In this document: one piece after another, positions 1 through 64,000 of the stretch
Layout of the letters: each line of letters opens with the position of its first letter
Numbering within the stretch: the first letter of the stretch is position 1
Origin: Carpediemonas membranifera BICM
Taxonomy: Eukaryota; Protista; Fornicata
NCBI GenBank assembly: GCA_019828565.1
Contig: JAHDYR010000007.1
Location: 444,373-508,372 of the forward strand
DNA length: 64,000 nucleotides
Direction of reading: 5' to 3'
Program-made: the position numbers and the translations under genes
The notes under the pieces: model-generated
Told to the model about the DNA's origin: nothing
The model's input: only the letters and a program-made list of their open reading frames with translations
Database searches by the model: none

Positions 1-3000
1 GACCGGGCGAGGGCGTACCACTTCCAAGCATTGGCGCAGATCAGCAAGTTCTGGCCCATGCTCCTGAGGAAGCAGCCCGATCTGCCGCTAATCGTCCACA
101 ACGCCAAGCTCATCGCCATGTCGACTGAGCAGGCCGGCCGACTGTACAACCGCCTCGTCAGTCGTTACGGGGACAACCCGACCGTCCGCGAGTGGTACAT
201 CCTGTTCCTCGACTCCGTCATGCAGGACCACAGCCGCGCCCAGCAGCTGCGGACCGAGCGCGAGGAGCAGAACCTGGCTGCGGCGTCGGAGGGCACGGGC
301 TCGATGTCGAGTCTCGACGCCTCGTCCGTGGGGAAAGAGTCTGCCATCCTTGCGGCCGACCCCGAGACCCGCGGCACGGCCACCGACTGGGCGATTTTCC
401 TCTCATTCGCCCTCAACGCCCTCCTGGTCGGCCTGTCCGTCCTTCTCGTCTTCGGCTGCGTCGAGTACACGCGTGGTAAGGTTGACCTGGTCAACAGTCT
501 CCACAACATCAACTTAGCCGTGGCTGACGGGGCTCTCGATACAATGTTGCTCAGCCTCTCCGACGAGGACCTCGAATCCCTCTCGCAGGGCCGCGGTGAC
601 GTCGTGGCGAGGGTCATGAGCGCGTACACGGCGGTGGCGTCGTATGACAACTTCATGCTGACCATGGCTGACGCAGACCTCCTCTTCTTCGCACGGACGA
701 CGCCAGTGGAGCTCCCACAACGGCATAAGTACCTCGTGGCCCACCCCTGGGAGATCTCGGCCATGATCGCCCAGGCCTTCGCCTCCTTGGCGTCCAACCC
801 GGTCAGCACGGTCGTGAGTCGCACCGAGGCACTCTCTATCGCCACGCGGTCCCAGCTAGAGATCCGAGACAACGCGCTGGACGTATTCACTACAGTGGTG
901 GAGGCGCTGTGCGGGTCAGCCCGCCTTGCCGTCGTCACAATGGTGCTTGTTGACGCGCTGTGCACCGTGGCGGTCGGCGTTGTCCAGCTCAGCGTCATCT
1001 GCATCATGGGATACTGGATCGTACTCCGCGGGTTCAGCACCGAGATCAGGGTGTGTGACGCGGCGCTGTCCGATTGTCTCGCCGTCTCCAGGGCCCAGGT
1101 CCGTCGCCAGATGCGGCTCATTGACGTCGCCAAGTCGAAGTTCAAAGATATCGACTTCGACCTCGGCTTTGCCGGGGAGATCATGGACAACGACGACTTC
1201 GAGGCCAACGCCCTGATCCTCCAGAGCCCCCGCGGCCAACAGTCTGACACGCCGCGGCGCGTGGCCCCGCAGGCGACGTTCCAGATCCCCGAGGAGACGA
1301 GCGACGTCGACCTCACTGAGGAGGGCCAGGACCTCGCCGAGTGCCTCCCCCGCCCCGCATACGACGACGTCGCGGACATCCCCGAGACGGATTCGGACCT
1401 TCACTTCGACGTCGTCCCGGTCGGCTTGATGGCGTCCTCGATGACGTCTTCATCAACTGATGACCTCCAGACGATCGGGGACGACTCTGACTCGGGTTGG
1501 GCGATGCCCTCGCTCGGCTTCAAGGGGATTCGGCACAGTGGGAGCAACAACAGCAACACGACGAGCTCGACGAGAACCACTCCCACCCCAACTGCGGCCC
1601 TGCAGGCGTTCCTGGCCATGATCGCCCAGCTCTCGGCCCGGGGCAAGCCCTCACTGCTGCCCAAGGGTAAGCGCCACAAAAAGAGGGGGCCAAAGCTTCC
1701 GACCACAGCGTCCAGAGCGATTGACCTTCTCAGTATGGCCGCGGGCGTGCTGCTGGTGCTCTGCCTGACAGGTCTCATCGTCATGAACCTCTACGGCCTG
1801 CAGACCTTCGTGTTCAACGATATCGTCGTTGAAAAGGACCTCCAGTTCAGCACGATGAGGTTCATCAAGGAACGCGGCTGTCTGTTGTACGACGCCACCA
1901 ACTTTGCTGTGACGGGGTCGCTCCAGAGCTTCGCGGAGTTCGACTCGGCCAATGTCGGAGACCTAGCAGCCGAGCCGCCCGCGGAGTTCCAGTACCTGCA
2001 CGACCTGCTGCTCACAGACGACCTGGTGGCGTTCAGCGACTCAGTGGCACTGCTCGAGCACTACATGGGCGTCGCGGTCAACCTCGGGGCCCTGGGCGCC
2101 GGATATTCTGACGACCTCGTGTTCAAACACGCCACGGCCTGGAACTACACGGCCGAGAACACCCACGGCTACGAGACCGAGGCGATGGGCCGGACCGTGT
2201 GGTACAACAACACCGCGGCCGACTCGACCCTGCCCGCGGCCGACCAGCGGGTGATCGCCCAGGCGGTGATCTTCGACAAGGCGGTGAGAGACGCGGCTAA
2301 TGAAATGTACAGCGCGCTATACAGCCAGGCAGGGCTGATCTACGACAAGAACATGGCCAACGCGGATAGAATGGATACATTTGGCATTGCCCTCGCAGTG
2401 GACCTCACGACCATCGTTGTATCCGTTCTAGCGGGCGCCTTCATGGCGCTGCCGCTTGTGGTTCGCATCCTCCGCCACGACGGTCTCGTCCGGAAGCACG
2501 CCATCGCCATCGCGGGCACCGTTCTATGCATCATCCTCGTCATCACCGCCCACGCCGTCGTCATGGGCCGCGTTGACCGTGTGGTCGCCCCGCACACGAC
2601 GCTCAGGGCCACCGCCCAGCGCGGGATGACCCTCGAGCGGCTCGACGTCGTCTTCGCCCACCTCGTCTACACTGTCCAGCGGTTCGTCTACATGCCGGGC
2701 GACGGCGCCTTTGTCGACGCTCTAGAAGGGTTCACTGATCTTCAGACGCACATCGCGGCGATGCTGAGCCTGGAGGAGGACGGATACAACCTCGAGGAGA
2801 ACCTTGCTCTGTTCATATCACTCCGTACGGAGCTGTCGGTCGCCTTCTGCCTCGCAGCTGATGCGTACAACTTCACGCTCGAGGAAGCCCCAGCCATTAT
2901 TCAGACCTTCGCCTGGAACTCTTCGGATGCTGCATCCCGCGGCGTTGACCAGCTCAGGTACTCCAACAGCACGTACGACCTCGCCCTGCCCACGGAGACG

Positions 3001-3927
3001 AAGGTGGCGATGGCCAAGGAGCTCTGCCTCGCCGACTGGGTGACCCGTGCTGACTTCCGGATTCTCAGCTCGACAACGTGGACGAACTTCCTGGAGTACG
3101 CGAGCGGCGTGGCCGGGCAGGTGGGCAGCTACTTTACCACGGCCACAGCGTCCAGTGCGGCGGTCATCGTGCTCTGTCTGCTCGCCCTCCTATTCACGGC
3201 CTTCTACATCATCCCCATGCAGCTCTCGTCCATCCTGCAGCAGAAGGCTGACGTCATGGAGCAGCAGACTGTGCTCAACCAAAGCCTGCGCGGCTATTTC
3301 ATCATCGTCGTCGCTGTGCTCTGCTCCATCGCGACCGTGCTCATCGGCCTGCTCGCAGTCAGTGTCCTGGCCGTCTTTGCCCTGAGCCGGCTCTTCAGCT
3401 TCCTGTCAACGTCGACCCACTGCGACTCCAGTACCGTCAACGCGGCCACCTGCGCGATCCTGGCGTCGTCGGACTTCACCAGCGGATACCACACGGAGCT
3501 CGAGGCCGCCACCGACAGCCTGGTAACCGAGATCGGCGCCATGTTCGACACCGACGTCTTCAGCGAGTACATCCTTTACGATACGGTCAACACCTCGGCC
3601 TCTGCGGCGATCGCGTCCATGGTCTCCGCGCTCAAGGACTTCGAGGCCATCGCCCCAGCCCAGGAATACGAGGACCTCCTCAACACGCGGCTCATCACCT
3701 TCCTACAGACGCTGGAGGCCGCTAAGCCTGCTCTGGAGTCTTCGTTCCATGCTAGGGTTGACCGGGTCGACTTGGTCATGTCGCTGGTGGAGGCGACGGC
3801 CGTTGTCGGCGGCCTCTGCTTCGTCATCCTCCTTACTATCTCATACTTCGCGGTGATACGCCGCCTGTGCCGCCATCTCGCCCGGTATAGCACTGCGCTG
3901 TTGCTTCTCCGGTCATATCTCCGCTAA
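1..3927 (+). CDS. Large multi-pass membrane protein, TmcB/TmcC-like (5' partial; frame open from base 1)
   Basis: 1300-codon ORF with strong GC3 bias; FWPMLL...LY..L...Y.DNP.V...Y..FL..V..D helical-repeat segment resembles Tmc-family proteins; several TM hairpins flanking extracellular segments. Confidence 0.6.
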   Translation, partial: DRARAYHFQALAQISKFWPMLLRKQPDLPLIVHNAKLIAMSTEQAGRLYNRLVSRYGDNPTVREWYILFLDSVMQDHSRAQQLRTEREEQNLAAASEGTGSMSSLDASSVGKESAILAADPETRGTATDWAIFLSFALNALLVGLSVLLVFGCVEYTRGKVDLVNSLHNINLAVADGALDTMLLSLSDEDLESLSQGRGDVVARVMSAYTAVASYDNFMLTMADADLLFFARTTPVELPQRHKYLVAHPWEISAMIAQAFASLASNPVSTVVSRTEALSIATRSQLEIRDNALDVFTTVVEALCGSARLAVVTMVLVDALCTVAVGVVQLSVICIMGYWIVLRGFSTEIRVCDAALSDCLAVSRAQVRRQMRLIDVAKSKFKDIDFDLGFAGEIMDNDDFEANALILQSPRGQQSDTPRRVAPQATFQIPEETSDVDLTEEGQDLAECLPRPAYDDVADIPETDSDLHFDVVPVGLMASSMTSSSTDDLQTIGDDSDSGWAMPSLGFKGIRHSGSNNSNTTSSTRTTPTPTAALQAFLAMIAQLSARGKPSLLPKGKRHKKRGPKLPTTASRAIDLLSMAAGVLLVLCLTGLIVMNLYGLQTFVFNDIVVEKDLQFSTMRFIKERGCLLYDATNFAVTGSLQSFAEFDSANVGDLAAEPPAEFQYLHDLLLTDDLVAFSDSVALLEHYMGVAVNLGALGAGYSDDLVFKHATAWNYTAENTHGYETEAMGRTVWYNNTAADSTLPAADQRVIAQAVIFDKAVRDAANEMYSALYSQAGLIYDKNMANADRMDTFGIALAVDLTTIVVSVLAGAFMALPLVVRILRHDGLVRKHAIAIAGTVLCIILVITAHAVVMGRVDRVVAPHTTLRATAQRGMTLERLDVVFAHLVYTVQRFVYMPGDGAFVDALEGFTDLQTHIAAMLSLEEDGYNLEENLALFISLRTELSVAFCLAADAYNFTLEEAPAIIQTFAWNSSDAASRGVDQLRYSNSTYDLALPTETKVAMAKELCLADWVTRADFRILSSTTWTNFLEYASGVAGQVGSYFTTATASSAAVIVLCLLALLFTAFYIIPMQLSSILQQKADVMEQQTVLNQSLRGYFIIVVAVLCSIATVLIGLLAVSVLAVFALSRLFSFLSTSTHCDSSTVNAATCAILASSDFTSGYHTELEAATDSLVTEIGAMFDTDVFSEYILYDTVNTSASAAIASMVSALKDFEAIAPAQEYEDLLNTRLITFLQTLEAAKPALESSFHARVDRVDLVMSLVEATAVVGGLCFVILLTISYFAVIRRLCRHLARYSTALLLLRSYLR

Positions 3928-3989
3928 TTCATATTAAATAGACCTAAATCCTCAGTGGCCGCAGTAAAATTTATAAACCAGCCTCGCCA

Positions 3990-5549
3990 TCATGCGATGT
4001 CGACTGGCACGATCCGCATCGCCGGGCCGTATTGCTCGGCCTCGCCTTCGCTGGCCGGTGTGAATTCAGTCTCGTCCGCAGTTACCGACGAGGCGACCCA
4101 AGACCCATCAGGTCGCATGACACAGCCCGACTGCGAGATATGAGTCGCCTCGAAGGGGAGCTCGTAAGTGGTGAAGAAACCGTCGTCGACACACACTGTG
4201 CGGCCCTCCTGGACGTAGAAGAGCCGGAACGAGTCGCAGACAAAGCCCTTGACTGCCCCCTCAAACCTGAGGGGTCTGGGCACCGCGCATACGTCGCCCT
4301 CGGCCAGGCCGGGGAGCAGGCCGGAGTGGGCGATGATGCTCGGTACCTTGCCCGCGAACAAAAGGCGGCCGCTGCTGAGGAAGATATTGGCCGTGTGCAG
4401 CGGGAACACAGCATCCACGGGGAACGCTGTCGCAGTGAAGCCGTTCGTGCGATTGAAGTGGCCCAGCCCCAGCTGGCCCTGCCTGTTGTCGCCTGCGATG
4501 AGCTGCGTGCGGTGTGCTGTCAGGAGTACGAGCCAGTCGTACGCTGCAATGTGACTTGGGGCAAAGTCATCTGGGAGGATCACTGGGTTGAATCTATACT
4601 TTTGTATCTTGCTATCTGTAGATCCAATGAATCTTTTGCAATCCTTGCCCGAATAAATGATTCCTACTGGGGTTCGGATCAGCGTGTAATACCGTGTCAT
4701 CGCGATCTCGGTCACAAGCCGGTCCTTGCGCCACGGCGGGAGCTGCTGCTCGTACCTTTCCACGTCGGGACAGCAGGGGAAGGCGAGGCGGGTCGGCGTG
4801 GTAATTTCTCCCTCGACGTCCAGGCCGAGTTTCTTCCATCTGTTCTTGCCGAGCCCGAATAGGCCATGGGGGGTGGTGAGGCAGAAGGTCGATTCGTGCG
4901 AGACTACGAGCTCGACGGCGGGCACATGGACCCTGCAATACCAGGCATCGTGGTGATCTGTGGAGCTCCGGATGAAGAGGCGGCCAGCGTAGCACCGGCT
5001 AAAGTTAGCCAAGGAGGAGGATGCGTAACCGTCCTTCTCGGCCACCTGGCGAGAAAAGAAGAATTTTTTGCACAGGAACCATAACTGCTTGTCCTGGACA
5101 CCATACGACTGCCTATCATCCCACGCTCGTTCCCACGGCGTCCGTCGCAAATCTGGGTCCGCCCCGGCTCCCATCATCACCGCCCACACCGTGCCCTGGA
5201 GCAGCGTGTGCAGGGCAGCGGGGAGGTCCTCGCCTTCTCTGAGCGGGATGTTCATGCTCATAGGGGGGTCGACGAGGAGTGCTGAAGCGCGTCTGAGCAA
5301 CGATTGTGCTGACGCCCCAAGTCCGGAGAGCATCGATAGCCCGTGTTGGAGCTGCCCAACTGTCAAATACTTCCCTTGATCTACACTAGCAGCTCGGATT
5401 GCGGGAACATCCTCCGAAAACTCGGCTTGGAATACAAGATCCACGCAGCGAGGGATGTTTCCAGGATGATCCGCTGTAACTATACAGGCGCCCCAGTATA
5501 ACTCCAACAAGGCTTGCTTCAGTGTCTTCTTGCTCTCTTGCTCCTCCAT
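3990..5549 (-). CDS. RCC1/BLIP-II-like repeat protein, lineage-expanded family (paralog of 53940-55646)
   Basis: AGDNRQGQLGLGH and GLGKN..KLGL motifs; shares PTRL.F.CP..E..LPPW[RH]KDRLV with 53940-55646. Confidence 0.75.
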   Translation of the reverse strand: MEEQESKKTLKQALLELYWGACIVTADHPGNIPRCVDLVFQAEFSEDVPAIRAASVDQGKYLTVGQLQHGLSMLSGLGASAQSLLRRASALLVDPPMSMNIPLREGEDLPAALHTLLQGTVWAVMMGAGADPDLRRTPWERAWDDRQSYGVQDKQLWFLCKKFFFSRQVAEKDGYASSSLANFSRCYAGRLFIRSSTDHHDAWYCRVHVPAVELVVSHESTFCLTTPHGLFGLGKNRWKKLGLDVEGEITTPTRLAFPCCPDVERYEQQLPPWRKDRLVTEIAMTRYYTLIRTPVGIIYSGKDCKRFIGSTDSKIQKYRFNPVILPDDFAPSHIAAYDWLVLLTAHRTQLIAGDNRQGQLGLGHFNRTNGFTATAFPVDAVFPLHTANIFLSSGRLLFAGKVPSIIAHSGLLPGLAEGDVCAVPRPLRFEGAVKGFVCDSFRLFYVQEGRTVCVDDGFFTTYELPFEATHISQSGCVMRPDGSWVASSVTADETEFTPASEGEAEQYGPAMRIVPVDIA

Positions 5550-5771
5550 GGCGCGGCCAGCGGGAGGGCGTGAGCAAGACTGACTTTGCGTGACTCAGCG
5601 CCGACTTGACAGTGGTGTCAGAGCCCACATGGCTTGACACGGGATGGGCAGTCAGCAGTCATATCCAATCGGATCTTCTGCATCCCAAAATGCTGTTCAG
5701 ACTCGATTGCATCAAGGGCCGAAGAATACGATACCTTTAGGCCCCCAAAAGAACCGTTATTTGACTGTTTA

Positions 5772-7199
5772 CTATTCCGCGTTAAAGATGGTCGACAGCG
5801 ATGTCCGGGCAGCGTTCTCCTTCTTCTTGCCCCGAGGGCTAAACTGCTGAACAATCTCGTCTGTCTCGTGTCTCTTGAATGTGTATCCGATGAACGGCAG
5901 GTCTGTGTGGTTCTTGCGCCACAGCGCCGTGTCTCCAGGGGCCCCGTGTGTGGGTGTGTCCTCGCGCGCGTCCTGGACGTCGAAGTAGCGCGTGTCGAGC
6001 TCATCGCTCAGCTCGGGGACGAAAGGGGGCACCTGCTGCTGCAGGCTGTCCCAGTCGATGCCCGCGAAGAAGGGGTGGGCCTTGATCTCGTCGATCCCGC
6101 GGCGGCCCAGGCGTGTGCGGGCGTCCCGGAGGAAGGTGCAGATCAGGGAGCGGGCCTCAGACGAGATGTGGACCTCCCGGGGGAAGTGGAGGTACTCCCG
6201 CCACCGCACGATCTTAGTGCACGTGTCCCGGGCGTTCTCGGCGTAGAACGGGGCGTATCCAACGAGGCACTCGTACATGATGACACCGACAGACCACCAA
6301 TCCGACTCCTGACCATAGCCCTCGGGCAGACGCTGCAGGACCTCGGGGGAGACGTAGTCAGGCGTCCCGACCGCGCTAAAGGCCCGCAGACGGCGTTTGT
6401 GGCGCCAGGTTCTGATGTGTTGCTGCTGTGACATCACAGGGCCGTCCGGGGTGGGCCCGTTGTCCTCATACATGCCTGTGAAGGGGTCGGTGACGACGCC
6501 GGGTGACGCGAGTCCGAAGTCTGAGAGGCGGATGTGCCCGTCGGCCGTGAAGAGCACGTTGTCGGGCTTCAGGTCGCGGTGGATGTAGCCGAGCTCGTGG
6601 ACGTGCTGCACGGCCATGATTATCTCCGCCATGTAGAACCGGACGGTGGCCTCGGACAGGGTGTCCTTCTTCATGAGCAGCGTCATCAGATCGCCGCCGG
6701 GGGCGTACTCCATGACGAGATAGAGACTCGAGGGGTCCTGGAACGAGTAGTAGAGCTCCGTGATCCACGTCTCGTCGCTGTCGGCGGTGGATCCTTTCGC
6801 CAGGATGTCGCGCTCGGCTCTTACGTGCGATATCTGGTGCCGCTTCAACATATCCTTCTTGCGGAGGATCTTGAGGGCACAGATACGCCCGGTCTCGAGC
6901 TCCTTGGCGACGTGAACCTCGCCGAATGCGCCACGACCGATGCATCGAATCAGTTCAAAATCTTTCAGGGACAACTTCTTTCGGTACACACGCATGAATT
7001 CAGACTCCTTCTGCGTCAGGGTCTCCATAGCCAACTTCGCAACTTCTTCCGTTACCTCAGATTGTTCCAATGCTTCCTGAAGCTGCTGCCGCCTCTTCTG
7101 CCGATCCTCTCGCCGGGAATGGAGACGCTTATAGTGCTCCTCTATGTATTGCTTTGCAGCACTGACATGGTTAGTGCGCTGTTGGGAATCGTCGCTCAT
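5772..7199 (-). CDS. NDR/LATS-family AGC Ser/Thr kinase
   Basis: KESEFMR N-terminal regulatory segment, GRGAFGEV, HRDLKPDN, DFG, AFSAVGTPDY, AGC tail, FIGYTF hydrophobic motif; start placed at MSDDSQQ (7199), upstream ATGs possible. Confidence 0.95.
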   Translation of the reverse strand: MSDDSQQRTNHVSAAKQYIEEHYKRLHSRREDRQKRRQQLQEALEQSEVTEEVAKLAMETLTQKESEFMRVYRKKLSLKDFELIRCIGRGAFGEVHVAKELETGRICALKILRKKDMLKRHQISHVRAERDILAKGSTADSDETWITELYYSFQDPSSLYLVMEYAPGGDLMTLLMKKDTLSEATVRFYMAEIIMAVQHVHELGYIHRDLKPDNVLFTADGHIRLSDFGLASPGVVTDPFTGMYEDNGPTPDGPVMSQQQHIRTWRHKRRLRAFSAVGTPDYVSPEVLQRLPEGYGQESDWWSVGVIMYECLVGYAPFYAENARDTCTKIVRWREYLHFPREVHISSEARSLICTFLRDARTRLGRRGIDEIKAHPFFAGIDWDSLQQQVPPFVPELSDELDTRYFDVQDAREDTPTHGAPGDTALWRKNHTDLPFIGYTFKRHETDEIVQQFSPRGKKKENAARTSLSTIFNAE

Positions 7200-7650
7200 C
7201 TCCGTTGGGTGCACTTTTGCCCGAATTTGTTCAGGGTCAAGTCCGAAAGACTGCAAGAAAGTCATACATCGATGCAAGGTATGGTCGTGTGGACACTCGC
7301 AGCGCCTTTGGTTTACTTGTTTTTTGCGTCAGCTTGAATCGGTGCTAAAGCGGGAAAAGCTAAGTCGGCCAATCACGTGACCACATTACCATACCTGACG
7401 GCGCGAGATAATAGCTTGCAGCTGTACTCTCGCCGTGCCCATGCCACACCCTGGGATTCGCCCAGTCAGGCAAGGCGGGGAACGCGGCCGGATGAGTACC
7501 AGGGGAGAAAGTGCCCCGAGCCCCTTTGCTCTCCGTGGAGATGGTTGATAGACTCATTTCCTTCCAGAAATCGAAATGACCGCTCGATCCGGCTACGATC
7601 ATCAGTGTCAAGCCGCTCTTGTATGACAAGGCTGTAATGACGCGGACAAG

Positions 7651-9114
7651 ATGAATGCTTTCATCCATAACAAGACTTACAAGAGCTATGGCTCGGAATT
7701 TAGGCTTTCGTCCGCTTCAAACGGTGATTTTGTCCTCGAGGCCCGTGGTCTCAACATGTCCGGACAGCTGGGCATCTCCTCTTCAGCCGAGATCGTCTCC
7801 GAGTGGCACAAAGTCTCTCTCCCAGCCGATTTCAAGCTCATTCACCTCGCAATCCGTTGCAACACAAGCGTTTTCATCGGGACCACCAAAGGACGCAAGC
7901 GGGCCTTCGCATGCGGCTGCAACACTCATGGCCAGCTGGCGTTGGGCCATAGAGCTAACGTGAACACGCCCACCCCCATCGCCGTCGACAACATCGTCTC
8001 CGTGACGATCAGATGCCGCTCGTGCTTTATACGAACGGCCTCGGTGCCCCACGACGTCTGGTACGCATGTGGGGACAACACGTATGGCCAGCTGTGTCTC
8101 GGTATGTCCGACCACGTCGTCGTCGACCCGACTCGGCTCGACTTCACGGTGCGGCCAGGGATCGCCAAGGTCGATGTCATCGAGGGGTCGACCTTCCTCC
8201 ACATGGCCGACCTCTCCATGTACGCTGCCGGAAACAACAAGCGCGGTCAGCTCGGCGTGGGGCACATGCGCTCGATCGACTGGCCTAGCGTCGTGTTGCT
8301 GCCCAACCAGGCAGTGAGAACTATCAAGGGCGGGTCAGATACGATCTTCTTCATCATGACGGACGGCTCGCTGTACGCCACTGGGTGGAACAGGCGGGGA
8401 CAGGCGGGACTCGGCGCAGAGCCCACCATCATGACGCCTGACCGGGTCCCCCTGCCGGGTCGGGTTTCAGACGTACAGACGATATCCTGCCGCACACTGA
8501 TCGCGCTGGAGGACGGCCGGGTCTTCATCTGCGGCGACAACCTCGCGGGCTTCTTTGTCCCGGACTCGCAGTGCCACATGATCACGAAGCCGCGGGAGTG
8601 GAAGGTCGAGGGCGTCACGGCGGGTGTGATTGTGATGACTCAGCTCGGCCTCTTCGTCCAGGATGCATACGGCAGGTGGAAGGCCAAGGGCGTGAACATG
8701 GCGGGCGAGCTCGGGTTGGGCCACACCAACCCCGTGTCTGAGCTCACGCCGCTCGCCCTGCCACAGAAGCTGGCGGAGTCTGGCATCGAGTTCGTGCTGC
8801 CCTTCCTTCACTCGACGTTCTTCATCCCATTCGGCAGGCACGGCGTCTGGGCGGTGGGCATGAACGACTGGCACCAGCTGGGCGTCGAGACCGCCGCGAA
8901 CCCGGTGCTGGTGCCCTCGCTCGTCGTCAACCCCGACATCGCCATCGCGCTGCAGCCGGCCGTCTTCCACTGGGGCGGCCACGCGCTGATCGTGCGGGGC
9001 GTGCCGGCGATAGGCGACGTTGGCGTGGGCAAGGGGGTGGTCGACAAGGAGAAGCTCGAGCTGGACGTCGACGACGAGACCGAGGAGGCCGGCGGGTCGG
9101 CGACGCTGGCGTGA
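7651..9114 (+). CDS. RCC1-repeat beta-propeller protein
   Basis: About seven G.N..GQLG repeats. Confidence 0.9.
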   Translation: MNAFIHNKTYKSYGSEFRLSSASNGDFVLEARGLNMSGQLGISSSAEIVSEWHKVSLPADFKLIHLAIRCNTSVFIGTTKGRKRAFACGCNTHGQLALGHRANVNTPTPIAVDNIVSVTIRCRSCFIRTASVPHDVWYACGDNTYGQLCLGMSDHVVVDPTRLDFTVRPGIAKVDVIEGSTFLHMADLSMYAAGNNKRGQLGVGHMRSIDWPSVVLLPNQAVRTIKGGSDTIFFIMTDGSLYATGWNRRGQAGLGAEPTIMTPDRVPLPGRVSDVQTISCRTLIALEDGRVFICGDNLAGFFVPDSQCHMITKPREWKVEGVTAGVIVMTQLGLFVQDAYGRWKAKGVNMAGELGLGHTNPVSELTPLALPQKLAESGIEFVLPFLHSTFFIPFGRHGVWAVGMNDWHQLGVETAANPVLVPSLVVNPDIAIALQPAVFHWGGHALIVRGVPAIGDVGVGKGVVDKEKLELDVDDETEEAGGSATLA

Positions 9115-9616
9115 GTAAAGGGACGTTTTGGGCGAAGGGCTGCATGAGAGCGCGTAGCCGTCTCTGCACGATGCTAAAGACTGTTATTGCGGCTTCCGCT
9201 GTTGTCGAGACCCACGCTCGGGCGGGTGCTGTCAGCACCAACAGTCGCGGTGGGCCTAAACACCCGATAAAAACGCCGAGGGCTGTGAATACCAAAGTCC
9301 AGCGCTCAAAAGCACCACGCTGGCAGGAATCCTCGATTTCCCTTCGGATGATGCTCTTGAACCCCCGCAACAGCGATGGCCACAGCATACAGCCGCGCTG
9401 AAATGACGCTGAATATAACAACATGAGCCAGCACATAACAGCACTTCTAGATCATGAAAATGACATTAGAACGACCACAAGTCGTCTACACGCCGAGTTT
9501 CGCCAGGTGCATCTTATGTCCTAACTTCGACTCAGTTGAAGTCGAATACGGAATGACCAGGGAGACAGAAAGAAGAAGTGTAAACGTTTTACTACAGTCA
9601 CCCATGCGCCCGCTAC

Positions 9617-9656
9617 TTGATGTTGGTTAGCTGTTGGTGTCTTTTGACACCGTTTT
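9617..9656 (-). promoter_or_regulatory. Histone H2A 3' stem-loop (GGUGUC-AAAA-GACACC, 9636-9651) plus conserved downstream element CAACAUCAA (9617-9625)
   Basis: Perfect 6-bp stem and 4-nt loop 23 nt after the stop; 23-nt block identical downstream of H2B (49053-49075). Confidence 0.85.
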
Positions 9657-9674
9657 GGGATAATTTTCGATTTT

Positions 9675-10049
9675 TTAGGCCTCCTGAGTGGCGGTCTTGC
9701 CCTTGGACTTGGACAGGATGCGCTGGTGGATGTGGGGGAGAACACCGCCCTGGGGGATTACCACATCGGCAAAGAGGCGGGAAAGCTCCTCGTCGTGGCG
9801 GATGGCCAGCTGGATGTGGCGGGGGGTGATACGGCGCTTGTTGTTCTCGCGCACGGCGTTTCCAGCGAGCTCGATGACCTCAGCGGTGATGTACTCGAGG
9901 ACGGAGGCGAGGTAGACGGGGGCACCGGCACCGATACGCTTGGCATAACGGCCGTCACGGAGCTGACGGTGGATACGACCAACAGGGAACTGGAGGCCGG
10001 CACGCTCGGACCTGGAGGTGGAAGACTTCTTTTCGGTATCCTTGGGCAT
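9675..10049 (-). CDS. H2A: Histone H2A with H2A.X-like C-terminal TQEA
   Basis: [41 protein letters not shown]; true start MPKDTEKK at 10049. Confidence 0.98.
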
Positions 10050-10116
10050 TAGGCTAGGATGAACAGAGTATACTTGCCGTAGCATGCCAGAATATATGTA
10101 ATCTAAAATTACAAGC

Positions 10117-10160
10117 ACTTTGCCAAATAGAGCCCAGTTTATGGCTTTGAAAGTTTGAAA
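10117..10160 (-). promoter_or_regulatory. 44-bp histone upstream element (H2A copy)
   Basis: 41/44 identical to 49537-49580, both starting 68 nt from the ATG. Confidence 0.85.
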
Positions 10161-10610
10161 GAGAAAAGACCCTGTTCTCATTCAAAAACGAAACTACACA
10201 GCTAGAAGAGACAGAAAAGCATCAACACATTGTATATACCTGAACACCATCGTCTTTAACCTTGCTTCATTCACATCTATGTTCATTGTTCTTCAGAAAT
10301 GCATTTCTCGATCAACCACTTCGAAAGCACGAAAGCAACGGCGGATATAGGAATTATACTATGTATACGTAGTATTGCTGTTCCTTCCACTGTTCTTACC
10401 GCATCTCAATGCGAATATACGCTTGTGTATCTTTCCGCGTGGTACGAAATCTGCGTAAATGTACCGAAGCACGCCAACTCGCTGCACACGGTTAGAGGTA
10501 CATGCGTCACTCCCAAATCTGTCGGGGTCAACGCAGTTCGCGGCTGGCCAATCATTTCCAATCAGATGCACAACAGCTCCCGTGGTTGCAAACAATAATC
10601 TCCTCGGATA

Positions 10611-11801
10611 ATGGCGTCCTTGCGTTATGACTACTCTTTGAAGCCTGCTACTGAATCTATACTTGACGGATCGATCCACCAGGTGATCGAAATCAGCCAG
10701 AGCGATTTTGTTACTCCCTTCTCCACGGCATCAACTGGTGGCTACGTGCAGTACTCACAGCACAGTGGCACTCTCACTTTTAAGCCTACTGTCCGCCACA
10801 ACCGCCCCGTCACGCACTCTGTGTACTCCCCCAAACATGACCTCCTTATCACTGGCGCCAGCGACGGCAGTCTCGTCCTTGGCTCCCCCGGGAAGCGCGG
10901 TGCTCGTGCCCATCCCGTGAACGGCGAACTCGCCGGCATTGAACTGACCACTGACGGCGACGCTGCCGTAGTCGTCTCCAAGGCCGGTGTTGTCGCCATC
11001 GTCGAGCTTCCCGAGCTTGAAGTGACTACATTCGACACTTCCGGCCCTGTTGACGCCATCGCCATCCTGGACGACGACTCCGTGGCCCTCTTCGACCGTG
11101 ACCCGGACTCGGTCTACTCTGTCTGGTCCCTCACCCGGCAGCAGCGCATGTCTGTCGTCGGCTCTGCAGAGATCCGCAGCCAGATCGGCGTACCCACTGT
11201 GGTCTGCATCAACGGCGACCAGACCCGCATCGTCTCGGCCCACGGCATCGTCTGCCAGCTGTGGGGTGCCGACTCTGGCCGCCCTCTCGTGCAGTGGCGC
11301 ATGACCTCGGGCATCACGTCCCTCGCATGGATGGACACCATGCTGCTCGTCGGCCACAACGACGGCACGCTATCCATGTGGACTGTGACTGATCGCAAGG
11401 CGACGTCGATGCTGTCCAACAAGTCCCACCGCAGCAAGGTCACTGCCATCGGTGTCGGCAACAAGGCCGTGCTCTCTGTCGAGTCGACCGGCCGCATCTG
11501 CTTCTGGAAGTACGTGCTGGACCCCGTCAACACCCCCTCCCGCTCCCCCTCCGTGCTCCCCGTCGACCCCTACTCGGGCTCCGTGCCCGCCACGCCCTCC
11601 TCCCTTCACCAGTCCACGGTGCCTGCCACGCCCACGACAACGAGGGTGGAGCGTGCCGACGACTTTGGCGAGCCCGCGTCGGAACAGACCATTGTGGACA
11701 TGCTCGATGAAATGACTACGATGCTCTCCACTGCCCTGCAGCGTATGGGCCGCCTTGAGGCCCGGATGGCGTCCCTCGAAGCTCGCCTGAACGCTAAGTA
11801 G
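10611..11801 (+). CDS. WD40 protein with C-terminal coiled coil, POC1-like architecture
   Basis: WD repeats (LITGASDG, VGHNDGTLSMW, H.SKVTAI..W); C-terminal LDEMTTMLS..MGRLEARMASLE resembles the Poc1 coiled-coil motif. Confidence 0.6.
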   Translation: MASLRYDYSLKPATESILDGSIHQVIEISQSDFVTPFSTASTGGYVQYSQHSGTLTFKPTVRHNRPVTHSVYSPKHDLLITGASDGSLVLGSPGKRGARAHPVNGELAGIELTTDGDAAVVVSKAGVVAIVELPELEVTTFDTSGPVDAIAILDDDSVALFDRDPDSVYSVWSLTRQQRMSVVGSAEIRSQIGVPTVVCINGDQTRIVSAHGIVCQLWGADSGRPLVQWRMTSGITSLAWMDTMLLVGHNDGTLSMWTVTDRKATSMLSNKSHRSKVTAIGVGNKAVLSVESTGRICFWKYVLDPVNTPSRSPSVLPVDPYSGSVPATPSSLHQSTVPATPTTTRVERADDFGEPASEQTIVDMLDEMTTMLSTALQRMGRLEARMASLEARLNAK

Positions 11802-12341
11802 TGTGTACAACTATAAATTCCTCTCGATACGGTGGTTGCTGATGAAAATTGGACATCGCGGGTCACCAATGTTCACGAGCATGATGTGCTTGCCTCAATG
11901 TGATGCTTGGCCGCTCGTTTGGAGGAACTAAGGGTTTTGCAAGAATGGTCAGAAAGCAAGGAAACGCTCATTAACTCCACAACAGGTTATTTATTGTCAT
12001 CTATACCACTTTCGCCACTAAAAGTCGAACATTACGCTCTCCCTCGTCTGATGTTGATTAGAAAAGGTTCAAGACCCGAAAAAAATTGTCAACGTCTCCT
12101 AAGAAACGAGGAACATGTGAAAGTATAGTTTGCGATTAGCGAAACACTGGGAATCCTCTAAAAAGAGTCTTCTTCTCCAGCATTAAGCCCTGTGCAAGAT
12201 CAAACCTTCCTAAACTGCACCGACTCTGCGGCCTGAACCAAAGTATGTATATGACGGGCGGTAGGATCCTTACCGTGTCCCCTGTCACTACAGCTCAGTC
12301 TGTGCGCTCATGCCCTGAGAATTGGACTGTACTTTTTTCTA

Positions 12342-12368
12342 CAACCTTTTTTGCGGGAAAAAAGGTTG
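12342..12368 (+). promoter_or_regulatory. Perfect 11-bp inverted repeat just upstream of the RPLP0 ATG
   Basis: CAACCTTTTTT-GCGGG-AAAAAAGGTTG, ending 19 nt before the ATG. Confidence 0.5.
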
Positions 12369-12387
12369 GAACGTTGTGTAACCAGTA

Positions 12388-13296
12388 ATGGACAAGAAGA
12401 GGGAATATTTCGGTCGGCTCACCGATCTCATCCGCACCTATCGCAAGATTATCGTGGTTGAGGCAGATAATGTCGGTTCTTCGCAGCTCCACGCCGTTCG
12501 TCAGGCTCTCCGCGGCAAGGCTGAGGTCCTGTTCGGCAAGAACACCCGTATCATGAAGTGCATCTCTATGATGGCCAACGAGAACGAGGAGATCCAGAAC
12601 CTTGTCCCTCACATCAAGGGCAACATTGGTTTCGTCTTCACCAACGGCGACCTTAAGGAGATCAAGGATATCATCGAGGCTAACCGCCGCGAGGCTCCCG
12701 CCCGTGTCGGTGCTATCGCTCCCGTCGATGTCATCGTCCCCGCTCAGAACACCTCCCTTGAGCCCACCCAGACCTCCTTCCTCCAGGCCCTCAACATCGC
12801 CTCCAAGATCACCCGTGGTACCATCGAGATCCTCAACGACGTCCACCTCATCAAGGCTGGCGACAAGGTCGGTGCCTCCGAGGCTGCCCTCCTCCAGAAG
12901 CTCGACATGCGCCCCTTCTACTACTCGCTCTCCATCAAGACCGTGTACGACAATGGCCAGATCTTCGACGCTGCTATCCTCAACATCACCGACGAGACCT
13001 TCGAGGGCTTCATGGCCACTGGTATCAAGAACATCGCCTCCATCTCCCTTGCTGCCAACATCCCCACCATCGCCGCTGTGCCCCACCTCTTCATCAACGG
13101 CTACAAGAAGGTCCTCTCCGTCGCTGTCGCCACCGAGGTCACCTTCCCCCTCGCCCAGGCCGCCAAGGACTTCATCGCCGATCCTTCCAAGTTCGCCGTC
13201 GCCGCTGCCCCCGCTGCTGCTGCTGAGTCTGCCCCCGTTCAGGACGAGCCCGAGTCCGAGTCTGACTCCGACATGGGCTTCGACCTGTTCGGTTAA
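12388..13296 (+). CDS. RPLP0: 60S acidic ribosomal protein P0 (uL10)
   Basis: DNVGSSQL, GKNT, APARVGAIAP, C-terminal DSDMGFDLFG. Confidence 0.98.
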   Translation: MDKKREYFGRLTDLIRTYRKIIVVEADNVGSSQLHAVRQALRGKAEVLFGKNTRIMKCISMMANENEEIQNLVPHIKGNIGFVFTNGDLKEIKDIIEANRREAPARVGAIAPVDVIVPAQNTSLEPTQTSFLQALNIASKITRGTIEILNDVHLIKAGDKVGASEAALLQKLDMRPFYYSLSIKTVYDNGQIFDAAILNITDETFEGFMATGIKNIASISLAANIPTIAAVPHLFINGYKKVLSVAVATEVTFPLAQAAKDFIADPSKFAVAAAPAAAAESAPVQDEPESESDSDMGFDLFG

Positions 13297-13397
13297 ACGA
13301 CAAACCTTTCAAGCGACGAAGGGTACCGCACCTTCCGTAATCCCACTAAACAACGACCCAAACTTTCTTAAGACAAAAGAACCGCAGAATTTATACA

Positions 13398-14126
13398 CTA
13401 GATGTCGAGATCAACGACGGCATAGCCGACGTCTCGCTCATCGGTGTCGATCTCCCTGCACTGCTGGAGCAACCCGGGCAGGGTCTGGAGCGCGTTGCTC
13501 TGGTCGACCGCAGCCTTGGTCACGGCCAGCACAGCCATGATCAGCTGCTCTTCAACGGGGTCCTTGCGAGCGGTGATGGCAACCCAGTGGAGGTCGAGGA
13601 GGGCAGAGAGCCACGTCACTGAGCGGGTAAGCACGGCGGCGTTATGGGCTGCAGTGGGGCCATTGACCTGCTCTGCCGCGATCTCGGTGAGAACGCCCAT
13701 GAGGAGGATGGGTGAGTCGCCAGTAAGCTTCGAGAGTGCGTCCTTCATGGTATATCGGTCAGTGGGGCGCTTCAAGGCGGTCTGAATCAAAGAAAACTGA
13801 TCCGCGGTAGAGAAACGCTTCGGAGACGATAATATATGATCGATTGCTGCTACAAGCATCTCTTCGTTGAAGCTATTCCGCATCCTGTTTTCGAGTTTCT
13901 GTACTTTCAGCGTTTTGAGCTGTTCTACTGTGTACTTCCGTTCACGGACCTTCAGGAACGCTGGTCGATCGATTTCTATCCCATCTTGCTTCTCATCGGC
14001 TGCGTTTAGCCAATCAGCGAACTTCGCCATCTCGTTCTCGCCTTTCTCTCGACTCTTGCCAAAGTCGTCTGTCAACTGAAGCAGCAAAGCAGGGCCAGAA
14101 CAGTGCATAGTGCTCTTTACTGCCAT
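13398..14126 (-). CDS. Protein resembling the C-terminal domain of NOL11/Utp8
   Basis: WLSALLDLH and terminal YAVVDLDI resemble NOL11 W..LLLDA.. and YSIEVLEL; by-eye similarity only. Confidence 0.4.
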   Translation of the reverse strand: MAVKSTMHCSGPALLLQLTDDFGKSREKGENEMAKFADWLNAADEKQDGIEIDRPAFLKVRERKYTVEQLKTLKVQKLENRMRNSFNEEMLVAAIDHILSSPKRFSTADQFSLIQTALKRPTDRYTMKDALSKLTGDSPILLMGVLTEIAAEQVNGPTAAHNAAVLTRSVTWLSALLDLHWVAITARKDPVEEQLIMAVLAVTKAAVDQSNALQTLPGLLQQCREIDTDERDVGYAVVDLDI

Positions 14127-14210
14127 CTTCCGCCATAGACATCAACTCAGTCTCGCCCTACCAGTTTCTTCCTGCTAAATAATCGTTTACAATAATGGGC
14201 GGGCATAATC

Positions 14211-14939
14211 CTACAGGGCAGGGCGCGCCTTGCGGATGGTGTGCATCCACTCGAGGAGCTCGGGCTTTGAGCCTACGCTGATGTAGAAGACCTTGTCCTT
14301 CGTTGTCAGCTCCATGCAGTGGTCCTTCTTATCTGAAGGCTGCACAGCCGCATCAGCGAGGTCGATGACACCGGCGGGGTGGGTGGTGTCGGCGTCGGAC
14401 TTGTAGTACATGAGCATGGAGTTCTTGAGGACGAACCAGCGCTGCTTCCAGTTCTTGACCACATGGCCCTGCTTGGTCATCCACCCCTTCTTCGAGATCG
14501 ACTCGGGAGTCTCGTCCTCGACGACCTTGTCAGACTGGGCGCCATCGTAACGATCGTAGAGTTGGACGTAGTTGTACGGGAAGTAACCCTTCTCGTTGTT
14601 CAATTCACCCTTCCACATGCCACTCTCGTGCTCTTCGATGAGAGTAATCACGTCGCCCTTCTTGAAGCTCAATTCGTTGCCTACACGCGCGTCAAAATCA
14701 AAAAGAGCCCGAAGACGAGGGCGGCGATTCTTTCTAGCGGTATTTGGCTTCGGGGAAGACCTTTGTTCATCGTTTTGAGTGGTTGCTTCGTCCTCGGACA
14801 TCGAAATGGATGGTTTCTCGACGTGCCCAGATACTGGCTTTGCGTAATCGGCGTACTCAACAGAAATTTGACCCGGTCTTCCGCTGAAGACGGGGATGAG
14901 TATGTGGACACTGCCATCACTCCCGTTCATTATCTCCAT
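14211..14939 (-). CDS. SH3 + PH domain adaptor
   Basis: ALFDF...ELSFKKGDVI..W..G..G.FPYNYV; KKGWMTKQG..VKNWKQRWFVL. Confidence 0.93.
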   Translation of the reverse strand: MEIMNGSDGSVHILIPVFSGRPGQISVEYADYAKPVSGHVEKPSISMSEDEATTQNDEQRSSPKPNTARKNRRPRLRALFDFDARVGNELSFKKGDVITLIEEHESGMWKGELNNEKGYFPYNYVQLYDRYDGAQSDKVVEDETPESISKKGWMTKQGHVVKNWKQRWFVLKNSMLMYYKSDADTTHPAGVIDLADAAVQPSDKKDHCMELTTKDKVFYISVGSKPELLEWMHTIRKARPAL

Positions 14940-15082
14940 CCAAACGGAGAATTTATGTCGCCCGTCCCGTCTCTGATTCTTTCAAAGTTCAGGGAGGTGG
15001 TTCATTTACGAACAAGCAGACCAGCGTTGCTGGCCACAGAGAAAGATAAGTGCAGTAGTATAGCAGTACCGTGTTCAGCCGC

Positions 15083-15532
15083 TCAGTTGTAGCGGGGATG
15101 CTGTTGGTGCGTGGAGATGAATTGATCGAGCTCAGACATGAGCTCAGCCGTTGCCGTGTCGTTCTCTTGGGCGTACATGATGCAGTTCCAACTCAGCTTG
15201 AAGAGGTGCGAGTATCGAGCGGCGATTACCTGCTGATCATCGTCTTCTGGTGGGGCCAACGCCACTCGCCTTGAACTAGAGCTGTCTCCCATGGCATGAG
15301 GAGTAACAAACGTTGGCGCTGGTAATGATCCGGGAAATGAGGCATCATAACGTGGCACATGTAGCCCAATAGTGGAAATTGGCGGCACCGATAGCCCGTC
15401 TATTGGGTGAGCTAGTATATTGTCGCGACCCATCTCATTCCCTATCAGGTTTGGACCAAGAGATGATCTGTGGTTCTGGGATGTCTGCATTGCGCCATTC
15501 GCCTGCTGGTTATCGTCGTAATGGCCCGACAT
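15083..15532 (-). CDS. Hypothetical protein (149 aa)
   Basis: ATG-initiated ORF filling the gap between co-oriented genes. Confidence 0.5.
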   Translation of the reverse strand: MSGHYDDNQQANGAMQTSQNHRSSLGPNLIGNEMGRDNILAHPIDGLSVPPISTIGLHVPRYDASFPGSLPAPTFVTPHAMGDSSSSRRVALAPPEDDDQQVIAARYSHLFKLSWNCIMYAQENDTATAELMSELDQFISTHQQHPRYN

Positions 15533-15762
15533 TCACTGAGAATCGCGCAGGATAGCCGGCGGATCAACCGTTGGAGACGACCAGAGATGCGTGTGAATGA
15601 GCGGTAGTGGTCTCTATGTACCACGCAATACATTGTTCTTTATGTCCGGACGGTGTCTGCTGGCCACGCTCACTCCCAGTAATTCAAGACCGTTGGTTCG
15701 AGAGCTCGACCCGCGTCATTGCCATTAAATGACCACTATTTTACAGTACCGCGATAACTAGC

Positions 15763-17091
15763 TTAGCGGAAGACCTCGGCGGGAACAGCACGATCGCTGA
15801 GGGTGCGGGACACCTTGGGGCCGTCCCCGATGAGGCAGGCGACCCGCATGGGCCGGACAATGTTCTGCGAAGTGATGTTCGCCAGGCTATCCTCGGACAG
15901 GACGGATGTGTCCTCGGCACTCGAGCTGACCGACATATTCGCGTCCTCAGCGACGTCGTACATGTCAACGTCTCCCGTCCATGGCTTGAACGAGAAGCAG
16001 CCAGACCCGAGCATGGTCATGTCGTTGAGGTAGGGCGGGCCGAGGAAGGCGTCGTCCGGGATTGTGCTGAACCCGCGCAGGGTGATCGACGTCATGGCGT
16101 CCGTCAGCTCGGCCAGGCATGCGTTCCATGCCTCCCCCGACGCCGTAGACCTATCAAAGAGCCGGTCCAGCCCGGGGGACTTCCGCCAGTGCAGGGTCGA
16201 GGGCGGGGGTGTCGTGCCGTAAAACCGGCGCATGTACCCAGCCCGGAGAGGCACGATGTCGGTGTCACAGGAGAGGGGCGGGGTAGGTATGGTCGGGGCG
16301 GGGGAGGGCTTGTGGTCAAGGATCCGGGTAAGGGACTCGGGGCTGAGGCTGGGGCGGATAAAGGAGCTGATGAACTTACGGACAACCGCTGAGTTGGAGT
16401 TCGGGTCGTTTCGCTTCGGTTTCTCGGAACGGGCAGGAGCTTGTGGCTCGGGCTGGGCGGGTTCGAAGTCTTCGTCGTCGCCGTCATCCTCGGCTACGTC
16501 TTCAAGGTTGGTACCTCCGTATACGAGTTCCGATGCGTCAGGCAGGTTCGAGGGGCGTGCTTCGTTGCGGCGGGCAGACCGCATGTCCTCCAGATTCGCC
16601 CGCTCGAGGTCAGTGGGGGGCGATGTCTTGTTGGGGTTATACTTCCAGGACGCGTGGTTGCGGAGGATGGCGTTCATCTTGTTCTTCACCTGGATCTGGG
16701 ACCTGTGGCGGCCGGTGCGGCGCTTCATGATGCCAGCCACTTTGATCCAAGCGGTGCCGTGCTCGCGGTAGAGGGTGACGAGAAGCTTCAGCTCTTTGGT
16801 ATCCCACTTCTCCCAACCTGTGTGAGGGTTCCTGGTTTAGGGGGACGAACAAATGACAGGGGAAAGGTGATCAACCCATCGTTCGCGGCACTGGCGGTGG
16901 CTTCTGTTCGGCAGGAGACGTGCGACCTTATCCCACTTCACGTTGGGTCCTTTCTTGAGCTGCTCGGTCACTGCGTAAACAAGGCGCTCGTTCTCTTCCT
17001 TGGACCAACGCTTCTTGCGACAAGCCTTGCGGAATGCGTCGTTGTGCTTGCTCTGGGATTGGCGGCCTCGTTTGCTATCTCCTCCGTACAT
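15763..17091 (-). CDS. R2R3-type Myb protein; one intron 16818-16850
   Basis: W.KEENERL..W..VA..LPNRS..QCRERW; removing a 33-nt GTTCGT..CCCTCACACAG intron (contains an in-frame TAA) joins the second Myb repeat. Confidence 0.9.
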
Positions 17092-17384
17092 ATAGCCCTG
17101 GTTATTAGTATTAAAGTGTTTTCAGACTCGCAGGGAAGTTACCCTGCGCACATGGGCATTTCCTGATCGCCGGAATCCGCAGGATATGCACTTCGGGAGA
17201 ACAGCGGCCAAGACCCTATAGGAGCCAAGGGCTGGCAGGTAGGTCACCTCGGCGGTACTACGTCGCCTTAAAAACTCAGAGAAGTGTTCAGTGGTGGACC
17301 CTCGTGGGGTGGCCTCCCATCCAAGAACCGCCGACCGTGCTTCTCCGCATCTCACCCATCGACCCGGTCGACCCAGTCATGGAT

Positions 17385-18064
17385 TTATACAATTTTCTTG
17401 CTCTTGAAGTAGCCCGACATCATGAAGGTCTGCGCAGTCCCGGACACGATGAGGATCATCACGACCAGCAGACTAAACCAGGCGATGCGGGACCTAGTCT
17501 TCTCGGACTCAATCTGCATGAAAGCGTCGCGCCTCTTCATGAACCCGAAGTCCCGCTTGATACTGTTGAGCGAGCCCTCAATGCGGAGAAGCTCCCACTC
17601 GAAGACGTTGACGTGGTCCTGGTTGACCGAGTCTGAGGGATCAATGGCCTCGGAGCCGGTCCTGAGGTTAATGTTGACGCGGCGCTTGAGCTCGGACATA
17701 ATCATGCCGCGAGGGGGCTGGACGAGGATGTTGTTGAAGCAGAACTCTGGGTAAGAGACAGTGGGCGGTACATACGGTAGTCTCCCTCCTGGACGGCTGT
17801 GAAGACGAACTTGGACTTCTCGTTGGTGACGCCATACTTGCTGTATATGATGTCCCGGTTGGGAGCCCGGACATTGACGGAAACCTCCATGGTTCCGGTG
17901 TTATCTGGTTCAGCGGTGAATTCTACAATCACGAGTGTGTGTGAAGTGAGCTCCTCGGTGAAGCAGAACGTGTTGCTCACCTGGAGGTCGTAAGAGACGG
18001 CTTGGACTGCCGCGATGGCGATCATCATGCAGCATAGAATCGTAACTAGCCTGAAGTTGCACAT
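17385..18064 (-). CDS. p24/TMED (emp24/GOLD) cargo receptor; one intron 17747-17775
   Basis: Signal peptide, CF.E, spliced EGDYQFCFNN, coiled coil, TM, YFKSKKIV tail; 29-nt GTATGT..CTTACCCAG intron restores the frame. Confidence 0.92.
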
Positions 18065-18276
18065 TTCTATCGTATACTCAACCAGGAGTGGCTGTGGCGG
18101 GCCTGGGATTGTTGTCAGGAGGGATTTACGAGATACATTTGGCCAAGCATAAATCCCCTACAGGCTAAGAGGCTCTTGTTGCGTCGCTATAATACCAATC
18201 AGCGCCGGCTCTTGGCCACCAGTCGTCTCCAACAGTTGCCCAGCCAATCAAATCACCATCCAGCAAGTATTCGCAG

Positions 18277-19260
18277 ATGGCATCGGCGACACAGGCTGCC
18301 CTCACTCAGTTCGACTGGGTTCATACGAGTCTCCCTGACCGACCCGGTCGAGTCGAATCCGCGGGTCATCAACTGCCACCGCATGCAGTTATGCCAAAAA
18401 TCAACCTAGCGACAATTAGAAGGCGGCAAGAGTATGAATCTGCCAAGCGACAAGGGACTCCACGGCTGGTTAACTCAATTGTTGCCTCGATCGAACGAAA
18501 GAGGGCCCCGGACCCAATACGAAGCATTCACCGCGTCCGCCCGCAAGAAATGGAATCAATCGAGCCTATTGATGACTCCACTGACGCTATGAACGGCTTT
18601 CCTGACATCCCGATCACGCCAATCCACCCATCTGGCGGCACGCCCATGCGAGATCAAATCGAGGAGGACGACCTCTCCCGACTCAACTTCAACGGCGAGT
18701 CGATCATAGAGACGAGTATGACGTTCACCTCCGTCCACCGGACACCCCAATCCGCCCGTGGGATCGACACGAGCGTCCTCACCCGCATGAGCCAGCGTGC
18801 TGTCGGCCCGACGTCCACCCACCGCAAGCTCCCACACATAACGCCCAGGCGCACGCAGCTCAAGGCCAAACTAGAGGACAGACAGGCGGAGGAGCGTCAG
18901 AAGGTGACCGGGCCTCTCTCCAGCGTCCTCGTCAAGGCCAGGCAGCAGACAGACACGGACCGGCTCAAGCTGGCCGAGGACGTCGGCACGGGTGAGGCGG
19001 CCGTGGTGACATACACAGTCAAGTCGATGGCCCGGGAGTACGCCCTCGCCGTCGTCGAGGTCATGGACGCCGACTACAGGCTCAGCAAGGTCCTCATGGC
19101 AAACTCCGCGATCGCCCAGCTCAGGCTCCAGTCCGGCACTGAGCTCAAGATCGTTGGCGGGACGGTGCTCAGGCTGCCGGACGGCCCGGTGCTGTTCAAC
19201 CCGACCCTGGCCTGGACGAGCAGGGTGGGGCTGGATAGGGTCATCGAGGAGTCAGGGTGA
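18277..19260 (+). CDS. Hypothetical protein; C-terminal OB-fold-like region reminiscent of SPIDR
   Basis: 327-aa ORF with GC3 bias; GPLS..L...R followed by beta-rich TVKSM.RE..KVL..L.LQ.G.E.KI (weak similarity). Confidence 0.35.
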   Translation: MASATQAALTQFDWVHTSLPDRPGRVESAGHQLPPHAVMPKINLATIRRRQEYESAKRQGTPRLVNSIVASIERKRAPDPIRSIHRVRPQEMESIEPIDDSTDAMNGFPDIPITPIHPSGGTPMRDQIEEDDLSRLNFNGESIIETSMTFTSVHRTPQSARGIDTSVLTRMSQRAVGPTSTHRKLPHITPRRTQLKAKLEDRQAEERQKVTGPLSSVLVKARQQTDTDRLKLAEDVGTGEAAVVTYTVKSMAREYALAVVEVMDADYRLSKVLMANSAIAQLRLQSGTELKIVGGTVLRLPDGPVLFNPTLAWTSRVGLDRVIEESG

Positions 19261-19624
19261 GTGGAATTTGATCGGATCGGATATTTGGATTATTTGGATA
19301 ACGGGCGACTCTTACTAAAGATTCGAGCTTGTTGAGGATATCGGAGGGGTTTGTGATTGTTGGTTCGGTGATGGCGGCTCGTTTCCAGGATGATTGGTCG
19401 TCTGTTCGTCAGGTCGGCCAGCAGATATATCGGGCTTCCATCGCAGTAGGCAGATGAAAGCCGGTCATCTCATTCAAACGCTATGCTCTGGCGGCCAATA
19501 TGAGCTTGTTCGAGCCAACAAATTCAGTATGATAGTCCCTGTCGATCCAATAATAGGCTTTCGCATTTTAAAAAAGCAGTCGCAGTTTATGCTGACCTCT
19601 GCGAAAGATTGTGGCGCTTTTCCC

Positions 19625-22600
19625 ATGCCACGAGGCGATGATTCCGCATATGATGTGATCATATCGGGACCTTTGTTCAAGACAAGTGATAACGGCATGA
19701 AGAATTGGAAGAAGCGACATTGTATTCTGTTTTCCGATGGCGTGCTAAAGTACTACGCAGCAGAGGGAGATACAAAGCCCAAAGGCGTTGTAGGGATACA
19801 GAAGGCTGAGATCGTGGTATCTAACGCTGACGAGGTCTCCAAGGATTTCTGTTTCCAAGTGAACACTGGTGGACGGCTCTTCTTCTTTGCCGCAGACACC
19901 GAGGACGAGATGCAGGGCTGGCTCGAGACCCTCATTGACCTCCAGACCGCTCTGGGCGATGAAGCTGGTGCGGTAATGAACCCCATGTTCTCTGCCCCTG
20001 ACGTCGCCGTCGATCTCGGACAGGGAAAGACCGACGAAGACCAAGACGACGCGGTCGACGCGAAAGACTCCTCGGCCGCCTCCAAGACGGCCAAGTTCGC
20101 AGCGGGTGTGAGCGCCCGCACCAAGCAGCTTGAGCGAGAGCAGGCATCGCTCCCCCGCGACATCGGCCGCACGCTGACCCAGACGCGGTATCACACGCTG
20201 TTCAACCTGCCACGGGAAGACCTGCTGATCTTCGTGACCCGTGCGCACGTGTCAATCACGCACGTCGGGGTTGACGTCGAGGGCGTCGACGAGTCGCTGG
20301 GCACCGGGGGCCAGCTGATGGTCGGGCTGCACCATGTGGCGTTTGACTCGAAGGCGGGGGCGAGGGGCATGGTCAACTTCAATCAGATGACTGAACTAAT
20401 TAGATACGACCGTGTGAACAAGGTCGAGCTCGAGGGCACCCTTCACCACACGGTCACCCTCGCGCTTGCCGACAGACGCGTCAAGATCTCCAAGATCTCC
20501 ACCAAGGACCGCATGGTCTGCTGCATGATCGAGGACCGTGTGGCGATCGCCCAGGGCCGCCGACCACCCTCCATCGCCACTGACACCCCCACAAAGGCGG
20601 CCATGGCACGGCCCTCCCGGTCGTCCTGGTGCCGCATGCTTTCAAGCAGGGTGACCGGCGGCAAGGGCTGGAAGGAGCGCTACGTCGTGCTGTACCGCGA
20701 CGTCCTCGTCTGGTACAAGTCCTTCTCCCAGTGGACCCCCACCAGCGTCGTCCGGCTCCAGGATTGCATGGCCGAGCGGGTCGACGAGATGGTCGGTAAG
20801 CCCAAGTGCGTCGGCATCTTCTTCTACAAGCAGCGGTGCGTCATCATCCGACTCAAGTCCGACGCCGAGGCTGACCGCTGGGTCGTCTCCATCAACCAGA
20901 ATCGAGCGCCCCTCTCCGACCCCTCTCTCGCAGAGGCCCTCGAGTCGTACGTCAGAGCTCCGTCGCTGCACACCGTGTTCGCGTCCACACTTCTCTTTGC
21001 ATCGTTCGAGGTCGAGCTCGGCGACGCAGTGGTTGAGGCATTTACCGCGCACCTTAAGGTCAACCCAACGGCTGGCACGCTCTTCCTGACTCGTAGAAAC
21101 GTGTACTTCGTCAGCAACAAGATCCTGGGCGGCAAGCTCAAGGACCCGATCCCGTTTGACGCCATCCGCGACATTCGGACGCGACCGGTCATCGGCGGGC
21201 TGGAGATCGTCACTGCCGACCACAAGTACTTCTTCTCGCGTGTGGATGGTGTCTCCCGTTGCCTGACGATTCTCTACGATCTCGTCGCCATCGCTGTCGG
21301 CGAGGAGCCCCCCTCTGTCACTGCCGGGTCGCCCACGACTACCTCCATCGCCGAGTGCGAGCGATGCGGCTGGATGCGGAAGTGTGGACCCAAGGGCCGC
21401 TACTGGAACCGGCGCTACTGCATCCTGTACGGCGGCATCCTGTGGTACTACCGCTCCCCGGCCGGACTCGTGCCGTTTGGGTCGGTTGTGCTGGAGAAGT
21501 GCATCGCCGTGCCCGCGGACCGCATGATTGGGCACCCGAACGCACTCGCCATCATTTTCTCCCGCACGCGGACGTTCTTCTTCAAGGTCGCCTCCGCGCA
21601 ACTCCGGGATGAGTGGGTTGACGCCATCAACGGCGCCATCCCCAAGGGCTCGATCAACCCGACTCTACAGGCCACCCTGCAGGAATTGGCGGCGTGCCAG
21701 GACAAGCGCCGTGTTCGAGAGACGGGCGAGCTCATCAGGGCGCTCAACTTGAACGAGGACATCGTCATCATCTCGTGCAGGGCCATGCTCGCCATCCCCC
21801 CCTGTCCTGGGCGCCTATTCATCACCCGGAACAACGTGTGCTTCGTGGGGCAGACGCCCATCATCCAGTCGAACACCAGGGAGGTCATCCCCTTCACGGA
21901 CATCGTGTCGGTCTCGTCCAAGCTCAACGGGCTCGTCGTGCAGGGCACCAAGTCCAGCCAGACCTTCACATTGCTCCCCCCGGCGACTCCCGACCCGTTT
22001 GTCCGGCTCTGCACCGATCTCACGGCCCTCCACCACGGGAAGGTGCCCCCAACCGTGACCAAGGGCACCCCGCCCGCCGCTGTGCTCGTCAACGCCACGG
22101 CGTACGGCTACCTCGACAAGTTCCCCCGCACTAGCGCCAACTTCGAACTCAAGGCGCGGGCCGGGGAGCTTTGGAAGCGGCGCTGGGTCTCGCTGGATGG
22201 CACCACGCTCTACTACTACAAGGACACCGCGGGCCTGGTTCCCAAGGGCTCCGTGGACCTCAGCAAGTACAGCTGCATCGTCCATACCGCCCATAGAGTG
22301 CTCGGCATCGACAACACCTTCGCCATCTTCTTCGCCACGGAGATGCCCTTCTTCTTCCGGGCCTCGGACAGCAGAGTCATGCGCTACTGGATCGACAAAC
22401 TCAGCGCCGCCTGTCCAGAGCTCCCGATGGCCGACCGCCGCGACCTCGAGAAGCAGGCAACCCAGTCGTCCCTTGATCAAATGATCAGCGAGGATAGGAT
22501 GAATCAGATGTTCGTGCTGCCCTCGAACGACAGGCTGGTCGACACAGCCGACTGTGCGCTGTTCAAGCCGTCGATCGGCGTGCCAATCCAGGGTAAGATC

Positions 22601-25600
22601 ATTGTCACGTCCTCGTCCCTGTGCTTCTACTCCCACATTCCCCTGTTTTCCTCAGCAAAGGTCCAGATCGCACTCAAGGACATCGAGGACATCCGTCCGC
22701 AGCAGATCATGGGCGTCTCACCTGGCCTCAGGGTTCGGACGAGGGAGGGGCAGTACCGGTTCATGCAGATGATTCAGCGGCAGCGCATCCTCAAGTTCCT
22801 CAGAGACACCGTCGCCGCAGCCGCTGGGCGCGAGCCGCCCTCTCTTCGGACCGCCAAGCCGACCACCTTCGCATGCGTCTCCCGCGGCGTGCTCACCGGC
22901 TACCTCGACGCCATGGTGCCCTCGAGCCAGGGCGAGCAGTTCCTCCAGAGATGGTGTGCCATCGTCGACGGCCGCATGATGATGTTCAAGGACAATACCA
23001 GCACGGAGCCCCTCAGGATTATCCCCCTCGAGGCGTGCGTGGCCGTCGCAGGCAAGAAGATCACGGGCAAGGACCGGTCATTCGCCATCCTCTCCCTACA
23101 GGGCGCTAACATCGCGTTCAAGACGGCTCACGAGGACGTGGCCGCCGCCTGGGTGGAGAAGATCAACAGCAACCTCCGCATAGCCCTCAACGAGGAGGAC
23201 TCTGCGCACCTCAAGGAGATGTCCCTCACGGCCGACGCCACGACGCTGTTCAAGCTCAACGACGTCTTCGAGCGGTTCGAGCTGGAGTCGGGCCAAGTCA
23301 TTGTGTCACAATACCCCTGCACCCTGGTCCGCACGATGTCAGTCACGGGTCGACTCATCATGACCCAGAGCTACGTGCTCTTCACGGCCAGCTCGTTGTT
23401 CTCGTCCTCTAAGCTGCAGATACCGTTCAGATACATCCAGGACATTCGGGCGGACTCGAACCACGCCATCGCTATCGAGTACCGCAAGCCCAAGCAGGGC
23501 GTCATTGACCCATACAAGACGGGCGGCGAGCAGTACGCCAGAGACGTAGACAGCGACTCCAGCTCTGACTCGGATAGTGACTCGGATAGCGAGTCGGAGT
23601 CAGAGTCGGAGTCGGAAGCTAGCTCGGGCGTGTCTGACTCCGACGACGAGGAGGAGCGCGAGGAGAACTTCATTGAGAACACGGAGCCGACCACTGTGAC
23701 GTTGAGCGGCTTTGGCAGCAGAGACGCCGTGTTTGACGAGATCTCAGACGCCTGGGCTATCATGAAGGGAGATCTGCCGCCCTCCCTCCTCCGCGGCGCC
23801 CCCACGAAGGCCAGCCTCCGCGACGCCGACATGGAGGGCAACATAGATGTGCTCAACCGGCCGATGACCGCATGGGACCAGCACCAGGTGATCGTCAAGT
23901 ACAGATCAATCATCATCATGGCCAAGTCCGTCGGTGACGCCGGTGGTAAGAAGCAGCCACCTGTCCTGCGCATGATGTCACTCAGAGTGTGCCGCCTCAT
24001 GGACGGGTCGACTCTGACCGCCACGCGATGCACTCTCGGCGTGTTCTCCATTCAGAAGCCGTCCAGCCCCGTCTTCCTGCGGTTCAGAGACGAAGAGGAG
24101 CTCGCCGACTGGCGCATGATCATCGAGGAGCAGATCGGCACCGTCACCCCCGAGGACGACGCCCGACTCAAGGCCGCCACCGAGCAGGCCATGGTCGGCG
24201 GTGACGCCACCGAGTTCCTCAAGGCAAATGAGCTGCCCGATGACACGGTTGTGCTCCACACGCAGCGCGCCGTCTGGTCCCCCAAGCACGGCCTACCGCT
24301 TCCCGGCATGCTGCTGCTCACGGAGACGCATTGGGGCTTCTACGGCAAGGTCATGTCGAGGGAGGAGACCGCGGCCCACCAGTGGGAGAACACGGAGGCC
24401 GTGACCGGCAAGGCCGTCCTCCCGTCGACCGTGACCAACGCTCTCGTGTTCCAGCTCAGACCAAAGAGCGAGTGGCTCGACGACCCGAGGGTGACCGAGC
24501 TCAAGCCGGCTGATACGCAAGAGAAGGAGGATGTGCGCAAGCCCGACGTCAATGGCCTCACAGTCGGCGAAATTTCCGACACTGACTCTGACTCCGACTC
24601 TGGCGACGAGTCGGACGGCACGGACATGGTAGGGTACATCGACAACGAGATCACCGAGTCCGGCTGGGGCAAGGCCCGCAGCGTGCTCAAGGCCGCCTCA
24701 GTGCTCGGGGCCCTCGGGTCGACCCACCTCGCTGACCAGATCGAGGTGACCATCTCGGGGCTGCCCGCCGCCCGCCAGGCCCAGATCCTGTCCGCAGACC
24801 TGCTCGCCCTCGGGGCCGGGGTGACCCCGCCCAGCTCAGCGGCCCAGCTTCCGTCGGCGGTCATCCACCGCGAGTACCTCAAGCGCGGCCACGTCATGGG
24901 CGCGGTCATCTCCGACCGGGTCGAGGAGCCCGTGATCCCGCCATCTCAGTGGCACCGGTCGTACATGGTCGTCGCGGGGAGCTTCCTCTACGTGTACTCG
25001 GCGCCTGACGACTCGGCCCCGGGCGACATCGTCAACCTCGCCGACTGTCTCGAGGTCACACTCACTAGTGCGACCCTGGCGAAGGTCCAGGTTGCCGAGG
25101 GATCGGACAGCGAGTCAGAGGACGAGGCGGCGTATGCATCGGATGACGGCGACAGCGACTCTGAGGGCGGGTCGGTCATGCGGCGGTCGTGCGTCATCAT
25201 CACCCGCCCAGACGCCAAGGAGCGTCTCTTAGTGCTCGGCTCAGACGACGCTGACGAGGTGCAGGCCTGGTTCGACGTGCTCGAGGGCGTGTGGGACTCC
25301 TACAAGCCCAAGCTCAAGAAGCTCGGCGTCATGTCCCACGAGGACTCGGACGGCCGCACGGTCGACGAAGCGCTTCCCACGCGCCACCAGGTCGTGCCGC
25401 TCCGGTCGCTCCAGGTCTCCCTCGGCGGTCTGTTTGGCAAGGGCACGCTCAGCTTGATGAAGTCGCTCGACACACAGTCGATCATCGTCAGGCTGACCCT
25501 GAAGCGGAAGAAGGAGCACCGCTTCTACGCTCACGAGATGCTTGACATCGACATGGACGAGGATGCCGTCAGCGGTAGGGTCGTCATCAGCTACCAGCGG

Positions 25601-25708
25601 CCGGATGCTCCCAAGCCCGTGAGGCTGCGGATGAGCAGCGCCGACATCCAGGGCACGAGAGATGTCCACCGCATCCTATCGGAGGCGATGTGGATGTCGC
25701 AGGATTAG
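19625..25708 (+). CDS. Giant multi-PH/GRAM protein, PH-(GRAM-PH)x6
   Basis: Repeated W..R..V/IL PH motifs alternate with G.L.(I/L)T...V.F GRAM motifs; recurring G..PPS linker; start at MPRGDDSAY. Confidence 0.85.
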   Translation: MPRGDDSAYDVIISGPLFKTSDNGMKNWKKRHCILFSDGVLKYYAAEGDTKPKGVVGIQKAEIVVSNADEVSKDFCFQVNTGGRLFFFAADTEDEMQGWLETLIDLQTALGDEAGAVMNPMFSAPDVAVDLGQGKTDEDQDDAVDAKDSSAASKTAKFAAGVSARTKQLEREQASLPRDIGRTLTQTRYHTLFNLPREDLLIFVTRAHVSITHVGVDVEGVDESLGTGGQLMVGLHHVAFDSKAGARGMVNFNQMTELIRYDRVNKVELEGTLHHTVTLALADRRVKISKISTKDRMVCCMIEDRVAIAQGRRPPSIATDTPTKAAMARPSRSSWCRMLSSRVTGGKGWKERYVVLYRDVLVWYKSFSQWTPTSVVRLQDCMAERVDEMVGKPKCVGIFFYKQRCVIIRLKSDAEADRWVVSINQNRAPLSDPSLAEALESYVRAPSLHTVFASTLLFASFEVELGDAVVEAFTAHLKVNPTAGTLFLTRRNVYFVSNKILGGKLKDPIPFDAIRDIRTRPVIGGLEIVTADHKYFFSRVDGVSRCLTILYDLVAIAVGEEPPSVTAGSPTTTSIAECERCGWMRKCGPKGRYWNRRYCILYGGILWYYRSPAGLVPFGSVVLEKCIAVPADRMIGHPNALAIIFSRTRTFFFKVASAQLRDEWVDAINGAIPKGSINPTLQATLQELAACQDKRRVRETGELIRALNLNEDIVIISCRAMLAIPPCPGRLFITRNNVCFVGQTPIIQSNTREVIPFTDIVSVSSKLNGLVVQGTKSSQTFTLLPPATPDPFVRLCTDLTALHHGKVPPTVTKGTPPAAVLVNATAYGYLDKFPRTSANFELKARAGELWKRRWVSLDGTTLYYYKDTAGLVPKGSVDLSKYSCIVHTAHRVLGIDNTFAIFFATEMPFFFRASDSRVMRYWIDKLSAACPELPMADRRDLEKQATQSSLDQMISEDRMNQMFVLPSNDRLVDTADCALFKPSIGVPIQGKIIVTSSSLCFYSHIPLFSSAKVQIALKDIEDIRPQQIMGVSPGLRVRTREGQYRFMQMIQRQRILKFLRDTVAAAAGREPPSLRTAKPTTFACVSRGVLTGYLDAMVPSSQGEQFLQRWCAIVDGRMMMFKDNTSTEPLRIIPLEACVAVAGKKITGKDRSFAILSLQGANIAFKTAHEDVAAAWVEKINSNLRIALNEEDSAHLKEMSLTADATTLFKLNDVFERFELESGQVIVSQYPCTLVRTMSVTGRLIMTQSYVLFTASSLFSSSKLQIPFRYIQDIRADSNHAIAIEYRKPKQGVIDPYKTGGEQYARDVDSDSSSDSDSDSDSESESESESEASSGVSDSDDEEEREENFIENTEPTTVTLSGFGSRDAVFDEISDAWAIMKGDLPPSLLRGAPTKASLRDADMEGNIDVLNRPMTAWDQHQVIVKYRSIIIMAKSVGDAGGKKQPPVLRMMSLRVCRLMDGSTLTATRCTLGVFSIQKPSSPVFLRFRDEEELADWRMIIEEQIGTVTPEDDARLKAATEQAMVGGDATEFLKANELPDDTVVLHTQRAVWSPKHGLPLPGMLLLTETHWGFYGKVMSREETAAHQWENTEAVTGKAVLPSTVTNALVFQLRPKSEWLDDPRVTELKPADTQEKEDVRKPDVNGLTVGEISDTDSDSDSGDESDGTDMVGYIDNEITESGWGKARSVLKAASVLGALGSTHLADQIEVTISGLPAARQAQILSADLLALGAGVTPPSSAAQLPSAVIHREYLKRGHVMGAVISDRVEEPVIPPSQWHRSYMVVAGSFLYVYSAPDDSAPGDIVNLADCLEVTLTSATLAKVQVAEGSDSESEDEAAYASDDGDSDSEGGSVMRRSCVIITRPDAKERLLVLGSDDADEVQAWFDVLEGVWDSYKPKLKKLGVMSHEDSDGRTVDEALPTRHQVVPLRSLQVSLGGLFGKGTLSLMKSLDTQSIIVRLTLKRKKEHRFYAHEMLDIDMDEDAVSGRVVISYQRPDAPKPVRLRMSSADIQGTRDVHRILSEAMWMSQD
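23548..23655 (+). repeat. Low-complexity (D/E-S)n coding repeat
   Basis: GACTCGGATAG / GAGTCG tandem units encoding DSDSSSDSDSDSDSESESESE. Confidence 0.7.
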
Positions 25709-26562
25709 ATTTGTAAAGTATGATTCCGAATGATGCGGGGATTGCTTGCTCTGATTGGCATTGCTGTTCAGCGAAATACTCACTGAAGGTTGTGGTATTC
25801 ATCAACTGATTACCCCCTCGACGTGTGTTGGCCGCAGGTGTCGTTGATCTCGCCAAAGCTCTACCTCTGAAAGAAGCGTCTAATGCAGATCGCTCGGTAC
25901 CGGGAGCAGTTTCGACGGGTCGGAAAATTCAATCTCGGGGTGCATGTCGGGGTTAGTCGAGAAGAGGCAGCATTTATCGAGACTCGGCCAACCAGCATGT
26001 CTTGATGTCATTCATGACTGATGTTCATTCGCGCTTTGTACGGTCAGTGTCCACGGTGCAAGACCTGACACTCAGACTCACCCCATCTGGCACTCAGCTC
26101 AAGTAAATGGGTCAGCCAGATCGGAGAAGTCTTCCCCGGCATGGCGTAGGGTCGCGAGTCTGTCTCAACCATGAGAACAGACAGAATGCCCTCCGTTTCA
26201 GTGACCAACACACATCTCACAGTTATCTGGCCACTACTCTTTACCCCAGCCTATACCAACAACTTTACCGGGTTAAGTGCCCTTACACGATCTGCTGATG
26301 CTTCTACTAGCGACTCAACATAAACTGCACAGTGTCGCAACTGAATCATTCAAAGAAACCCCCGAGTGTCTGGACGGATGTGTTCATAGGCTCTGTTTGT
26401 ACTTGCCTCCTCGTCGTCGGTAGATCGGCGACCGCGGTGGCATTTGAATCAGACCCAGCTCTGAGTGTAAGAACAACACTAGTCGCCCTTCGACACGCCT
26501 TAAACGTGAAACGGCCATACCGTGACCTATTGCGCCCCAGTCCAACGATATAAGTTGATCAT

Positions 26563-27801
26563 TTAGAGGTTCTTGGCCATGGCAACGCACTTGTTGATGC
26601 CGTCCTCGAAGGAGGTAGCCTCGGTGTACTTCAGGCCAGACTCCTTGAGGATCTTGCGGGCCTCGATGCAGTCAGTGCCGTCGAGACGGATGACGAGGGG
26701 CACGTCGATCTTGACGACCTTGATCGCCTCGAGGAGGGCTCTGGCGACCATGGCAGTCGACACGATGCCGCCGAAGATGTTGATGAACATCAGCTTCGTG
26801 TTGGGGTTCTTGGAGACGAGGCGAAGGGCCTCCTGGGCAGTCTTCTGGTTCACACCGCCGCCGAGGTCAAGGAAGTTGGCAGGCTTCCCGCCAGCGAGCG
26901 TCATGTAGTCCAGCGTGGCCATGGCGAGGCCAGCACCGTTGACGACACAGCCGACGTTGCCGTCAAGGGTGACCCAGTTGAGGTCGTGTTTCATGGCCTC
27001 GAGCTCGAAGGGGTCTTCCTCAAGGGGGTCGCGCATCTCGAAGATATCGGCCTGGCGGTACTCAGCGTTGTCATCGAAATTGAACTTGGCGTCAAGGCAG
27101 ATAGCCTTACCCTCGGTGGTCTCGGCGAAGGGGTTGATCTCGACCTGGGTGGCGTCGGTCTCGATGAAGACGTTGTAGAGCTTCTGGATCTGGTCAGCAG
27201 CCTGGGGAACGCTCTTCTCCTCGAACTTGAGGCCACGGGCGATGTCCATTGCCTGCTCGGTGCTCATGCCGGCGTTGATGTCGACGGGGAACTTGAGGAT
27301 TGCGTTGGGGTTAGTGTGGGCGACAGTCTCGATGTCGACACCACCCTCGGTGGAGGCAACGATGACGGGGCCGCCGAAACCGCGGTCCATAAGGATGGCG
27401 AGGTACATCTCGCGCTTGACGGGGGCAGCGTCCTCAAGGTAGACGGTGCGGACGAGACGGCCGTCGGGGCCAGTCTGCTTGGTAACAAGAACCTCGTTGA
27501 GCATCTTGGAGGCGAGCTCGCCAGCCTCCTTAGCAGACTCAGCAAGCTTCACACCGCCCTTGAAGCCCGACTTGAAGACGCCAACACCACGGCCACCAGC
27601 GTGGATCTGTGACTTGACAACAAGCTTCCCGGAGCCATTGGCAAGGACTTCCTTGGCCTTACGCTCGGCCTCAGCGGGCGTAGCGGCGGGCTCACCGATC
27701 ATGGTGTCAACACCAAAGGACTTGAGGAGGCCCTTGGACTGATACTCGTGAATGGACAGGTTTCTAACAAAACTAAGGCTCTTAGTCGTGCAGGAGAGCA
27801 T
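26563..27801 (-). CDS. Succinyl-CoA synthetase beta subunit with short organellar presequence
   Basis: LSIHEYQSK, KSQIHAGGRG, EINP, NGAGLAMAT, PANFLDLGGG, NIFGGI; leader MLSCTTKSLSFVRN. Confidence 0.97.
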   Translation of the reverse strand: MLSCTTKSLSFVRNLSIHEYQSKGLLKSFGVDTMIGEPAATPAEAERKAKEVLANGSGKLVVKSQIHAGGRGVGVFKSGFKGGVKLAESAKEAGELASKMLNEVLVTKQTGPDGRLVRTVYLEDAAPVKREMYLAILMDRGFGGPVIVASTEGGVDIETVAHTNPNAILKFPVDINAGMSTEQAMDIARGLKFEEKSVPQAADQIQKLYNVFIETDATQVEINPFAETTEGKAICLDAKFNFDDNAEYRQADIFEMRDPLEEDPFELEAMKHDLNWVTLDGNVGCVVNGAGLAMATLDYMTLAGGKPANFLDLGGGVNQKTAQEALRLVSKNPNTKLMFINIFGGIVSTAMVARALLEAIKVVKIDVPLVIRLDGTDCIEARKILKESGLKYTEATSFEDGINKCVAMAKNL

Positions 27802-27984
27802 TTCGAGGAATGATGGTCAACATCGGTCCTGCACGAATATGAGGCGCACACGATTCAGCACAGTTGACTCAGTACAGTGCAAGGAGTCTTGCAGAGACGC
27901 AAGCAGTGCCATGAAGCATTCTTTGTCGCGAGCCACAGTTTTTGCCGTCGGCTTGAACCCCCATGAGCGCACTACAATAAACAT

Positions 27985-28995
27985 TTATGACCGAGCGATC
28001 TCCGTGACGAGGCTGTTGAACACACGCTGCTGGGCGGGAGGGAGTCCCTCGTAGTACTCCTGGACGTCAGCAACAGCCTCGGCCTTGAACACCTGTTTGG
28101 CCGCCTCAGTGAGCTTGGGACCAGGCTTGGCGGCAGCCTGCTTGGTGATCCTCATGCCGGTCGAGTTCATGCTCTGCTGGTACTCCGTCTGGACGTAGAA
28201 CTTGGACCATGCGGCCGAGTTCTCGAAGAACGGCGGGGCCTTGTGGAGGAGGCGTTCCTTGAACGAGTTCATCACAGCCTTCTCCTGCTCGGACATGGTG
28301 GGCGGCGGGGGGCGCTGGTACGCGCTTCTCATGGTCGTCCTGTTGTCCGGGAAGAGCACGAGCTCGTCGGGTTCGGCCTCAGGGGCAGACGTGAACTTGA
28401 ACGTCGCGGGTTCGAGGCTGGGCATGGGCTTCTCGTCGTCTCTCACCAGCCGGGCTCTGGTGCGGGGCGGGGAGACGCGGGCCCGCATGGCCTGGTCGGG
28501 GCCCTTGGCGTAGTCACGGATGTACGTCGTCTTCGCGTGCTTGTTGCGCCAGTCCGTCACAGAGCTATTGCCGGTCTTGTTGTCGAAGCTCATGCTATGC
28601 ACCTGCGTGGCGGGCTTCGTCGAAACGCCGAGTCGCTCGATGGCGGGACGGGGCTGGCGAGACTGGCGACGGGGAGAGGGGCCTGCGGGTGCGGTCTTTA
28701 CGCGCTCGATAGACTGCTGGCGGGCGAAGGCGTGGAGAACAGGGCTGGGCTTGAAAGTTTGCTTTCCGCGCGTCGGCGTGCGAGCGGGAGGAGTCTTGGT
28801 CTGCTCAGGAATGCTCTCACCAACGTTAATAACGCTTGGAGATTGATGAGAAGAAGCTTCAGCGGCCTGCGGACGAGCGGATTTCTTGCTTGCGGAGAAC
28901 TTCGAGATATCATTCACCATCGAGGTAAAAGTCATTCGATCAAACGAATGTGCCGAATGCGCCCAACGCATGGAGGCATCCTGATCATTAAGCAT
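27985..28995 (-). CDS. Hypothetical protein with Mn/SAXO-like microtubule-inner-protein motifs
   Basis: TTYIRDY, TTMRSAYQ and TEYQQS motifs in a disordered background. Confidence 0.5.
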   Translation of the reverse strand: MLNDQDASMRWAHSAHSFDRMTFTSMVNDISKFSASKKSARPQAAEASSHQSPSVINVGESIPEQTKTPPARTPTRGKQTFKPSPVLHAFARQQSIERVKTAPAGPSPRRQSRQPRPAIERLGVSTKPATQVHSMSFDNKTGNSSVTDWRNKHAKTTYIRDYAKGPDQAMRARVSPPRTRARLVRDDEKPMPSLEPATFKFTSAPEAEPDELVLFPDNRTTMRSAYQRPPPPTMSEQEKAVMNSFKERLLHKAPPFFENSAAWSKFYVQTEYQQSMNSTGMRITKQAAAKPGPKLTEAAKQVFKAEAVADVQEYYEGLPPAQQRVFNSLVTEIARS

Positions 28996-29657
28996 TGAGC
29001 TCATCGTGGAATTTTGACGCTACAGCCGATACGACTTATACTGCGAAAATAGGGTTCAAGTCTTCCGAGAGGACCCGTGCAGTGTGGAACATGGGATGTA
29101 GCACCGCAGACGCCGGGGAAAATAAGCAGTTTTTTCGATGCCCTTGTGCGCTCGCCTGGGCCCGAGGCAAACCAGCGAGCAGTGCGGACCTATGGTTCAC
29201 TGATGCTCTTGGCTAGCAAACTGTGGCAATCAGGGAGAAGCAGGCCATGCAGACTGGGCCGGCCGGCTGGACCCGTGTCAGTCTGCCACCGCACCCCCTC
29301 TCTTCCGGTGGACGGGACCAGGGGGGTTCATCCACCGCACACTGGCACCAGTAACTGGTGCCACGGATGCTGTAGACATTAGACTGCGGACGAAAGTGAC
29401 AATCAGTCACATGGCACTGTGACGCGCACCCACATGGCCATATTGCAATGGATCCTGATGGATGGGCTCCAACTAATTGTTAGCCTTGAGAACATCAAGA
29501 GACTCGAGCGGTTGCTCGACAGGCTTGAGGAAAGAAAAGAGAAAGAGAGGAGAAGACGAGAGAACTCCACGAGACTCGAAGAAATGGTAAAGGAGGAGGT
29601 GCTGGCTCTCATGGAGGCCAAAAAGCATCAGGGGACCACACATAGCTAAACAGGGCT

Positions 29658-30302
29658 TTAGATATAGATGGGCGTCCGGGACTCTCTGCCGATGGTGCTG
29701 TCATCGCCGTGCCCGGGGATAACTCGCGTGTCGGCAGGCAGCTTCTTGAGCTCCTTCAGGCTGGCCTTCAGTGTAGGCCCGCTGCCACCCCACAGGTCGG
29801 TTCGCCCCTGCCCGCCGGCAAACATGGTGTCGCCGGTGATGACGACCTTGTTGGCCTCACTGTAGAAGCACATGGACCCGGGGCTGTGGCCGGGGGTGTG
29901 CATCGCCTTGAATGAGACGGACCCCACGCTGATCTCATCGCCGTGGCGGATCGTGCCGGTGTGGGGCGGTACAGGGGTGGTGCGCATGCCGAACATCTTG
30001 CCCTGCTGCTCGATCTTGTTGTACAGCTCGACATCCTCCTGGTTAATGAGGACTTCGACGTCAGGGAACGCGTCCTTGATACCCTTGACTCCCTGAATGT
30101 GATCAAAGTGCCCGTGAGTGAGAACAATGGCCTTGGGAGTCATCTCATCATCGATTTGCCGCATGTTCATCATGATCTTGGCGTGCTGGTCGCCACAATC
30201 GAACAAGAGGCATTGGTTGACAGCCGTATCGGCAACAATGATACAGTTGGACTGAAGATCACCAACTGCGACCTTCTTAATCACAAGAGTGGCGAGGCTC
30301 AT
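29658..30302 (-). CDS. MBL-fold metallo-hydrolase, YcbL/GloC (glyoxalase II-like)
   Basis: THGHFDH, HTPGHSPG, TGDTMF.GG.GRTDL.GG, PGHG. Confidence 0.9.
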   Translation of the reverse strand: MSLATLVIKKVAVGDLQSNCIIVADTAVNQCLLFDCGDQHAKIMMNMRQIDDEMTPKAIVLTHGHFDHIQGVKGIKDAFPDVEVLINQEDVELYNKIEQQGKMFGMRTTPVPPHTGTIRHGDEISVGSVSFKAMHTPGHSPGSMCFYSEANKVVITGDTMFAGGQGRTDLWGGSGPTLKASLKELKKLPADTRVIPGHGDDSTIGRESRTPIYI

Positions 30303-30584
30303 GAATAACGTGTAACGTGAAAGTGACGGTGCAGTTTATGCGATGAGAAAGCTGTAGTAAATACAAGCGAATGAGTGCTCGGAAAAGCCATACTGACCTT
30401 TTTGTGGACCAGAATCCATTATTTCCAGTCTCACTCTGCCCAACCCTGGTTTCACTGGAGACAGCCAGCCTTGTCCATGCGGCCAAAGCCCTGCATTCAC
30501 ACCTCCAAACCCCCTCAACTAAGCACAGCTTGCCTGGACCGTCGAGTCGACGAAGTTGCCACAGGGCAGGGAACATCAACACTG

Positions 30585-31238
30585 ATGAACATCTTCTTCC
30601 TTTCCCGGAATCGCAAGGAATGCGCCAAATACTATCAAAACCTACACATGAAGATAATTCTCGAGATTGCACAGATGCTGTGCTCCAGCTACTACCTAAG
30701 CTTGGTCCCTGAGGACGGCAGCACCGATAGGCTCGAAGAATACACAAAGTCATGCCCAAAGCTGTACCGCCCAACGCACAAGGGCCATCCTATGGTCCAC
30801 TGGGTTGCCCGTACGCCAGAGAACTTCCAATACGCCGCCAGTCTCGGCCTTGACCTCTGCGCCGTCTACACAGGCCGAAGGGGACGCACCCACGCATGCG
30901 AGGAGATCATCCAGTGGTGCCACGATCACCCCCCGCCCCCGGTAGACCTGTCGGACACTGGCACCACGGTCTACGGACAGACGGACAATCCGGACGGGTG
31001 CACTCCGGTTCCCCTGTGCATGCCGCCCCAGTACAGGGGCACGTCCACAGTCGACTCATACCGTGCAGTTTATGTCGGGGAGAAGCTCGAGTTCCTTGGG
31101 AGTCGTCGCAGAGTGGCAGCGTGGACACCGGACGAGATCCCGCCGTTCGTGGAAGAGAGCAAGGAGTGGAAGAAGCTCCAGAAGGCCGAAGTGAAGGCCA
31201 AGGAAGAGTCCAAGGGGAAGCGCAGTCGGGCCGACTGA
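30585..31238 (+). CDS. Pyrimidine dimer DNA glycosylase (T4 endonuclease V/DenV superfamily, MNIF-type)
   Basis: MNIFFL...CA......K.ILE.AQML; LYRPTH.GHP..W; YT.R.G..H; P.CMP..Y....V.SYR..Y..EK. Confidence 0.85.
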   Translation: MNIFFLSRNRKECAKYYQNLHMKIILEIAQMLCSSYYLSLVPEDGSTDRLEEYTKSCPKLYRPTHKGHPMVHWVARTPENFQYAASLGLDLCAVYTGRRGRTHACEEIIQWCHDHPPPPVDLSDTGTTVYGQTDNPDGCTPVPLCMPPQYRGTSTVDSYRAVYVGEKLEFLGSRRRVAAWTPDEIPPFVEESKEWKKLQKAEVKAKEESKGKRSRAD

Positions 31239-31562
31239 CCGGACCGAGTGAACGGGGTTGAGTCCAAGACTGACCGATGAGGCATTTGATTGAGGATGCA
31301 TCACAGCTGGAATATGTCGTAAATAAGCACGAGAGAGACGCACACACGATGACCCATGCGATGTACTGGGCTGTACTGACCTGACCCACGAGCAACGCAT
31401 GGTCAACACTGGTCTTGGTTGCGTTTAACGCTATTTTGACCCGGTTCTAGCTCTGAGACAGTCAACTCAGACTGGATATCTCATATATAATCTCACTGTG
31501 TCAAAAAATTCGAGATCGCGAAAGAAATTCATTGCTCGAACAAAGAAGGACGAACAATTACT

Positions 31563-32183
31563 ATGACTACGGCGCTGTCGAGCCGGAATTATTACCCGAA
31601 GTCGCCGCAAACAGATCAAATAGCAAGAATACGAGACAAACGCCGGCGGCGGAATGAACTGCGCTATAGATTTGCAGAAAATTCGCCTGACGACGCTCAG
31701 GCGAACCATTTGGCGCTCTGTACCCTTTATAATGAACAAGAAGAGTATATTATGAACACACCGCCACAAGTAGCGGCCAATCCGTCGTCACCATCAGTTA
31801 TCAGCGGCGCGACCATCGATGCAATCCCAAGTTTCCCCGGTCGCCGGGCGATATCGCCCGTCAGGTCGCACTCATCGATCAAGTCGCCGCAGCTCTCAGC
31901 CCGGACAGGCTCAGAGCCCATTCTTCCGATCGTGAACACGCCACCACCGATGAACCGACGGGACATGGCCCACACCACGCCCGTCCGGTCTGATGTTGAT
32001 GAGCCACCACGCGCAGACGGCATATGCACGCCAGCAAGCGCGCTGTATGAGCCAGAACAACAAGATTCGCCGCGAGAGAACCGGCAGCAGTACCGCGAGC
32101 CTGAACTTCGGCAGAAGTCGAAGCCCATCAGCTTGGACAGCCCCGCGGGAGAATTCACGTCGCCGCTGAAGAGTTTGCTATAG
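31563..32183 (+). CDS. Hypothetical SP/TP-rich disordered protein
   Basis: 206-aa ATG-initiated ORF. Confidence 0.55.
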   Translation: MTTALSSRNYYPKSPQTDQIARIRDKRRRRNELRYRFAENSPDDAQANHLALCTLYNEQEEYIMNTPPQVAANPSSPSVISGATIDAIPSFPGRRAISPVRSHSSIKSPQLSARTGSEPILPIVNTPPPMNRRDMAHTTPVRSDVDEPPRADGICTPASALYEPEQQDSPRENRQQYREPELRQKSKPISLDSPAGEFTSPLKSLL

Positions 32184-32503
32184 AATAGTGTAGGGGGATA
32201 GGACGGATGTAAATATCCAGCGCATCACCGGAGATTTTTGGAGATCTATCGAGATTTTTGAGATATAACTGCCGACCGAGGATATCATCTGGGTGCTGTG
32301 AGGGATCTCCGGCCCATGCGCGTTGGTCAGACACTCTCTGCCACTCTCAGACCACTGTAACCATGTCAACCGAAGTGATCACCGGTCATCATCGTTCATG
32401 TGGCTCGAGCGGAGTATATTTAGCCAGCACGGTCAGACTCACCTCTATCCGAGGATACGCCACAGAATCAGCGGATTTATGTACATGTAAGCTACATATC
32501 ATG

Positions 32504-33126
32504 TTACAGGCACTGAACAACGGGTGTCGACGAGTGGAGGAAACTCATGGCCACTGGCTCCTCGATGCCAGCCGCAGTCTTGGCCATCGGCTCGGGGGTT
32601 GCCGGCCTGACTGATGCGAATGTCTCGTCGAGCTCGTCGAGGGAGACGTTAACCTTCCATTGCAGCAATCTGATGATGCGCTGCTCCAGCTGGTTGAGCT
32701 TGGGCAGGGGGATACGGGTCAGCGTCGACCAGTCCTTGTTCTGGTACGTCAGGTCCTCGAGAGCTTTGGAGGAGATGATGACGCATGTGGTGAACAGCAG
32801 GAAGAGGTCAGTCGCGTTGAGCTCGTCATCGGCGAGCACATCGTACCGGATACGCTGCACGAGTCGAGCAGCGCACATGTAGCACTCGCGGGAGATCCGT
32901 CCGCGACGCTGGATATCCTGTGTGAGCGGTGGCAAAAGCCATTGACGGGCGTTGAACAAACCAGGAGGTAGGCACTCAACGGAAAGTTCGGGAGCTGCCC
33001 ATTGGCGTAGGTTGGAAGAAAGTCGAATGTACTTAGTACAAAATCGACTGTTTGCATGAATGTCGTCCAATCCATCGCGTTCAAAAGCTGATAGGGCGTA
33101 TAGCAATCCTCGTTGGAAAGATCCAT
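32504..33126 (-). CDS. Pho80/PCL-type cyclin; one intron 32918-32961
   Basis: Spliced PLSAYLL|DIQRR; ISSKALED..Y.N..W; LNQLE..II.LL.W.V.V; 44-nt GTTTGT..CCGCTCACACAG intron joins two ORFs. Confidence 0.9.
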
Positions 33127-33652
33127 TGCTGGACTAAGTAGTATGTCTATCTCTAATGCTCTGTGTCGAGGGCCATCGATGACACGGTGTTTTTGACATG
33201 CCATCATCGCATCTCAATTCGCTTGAAGTTGATGGTGACACGCTTCATCTGGAAAATTGGTTTGCGGTCGGACTCGGGTCTACGAGAAGGTGGTTCAGCT
33301 TAGCTAGAGATTCTGGACACAACCTGCCACGGGTTCATCTCTTTTTCTGTGTCAACATCGGTCAAACCTGGGCCCATGACGGGGAGTCGAGTCAAAACGG
33401 GACATATGGAAATAGGGACTCACAGTGTCGACATGGCTGGCCGCTGGCCGCCGGTTCTGGTCTGGTTCATGGCAGATCCGGTCCAAATCTCGTTTTCCTT
33501 TGAGGATACGTCGGCCTAGCGACGAACAAGCTCAGATAGGCAGAGTAGAAGCGGTCTTGGGTCTGGATAGGTAGCGTGTCAGTGTCCACCTTCACCTCAA
33601 TCTTCCGGTCGGATTGATGGCATCAAGGCAAAAGCGAACCGACAGACGAACA

Positions 33653-34367
33653 ATGTCCTATGACGACGGCCGTTATCACTACTCGTTCAAAATAGCGCTG
33701 TTAGGCCCTAATGGCGTCGGTAAAACCGATGTACTGACGCACCACCTCCAAACAGAGGACATCAGTTCGTTTACCCCCAGACGCTCACACAGGCGCGCCA
33801 GCTACCATCCACAACATCGATTGCGGCATTTCATACGTTGTGAAGGATGTATCAGCTCTTGGAAGGCTCTATCGGGTCCAGTACTGGGACGTCCAGTCCG
33901 CCGAGCACTACATGACGCAAGTAGCGCGCGTATGCCGAGGCGCAGCAGGCTATGTCTTCGTTTTCGACATCACGGACCGCAAGTCCTTTGATATTACGAA
34001 GAAGCTCGCCCAGCTGTTTGAGCACACCGGCCCTGTGGTGAAGAAGGTCCTTATCGGCAACAAATGCGACCTCGAGAACCAGCGCGAAGTGTCCAAAGCC
34101 GAGGCCGAGGACCTCGTGTCCCAGTACAAGAGCAGCGGCATGGTTCAGTACTTCGAGACGAGTGGCGTCAGCGGGCAGGGCGTGTACGAGGCATTTACCC
34201 TGCTGCACACCGAGATCTTCGGCACAATCCCGAAGCACCCGGACCCAGAGCTCCTGCTGCAGCGTGGAGTGAGGCTGGGGAAGAGGTGGTATGGGGCAGG
34301 CGGGGAGGAGTTCGAGGCACACAACTTCAAGGTCGATGACACGACGACGAAGGTGGATTGGATGTGA
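33653..34367 (+). CDS. Atypical Rab-like small GTPase; one intron 33765-33792
   Basis: GPNGVGKT, WDVQSAE, NKCD, ETSG; 28-nt GTTCGT..ACGCTCACACAG intron restores the frame. Confidence 0.88.
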
Positions 34368-34653
34368 GCGGAGGCTGCGGAGCTTTCTGATGAATGACTA
34401 TCATCATTTTTAAACTGCACTTCTCATGCCTTATCCTGCACATTCGTCAATCGATGCCGATGCAGCTACCATCCCTGCCGATCAGGTGTCATGCTCGACC
34501 TCAACGGGGGCCCTGATAGGAAGCCACGCTGGCGTGACCTGGGGTTGTCGAGCAAAGGGCCGGGGCGACTTGAACGGGTGCTCAGCTGGCCGACTGCAAG
34601 GGCGCGCCATCTCCCATAAAATGCAGTCATCATTGAGTACCGGACACGCTTCA

Positions 34654-35514
34654 TCAGGCGAGGAGCTCCCCCCTGCCGACCAGCCCCAGCCCCCGCTCGA
34701 GACACCGCCGGCCGTCCCGGGGCAGCGCCGTCGTGGGGTCATCGGCAGCGAGAGCAACGATGGTTTCGATGCTCTCGGCAAAAGGCTCGTTGGTCTCCTG
34801 CTTGGCGACTACAGAGCAGAGCCACACGAAGTAGTGCCAGTAGGACGTCCCGGCCGGGTCCTGGGCGTTGGCCATCATCACCTCCTCGAATTCCCGCAGG
34901 ATAGTACTTGTGACGTCGTCCCCGCTGTCCAGGATGCCCCGCACGAGCCCGGCCCGCTGGTGCCACAGGCTGTAGTTGGACGCCTCGCCGTTCATCACGT
35001 ACTCCCGCCAGCTGTCTTCGCTGAGGGCTCCGTGGGCCCTGACCGTGAGCATGTGATCCCACACGTGGAAGTTCCGGGTGTCCCGCTCGGCGAGTTGCTT
35101 CATCCACACGGCGGGCTCCGCCAGCCATGCTTCCTGGCCAAGCTGGGAGAGGAGCCAGCGTCTGTAGTACCAGCTGGGGTAGATCTTGCTGTTGTCGGTG
35201 CTCTTGAGGAGGGAGGCCGTGTTGAAGTGGAGCTCGGAGGTCAGCACTTTCCTCGCCTCTTCGGGGGAGAGGGAAGCGAGCTCGGTCTCAATGAGGGATT
35301 TGCGGGCGTTCCATATGTAGTAACACGCGGGGTTCACGGTAAGAAGCTTCGTCAAAACCGTCTTGAGCCCAGCTGTCTCCTCTGGCGTCCGTTCTGCGTT
35401 AACCATCTGCCCCTTTGCCTCCTGAAACCAGGCATTCCACTTTTCTTTCACCTCAGTCTTCTTTTGCTGCTCTTCATCGGTGAGAGGCCCCCGCTTCTCC
35501 TTTCCGTGACCCAT
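34654..35514 (-). CDS. Protein prenyltransferase alpha subunit (RabGGTase alpha-like)
   Basis: NP..Y..WN.R, KIYPSWYYRRW, D.RNFHVWDH, SNYSLWHQR PPTA repeats. Confidence 0.85.
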   Translation of the reverse strand: MGHGKEKRGPLTDEEQQKKTEVKEKWNAWFQEAKGQMVNAERTPEETAGLKTVLTKLLTVNPACYYIWNARKSLIETELASLSPEEARKVLTSELHFNTASLLKSTDNSKIYPSWYYRRWLLSQLGQEAWLAEPAVWMKQLAERDTRNFHVWDHMLTVRAHGALSEDSWREYVMNGEASNYSLWHQRAGLVRGILDSGDDVTSTILREFEEVMMANAQDPAGTSYWHYFVWLCSVVAKQETNEPFAESIETIVALAADDPTTALPRDGRRCLERGLGLVGRGELLA

Positions 35515-35659
35515 TACGTCTCGGCCGCGCGCAGTTTAAAGTCAAGAGGGGAAGTGGGGTAGACATGCAGTGCGCCGGGATGGGAGACGCAGCCCGTCTC
35601 TATTTCGGGCTTTCGTGGACCCTTTCATACTTGCTAAAGTGCGAAACAAGAACGCGACG

Positions 35660-38596
35660 ATGGGGCAAGAAAGTAGCCGCATGGCCCTACTTAATGTGGG
35701 TCTTGTCCTCATATTGTCCATATTTGCGCTCTACAACTTCATCACGAACGTCTCTCTTTTCATTGTCGGCTCCCATCCCTTCTATGGCGAAAACGTGTAC
35801 TGCACGGACGGAAAGGAGCACCCCGAATGCGAGATTGCTGAAAACCTCCAGTTCGACAAGTTCCTCTGGCTGGTTACCGATGCGCATCCCCGCAACTTCG
35901 CCAACTCGACCTTCGACCTCTACGAGCAGCACAGCGCCCGTTTCAACACGTTCATCCCCGGCATCAAGTACTCCCACTCGATCTACTCCGGCTGGCTCAC
36001 CGGCAAGTACCCCACGAACTACCCCGGCGTCGGCATCGAGCTGGACACGTATCTGAAGGCGATTGCCCGCACCGAGGCGTACAAGGTCGTCTACCACGGC
36101 CCCGCTTGGTCCTTCGGTCTCATCAACGGCGAGGAAAACTGGCCGCGCATCTTCCACCGCACGGAGCTCATCGAGGAGGTGCACACGACCCAGTACGTCC
36201 GGCCGTACCCTGGCATACTCGGCAACGACCACGCCAGCCAGGACGAGCTCAGGGAGCGTATGAACGCCAAGCTGAACGCCTGGGCCGACGAGGGCGTCTC
36301 TGTTGTTGCCCACAGTGCCATCTTCGACCACGAGATGCACATCCACCCCCGCTGGCACCAGGAGACTGTGTCGATGGGCCGCCTGGTCGCCGCCGACCAC
36401 AACATGTTCAAGGCCTGGGTCGACGAGCACCCCGAGTACCTCCTCGTCATCTCCTCGGACCACGGCGTCGACGAGGGACCCGGCGGAGGCATCCTCCACG
36501 GCACGTCGTACAACTCCAACAACGGGTACATGATCCTGTACAACCCACGCCTGCCCAACATCGGCCGCGAGCTGTGGCAAGACTCGTGTGACATCGCCTC
36601 GACGGTCTCGTCCTACCTCCGTAACGTCGACTACCCACGCGCATCCATCGGCGTCCCCGCGCTCGACTTCGGCACGTCCCACCGTCTGGATCAGTACAAG
36701 GTCTACCTCCGCGCCGCACGCCAGCTCCTGGCCCACGCCGAGTCCCGCGACATCGTCCCCGATCCCCTCCTCGCGACCATGCTCGGCCGGCCCTTGCCCG
36801 ACCGGGTCGTGTCCGTCGACGAGGCCGAGGAGGCAGACAACGCCGCGATCCTCAGCGAGCAGGGCAGCTTCCTCTCCTCCGACTTCAAGGCGGGCCCGAC
36901 CGTGGTCGTGGTGGCGTCGGATCTCGTCACGATCAAGGCCGCTCTCGATGCTACGAAGGCGTCGCTCTCCTCGATGGCCACTTTCCCCCTCTTCGAGCTT
37001 CTCGAGACGCTCATCGTATTCCTCGTGGTCTTCGGCTTCGTCTTCATCGAGTACGCGTCCCACCCCTTCGCCGAGAGGTCCGCCGCCGCCTCCCTGGCCT
37101 CCGTGGCGACGCACATCTTCCTCTACGGCTCCCCCCTGGTCTTTGTCCTGCTGCCGACCCTCCCCGGCCGCATCACCGTCCCCGTCGTCGTGTTGATCGT
37201 CACGCTCGTCCTCTACGGCGTCATCGCGACTCTGCTGACCCAGTCAGCTCTCGAGGAGCAGAAGACGATCTCCTCCCGCCTGCTGTCGGCCGTCTCGCTC
37301 TCCTCCTTCCTCTCAATCAGCCTCCTCGCCCTCCACAAGTGGGTAGGTGGCAGCGACAACGGCGAGGGTATCGCCGACTCCATTCTCACCCTGCCTATCC
37401 TGCACCAGGGCGTGCTCCTCATTGCGACCGCCTGGATGATCGCCACCGTCCTCAGCTCCGTGCCCGCGGGCACCCACTGGCTCGGGACCTCTCCGACTAA
37501 CATGGCGTACAATACTGCCCGCATCACCATCGTCGTCATCGCCATGGTCTGCGTCCAGCTGTACGAGTGGACTGAGAAGCTCGAGGCCTTCTACCTCGGC
37601 CCCGGCATCCACCCTGTCGCCATGGCCGCCTATCTCTGCATGGGCGCCCTCGTTGCCCTCATGGTTGTCCCGGGCGCCGTCATCACGGACCTCATCATCC
37701 CAGTGAATCTGCTTCTATTCGCCCTCATGGGTAAGACGCCACTCAAGCTGCTGTGCGTCGTCGCCATCAACCTCCGCTGGCAGCTCTTGCTCGGCCCCAC
37801 AATCCAGGTCACCCGCCGCCTCGCCACCCTCGCCCTGGCCCGCCACCGCAAGGTCGACGCATACCTGCCCGAGTCCAGGCCCCGTCTGAGACCGCTCCTC
37901 CTCGACGCCGTGCAGGCGGCCACGGGCATCCCGCTGCTGTTCCATGCCGTGACTGTCTACTGCATCTTCACGATGCTGTACGACCTGATTTTCGGAGTGA
38001 ACATGGCGCCGTCGCTCTCGTTCTACCCACCGGCCGGCCGGGTCGGCTTCCAGTCTGATTCAATCTTCCCGTACATCTCAGCACTCTGCATGGGCCTGCA
38101 CAAGTACGGCATCATGATCATCAGCGGCACGTATATCTGGACCACGTTCACCACGGAGACAAACGTCAGACTGTGGCGCCGTAAGCCGATCGAGCACCCC
38201 ACCCGTCCGTTCGAGCCCAAGAAGGGCAAGGAGAAGGACATGGAGGCGTCGAGGGGCGACTCGCCCGAGCCGATGGCCGGGACGCGGCACCTGTCCGCCG
38301 GGGCCGACGTCGTCCGTTGCACCCGGCCGTTCCCCCTCTCCTTCCTGTCGGCCCCGCACCAACTCTTCCCGGCAGTGCTGCTGGTCCAGTTTGCGGCGCT
38401 CAACATCGCGCTGAGAGTACTGTTCCACGTGTGGACGAAGGAGATGGAGTACGAGGGTCTGTTCGCCCTCACGGGCCTCATGGGCATCACCGTCGTGTGC
38501 TATAACGCCGTCACGGGCCTCTATCTGGTGTTCGGGCTTCTCAGACACCGCCGGCAGGCCGTGTCCGAGGTGCTGAGCCCAGTTAAGATGAACTGA
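35660..38596 (+). CDS. GPI ethanolamine-phosphate transferase-like membrane protein (alkaline phosphatase superfamily)
   Basis: N-terminal TM, LVTDA, DHEMH and SSDHG metal motifs, then more than 10 TM helices; start at MGQESSRM. Confidence 0.7.
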   Translation: MGQESSRMALLNVGLVLILSIFALYNFITNVSLFIVGSHPFYGENVYCTDGKEHPECEIAENLQFDKFLWLVTDAHPRNFANSTFDLYEQHSARFNTFIPGIKYSHSIYSGWLTGKYPTNYPGVGIELDTYLKAIARTEAYKVVYHGPAWSFGLINGEENWPRIFHRTELIEEVHTTQYVRPYPGILGNDHASQDELRERMNAKLNAWADEGVSVVAHSAIFDHEMHIHPRWHQETVSMGRLVAADHNMFKAWVDEHPEYLLVISSDHGVDEGPGGGILHGTSYNSNNGYMILYNPRLPNIGRELWQDSCDIASTVSSYLRNVDYPRASIGVPALDFGTSHRLDQYKVYLRAARQLLAHAESRDIVPDPLLATMLGRPLPDRVVSVDEAEEADNAAILSEQGSFLSSDFKAGPTVVVVASDLVTIKAALDATKASLSSMATFPLFELLETLIVFLVVFGFVFIEYASHPFAERSAAASLASVATHIFLYGSPLVFVLLPTLPGRITVPVVVLIVTLVLYGVIATLLTQSALEEQKTISSRLLSAVSLSSFLSISLLALHKWVGGSDNGEGIADSILTLPILHQGVLLIATAWMIATVLSSVPAGTHWLGTSPTNMAYNTARITIVVIAMVCVQLYEWTEKLEAFYLGPGIHPVAMAAYLCMGALVALMVVPGAVITDLIIPVNLLLFALMGKTPLKLLCVVAINLRWQLLLGPTIQVTRRLATLALARHRKVDAYLPESRPRLRPLLLDAVQAATGIPLLFHAVTVYCIFTMLYDLIFGVNMAPSLSFYPPAGRVGFQSDSIFPYISALCMGLHKYGIMIISGTYIWTTFTTETNVRLWRRKPIEHPTRPFEPKKGKEKDMEASRGDSPEPMAGTRHLSAGADVVRCTRPFPLSFLSAPHQLFPAVLLVQFAALNIALRVLFHVWTKEMEYEGLFALTGLMGITVVCYNAVTGLYLVFGLLRHRRQAVSEVLSPVKMN

Positions 38597-38748
38597 TGCT
38601 TTTTAAACCATGTTTTTATGCAAATACTCTCTGTAAATGCAACCCTGGGATGGAATTTTGACGATAGATCTCTGTCGTGACAGATTAGATGTCTGTTGTA
38701 GTGAATTGAGGAAGGGAACCAGCCTGCCAGCCATATAAAATGAGATAT

Positions 38749-39513
38749 TTACAACTCGTCGTCGTCCTCGAGGTCGTCGAGGCCGAGCGGGGGGAAGTCG
38801 CCCACCTTGACTGCGCTGGGCCGCATAAAGCCGCCGCACATGGGGGCCGCGTCGAAGTAGCGCTTGCCCTTGACCACACCGTCGTGCTTGCCGCTGGGCT
38901 CGTCGTACTCGATGCCGACCCACCAGCCAGACTTGATCTCGGGCACGACGCCGACGAAGCGGACGGTGCCGCGGCGGCCACCAAGGACCTCGACGCGGTC
39001 GCCGACGTGGATGTGCTTGGCCTCCTCCTCGTCGGTCTTGTTCTCCTTCATGTTGCGGATCTTGACGAGCCAGGGGTGGTTGGGCTCCTCGCGCTCGAGC
39101 TTCTTCTTCCAGGCGCGGTACGAGTTGTCTCTCGCCTCGTACGCCTCGTCAGAGATCTCGTACTTCTCGACCTGGCTGAGGTCCTCGAAGCCGCCGTTCT
39201 TGGCCAGCGAGTTGGGGTTCGTGTCCTGGCAGTGCAGCGTGAAGCCGTCCTGGGCGCCGAGCGAGGCGAGCGTCGCGGCGTCGTTGTCAAGCGTGCAGAT
39301 GGTCTTTCCGCTGGCGTCCTGCAGCGTGAGCACCTGGAACGCGGGCTCCGTGCCCGTGCGCAGGTACACCTGGTCCTTGACCTTCTCCACGGTCCATTCG
39401 GGGTGGAAGCGCTGCTCCATGAAGACACCGGAGATATAGTTGTGCGCGATGTGGAGCTTAACCATGTAGCTCTCGGTGGTCTTCCATTCGAGCATCTCCT
39501 TCGGGATGTTCAT
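38749..39513 (-). CDS. TBCB: Tubulin-folding cofactor B (Ubl + CAP-Gly), copy 1
   Basis: E.RF...TV..K..L.TGT, D.SQVEKYEIS..Y..R, GKHDG CAP-Gly motif, acidic DDEL end; start at MNIPKEM. Confidence 0.93.
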   Translation of the reverse strand: MNIPKEMLEWKTTESYMVKLHIAHNYISGVFMEQRFHPEWTVEKVKDQVYLRTGTEPAFQVLTLQDASGKTICTLDNDAATLASLGAQDGFTLHCQDTNPNSLAKNGGFEDLSQVEKYEISDEAYEARDNSYRAWKKKLEREEPNHPWLVKIRNMKENKTDEEEAKHIHVGDRVEVLGGRRGTVRFVGVVPEIKSGWWVGIEYDEPSGKHDGVVKGKRYFDAAPMCGGFMRPSAVKVGDFPPLGLDDLEDDDEL

Positions 39514-40895
39514 CGTTGTGTTGGAATTCGGCAAATATGCTGACGAATCAATCAGATGATGGCGACAAAGGCGCCCCGCCCGGGCATGTAAAGACAGTGG
39601 CACGCGTCAGCCGGTGTTTATGATCTAAGCGCGGTTGTAGTAGCGAGCCTTCTCCTCAGCGGTCTGGTGCTTGCCGTGGCCGAGCTTGCTGCTGGTATCA
39701 ATGAACTTGAGGTCAGCGGCCTCGATGTTGCGGCTGGTGGGCATGATGGCCTTGCGGAGGGTGATGACACGCTTGCTGGTGCCGATGACGGAGCCCTTGA
39801 CGAGGAGGAACTCGTTGTTGATCTGGCCGTAGTGGGGGAAGCCGCCCATGGGGGTGATGGCCTTGTCGGTGAGATCGTAGGAGGTGGTGGCAGAGTTGGC
39901 GGCCTTGCCGTCGGCGAGGCGGTAGATCTGCTTGCCGGTGATGGTGCGGTGGTGGAAGCCATCCTGGCCGGAGCGGGCAACGGAGTAGCGCACGTTGGCA
40001 GGGTGCCAGGGGCCAATGCAACCGACGCGGCGGAGGCCACGGCGGGTCTTGCGGGGAAGGCGGGAGGTGCCCCAGCGGGTGGTGACGCCCTCGTAGCCGT
40101 TACCCTTGGAGACGCCGATGGTGTCGACGAGCTCGTCCTTGGCGAAGATAGAGGAAGCGAGGACCTCCTTCTCGAAGAGGGCGTAGCCGAAGTCGACCTT
40201 CTCGGCGGCGGAGCCACCGTTGATCTGGATCTCCATGATGTGGGCCTTCTTCTGGGAGAAGGGGACCTTGGACATCTGGGTGTGGGCGATCACGCGGACG
40301 ACGGAGCAGTACTTCTTCATGCGCTCGAGCTCGGCCATGCGGGTCTTCTCGGTGGTGGCGTAGTTGGCCTTGTGGACGGAGAAGGCCTTCTTCTTGGAGT
40401 TGTAGAAGTTCTTGTACTGGCGGCGGATAGCCTCCTCAGCGATGTGTTCGGCCCAGACGGTGGTGAGGGCGCGGAGACCGCGGGGGGTCATGGTGTAGCC
40501 GGTGATGCCGATGACGACCATGGGAGGGCAGTCGAGAACGGTAGCGGCCTCGGTAAGCTCGCGCTTATAGAGAGCGGAATCGCGGACAACGTGAGTCATG
40601 CCAGCCTTGAAGCCGATGAAGCCAGTAAGGTGAGGAGCAGCGTCCTTCATGTCCTTGGGGAAGGAACGAACGCGGCCGCGGATGTGCTTGCATCTCTTGC
40701 GGGGAAGGAAACCAAGGGAACCGTGGCGGGGAGCCTCGAACTTACGGTGAGACATTACTGCTGTCTTTCGCGAAACGCTTCAAGAGGTGTCGAGATGTGT
40801 CGAAACTTTACGACTCGGCCCGCCGGACCCTGAAAAGCAGCCGGGCGGCGGAGGGGGACATGGTGACAAGGTATGGCCAGTTTTGGCGTGGAGTT
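38750..40895. repeat. Left arm of 2.15-kb inverted duplication (TBCB + uL3)
   Basis: Reverse complement of 44891-47035; only difference noticed is one C in a homopolymer. Confidence 0.95.
39625..40755 (-). CDS. RPL3: 60S ribosomal protein L3 (uL3), intact copy
   Basis: [47 protein letters not shown]. Confidence 0.98.
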   Translation of the reverse strand: MSHRKFEAPRHGSLGFLPRKRCKHIRGRVRSFPKDMKDAAPHLTGFIGFKAGMTHVVRDSALYKRELTEAATVLDCPPMVVIGITGYTMTPRGLRALTTVWAEHIAEEAIRRQYKNFYNSKKKAFSVHKANYATTEKTRMAELERMKKYCSVVRVIAHTQMSKVPFSQKKAHIMEIQINGGSAAEKVDFGYALFEKEVLASSIFAKDELVDTIGVSKGNGYEGVTTRWGTSRLPRKTRRGLRRVGCIGPWHPANVRYSVARSGQDGFHHRTITGKQIYRLADGKAANSATTSYDLTDKAITPMGGFPHYGQINNEFLLVKGSVIGTSKRVITLRKAIMPTSRNIEAADLKFIDTSSKLGHGKHQTAEEKARYYNRA

Positions 40896-41039
40896 TCCAA
40901 TGAATTTGGTTGTTTCACAGCCACAGCGGCGGGTTCCCCTCAGGCCAGCCTGATCTGGCCGTCAACTATCGCCACCCGCGAGTTCTACTCTCCTGCTTAC
41001 GCATATGTAAAGTGCTTTATCCACATCCAGTCATGAAAC

Positions 41040-42377
41040 CTACTCAAACAACTCCTCGAGCTTGTCGGCTCCACAGAGGGACACCGTCCGGTCCCCGGAT
41101 TGGCCGGAGACATTGATAATGCCGTGCCGCAGCCCGTCCACCAGGTAGTCTGCGGCATCCCCGGCATTGTCGGGCAGGAAACGATGGGCGAGAGCATCGA
41201 TAGCCTCGTCAAGGGTATGTCTGGCGCGTCTATTCGACAGCGTCAAGTCGAGCATGGTGCTGATGAGCACCCCGTACGATATCTGCGACGGCTTCTTGGC
41301 AGTCTGGCTCCACTTGCTCTTGTTAAGGCTCTCAGACTTACCCAGCCCCGGCCTCCTCTCGGCCTCGGGCTGGCCGCGGCTGTGGGCCGGCACCGGGGTC
41401 GGCTCGTCACGGACGGCCGTGGGCTCCCGGCCTGGTACGAGGGAGACCCACTGGTCGCCGCCGACGCCGCCGATGTGGATGATGTTGTATCTGCGGAGGA
41501 TGTTGATGTAGTCGGGGAAGTTAGTGATGTTAAACGGCGCGAAGAGAGCAGATTTGGACGTGTGCTCGTAGAGCTTGGACGCCAGTGCTGACCGACGGAC
41601 GCGGTTGGCCATCACGAGGCAGTCCTCCTGCGTGATCATGCGCCGTATCACATGGCGGGTGTCGTTCACGGAGTTGAGCTGATCCGGCGTCATGTCCGGC
41701 AGGGTAGCCTCGGGCTTGGCGGAGCGGGGCGTGGCATCGTCCTGAGCCCAGGGGCGGCCGGGCCTCGAGGGCGTCTCGGTCGGGTTCTTCACCTTGACCC
41801 ACAGGTTGGCAGGAGCCTCGCCGCCGGTTTCAATGACGCCGCGGGCCTCAGCCTTGGCGATGTAGTCCTTGAAGTTCGACACCTTCGCCTTCGCGAGGAA
41901 ATCAGGAGACTCCCGGCGCACAGCAGCACCGAGAAGTACACGGGGGACGTAGGTCTTGACGTCTGGGCGCTTGATCTCGACCTGGCGCATGGCCTGGATG
42001 AGGGGTGCGAACATGGGGTCGACAGCATCAGACGGGGGAGACACAGCGGGCGTCCGAGACAGCTTGGGAGTAACAGAAGGAGCCTGCGTCTTCGGTGTCG
42101 GGTGCTGGGCCGGAGGGGACATGCCTGGGAGGGAAACCCACGTGGGGGAATCTGGGTTGTTCAGTATGATCGCATGGTGCTTGTCGGCGAGCTTGAGGTA
42201 GCCGATGAAGGAAGCAATACCTACACGGGCAAGATCGCTGCGGTATGTCGGGAAGGCACGGTACTGTTCAGCCACAGTGCTCGCGGGGGCACCGTTGCCG
42301 CCGGTTTCAGCCGTGATCCTCTTCACAATCTGGACGAGAGCGGAAAAATCTGGATTCTCATCTCTCAGGGGTTGCAT
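41040..42377 (-). CDS. Protein with three tandem LOTUS/OST-HTH-like winged-helix repeats
   Basis: Three copies of F..Y(I/L)..(A)....I...GG....WV.(L/V) plus a degenerate fourth; first ATG at 42377. Confidence 0.6.
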   Translation of the reverse strand: MQPLRDENPDFSALVQIVKRITAETGGNGAPASTVAEQYRAFPTYRSDLARVGIASFIGYLKLADKHHAIILNNPDSPTWVSLPGMSPPAQHPTPKTQAPSVTPKLSRTPAVSPPSDAVDPMFAPLIQAMRQVEIKRPDVKTYVPRVLLGAAVRRESPDFLAKAKVSNFKDYIAKAEARGVIETGGEAPANLWVKVKNPTETPSRPGRPWAQDDATPRSAKPEATLPDMTPDQLNSVNDTRHVIRRMITQEDCLVMANRVRRSALASKLYEHTSKSALFAPFNITNFPDYINILRRYNIIHIGGVGGDQWVSLVPGREPTAVRDEPTPVPAHSRGQPEAERRPGLGKSESLNKSKWSQTAKKPSQISYGVLISTMLDLTLSNRRARHTLDEAIDALAHRFLPDNAGDAADYLVDGLRHGIINVSGQSGDRTVSLCGADKLEELFE

Positions 42378-42699
42378 GTGTGCAGGAGATGCTTGGTTGT
42401 CCAACACTGGGTGCAATCGTGGGTGCACTTTATGTCACTCACCTTTGAGCTATTGAAGGGTCCAACAATGTGTTTATACTGCGCAACAACCTCGAATGGG
42501 ACAGCCAGGTGGCCAATACCGCGAAAATGATGAGATCTCCGCATGCACGATTCCAATTATCTCAACGTCAATCGTCTGATCAGACCGTCAACCCAACCGG
42601 GCAGCATTCTCGGCGGGCAGTGTTGTGGAACTCAACACGACGAGGAGGCATTATGAGCACTTTTGTCAAATATGATCTCCTTCCTTCTGAACTTTATGA

Positions 42700-43788
42700 T
42701 TATTCCATGCCGGTGAAGGCATCTGCGCTTCCAAGCACCAAGGATACGCCCGCCCGGACCCCGAGCGGCTCCAGCTCATGGCGTCGGAACAGTCTTGCAG
42801 TCATGCCCTTGAGCATGCTGGCGGGGAGATCGTTAGTTGCGGGGATATGGACCGTGGCCGAGACCCACGCCCCCGGGAACAGCTTCTGAGAGCACGCGAG
42901 CTTGGCCCCTTCGTTCGAGTCAATCGAAGTCTGTACCACGCTTGAGGGGGTTGCAGTATAGCTCACGCCCGCGGCGGCCGAGACCTTCTTTCTCCCCTTG
43001 AATATCACCTTTGACTTCGCCGCAAACCGAAGGGCGCGATGCCTTGCCACACCAAACAGGGACACGCTGTTCTCAGTGAGCTTGACTCCGGCCACCCTTC
43101 CTGGGGTAGCTGGGGCGTGCTGCAGGGGCTCAAGCGCGTCCTCACTGCTCGGGAAGCATGGAACTGCATCCTCGTCCGTCTGCCCGGCATCGTCCATCAT
43201 CGGCACTCTCGGCTGGACTGGGGCACACCCATCAGACCCGACGGCGACGACAACAGACGGATTCATCGCAGACTTTGACCCAAACACAGAGGTCATCAGG
43301 TCGACGTGTCGACTGGCCGACCCCGCCCGCACGGCATAGGTGAGACCCCACTGGGCCACCCCGAACGGGCTTGCCGAGGCGACTAGCTTGTGGTGCTCAG
43401 TGAGGACCTCAGCTGCCACATACCCCGCGTTCACAAGAATGTCGGGGGTGGAGATGGCGCCGAGCGCCTGGGTCCCGGTGATGAGGCTCGCCGGCCCCTT
43501 CGTGACCTTCAGGAGGGCATTAACGTAGTCGTCATTGCCAACAAAGTCCTTGACCAGCACTCCGTTCATACCGTCCCTAGCAAGGGTGTAACCCGCCCTG
43601 GGGATGTCGTGGGAGTGGAAGGGCGTGTGGTAGAAGGAGTCTAGGCTGCGGCACGGGATCCGGCCTGGGGCAATCGATCCACTGCCGCCCGCTGTTACAT
43701 GGGCCGAGTCATAGTTGGAGAATGGCGGACATGCTGTGTAAGCGCGTGGATTCGGACGAACTTCGTTCGGCGACGAGGCTAGACGCAT
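42700..43788 (-). CDS. Eukaryotic porin-family beta-barrel (Tom40/VDAC-like)
   Basis: N-terminal PNP, amphipathic beta strands, QTSIDSN..K....QKL.PG..VS, C-terminal beta-signal-like RAGVSLVL. Confidence 0.55.
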   Translation of the reverse strand: MRLASSPNEVRPNPRAYTACPPFSNYDSAHVTAGGSGSIAPGRIPCRSLDSFYHTPFHSHDIPRAGYTLARDGMNGVLVKDFVGNDDYVNALLKVTKGPASLITGTQALGAISTPDILVNAGYVAAEVLTEHHKLVASASPFGVAQWGLTYAVRAGSASRHVDLMTSVFGSKSAMNPSVVVAVGSDGCAPVQPRVPMMDDAGQTDEDAVPCFPSSEDALEPLQHAPATPGRVAGVKLTENSVSLFGVARHRALRFAAKSKVIFKGRKKVSAAAGVSYTATPSSVVQTSIDSNEGAKLACSQKLFPGAWVSATVHIPATNDLPASMLKGMTARLFRRHELEPLGVRAGVSLVLGSADAFTGME

Positions 43789-44303
43789 TCATGTCGGCAA
43801 AAACATGGTCAAATGGTGTCAGTGTGGTGCCCAGCGCTCGTTTTCCAATGTGCTCGTCCATTGCTATGGGGGCCAGCATCCGTGCTGCGTTAGAGGGCCG
43901 TGGGAGACTCACTGATCTTCACTACGGAGGCATCCTCCGTCATTGGTTCCATAAAATCAACAGATGGGCCTGATATTGAAGGGTTGCACAGTGCATTGAC
44001 GTCTCTGTATGTTTGTTCAATCGATGGATGCATTGTCGCTTTGTGGTGTTTTGACTGTCAACCGACTGCCGCCCAGGTCAGGAGTCATGCCAGAGAGTGT
44101 GCCGCGTCCATACAGGCGGTGTGTAGTGCCTTGCTGTGGTCTTAGTCGTGGCTCTTGGCTCACAGCACACTTGTCACAGTGACCAAGCTCTTTCCAACGT
44201 GCCAAATGCAATCTCGGTGGACTCGAGGTATTTGTCGACGTACGTCGTCCGCATTCGGTGTGACAACCACGGGAACAACCCTGCAAATTTACGATTGAGT
44301 AAC

Positions 44304-44655
44304 TTAACCAAGGATGATGGCAGACTTCTTCTGCTTGCGCTCAGCGCCAAGCTCGAAGTGCTTCGCGCGCTTGAGGACAACGAAGTGACGGTGCTTGCAC
44401 TTGCTGCACTCAAGACGGAGAAGGATCTTCTTCGTGGTCTTGGCCTTGTTGTGCTGAACGGGCTTGGTCTGGCCACCGAAACCCCGCTGCTTGCGCACAT
44501 AACGGCGCTGACCAAGAGCGGTATCGCGACGGGCACCAGACTTGCACTGAGTGACCTTGTGGACAGTGTGGGCGTTGTCAACGGTGCAGTGGGTCTGTGT
44601 GAGCGTTAAAAACGAGGAAACTACGAACACGGCGGGTCTTGGGGATGTTGACCAT
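44304..44655 (-). CDS. RPL36A: 60S ribosomal protein L36a/L44 (eL42); one intron 44595-44628
   Basis: Spliced MVNIPKTRR|THC; [30 protein letters not shown]; 34-nt GTTCGT..ACGCTCACACAG intron. Confidence 0.96.
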
Positions 44656-44890
44656 TGCTGGATAAGAACGGAGACGAATTGAACGACATACCGGACGAAC
44701 TTGAAAACCAGCTTTTTTATTTTCAACACCAAAAATGTCCTGCACTTTTTTAAACATTGATTCTTAATCAGTTTTAAACTGGGTGAATGGAAAGACATTT
44801 GCGGGTGCTGCGGTTGTTCTTCACCCTGTTAATGTGATGGCGAGGCTAAATCGTGAAAAAAGCCATGTTCACCTGAAGGCGTTCACGCCG

Positions 44891-47035
44891 AACTCCACGC
44901 CAAAACTGGCCATACCTTGTCACCATGTCCCCCTCCGCCGCCCGGCTGCTTTTCAGGGTCCGGCGGGCCGAGTCGTAAAGTTTCGACACATCTCGACACC
45001 TCTTGAAGCGTTTCGCGAAAGACAGCAGTAATGTCTCACCGTAAGTTCGAGGCTCCCCGCCACGGTTCCCTTGGTTTCCTTCCCCGCAAGAGATGCAAGC
45101 ACATCCGCGGCCGCGTTCGTTCCTTCCCCAAGGACATGAAGGACGCTGCTCCTCACCTTACTGGCTTCATCGGCTTCAAGGCTGGCATGACTCACGTTGT
45201 CCGCGATTCCGCTCTCTATAAGCGCGAGCTTACCGAGGCCGCTACCGTTCTCGACTGCCCTCCCATGGTCGTCATCGGCATCACCGGCTACACCATGACC
45301 CCCGCGGTCTCCGCGCCCTCACCACCGTCTGGGCCGAACACATCGCTGAGGAGGCTATCCGCCGCCAGTACAAGAACTTCTACAACTCCAAGAAGAAGGC
45401 CTTCTCCGTCCACAAGGCCAACTACGCCACCACCGAGAAGACCCGCATGGCCGAGCTCGAGCGCATGAAGAAGTACTGCTCCGTCGTCCGCGTGATCGCC
45501 CACACCCAGATGTCCAAGGTCCCCTTCTCCCAGAAGAAGGCCCACATCATGGAGATCCAGATCAACGGTGGCTCCGCCGCCGAGAAGGTCGACTTCGGCT
45601 ACGCCCTCTTCGAGAAGGAGGTCCTCGCTTCCTCTATCTTCGCCAAGGACGAGCTCGTCGACACCATCGGCGTCTCCAAGGGTAACGGCTACGAGGGCGT
45701 CACCACCCGCTGGGGCACCTCCCGCCTTCCCCGCAAGACCCGCCGTGGCCTCCGCCGCGTCGGTTGCATTGGCCCCTGGCACCCTGCCAACGTGCGCTAC
45801 TCCGTTGCCCGCTCCGGCCAGGATGGCTTCCACCACCGCACCATCACCGGCAAGCAGATCTACCGCCTCGCCGACGGCAAGGCCGCCAACTCTGCCACCA
45901 CCTCCTACGATCTCACCGACAAGGCCATCACCCCCATGGGCGGCTTCCCCCACTACGGCCAGATCAACAACGAGTTCCTCCTCGTCAAGGGCTCCGTCAT
46001 CGGCACCAGCAAGCGTGTCATCACCCTCCGCAAGGCCATCATGCCCACCAGCCGCAACATCGAGGCCGCTGACCTCAAGTTCATTGATACCAGCAGCAAG
46101 CTCGGCCACGGCAAGCACCAGACCGCTGAGGAGAAGGCTCGCTACTACAACCGCGCTTAGATCATAAACACCGGCTGACGCGTGCCACTGTCTTTACATG
46201 CCCGGGCGGGGCGCCTTTGTCGCCATCATCTGATTGATTCGTCAGCATATTTGCCGAATTCCAACACAACGATGAACATCCCGAAGGAGATGCTCGAATG
46301 GAAGACCACCGAGAGCTACATGGTTAAGCTCCACATCGCGCACAACTATATCTCCGGTGTCTTCATGGAGCAGCGCTTCCACCCCGAATGGACCGTGGAG
46401 AAGGTCAAGGACCAGGTGTACCTGCGCACGGGCACGGAGCCCGCGTTCCAGGTGCTCACGCTGCAGGACGCCAGCGGAAAGACCATCTGCACGCTTGACA
46501 ACGACGCCGCGACGCTCGCCTCGCTCGGCGCCCAGGACGGCTTCACGCTGCACTGCCAGGACACGAACCCCAACTCGCTGGCCAAGAACGGCGGCTTCGA
46601 GGACCTCAGCCAGGTCGAGAAGTACGAGATCTCTGACGAGGCGTACGAGGCGAGAGACAACTCGTACCGCGCCTGGAAGAAGAAGCTCGAGCGCGAGGAG
46701 CCCAACCACCCCTGGCTCGTCAAGATCCGCAACATGAAGGAGAACAAGACCGACGAGGAGGAGGCCAAGCACATCCACGTCGGCGACCGCGTCGAGGTCC
46801 TTGGTGGCCGCCGCGGCACCGTCCGCTTCGTCGGCGTCGTGCCCGAGATCAAGTCTGGCTGGTGGGTCGGCATCGAGTACGACGAGCCCAGCGGCAAGCA
46901 CGACGGTGTGGTCAAGGGCAAGCGCTACTTCGACGCGGCCCCCATGTGCGGCGGCTTTATGCGGCCCAGCGCAGTCAAGGTGGGCGACTTCCCCCCGCTC
47001 GGCCTCGACGACCTCGAGGACGACGACGAGTTGTA
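44891..47035. repeat. Right arm of 2.15-kb inverted duplication (uL3 + TBCB)
   Basis: Matches the reverse complement of 38750-40895. Confidence 0.95.
45031..46160 (+). pseudogene. RPL3: uL3 copy 2 with a 1-nt deletion (C5 vs C6 at 45299-45303): real frameshift or sequencing error
   Basis: Split into two ORFs; otherwise apparently identical to 39625-40755. Confidence 0.5.
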
Positions 47036-47036
47036 G
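46272..47036 (+). CDS. TBCB: Tubulin-folding cofactor B, copy 2
   Basis: Protein identical to copy 1; stop TAG vs TAA. Confidence 0.93.
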   Translation: MNIPKEMLEWKTTESYMVKLHIAHNYISGVFMEQRFHPEWTVEKVKDQVYLRTGTEPAFQVLTLQDASGKTICTLDNDAATLASLGAQDGFTLHCQDTNPNSLAKNGGFEDLSQVEKYEISDEAYEARDNSYRAWKKKLEREEPNHPWLVKIRNMKENKTDEEEAKHIHVGDRVEVLGGRRGTVRFVGVVPEIKSGWWVGIEYDEPSGKHDGVVKGKRYFDAAPMCGGFMRPSAVKVGDFPPLGLDDLEDDDEL

Positions 47037-47223
47037 ATTAAAGGTTCATTTTTTTCTGTGCGACTATGCCGATTTCCGAGAACGACCAGGCCTCGATGCA
47101 ATGATACAGACGTGTTTACATTGCTGGCAATCGTTGACTGGGCTATATCTTGTCACTCGATGGCAGAGTCACAGTTTTGGTCTTTTCTGGCAAAACAATC
47201 GTGGTTTAAGAAGAAGGCGAATA

Positions 47224-48864
47224 ATGAGGCACGGCTACCCAATGGCACAGATTGTGCGCATATTACGAGATTGCTTCAACGGATCGAATGGCGATATCGT
47301 CTTCCAGTCCCCCAAAGCACCACTTCTCGCCAGCGAGCTCGAATACTCGCACAGAGGCGATCAGGAGTCCGTCAGATATGTTACCATGATTGCCAACAAC
47401 TATGTTGATACCATCCAGCGAAACAAGACCTCTGTACCCCAGCACATCCGCCCTCTCGTTGCTCTCGAGCTCGACTCCGCCCTTGAGCGCGTGCTCAACG
47501 CTCCCTTGGCACTCAAAGACATACGCACAGCCTGCGCCTCGATCTCTCATCAGCTGTTTGAGATCAACCTCACACTCAACCGCCTGGGGAGCGGCGGGGT
47601 CCTGCCCCCAACGTCCCTCGCTCGATCCATCGCTGCCGTGGAGCAGGAACCGTTCTGGAATGCCGTGGACTTGTGGCTGACCAAGGGAACGGTGGATACT
47701 TTCCTCCCAGTCCTGGACGACCAATCGGCCTCTTGGCGGACCCGGTTCAAGTCCAAGGGCGCCTGGCCCGTCCATCGGGAGACGGCGACGGCCATTGTCG
47801 AGTGCGGCAGGGATGTGGCGTTCCTCAGACACCAGTGCGGGGTGACTACAGACCTCAAGGCGGCCATCCCCGCGACTGATCTCCCCACCCTCGCCAAGGC
47901 CGACATCCTCGAGGCCCGCGTCCGTGCTCTGGGGCAGGAGGCCAGCAGGGCCGCGGCATCCACACTCGAGGCGTGGATACAGACTGTGTTCTCAGTTGAG
48001 CGGCGCTGCACGCTGTCCGACGCCATTTGGGCTCTCGACATCGTCCATGTGCACCTCGGCCAGCACAGCTACTCGGGACTCCGCGACGCCATGTATGACA
48101 CGAACCAGAGATGCGCTGGCCCAACGATGGCGCTGGTTGTCGGCGAGGATGAGCTCCTCGATGCGACACCGACTTGGACCATCGCTTGGGAAGTGCCGGA
48201 GAACGTCCCGCCGGCAGTCCGGCAGATTGAGGCGGAGGCTAGGCCGCATCTTACGGCGATTTTTGATCTCTGTAGGAGCGCTATGGCTGAATTTGTTGAA
48301 ATCCGCGAGATCCGGCGAGATCTTGTACGAATCTGCCGTCGAATCCCCCGCCATCGCCTAAGTCGTGCCGCCGCTGTCGTCCATGGCGTGGAGACGGTGC
48401 TCTCGGCGGCGTGGCGGGATTTGGGGGCCAGACTCGACAGTCATCGGTCAGCGTTCGTTCGACAAATGCGGCTGACGACAGGCGTTGACGACCTCTTGAA
48501 CAGACTCAACTCCCACTTTACAGTCCAGCACTCGACATGCGAGGCACACTGGCAGTCGCTGACAGCGGTCACTGATTTCATCGAGCGTTTTAAGGAGCAG
48601 CTTACGAAAGAAATGAGCAGGCTGGACAAGGCGCTGGACCAATCACCGGCCGCCCTTTACCACAAGTCCGATTGGGCAGAGAAGGCGTCGACGGATGCTG
48701 AAATCGCCGCCATCGCAGACTCACTGACTGACTTGATTGTCTCTGCGAATACGAGCTTCACCACGGCCTTTATTGAGTACTGCCAAGCTCGGGGTGTGCC
48801 GTTTGGGCTGGAGGAGTACATGGCCAGACTGCGGGGCGACGGCATGGAGATCAGCTTCGTGTGA
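47224..48864 (+). CDS. Divergent gamma-tubulin complex component (Spc97/Spc98 family)
   Basis: PFWNAVDLWLTKG and A.AIVECGRDVAFLR match GRIP1-domain P...L..WI..G and A..IL..GK...FLR motifs. Confidence 0.6.
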   Translation: MRHGYPMAQIVRILRDCFNGSNGDIVFQSPKAPLLASELEYSHRGDQESVRYVTMIANNYVDTIQRNKTSVPQHIRPLVALELDSALERVLNAPLALKDIRTACASISHQLFEINLTLNRLGSGGVLPPTSLARSIAAVEQEPFWNAVDLWLTKGTVDTFLPVLDDQSASWRTRFKSKGAWPVHRETATAIVECGRDVAFLRHQCGVTTDLKAAIPATDLPTLAKADILEARVRALGQEASRAAASTLEAWIQTVFSVERRCTLSDAIWALDIVHVHLGQHSYSGLRDAMYDTNQRCAGPTMALVVGEDELLDATPTWTIAWEVPENVPPAVRQIEAEARPHLTAIFDLCRSAMAEFVEIREIRRDLVRICRRIPRHRLSRAAAVVHGVETVLSAAWRDLGARLDSHRSAFVRQMRLTTGVDDLLNRLNSHFTVQHSTCEAHWQSLTAVTDFIERFKEQLTKEMSRLDKALDQSPAALYHKSDWAEKASTDAEIAAIADSLTDLIVSANTSFTTAFIEYCQARGVPFGLEEYMARLRGDGMEISFV

Positions 48865-49036
48865 AAGCGGGTCACGGTTTCCAGACTAGACGAGCTCGTA
48901 AACAAGATGTTGTTTATATGGTTAGACATCATGCATTGATCGTTCGCAGACAGGCGCCACTGGTGATGGCAGTCGACAGCTTGGAGAAAGAAGTAAAGAG
49001 AAAGGGAGCAAAGGGTTTATAGGGAAGCGGAAAGCG

Positions 49037-49075
49037 TTGATGTTGTTAACTTTTGGTGTCTTTTGACACCGTTTT
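49037..49075 (-). promoter_or_regulatory. Histone H2B 3' stem-loop (49055-49070) plus downstream element CAACAUCAA (49037-49045)
   Basis: Hairpin identical to the H2A one, 21 nt after the stop. Confidence 0.85.
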
Positions 49076-49091
49076 AGATTGATTGTTTGAC

Positions 49092-49469
49092 TTATTCCTC
49101 GTCAGCCGCGTTGGACTGGTACTTGGTGATGGACTTAGTACCCTCGGAGATGGCGTGGCGGGAGAGCTCGCCGGGGAGGACAAGGCGGCAGGCAGAGTGG
49201 ATCTCGCGGGAGGAGAGGGTGGAGCGCTTGTTGAGGCGAGCAAGGCGGCCAGCCTCCTCGGCGATGCGCTCGAAGAGATCGACGACAAGGGAGTCCATGA
49301 CGTTCATGCCCTTGGTGGAGATACCGAAGTCGGGGTGGACCTGGCGGAGAACACGGTAGATGTACGAGTGGTAGGTCTCCTTGCGAGCCTTCTTGCGGGC
49401 GGGGCCCTCGTGGGTCTTCTCGACCTTCTCGGCAGCGGGCTTAGTTTCCTTCTTTTCCTTGGGAGCCAT
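49092..49469 (-). CDS. H2B: Histone H2B
   Basis: [47 protein letters not shown]. Confidence 0.98.
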
Positions 49470-49536
49470 TATGTTACTCTCGAATAGCGGATGCTAAGTG
49501 GTTCCTCCAGAATTAGTATACAACAAATTTGCAACT

Positions 49537-49580
49537 ACTTTGTCAAATAGAGCTCAGTTTATGGCTTTGAAAATTTGAAA
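49537..49580 (-). promoter_or_regulatory. 44-bp histone upstream element (H2B copy)
   Basis: 41/44 identical to 10117-10160, same 68-nt spacing from the ATG. Confidence 0.85.
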
Positions 49581-50030
49581 CGAAAAGCAACAAGAACACC
49601 GCGCTAAAAGAAGGAATGGAGATTGAACGCGAGGAATGAACTAAATACGTTGTGTTTATCATAGTTTCATGTCGGTTGCAGACGCATTACATTCCACATG
49701 GACAGTTTGCATGGTGATGTCGAGGAAATCCTTCTAGTAAGTCTTGGAACAGAAGTTTACGGGTAAATGAACGTTTCCTGCTCCTTAGTTTCCATACACA
49801 TGACCTGAGGCTGCGCGAAATCATCTCCTGTTGGAGAACGCCGCGTCAATAGGATCATTCGCTTCGTTCGACACCACAACGCGTGGACAACGGCTGAACC
49901 CGTGTCAGTAGAGCACGACATAACCATCATGAACGACACTGGACTTCTTTATGCCCTATCTACACCGGCCTCGGCAGTCGGCCAGCCCCTTCCATCTATG
50001 GACGCCACACGGAGACACCCGGGACACCGC

Positions 50031-50621
50031 TCACAGGATCCCGTCTAACACTGGCTCGTCTGCGTTGAAGCTGCTACCGCTGCTCTCAAGCTCGCTGGCG
50101 TCGACAACCTCGTCAGCGCCAGCCCACAGGAAGGAGAACTCGCTCACATTCGCACTAAGGTCCTGTCTTAGCTCATCGCAGCCAACGCACATGCCCTCGT
50201 CTTGGTTGGGCGCGTTGTCTTCCTTGGCCAGGACGTAAAAGTCCGTCTGGACCTCCGCCTCGGACTCGTTCACGGCAGAGACGTCTGGGGCTGAGTCGGG
50301 GAGTGTGTAGTCGTATAGTGCGTACGTGCTTGGGTTGTCTGTTCCTCCTTGTGGGAGCTCCTCGAGCATCTCGTTTTGAGAAGCGCACAAGTCTGGTTGG
50401 GACGCAGAAAGAGAGACACGATTGATGTCCTTAAGAAGTGAAATGTCCGACTTCAAAATGCTGAAACTTCCTGAACGATGCATCCTGTCAACACGACGGA
50501 AAGAGCGAAAAGACTCGTTATCAGCGCAACGAGCTCTTTTGGACCAATTGACGGTAAGATAGTCAATCGGAAGCTGGTGTGCTTTCCGTTTTACGCGTAT
50601 AATGGTCCGGGACGGATCCAT
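50031..50621 (-). CDS. Iwr1/SLC7A6OS-like protein
   Basis: N-terminal IIRVKRK....P.D.L and an acidic region with DFY. Confidence 0.45.
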   Translation of the reverse strand: MDPSRTIIRVKRKAHQLPIDYLTVNWSKRARCADNESFRSFRRVDRMHRSGSFSILKSDISLLKDINRVSLSASQPDLCASQNEMLEELPQGGTDNPSTYALYDYTLPDSAPDVSAVNESEAEVQTDFYVLAKEDNAPNQDEGMCVGCDELRQDLSANVSEFSFLWAGADEVVDASELESSGSSFNADEPVLDGIL

Positions 50622-50802
50622 TGCCGAGCTGGAAATGAATGAACGCGTTTTGAGTTTTAGCAGTAAACTGCGAAATAGGGAATCTGGTCCGCCTCGTCAG
50701 ACATAAGAGTATCACGCCTCGGCGAGGCATTGTTGGCGCTTTTCTGCCTTTCCCGCCCGTTTTCTTATAATGCGTGAATAACATCGGCGCAACATTGATA
50801 GA

Positions 50803-52827
50803 ATGGACAACGAGCAAGAGCATTCTGCTCGCTCAAATTCCGGATCAGTTGTTGTTGATTGGCGGGACAAGCTCGCACCCCTTCCAGCAGCCATGACAAT
50901 GGAAGAACGCATTGAACAAGCCAGATCGGAGGCCTACGAGGCCGCGATTGAGACGATGAGAGGACAGGCAGAGAAGAAACTCCGCCAGCACCTTCTCTCC
51001 CGCATCAAGGAGGAAATGACCGTCCAGGTTCAGCACGAGGAGCGTCGCAAGCTTCTCGATGCCATGTCTGATGATGAGAAGCGCGCCCTGATGCAGGTTG
51101 AGATTGATCGCAAGGTGAACAGCCTCTCTGTGAAGCTCAAGGGTCGCCACAGCAAGGAGGTCGAAGAGGCTGTCAATAAGCGGCTCGACGACCTTCGCGA
51201 CGAAATGCGGCAAGAGACCGCGTCAGAGATCTCCACTCAGGTTGAGGAGCGAGTGAAGAAGGAGCGTGCGGTGCTCAGAGACGAGGCAGCGAGGCTGAGG
51301 ACGCAGGCTGAGAAGATCAAGCACGATACCCACTCGCAGAAGGCGGACATCGTCGTCAGGAAGCGCGTTGCTGAGCTCGAGGCCCGTGCGTCGAGAGAGC
51401 AGGCACAGAACCAGCGCCACCTGAACAAGTTGAAGTCTGCACACGCCGCGCTCGAGACCGAGGCCCAGGAGCTGCGGGTGTCCTCCCAGAAGACGGAGGA
51501 GAAGTACGCCAAGGAGGTCCAGCGCACAGCTAAGCTTAGCCGTGAGCTCGAAGACAAGAAACGCGACCTGGCCGCGGCCGAGGAAAAGATCCAGGGCCTC
51601 GAGACGAGGGCCAGCGGTCTCGCCGCCCAGCTCGAGGAGATGAGGACTGAGCTCGGCGAGATGAGAGAGGAGCATGCACACGCCATGGTCGGCATCCAGG
51701 AGGCCGTTCGCAGGCGCCAGGAGGCCGAGGACAACCTCATCGCCACCCGTGAGCAGCTGATCGCGGCACAGGGCGCCATGGCCGGCCTGGAGTGCGACCT
51801 GGAGGACGCCAGACAGCACACACTGGACCTCCAGATGGCCCGCGGCAGGCCTGCCCCGCCGCCGGTCTCGAGGGTGGCCAACGACGGATCATCCCGCCGC
51901 TCGCCGTCCGTTCAGTCTCTGGACGATGTCCTCGACGGGCTGTCTGACCTTGGCACTCCGGTCACGGCCGAGTCGGTGCAGCCCAGCAACCGGGAGGCCT
52001 ACCCCGGCTCGCCGCTGCGGAAACACACCGAGGTCGAGGAGAGCTCAAGCTCAGAGCAGACACGACCGGTGCCACAGCTACCCGCCAGGCGGTTTGACGC
52101 GTTCACCGTCCCCTCCGACCCGCCCCGGAGCACCGACCGCCCCCCTCGCGGCGAGCAGACTCCGGATCTCCCCGTGCCGAGGTTCAAGGGTCCCGCCACC
52201 CCGCGGTCCGGCCAAGAACCAAGGGCCCCCCACTCGGGCCAGAGCCGCGCGTACCCCAGGTCGCCCACCCCCGCCCCGAGAGACGGTGAGACCGTGGATT
52301 CTGTCGCCACTGTGGTCCACAGCCACTTCGAGACAGAGGCCCGGGCCCAGCACATGTACCTGAGCAGCGCCCCGCTGAAGATCCCTGGTGGGGCGGAGGG
52401 GAACCGGATTCTGTATGATCTGGAGCGGTTGTTTGTCCTATGGGACGAGGTTGAGGCCTCATTCAGTCGCCGTTGTCAAGTGATTGAGAGGATTCGCACC
52501 CTCACGACCGGGGATGAGCCCCCTATTGGTCCCATCGGTAGGATCATCAAGCACGAACTGACGGCGTGTAAGTCCGTGCTCGAACGCCACCGCGAGGAGC
52601 TTGAGCTCGTCAAACGGCGCGAGGAGATCAAGTCCAAGTTGCTCGCCCTCAAGCGGCACCAGGGGTCGAAGTCAGACCTCAACGCGGCCATGGCCGAGCT
52701 GCGGCGGACGGATCAAAAGATGCGCATCGGGGTCGAGGCCGCCCGCAAGCTTTCAGTCAGCCCCGTGCGGTACCGGGGGCTGCCGTACGTGGAGGTGCTG
52801 AAGGTGGACGGGGTGGTGTCCGTGTAA
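50803..52827 (+). CDS. Coiled-coil protein with C-terminal MAP65/CCDC87-like region
   Basis: Long heptads; L..LWD..., L..V..RE, V.YRG.PY.E.L..D. Confidence 0.55.
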   Translation: MDNEQEHSARSNSGSVVVDWRDKLAPLPAAMTMEERIEQARSEAYEAAIETMRGQAEKKLRQHLLSRIKEEMTVQVQHEERRKLLDAMSDDEKRALMQVEIDRKVNSLSVKLKGRHSKEVEEAVNKRLDDLRDEMRQETASEISTQVEERVKKERAVLRDEAARLRTQAEKIKHDTHSQKADIVVRKRVAELEARASREQAQNQRHLNKLKSAHAALETEAQELRVSSQKTEEKYAKEVQRTAKLSRELEDKKRDLAAAEEKIQGLETRASGLAAQLEEMRTELGEMREEHAHAMVGIQEAVRRRQEAEDNLIATREQLIAAQGAMAGLECDLEDARQHTLDLQMARGRPAPPPVSRVANDGSSRRSPSVQSLDDVLDGLSDLGTPVTAESVQPSNREAYPGSPLRKHTEVEESSSSEQTRPVPQLPARRFDAFTVPSDPPRSTDRPPRGEQTPDLPVPRFKGPATPRSGQEPRAPHSGQSRAYPRSPTPAPRDGETVDSVATVVHSHFETEARAQHMYLSSAPLKIPGGAEGNRILYDLERLFVLWDEVEASFSRRCQVIERIRTLTTGDEPPIGPIGRIIKHELTACKSVLERHREELELVKRREEIKSKLLALKRHQGSKSDLNAAMAELRRTDQKMRIGVEAARKLSVSPVRYRGLPYVEVLKVDGVVSV

Positions 52828-52871
52828 TATATTAGAAGGGTGTAAACAGTAGGACTGGGCGATGGTGTCAG

Positions 52872-53747
52872 ATGACGGCCAGATTTATGGAAGATACGCG
52901 AGATTCTGTGTCGAGAAGCGGAAGGGCGATGAGAAGCAGTGGGAGCCTCCGCCAGCTCCCACCATCGGACAAAACACGCATTAGTAACCTATTACGCGAG
53001 TTCTTTAATCAAAGAGCGGAAAACGAGCTTCACAGAGCACTGGTGGATGAAAAGACGTCTCTATGCGACGAATTGCAGGCCAGAGTGGAGCAAATGGAGC
53101 TCCAAGTTGAGGAAGAGCGCGAGAGATACCAAAGCGAGCTTACCGCTCTTGCCAAACGCCTTTCAGCCAGGGAGGAAGCCCACGAATCCCAGCTTCGAGC
53201 CCAGACAGCAGCCTCACAGCAACAGCTGGCATCCCTCAGAGCTGAAGCAGCGCAGAAGATTGCCCTAGCGAATGAACAGAACACTGGCTTGCAACATGCG
53301 TACGAAACGGTGTGCCGCCAGCTCGAGTCCGCTGCCGCGAGACTCACAGATGCCGAAGAGGCAAACAAGCGGCTAGTAGCCCAGTTACATCAGCAGGAGG
53401 GCCTTTCCAAGTCGCCGTCTAAGAAGACCGTGCAGATCGCCCCCCCGTCGTCCAACAATGACCTAACCCCGGAGCCCAGCCGCGCCCGCCGGATCCGGAA
53501 CCGGCAGATTGTCGACATCATGACCCAGCAAGACCGTGAGGCCGAGTCTGTCTCTGTCTCGCCCCGGGGCCCGAGGTCGGCTGCGGTGCCACCGAGAGCG
53601 CTGCATGTAAGAGGGTACTCCCGATCATCGTCGGGCCTTCACTCGCACGTGGACTCGTTGCTGGGGACCCCAATCGCGTACGAGGTGGTCCCGGACGTCG
53701 GGATGGACCAGACGGATGCGGCCGTGCTGAGGCTCCTCAATGGGTAG
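52872..53747 (+). CDS. Coiled-coil protein with hinderin/KIAA1328-like N-terminal motif
   Basis: LRQLPPSDKTRISNLLRE resembles L.DL..EDK.RIANLI.E. Confidence 0.45.
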   Translation: MTARFMEDTRDSVSRSGRAMRSSGSLRQLPPSDKTRISNLLREFFNQRAENELHRALVDEKTSLCDELQARVEQMELQVEEERERYQSELTALAKRLSAREEAHESQLRAQTAASQQQLASLRAEAAQKIALANEQNTGLQHAYETVCRQLESAAARLTDAEEANKRLVAQLHQQEGLSKSPSKKTVQIAPPSSNNDLTPEPSRARRIRNRQIVDIMTQQDREAESVSVSPRGPRSAAVPPRALHVRGYSRSSSGLHSHVDSLLGTPIAYEVVPDVGMDQTDAAVLRLLNG

Positions 53748-53939
53748 GGGAGGTGTATTAGTAGACTGAGACGGGGCTCGGGGCGGCTTGGTATGAAGCG
53801 TACAGAGTTAGTGGTCGGGAATAAAAAAAGGCCCTCCAACAAAGTTTTAAATAAGGCGGGTTGGGTCGATAAACACGCCTCTATGGTCATTTCCACGCCC
53901 CCCAAAGCGCACTGGTTGTCCTGACAACTCGGGTGACCG

Positions 53940-55646
53940 TCACACCCACCCCACCGGCCGCAGCTCATGCACCCTGCAGTACGGCAGGACATACGCCATG
54001 AGGGCCTCAGACTCGACACTAGGCGCCTCAACTCGCAGCCCACGGTCCGTGATCCACTCCCGGACACCGTACCAGACGCCTGTGTGGTCTCTGAAGCACC
54101 GCGTGCGGAGGTCACAGTCGAGCTCCTGCTGGTTGACCGCGACGGCGACAACTGGTATGGGGATCGAGTATCTGCTGATGAAACGGCGTTTGTCGATGTT
54201 TGTTAGCTGGAGGAGACAGTGAGTCGTGCCGTCGGCAGTAAGATAATAAAGCTGGGTCTCGTCGCAGTAAATGCGGAGGGTGTGGGGGGTAAGGCTGAGC
54301 CTCGTCGCCGTGGTGCAGTACTCCCGCCTGAACCCCTCGTCCAGCCAATAGCTGGCTGGTCCGTCGCCGACAGACTCTGCAAAGTCGGGCAGAAGGCCCG
54401 AGAAGCTGAGGGGAGCGGGAACCGAGCCTGCAAACCACCGGTCACACCCGGATTCGAAGAGATTGAAGCCAGGTGCAAAGACGATGTCATCGATGTGACA
54501 CAGGGGGTCAGTGAAGGCGCTGAGCTCATTCCTATGACCGACCCCGAGCTGGCCACTGTCGTTGCGGCCGGCAATGAGCTGTCTATCACCATGCGAAAGA
54601 AGGACGACACCGCCAATCAGGCGCATGTGATCTGGGACAAAGCCCGCGGGCAGGTCCACACGCCGGAAACCCGCCCCGCTCCGGCCCTGTGCGAATATCC
54701 GGCTGTGGTCGCCGGCACACATCATGCCGGCGGGGGTGGCGATCAGCGTCCAGCCCTCGTGGAACAGAGCGTGGGACACGAGGCGGTCCTTGTGCCAGGG
54801 GGGCAGGCTGGCCTCATGCTCGGCGATGGAGGGGCAGAGGAAGACAAGGCGGGTGGGCATGTCGATGTCGCGATAGCCCAGGCCGAGTACGCCGCATCGG
54901 TCATCGCCCAGGCCGAAAATCCCCTTGGCTGAGATAATCACGAACAATGGTCGATCTCCAGATCCGGTAACTGCCACTCGACTGACCCGCGGCAATCGAA
55001 CAATACCAAACTGAGACCCACCCTGGCCGAGCCCCCGAATAAACAGCTTCCCGGCAAACAAGAGTGCGTCAGGCTCTCCTCTGGCACCACGGCTCGACAC
55101 CGCTGCCCCCTTGGTCCGGGCAGAGGCGTGCGTGTCGCGGGTCCGACGGCAGAGGAACCAGCGGGCCTGGGTGGGTTCCACATCAGGGTCACTATAACTA
55201 TGTGGTGGCTTTGGGTCATCCATGTCGTTGTCTGTTCCCGCCGAGATGAGACAGGCCCAGAGCATTCCGCGAGGCAATGCATGGAAGCGGGGCGAGTTAT
55301 CTAGGGGCGAGCGTACAGTCGTACTTAGCTCGGGCCCGTCTGTGAGTATGGAAATCGCCCTGTCGAGCAGAACTTGGGCCCCGGGAGATCGTAGTTTCGG
55401 GACGGATAGCAATGTGGCGATCAGAAGCTCAATGGAGCCACGGCTTGCGTTCAGCTGGGCAGTATTGCCTGAATCTAGCGGTAGATTGAGCCTATACTCC
55501 CTCCGGGCCGCTTCAGCAATGAGACTGGGGCAATCACCGGCCATCTCGTGCGAGAAAAGCACCGCCAGCCAATATGCGTCAATGATCAGTCTTTTCGCCC
55601 TAGTTCGTCTTCGATCGAGACCAGTGCTGTGCTGCACTTGCCCCAT
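53940..55646 (-). CDS. RCC1/BLIP-II-like family protein (paralog of 3990-5549)
   Basis: AGRNDSGQLGVGH; WFLC and LPPWHKDRLV shared with 3990-5549. Confidence 0.75.
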   Translation of the reverse strand: MGQVQHSTGLDRRRTRAKRLIIDAYWLAVLFSHEMAGDCPSLIAEAARREYRLNLPLDSGNTAQLNASRGSIELLIATLLSVPKLRSPGAQVLLDRAISILTDGPELSTTVRSPLDNSPRFHALPRGMLWACLISAGTDNDMDDPKPPHSYSDPDVEPTQARWFLCRRTRDTHASARTKGAAVSSRGARGEPDALLFAGKLFIRGLGQGGSQFGIVRLPRVSRVAVTGSGDRPLFVIISAKGIFGLGDDRCGVLGLGYRDIDMPTRLVFLCPSIAEHEASLPPWHKDRLVSHALFHEGWTLIATPAGMMCAGDHSRIFAQGRSGAGFRRVDLPAGFVPDHMRLIGGVVLLSHGDRQLIAGRNDSGQLGVGHRNELSAFTDPLCHIDDIVFAPGFNLFESGCDRWFAGSVPAPLSFSGLLPDFAESVGDGPASYWLDEGFRREYCTTATRLSLTPHTLRIYCDETQLYYLTADGTTHCLLQLTNIDKRRFISRYSIPIPVVAVAVNQQELDCDLRTRCFRDHTGVWYGVREWITDRGLRVEAPSVESEALMAYVLPYCRVHELRPVGWV

Positions 55647-56380
55647 TCGCTGTGAATGAGGCTGGTTGCGATGAGATGGATTTGATGGGGATTTGATGGC
55701 CTCTCGCCCTCGCTATGAGTGCCGCATGGGACCATATAGGACCCTGGGATCGTGTCCGCCCATTCCTGGACCTCAGGTGGGCTGAATACGGCTTCTTCTT
55801 GCCAAACCCCATTGCCCATTTCCGAGGCTGGCCAGATCAAATGGTGAAATTGCCCCTTCTGAATCGCAATGTCCAGAGGTTAACCACGCAAGACCCCGAT
55901 CTGGTCTGGAATAAGCCAAATCGTTTTGCTCGGGCGAAGTCGTGACGGAATGTGGGCGGCCAGAACTTGCTGCTCAGCCCGTTGTCGGGCGTTCTGCTCT
56001 TCAACGACCCCCTCGACGCCAACGTCGTCTTCGGCACGGCCGAGAATCATCCTCGGGCTGCTCGTGCTGCTGGTCCGGCCCAAGTTTGTCAAGAAGTCCA
56101 AGGCGGCCGCAGTGAATGCTGCATACCAGACGGTCGAGCCATATCTCGAATCTCAAACAGATCGGTGAGTGAATCAGGAGATTCGGAATATTTGACGGGC
56201 CCGTTGACAGAGGCACTCCTGGCAGCCGACGATGCGGGGGAGCTTGGTGAGGCAGCGACAGAGTCTGACGATGCACTCCGTCGTGGCATCAGTCTCAGAG
56301 TCGGGTGCCATGGAGGGCAATATGGTGATCTGACGCGGTTTATCATACGAACAGTAAATGAGCTGTTTAGCTTTATTACA

Positions 56381-57493
56381 TCATTGGCCGAGCATGAAAG
56401 AGTCGAAGCCACATGGGAAAAGCGGAAAGTCTGTCATGCCGAACTGTGCGTCGAGCTCGACGACATTCGGGACCTCAGGGGATGTCACCGTGTCCGGCAT
56501 AGCCACGTCGACCATGCTTCCAATGGCGAGACCGGGCTCCTCCGACATCGACAACGACTGGGTGTGAGTCTCGCCGAGCAGGCTCCCGTTGGCCATGGAT
56601 GTGTGTACATCCACCGGAGGAGCGTGCAGGGCGAGCGGCTGGCCATGGGGCGGGCTGTAGTGTTGTATGGGTTGGCCCTTGCTGTGGCCAGGCATAGTGA
56701 TGCCCATGGTGACCATGCCGAATTCTTGCTTTCCAGCAGTAACGCACTGCTGTTCTGTGACCTGGGGCTTCCAACCCTGCTTTGCATGATGCAGGGGCTG
56801 TTCCAGTGGTAGGGTTGAGGTCCTTACCGGTGTCGTCTGCTTGAATGACTCATGCTGCGGCTGTGTCTGGTTTTGAACCGACCATCTGGCACCCTTCAGC
56901 TTGACCTCCCGTCCCTGCGACGGCTTGGGCTTTCTCTTGGGCGCGTTGGCCTCCATAAACTGCAACTCGCGGGGCGACACAGGGATCTCCCCCGCCTGAC
57001 TCTGCCGCATGGCGTCGATGATGGCGAGCACATGCTTCTTATCCTCCATCGTCATCGTCCCAAATGCGGGCGACTCCTTCGCGAATGTTGCCGAGATCAT
57101 GTTCATGACCCGGATCCACGCGAACTTGAGGCCACCCCGCACGGTCGGGTCGGTGTACATCTCCATGAGCTCCTTCAGCTTGCCCGCATAGAACGTCTTC
57201 ATTCTCCGCCGGGTATTCCTGAACCAGTTGTCGACCTGCGAGCGACTGAGGCTGGTGGCATCCATCAGCTGCTGGCGGGTGGCATCGTCGTAATATGGGT
57301 CAAAAATGTGGTCTATAAGCCAAGTTCCTAGCACGCCGTCGTCAATTGATGATTTTGTCGCAACGCTGCTGATTTCTGGCTTCGCTTTCTTCTCTTGAGC
57401 TGGAACTTCAGGCTCAACGTAATCGGTGGCGGATTGCGGTGTTTTGTCATATTGAGCGCCGACAAGCGCATAGCTTGCTAGGCTTGGATCCAT
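56381..57493 (-). CDS. TALE-class homeodomain transcription factor
   Basis: L..WL.DH..DPY....RQQL...T.LS.SQV.NWFRN.RRR. Confidence 0.85.
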   Translation of the reverse strand: MDPSLASYALVGAQYDKTPQSATDYVEPEVPAQEKKAKPEISSVATKSSIDDGVLGTWLIDHIFDPYYDDATRQQLMDATSLSRSQVDNWFRNTRRRMKTFYAGKLKELMEMYTDPTVRGGLKFAWIRVMNMISATFAKESPAFGTMTMEDKKHVLAIIDAMRQSQAGEIPVSPRELQFMEANAPKRKPKPSQGREVKLKGARWSVQNQTQPQHESFKQTTPVRTSTLPLEQPLHHAKQGWKPQVTEQQCVTAGKQEFGMVTMGITMPGHSKGQPIQHYSPPHGQPLALHAPPVDVHTSMANGSLLGETHTQSLSMSEEPGLAIGSMVDVAMPDTVTSPEVPNVVELDAQFGMTDFPLFPCGFDSFMLGQ

Positions 57494-57777
57494 TGCTTGC
57501 ACAGCGAATTTCCCGGAGCATCTTCAACTGGCAAAACCCGCCAGAGACGGTCAGGGATTCCCCGTTCGGGATTAACGTCTGACTGCTAAACCACAAGCGA
57601 GCAGCGCCAGTTAGCTGCATGGGAACTTGGTGCGCTGCGGGAGTTGCCCCTCTCCACCGAGCCCTCGCCGTGACTCAAGGACTCGGCCTGGGTCTACCGT
57701 ATTTACACGTCCGTACACCACGTGGAGAAATATATAATTCAAGCGAGGGGCGGAGTTCAATGCCTCCGCCCCCGTTC

Positions 57778-58446
57778 TCAGATGCCAAACCCTCGCCCTG
57801 GCCGCTTCGCACCAGTGCTTCCCTTCGTTTTCTTCTCCCACCGGGCTATCTCCCGCTGGATCTCCGTGATCCTTGCCGTTAGAGTTGCTTCGTCTCGTCT
57901 GCACGTCTCGACCCAGCTGGTGACCGTGGCCAGGCGGTCTCTCGCATAGGCTATCTCTGTGGCCTGCCGGGCATGCCGAAGCTTGAGCTGGGCGAGTCTA
58001 CTGCGGCGCTTGTCGTTCAGCGCTTTGAGATCGAGCGTACGCTGCCGTTCGGTGGCAATCAGGGTTTCGTACTCCTCAATCTTCTGGCGAATGTTAGCGG
58101 GGTGGTGCATGTCATTGGCCATCTGTCCAGAGACGCTTGTGGGAGTGGGGAGCCGCTCCGCGAAGGAGGGCGGCACAATGATCTCGTTCTCACAAAGGTT
58201 TTTGAGTGTATCGATGTCTGAGTCGACGCCATCTTTTGCGAAGTGCACCTCTGATGAAAGCTCGCTTGCTTTGCGCTTCTGAGGCTCTGATTGCTGCAGG
58301 TTGTTTGTTCGAGGCATAAATGATAATAGTGGTGCTGATTGCTGCTGAGATTGGTCCTTTTGGTTCAATATTGTGAGATTACTAGTATTTGGCTTCGTTC
58401 TACGCCCTCTCATGGCGATTCTGGACCCTGTAGAGGTTGAGGTCAT
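57778..58446 (-). CDS. Hypothetical coiled-coil protein
   Basis: 222-aa ATG-initiated ORF with C-terminal heptads. Confidence 0.6.
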   Translation of the reverse strand: MTSTSTGSRIAMRGRRTKPNTSNLTILNQKDQSQQQSAPLLSFMPRTNNLQQSEPQKRKASELSSEVHFAKDGVDSDIDTLKNLCENEIIVPPSFAERLPTPTSVSGQMANDMHHPANIRQKIEEYETLIATERQRTLDLKALNDKRRSRLAQLKLRHARQATEIAYARDRLATVTSWVETCRRDEATLTARITEIQREIARWEKKTKGSTGAKRPGRGFGI

Positions 58447-58647
58447 GCAGGCAGTGATCCAGCCAAAATGCGTGTCTCATTATTTACGAACGAGGCGTCG
58501 AAGGGGACTCAAACTCGGGCAGCCCCCGGCAAACACCTTCAGGTTACGCCCTAGGGCTTTTTGAGACGCTTGCAAGAAAAACTGTCATCCTGCCGAAAAA
58601 GCTTGCAAGATTCCCAATCGGCGAACGAAGACATTAAGAAACAGTTA

Positions 58648-59040
58648 ATGTCCAACTATACGTCGCCCATTATAAGCCCCAGAGGTACTAACGACAGTCC
58701 CAGACAGAATGTAGATCAGCACGGCCGCAGAAGATCCAGCCTGCTCATGCGTCTTGTGGATGAGGAGAAGTCCTTCTTCGATCGCGAACAAGGAAAGGTT
58801 ATTTCCGAAGCTGTAGCATCTCCTTCCACACCAGGCTCCCATCGTGGTTCGTCATCCTTCCCTTATGATTACTCAGGCCGTCCGCGCCGGGCGTCATTGC
58901 TCTCAAACTCCAACAATTCGCCCCTCTCTGGCCCCATGACGCCCATTGAAGAACGCCAGCAGCCTGATATTCCGCAGAAGACGGCGGAGGTCGAGTACGA
59001 ACTCGTGGAGAGCGAGTCCGACGCTGAGGACGCGGAGTAA
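58648..59040 (+). CDS. Hypothetical Ser-rich protein (start uncertain)
   Basis: ORF with RRxS and SP motifs and an acidic end. Confidence 0.45.
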   Translation: MSNYTSPIISPRGTNDSPRQNVDQHGRRRSSLLMRLVDEEKSFFDREQGKVISEAVASPSTPGSHRGSSSFPYDYSGRPRRASLLSNSNNSPLSGPMTPIEERQQPDIPQKTAEVEYELVESESDAEDAE

Positions 59041-59954
59041 TTGTACAACAGACAGAGATTAAACAGCATTACTGCAATGCGGGGCCATGTGTGAGTATGT
59101 GGCTGGAATGGTGCTGGTGGCGCGACAGTATCGGCGTGTCGATGCGCCAGTACTACGGCATGTGGCAGTGACCCGAAGATTGACGTGAAGGCACGGCAGT
59201 CAATATACGGCCTTGTTGGGCCGGGCATGACCAGGGAAGAACCCGCAGGTTAAGGTTCATTCTCGCGATCACGTGTCGTGAAAATTGACCACTAGTTCAT
59301 TTTCGTCAAACCAATGCCATGTTCTGTACAAAACAGTCAATTCGTTCGCAATTCAGTGTAGATGACCTCTTCGATGATCTTGAGGACACGCACCAGATCA
59401 GACTTTCTGATATCCTGTTCGACCAAGTGTGGTTTGCATTTGAGGGCTTGAATACGGTATACAACAACATATACGCCTCCCATGTCCCCGGAATATCTTC
59501 TCTGGCCCGTATCTTCCACACCACACCACGCACAGTGACGTCTCTGGCCGCCAACCTGGCAAGCATCGAGCGGACATGCGTCACACTCTGATGGAGGGCC
59601 AGGAAACATGCCCATATTAGCCCGCTGGGCCCGGGCATTGTTGCCGATCTTCACTCCTCCTTTCAAGCTCGGTAGCTTCAGAGACTGTGGCAGGCTGGCC
59701 ACAGGTCTGAGCTACTCTTCGGTGTCATAATAAATCCTTCCCACCCGCCCTCTTCCCTTTACCCGGCCCTGCACTAGTTGCCAATGCAGGATCAGACGAG
59801 ATGAGACCCACTGCCGGCACTGGTGGCGGTCCCATACGTGCCATGGTATGCGAATATCAATTCGAATATCACTCGAATACTGTCCAAATCAAGTGAATGT
59901 CGATCAGCTTCGACTCCCCGGGCAGTCACGACGACACGAAAGCACAGAAACACA

Positions 59955-59984
59955 GTAAGTAACCAATATGAAGGTCTCACGCAG
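59955..59984 (+). other. Putative 30-nt 5' UTR intron of glyoxalase I
   Basis: GTAAGT...GGTCTCACGCAG, ending 3 nt before the ATG; fits the local intron consensus. Confidence 0.7.
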
Positions 59985-59987
59985 ACT

Positions 59988-60414
59988 ATGAGCGCCACCG
60001 GTACTGGATTTTTGCACACGATGGTTCGTGTGAAGGACCTTGACACCAGCATTGCCTTCTACGAGAAGATCGGCATGAAGAAGCTTCGCACAAAGGACTT
60101 TCCTCAGTACGACATCATTCATCCATAATTTACCCAGGTACAAGTTTACTCTCGTCTTCCTCGGCTTCGGTGATGGCCCTGAGCTTGAGCTCACGTACAA
60201 CTACGGCCGCGAGGAGCCTTATGCTCTCGGCGAGGGCTACGGCCACATCGCCATCTCTGTGAACAACATCCACGACATGATTGCCCGCCTCAAGGAGACC
60301 GATCCCGACCGCATTGTCCGCGAGCCGTACACGATGGGTCAGAGCCTCATCGCGTTCATCACTGATCCTGACGGTTACAAGATCGAGCTCATCGAGAAGG
60401 AGCTCAAGCTCTGA
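59988..60414 (+). CDS. gloA: Lactoylglutathione lyase (glyoxalase I), short bacterial GloA-type; intron 60107-60137
   Basis: HTMVRV.DL..SI.FY, ELTYNYG, GYGHIAI, DPDGYKIELI; 31-nt GTACGA..TTTACCCAG intron gives 131 aa. Confidence 0.93.
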
Positions 60415-60649
60415 GGGGTAAAGGACTGGCCATGATATTGAGCTACCAAGGGTCGTAGGTTCAGCATTAACCATCTCACAGCTAATGGGGTTGTTTCCCG
60501 CAAGCATGATGCTCTAGCCACCAGGGTCGACTCAGCTTACTGGATGCGGGTCGCGCTCGCTGCTGTGGTCCTCGCGCTGGCGGTGCTGGCCTAGCCTGGT
60601 AAATGTTCCGAACTCAGTGTGCCGTTTAATAAACTGTCCGTCTGCATGC

Positions 60650-61460
60650 TCAGTCGAGCTCCTCGACCGTGGGGCCGGCACCCGATGGGGCCGCGCCAGG
60701 CGCCCCGCCCATGTCGGGCATGCCCTGCGGCGCGCCCTCGGCGTAGAGCTTGGTCATGATGGGCGTCGAGACCTGCTCGAGCTCCTTGCGCTTGGCCTCG
60801 AACTCCTCCTTCTCGGCGTCGACGTGGGTGTCGAGCCAGCTCATGACGTTCTTGATCTCGGCGTCGAGCTTGTCCTTGTCCTCGGCGGAGATCTTGTCCT
60901 TGAACTTCTCGTCCTCGATGGTGTTGCGGAGGGAGTAGGCGAAGTTCTCGAGGCCGTTGCGCGCCTCGACCTTCTCGCGCACCTTCTCGTCGTCGGCCTT
61001 GAACCGCTCCGCGTCGGCGACCATGCGCTCGATGTCGTCCTTGGAGAGGCGGCCGGAGTCGTTGGTGATCGTGATCTGCTGGCGGTTGCCCGAGCTCTTG
61101 TCCTCGGCGGTGACCTGGAGGATGCCGTTGGCGTCGATGTCGAACGACACCTCGATCTTCGGGACGCCGCGGAGCGCGAGCGGGATGCCGGTCAGGTCGA
61201 ACGTGCCGAGCTTGTTGCAGTCGCGCGTGCGGGCGCGCTCGCCCTCGAAGACCTGGATGGTCACGGCGGGCTGGTTGTCGGCGAAGGTCGAGAACGTCTC
61301 CTTGGCGTGCGCGGGGATCGTCGTGTTGCGCTTGATGAGCGTCGTCATCACGCCGCCGGCGGTCTCGATGCCGAGCGAGAGGGGCGTGACGTCGAGCAGG
61401 AGGAGGTCGGAGACCTTCTCGGACTTGTCGCCCGCGAGGATGGCGGCCTGGACGGCGGCG

Positions 61461-61491
<31 letters not shown>

Positions 61492-62569
61492 TCTTGCTGG
61501 GCTCCTTGCCGTTGAAGAAGTCCTTGAGCAGCTGCTGCACCTTGGGGATGCGGGTCGACCCGCCGACGAGCACGATCTCGTGGATCTTGGTCTTGTCGAG
61601 CTTCGCGTCGGTGAGCACGCGCTGGACGGGGTCGATGCAGCCGCGGAAGAGGTCGCCGCAGAGGTCCTCGAAGCGGGCGCGCGTGATGTTCGTGAAGAAG
61701 TCGACGCCCTCGTAGAGCGAGTCGATCTCGATCGCGGCCTGGGTCGACGACGAGAGCGTGCGCTTGGCGCGCTCGCAGGCCGTGCGCAGACGGTGCATCG
61801 CGCGGGCGTTGCCGCTGATGTCCATCTTGTGCTTGCGCTTGAACTCGGTCACGAAGTGGTTGACCATGCGGTTGTCGAAGTCCTCGCCGCCGAGGTGCGT
61901 GTCGCCCGCGGTCGCCTTGACCTCGAAGATGCCCTCGTCGATGGTGAGCAGCGAGACGTCGAACGTGCCGCCGCCGAGGTCGAAGATCAGGACGTTCTTC
62001 TCCGCGGCCGACTTGTTGTCGAGCCCGTACGCGATCGCCGCGGCGGTCGGCTCGTTGATGATGCGGAGGACCTCGAGGCCCGCGATCTGGCCGGCGTCCT
62101 TCGTGGCCTGGCGCTGCGAGTCGTTGAAGTACGCGGGGACCGTGATGACGGCCTTGCTGACGGGCTTGCCGAGGTAGGCCTCGGCGGTCTCCTTCATCTT
62201 CTGCAGGACCATGCCCGAGATCTCCTCGACCTGGAAGGTGCGGGTCTCGCCCTTGTGCTGCACCTGGACGGCCGGCTTGTCGCCCGCGCCCGCGACGACC
62301 TTGAACGGCCAGTGGCCCATGTCGGCCCGGACCTCGCGGTCGTTGAAGCGGCGCCCGATGAGGCGCTTCGCGTCGAAGACTGTGTTGGTCGGGTTCATCG
62401 CCGTCTGGTTCTTCGCGGCCTCGCCGATGAGGCGCTCGTCCTCGTTGAAGGCGACGTATGAGGGTGTTGTGCGGTTGCCCTGGTCGTTGGCGATGATCTC
62501 GACGCGGTCGTTCATGAACACGCCAACGCAGGAGTATGTGGTGCCTAAGTCGATTCCGATAGCAGTCAT
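60650..62569 (-). CDS. HSP70: Cytosolic Hsp70
   Basis: [29 protein letters not shown]-terminal GPTVEELD. Confidence 0.98.
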
Positions 62570-62583
62570 GTGCTTATCTAAGT

Positions 62584-62612
62584 CTGTGTGAGCGGTGTTG
62601 TGGGGAACGCAC
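62584..62612 (-). other. Putative 29-nt 5' UTR intron of Hsp70
   Basis: GTGCGT...CCGCTCACACAG, ending 14 nt before the ATG. Confidence 0.75.
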
Positions 62613-62778
62613 GTTGTTCACTGTTCTGCCATCCGGGGATCGATGCGATGAGCGGGCACGAAATCGATCTGATGATTGATCTGATGCCACCCCAACCAGA
62701 TGTTGCCGATGGGCTCTAGCTCAACGTCCTACGAGCCACCGCCCACCCGCGGGCCGACAGTCAGCTGTCCAATCAAGT

Positions 62779-63849
62779 TTACTCGGCGGCAGGGTTGACG
62801 ATGGCAGCGGTCAGCAGTCGCGTGCCACTCCGGTCGACCAGTGCAAAGGCAAATGGTCTGTCAAACACGAGAGGCTCGCGCTTGTCGTGTAGCACCAAGG
62901 CCTCGTCGAGCATCATGGCGGTCACTGCGGCCGCCTCGGTTCCGTCCTCGTCCACTGCCAGGAACATCTTCTGGATAGTCTTTGTCACCTGGAGCATGGG
63001 CCTGTGCTGGAGCGCGGCGAACTCGAAGCTCTCGTATTGACGAGTCAGGCCGAGCTGTCTGAGGAAGTTGTCGGCTTGGAACGACTGGTCGACCCGGAAC
63101 TTCGGAAGTGACAGGTCGACTGCATGAGGTTGGGCGGCTAACTCAGGCTGGCCGGTGGCAAGCTCGGCCAGGGCCTCTCGGAGCCCCGTCTCACCCGGCT
63201 TGTTGGGCAGACTGAAGAGCGCTAGCACATCGGTGGCCGGGGCCTTGTACTCGCCTACAAAGCCAGTGGACGTCTCAGTCCGCCACACAGACACGTGTGC
63301 GTCTTCGTTGCGCATCATATCAACAGTGACACGGTCACCGCTCAGCAAGGTGAATGGCCGCCCCACATTGCGGGTAGGGTCAAATGGAGTCACCCACCGT
63401 GCCTTGAAGTACAGGGTCGAGACTAGTGCGGCTGCGGTGTCGGGGTCCAGCTGTGTCAGGATCTGGGCGATCGCACCGTTCGTGTGGGCGGCACACCACT
63501 GGTTGATCGCGTCCACTGAGGTGAGCTGCTGGACTGTCGCGTCAAGGAAGCGGTGCTGTAGGGCTTCAATGACGGGGTCGCGGTCGCTGAAGTCTCGGAT
63601 GAATGACGTCGCGGCCGTGTGGACGCCAGATGCATTGAGACTGTCGAGCACAGCTCTGAAGGCTTTAAGAGAAACGCTGTCAATACTGAGTGCGTTGCTC
63701 AGGCTGCTATTGACGGGGGAGCTCTCATCTACTGACGTGAAGAGCAGGAGGAGCGTGTACAGCAACGAAAAGCCGCTCACACATGTTGATGCATCAGTTC
63801 TGAATGCGTATTGGCTCAGTTTGTTCTGTAGTTGATTGGCGGCATCCAT
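62779..63849 (-). CDS. Serpin with inhibitory-type hinge
   Basis: IN.W....TNG.I, LYFKA.W..PF, LPKF, VDE.GTEAAA.T, FDRPF. Confidence 0.92.
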   Translation of the reverse strand: MDAANQLQNKLSQYAFRTDASTCVSGFSLLYTLLLLFTSVDESSPVNSSLSNALSIDSVSLKAFRAVLDSLNASGVHTAATSFIRDFSDRDPVIEALQHRFLDATVQQLTSVDAINQWCAAHTNGAIAQILTQLDPDTAAALVSTLYFKARWVTPFDPTRNVGRPFTLLSGDRVTVDMMRNEDAHVSVWRTETSTGFVGEYKAPATDVLALFSLPNKPGETGLREALAELATGQPELAAQPHAVDLSLPKFRVDQSFQADNFLRQLGLTRQYESFEFAALQHRPMLQVTKTIQKMFLAVDEDGTEAAAVTAMMLDEALVLHDKREPLVFDRPFAFALVDRSGTRLLTAAIVNPAAE

Positions 63850-64000
63850 CGGTTGTCGTTGTCAACAAAGCTTCGTCATCACAACGTCACTGACAGACCT
63901 GATCTCGACCAGCATACTGTAGCAGACATTCTCGACTCAGTCCACCACACTGGACTACCGTCGGTCTTCATGTCGTCAGAGATTGGTAGGGCTGGGTGAC

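What the first reader, a model, noticed from the sequence alone, without database searches (positions are those of the whole stretch)
9617..9656. Candidate non-canonical histone mRNA 3'-end system: AAAA-loop stem-loop plus a conserved downstream element, shared by H2A and H2B
Seen: in mRNA sense both genes read AAAAC-GGUGUC-AAAA-GACACC-AA, identical over 23 nt (9634-9656 and 49053-49075), 23 and 21 nt after the stop. Both continue AA.AG.UAAC(C)AACAUCAA, with CAACAUCAA 9-10 nt past the hairpin. Established: replication-dependent histone mRNAs end in a GG-opened 6-bp stem with a 4-nt loop, an A-rich 5' flank bound by SLBP, and a downstream element read by U7 snRNA. The canonical loop is U-rich, with U1 and U3 contacted by SLBP. 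Here the geometry is exact but the loop is all A, and the downstream element is C/A-rich rather than purine-rich. Inference: a re-coded stem-loop binding protein and possibly a U7-like small RNA carrying UUGAUGUUG, or a hairpin-assisted poly(A) signal.
Basis: partly seen in the sequence, partly recalled or inferred. Interest (0 to 1): 0.9.

Follow-up and report, generated by a model that had tools for sequence, protein, structure and literature searches.

The report
Histone genes end like snRNA genes
In the protist Carpediemonas, every ordinary histone gene ends in a drifted version of the classic histone RNA hairpin followed by the same short signal that follows its spliceosomal small RNAs, suggesting histone messages can be cut by the small-RNA machinery instead of the U7 system of animals.

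Summary
The genome is Carpediemonas membranifera. The stem GGUGUC/GACACC follows all 13 intact canonical histone genes and 2 H4 fragments (15 of 16 genome matches) and no variant histone. The loop is AAAA only in H2A/H2B; H3/H4 have AUCU, and a sister species has four other loops. Related protist assemblies carry this stem with canonical UUUC-type loops and compensatory or G-U changes, so it is the histone stem-loop with a relaxed loop, not an AAAA code. The downstream element, UAA(C/U)(C)AAHAUCA, 5-6 nt behind every hairpin, is not histone-specific: it directly follows both U1, all six U2 and the U4 gene, and occurs about 790 times (33 in controls). An INTS11-type nuclease is encoded; SLBP, U7, Lsm10/11 were not found (weak negatives). 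cDNA contigs show H2A mRNA polyadenylated 57-61 nt past the hairpin after AGUAAA. Best reading: snRNA-type cleavage at the box with a backup poly(A) site; cleavage itself is inferred, not shown. The scan's first readers noted the hairpin, and this motif after U1, on other contigs.

The parts
9675..10049 (-). Canonical histone H2A coding sequence (124 aa)
9636..9656 (-). A-rich flank and 6-bp/4-nt hairpin GGUGUC-AAAA-GACACC (hairpin 9636-9651)
9618..9629 (-). 3' box UAACCAACAUCA, 6 nt behind the hairpin; same element as behind U1, U2, U4
9588..9593 (-). AGUAAA, likely poly(A) signal, 9-13 nt before the mapped poly(A) sites
   Evidence: PMC11529991 for the hexamer type
9575..9579 (-). Poly(A) addition sites of H2A mRNA (non-templated tails in two cDNA runs; the identical C63 copy may be the source)
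   Evidence: table 7
10131..10148 (-). Upstream motif shared by all four core histone classes (likely histone promoter element)
12066..12201 (-). U4 snRNA gene with Sm site (12076-12087) and terminal hairpin
   Evidence: (Rfam U4, E 1.4e-6, below gathering score)
12049..12060 (-). 3' box UAAUCAACAUCA, 5 nt behind the U4 terminal hairpin
49092..49469 (-). Canonical histone H2B coding sequence (125 aa)
49055..49075 (-). A-rich flank and hairpin of H2B (hairpin 49055-49070)
49038..49048 (-). 3' box UAACAACAUCA (11-nt form, identical to the U1 box), 6 nt behind the hairpin
49016..49021 (-). UAUAAA, candidate poly(A) signal of H2B (not mapped)
   Evidence: inference
49551..49568 (-). Upstream histone motif of H2B

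Best explanation
Canonical histone genes of Carpediemonas carry a three-part 3' end: (1) the ancestral histone stem-loop, whose stem is kept and whose loop has lost the U1/U3 constraint; (2) 5-6 nt later the organism's general signal for non-polyadenylated Pol II ends, the box that also follows U1, U2 and U4; (3) an ordinary poly(A) signal 20-60 nt further on. Most likely the nascent RNA is cut at or just before the box by the machinery that ends snRNAs (candidate nuclease: the INTS11 orthologue), leaving an mRNA that ends in hairpin plus about 5 nt, as in animals but without U7. Transcripts that escape are polyadenylated downstream. SHOWN: distribution of hairpin and box, covariation, identity of the box behind snRNA genes, presence of INTS11 and CPSF73, existence of a poly(A) form. 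INFERRED: that the box directs cleavage, that it does so on histone RNA, that INTS11 is the nuclease, that the stem is read by a loop-tolerant protein or simply blocks trimming.
For: All 15 histone hairpins have the box at 5-6 nt; so do 4 of 4 readable histone genes of the sister assembly. U2 x6, U1 x2 and U4 end in a hairpin followed by the box within about 5-11 nt. In the 64-kb window the box occurs three times only: H2A, H2B, U4; none of 36 other genes has it within 100 nt of the stop. Variant histones lack hairpin and box. Hairpin: 99.4% of cells paired, 11 double-sided changes, G-U pairs. INTS11 orthologue at C9:154335 (best PDB match INTS11 E 2e-97, CPSF3 2e-79) distinct from CPSF73 at C63:516479. 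The poly(A)-type hexamer of H2A/H2B lies 70-85 nt from the stop, whereas most other window genes with such a hexamer have it within 40 nt, as expected of a backup site. Precedent in the same phylum: a 12-nt motif marks processed 3' ends of Giardia snRNAs and snoRNAs (PMC3510501).
Against: The only histone mRNA ends seen are polyadenylated and contain the box uncut; no end at the hairpin was observed, and contigs from one sample cannot show one. No end of any Carpediemonas snRNA was mapped, so the box's role is read from position alone. INTS2 and INTS3 families were not found (no positive control). Many of the roughly 790 boxes lie in repeats, some inside ORFs, so the box alone need not cut. 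No snRNA gene of the sister species could be reached.
Confidence: 0.55

Rival explanations
1. Histone mRNAs are always polyadenylated. The hairpin is an internal 3'-UTR element for stability or translation, and the box is a pausing, termination or decay signal that does not make the mature end.
For: Poly(A) tails at 9575-9579 in two runs, and H2B cDNA running past the box. Ten of 11 distinct flanks show a UAAA-type hexamer downstream. Giardia and other protists polyadenylate histone mRNAs (PMC1872034, PMC11529991). In the three related assemblies the hairpin is followed by AUAAA within a few nt in all 12 H2B genes and no box was seen.
Against: Does not explain the fixed 5-6 nt spacing from hairpin to box in 19 genes of two species, the same geometry as at snRNA ends. 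Tailed contigs come from cDNA that selects for tails.
Confidence: 0.23
2. The box is bound by a sequence-specific RNA- or DNA-binding terminator (Nrd1/Nab3-like or roadblock-like), and exonucleases trim back to the hairpin; INTS11 is not the agent.
For: The box is long, exact and very frequent, unlike the loose metazoan 3' box (own knowledge). Other Integrator subunits were not found. In Giardia the factor for the analogous motif is unidentified (PMC3510501).
Against: A clear INTS11 is retained in a reduced genome and needs substrates.
Confidence: 0.12
3. One reading: a re-coded SLBP reads the AAAA loop and a U7-like RNA pairs with the downstream element.
For: Geometry matches the animal system. 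SLBP and U7 are short and divergent, and could be missed.
Against: At least six different loops in the genus. Element shared with snRNA genes and hundreds of other sites. No SLBP with the Pfam family, two protein queries or two motif patterns. No U7. The 16 Sm/Lsm hits read as ordinary Sm/Lsm proteins on inspection; the one odd one matches Lsm7 best.
Confidence: 0.06
4. The inverted repeat is a palindromic DNA site for a dimeric protein with a free 4-bp spacer.
For: Invariant arms with a variable spacer inside one genome.
Against: G-U pairs in 13 cells across relatives and a 3-nt loop variant fit RNA pairing, not DNA symmetry; the element lies inside the transcript and matches the histone stem-loop in size and place.
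Confidence: 0.04

Closest known systems
Metazoan replication-dependent histone 3' end (SLBP, U7 snRNP, Rfam RF00032)
   Same: 6-bp stem, usually 4-nt loop, invariant G-C at pair 2, A-rich 5' flank, about 20 nt after the stop, restricted to canonical histones
   Different: Stem GGUGUY/RACACC; loop unconstrained, no U1/U3; downstream element C/A-rich and shared with snRNA genes; SLBP, U7, Lsm10/11 not found; poly(A) form present
Giardia 12-nt ncRNA 3' processing motif (PMC3510501)
   Same: Same phylum; about 12 nt; lies a few nt behind snRNA 3' ends; usable to find new ncRNAs
   Different: Different sequence (commonest form UCCUUUACUCAA); Giardia histone genes have no stem-loop and are polyadenylated (PMC1872034); the paper does not mention histones
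snRNA 3' box and Integrator (INTS11)
   Same: Terminal hairpin followed by a box at U1, U2, U4; INTS11 orthologue present
   Different: In animals Integrator binds histone gene ends but its nuclease does not process histone RNA (PMC4349240); no shared snRNA/histone promoter element found here; other subunits unverified
C. elegans histone 3' ends: hairpin, AATCC element, poly(A) signal (PMC1924863)
   Same: Three-part layout with a downstream poly(A) signal behind every gene
   Different: C. elegans has an SLBP (CDL-1) and a U-containing loop; its element was proposed as a U7 site, not as an snRNA box
Divergent protist and fungal histone stem-loops with poly(A) signals (bioRxiv 10.64898/2026.10.14.759114)
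   Same: Divergent stem-loops, loss of the loop U in some lineages, stem-loop plus poly(A) signal
   Different: Carpediemonas is not mentioned in the main text; no snRNA-box sharing appears in the results read

Membership tests
Histone 3' stem-loop (RF00032 / SLBP site) | 6-bp stem with 4-nt loop shortly after the stop of all four core histones | tested here: met
Histone 3' stem-loop (RF00032 / SLBP site) | Absent from variant histones and other genes | tested here: met
Histone 3' stem-loop (RF00032 / SLBP site) | Invariant G-C at stem pair 2 | tested here: met
   26 of 26 rows
Histone 3' stem-loop (RF00032 / SLBP site) | U at loop positions 1 and 3 | tested here: not met
   AAAA and AUCU in this genome; met in most loops of the three related assemblies
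Histone 3' stem-loop (RF00032 / SLBP site) | Match to the Rfam model | tested here: not met
SLBP/U7 pathway | SLBP gene | tested here: inconclusive
   not found with five queries; no positive control; profile search of the proteome not available
SLBP/U7 pathway | U7 snRNA, Lsm10, Lsm11 | tested here: inconclusive
   none found; weak negatives
SLBP/U7 pathway | Histone-specific purine-rich downstream element | tested here: not met
   element is C/A-rich and shared with U1, U2, U4
SLBP/U7 pathway | Mature mRNA ends at the hairpin without poly(A) | tested here: inconclusive
   poly(A) form seen; tail-less form cannot be seen in contigs
SLBP/U7 pathway | ERI1 (3'hExo) | not tested
   no specific family model or query in hand
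snRNA 3' box / Giardia-type ncRNA motif | Conserved element just behind Pol II snRNA genes | tested here: met
   U1 x2, U2 x6, U4; U5 not found; U6 flank not read
snRNA 3' box / Giardia-type ncRNA motif | Mature ends map at or just before the element | not testable with these tools
   no raw reads; one read-laying run used
Integrator | INTS11 nuclease distinct from CPSF73 | tested here: met
Integrator | Partner subunits (INTS9, INTS4, INTS2, INTS3 and others) | tested here: inconclusive
   two further lactamase-fold hits not read; INTS2, INTS3 not found

The most novel reading that the evidence does not exclude
Carpediemonas has replaced the SLBP/U7 system outright: its histone genes have been wired to the snRNA 3'-end signal, and an INTS11-containing complex cuts histone pre-mRNA directly, with one box serving snRNAs, histone mRNAs and many other transcripts.
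Probability: 0.35. Interest if true: 0.85.

Novelty: new variant of a known kind. Interest (0 to 1): 0.68.

Why it matters
How protists with histone stem-loops but no detectable U7 form histone mRNA ends is open, and the factor that reads the Giardia ncRNA motif is unidentified. Here one cis-element links canonical histone genes to snRNA genes in two species' histone loci, with an INTS11 candidate in the genome. That gives a cheap, sharp test (3' ends of total RNA) and a search key for unannotated ncRNAs. I found no paper describing it (searches; the library is incomplete).

Tried and rejected
SLBP hunts: the pattern hit at C54:774215 is the first exon of a Uba1-like gene; C26:341039 is an unrelated long ORF. 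The short motif patterns were designed from memory; the protein queries came from metagenome loci fetched. Shared histone/snRNA promoter: TAAACTGAG upstream of four U2 copies overlaps the end of a cathepsin-B-like gene and is missing from U1 and two U2 copies, so rejected. Box as a fused branch point and splice acceptor: the base after it is not a fixed G, rejected. L189 as Lsm10/11: best match Lsm7. snRNA genes in relatives through RPLP0 synteny or BLAST: none. U5 not found. The gap in canonical H2A contigs in the deepest run X1 was not used: the tool warns that holes prove nothing. Davila Lopez and Samuelsson 2008 was not held. One fold (L221) had wrong coordinates and was ignored. MAFFT put the gap of the 15-nt H3 hairpin in the stem; one search recounts with the gap in the loop.

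Full report
Source. The genome has 24.24 Mb in 69 contigs, the figures given for Carpediemonas membranifera (PMC8516963), and its H3 and H4 proteins carry that name.

Observation. Both hairpins fold as 6 bp plus 4 nt with z-scores of -3.7 and -4.1.

The hairpin is a histone-class element, but the loop is not AAAA throughout. The genome holds 16 exact GGTGTC-N4-GACACC sites. Fifteen follow a canonical histone stop by 17-23 nt: H2A x3 and H2B x2 with loop AAAA, H3 x4, H4 x4 and two H4 3' fragments with loop AUCU. The H3 variants, the CenH3-like gene, the H2A.Z-like genes and the H2B variants lack it. One of 36 other window genes has an unrelated A/U-rich hairpin, none has this one.

Relatives. 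Assembly GCA_002919055.1 (H2B 80%, H3 92% identical; probably C. frisia, inferred) has GGUGUU/AACACC with loops ACCA, AUCA and UUCA, and for H3 GGUUCU-CAU-AGAACC, three compensatory changes and a 3-nt loop. Three further assemblies (Eukaryota sp. TZLM3-RCL, TZLM1-RC, GEM-RC1; skoliomonad metamonads by my own knowledge) carry RGUGUU/AAYACY behind all four core histones with loops UUUC, UAUC, UGUC, CUUC or UGUG. Across 26 rows 99.4% of cells pair, pair 2 is always G-C, 11 cells change on both sides and G-U pairs occur; slid controls pair 34-55% (14 distinct hairpins recounted; the rows are related, so the shuffle counts are not probabilities). This bridges the Carpediemonas hairpin to a canonical-loop histone stem-loop and favours RNA structure over a DNA palindrome. 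The loop constraint has relaxed in Carpediemonas; nothing points to a reader specific for AAAA. Rfam RF00032 misses both these and the skoliomonad hairpins.

The downstream element. Its full form is UAA(C/U)(C)AA(C/A/U)AUCA and it starts 5-6 nt behind all 15 hairpins; the sister assembly keeps a close form at the same place in four genes. It is not histone-specific. The 12-nt form has 343 exact copies against 1 in the reversed control, the 11-nt form 448 against 32. The third copy in this window lies at 12049-12060, 5 nt behind the terminal hairpin of a U4 snRNA gene (Rfam E 1.4e-6). All six U2 genes and both U1 genes are followed by it as well. In 176 kb of sequence not chosen for the motif there were four copies against 0.4 expected: H2A, H2B, U4 and one unexplained. 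Many other copies sit in multi-copy repeats, often shortly upstream of an ORF, some inside ORFs. By position the element is the 3'-end signal of Pol II small RNAs in this organism. The nearest precedent is the 12-nt Giardia motif, at which snRNA and snoRNA ends map and whose factor is unknown (PMC3510501); the sequences differ, so I call them analogous, not homologous.

Transcripts. Contigs of four runs (one sample, one study, no raw reads) were laid on 8000-13500. H2A cDNA runs through hairpin and box and carries non-templated poly(A) at 9575, 9576 and 9579, 57-61 nt past the hairpin and 9-13 nt after AGUAAA; the DNA there is not A-rich. The 5' ends seen match the C63 copy, whose 3' flank is the same, so the copy of origin is open. 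H2B cDNA (C37 copy) also passes the box. So a polyadenylated form exists. A tail-less form ending at the hairpin can be neither shown nor excluded with these data.

Proteins. Two catalytic-type beta-CASP genes were found: CPSF73 and a separate INTS11. SLBP was not found with the Pfam family, two protein queries or two patterns; U7 was not found; the Sm/Lsm set shows no evident Lsm10/11. These searches had no positive control and do not show absence. ERI1 was not tested.

Mechanism. Most likely (0.55) the histone genes use the snRNA 3'-end signal: cleavage at or just before the box would leave hairpin plus about 5 nt, the length of the animal histone mRNA end (own knowledge), and the distant poly(A) signal catches read-through. 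Rivals: always polyadenylated with an internal hairpin (0.23), a binding-protein terminator with trimming (0.12), a U7-like system (0.06), a DNA site (0.04). In animals Integrator sits at histone gene ends but does not cut histone RNA (PMC4349240), so direct use would be new.

Verdict. A real, conserved element; a new variant of the histone 3'-end system, with a link to snRNA processing that I did not find in the papers searched. I reached the snRNA link before consulting the scan's notes; one earlier unchecked note (s1-530142) reports a shared 12-nt motif after U1 and after a dangling dynein donor, which would extend the Giardia parallel; I checked only the U1 half. Interest 0.68, held down because no tail-less end has been observed.

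Noticed in passing
window 12066-12201 (-): U4 snRNA gene, below Rfam's gathering score, head to head with RPLP0.
   Followed up: yes
window 10131-10148 and 49551-49568 (-); all core histone classes: Shared upstream motif of about 45 nt (core AAAGCCATAAACTGAGCT); a related motif lies upstream of histones in GCA_002919055.1. Two of three tandem H3 copies on C24 lack it.
   Followed up: partly
L219-L223 (C63, C9, C58, C3): Five of six U2 genes lie about 50-60 nt behind cathepsin-B-like genes on the same strand; possibly dicistronic. The U2 branch-pairing region is divergent.
   Followed up: no
L197 (G000 C1:104494 and 104613): Two boxes 119 nt apart frame a hairpin-rich segment; candidate pair of unannotated small RNAs, no Rfam match.
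   Followed up: partly
L200, L205, L206, L198 families (G000 C1, C3, C4, C11 and others): Several unrelated repeat families carry one or two boxes 60-120 nt upstream of an ORF in the same orientation; could insulate or attenuate mobile elements.
   Followed up: partly
L044-L055: Three skoliomonad-type assemblies have clustered H2A/H2B/H3/H4 quartets with canonical-loop histone hairpins directly followed by AUAAA; Rfam does not detect them.
   Followed up: partly
L011, L014 (G000 C39:1045705, C65:29450): Two H4 3' fragments keep hairpin and box intact behind unrelated sequence.
   Followed up: partly
window 38749-40755 (-) and 45031-47036 (+): Inverted duplication of an RPL3 gene and a tubulin-cofactor-B-like gene; the + strand RPL3 copy is split over two frames.
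   Followed up: no
G000 C39:312760-312855 (-): Probable U6 gene (E 4e-6); flank not read.
   Followed up: no
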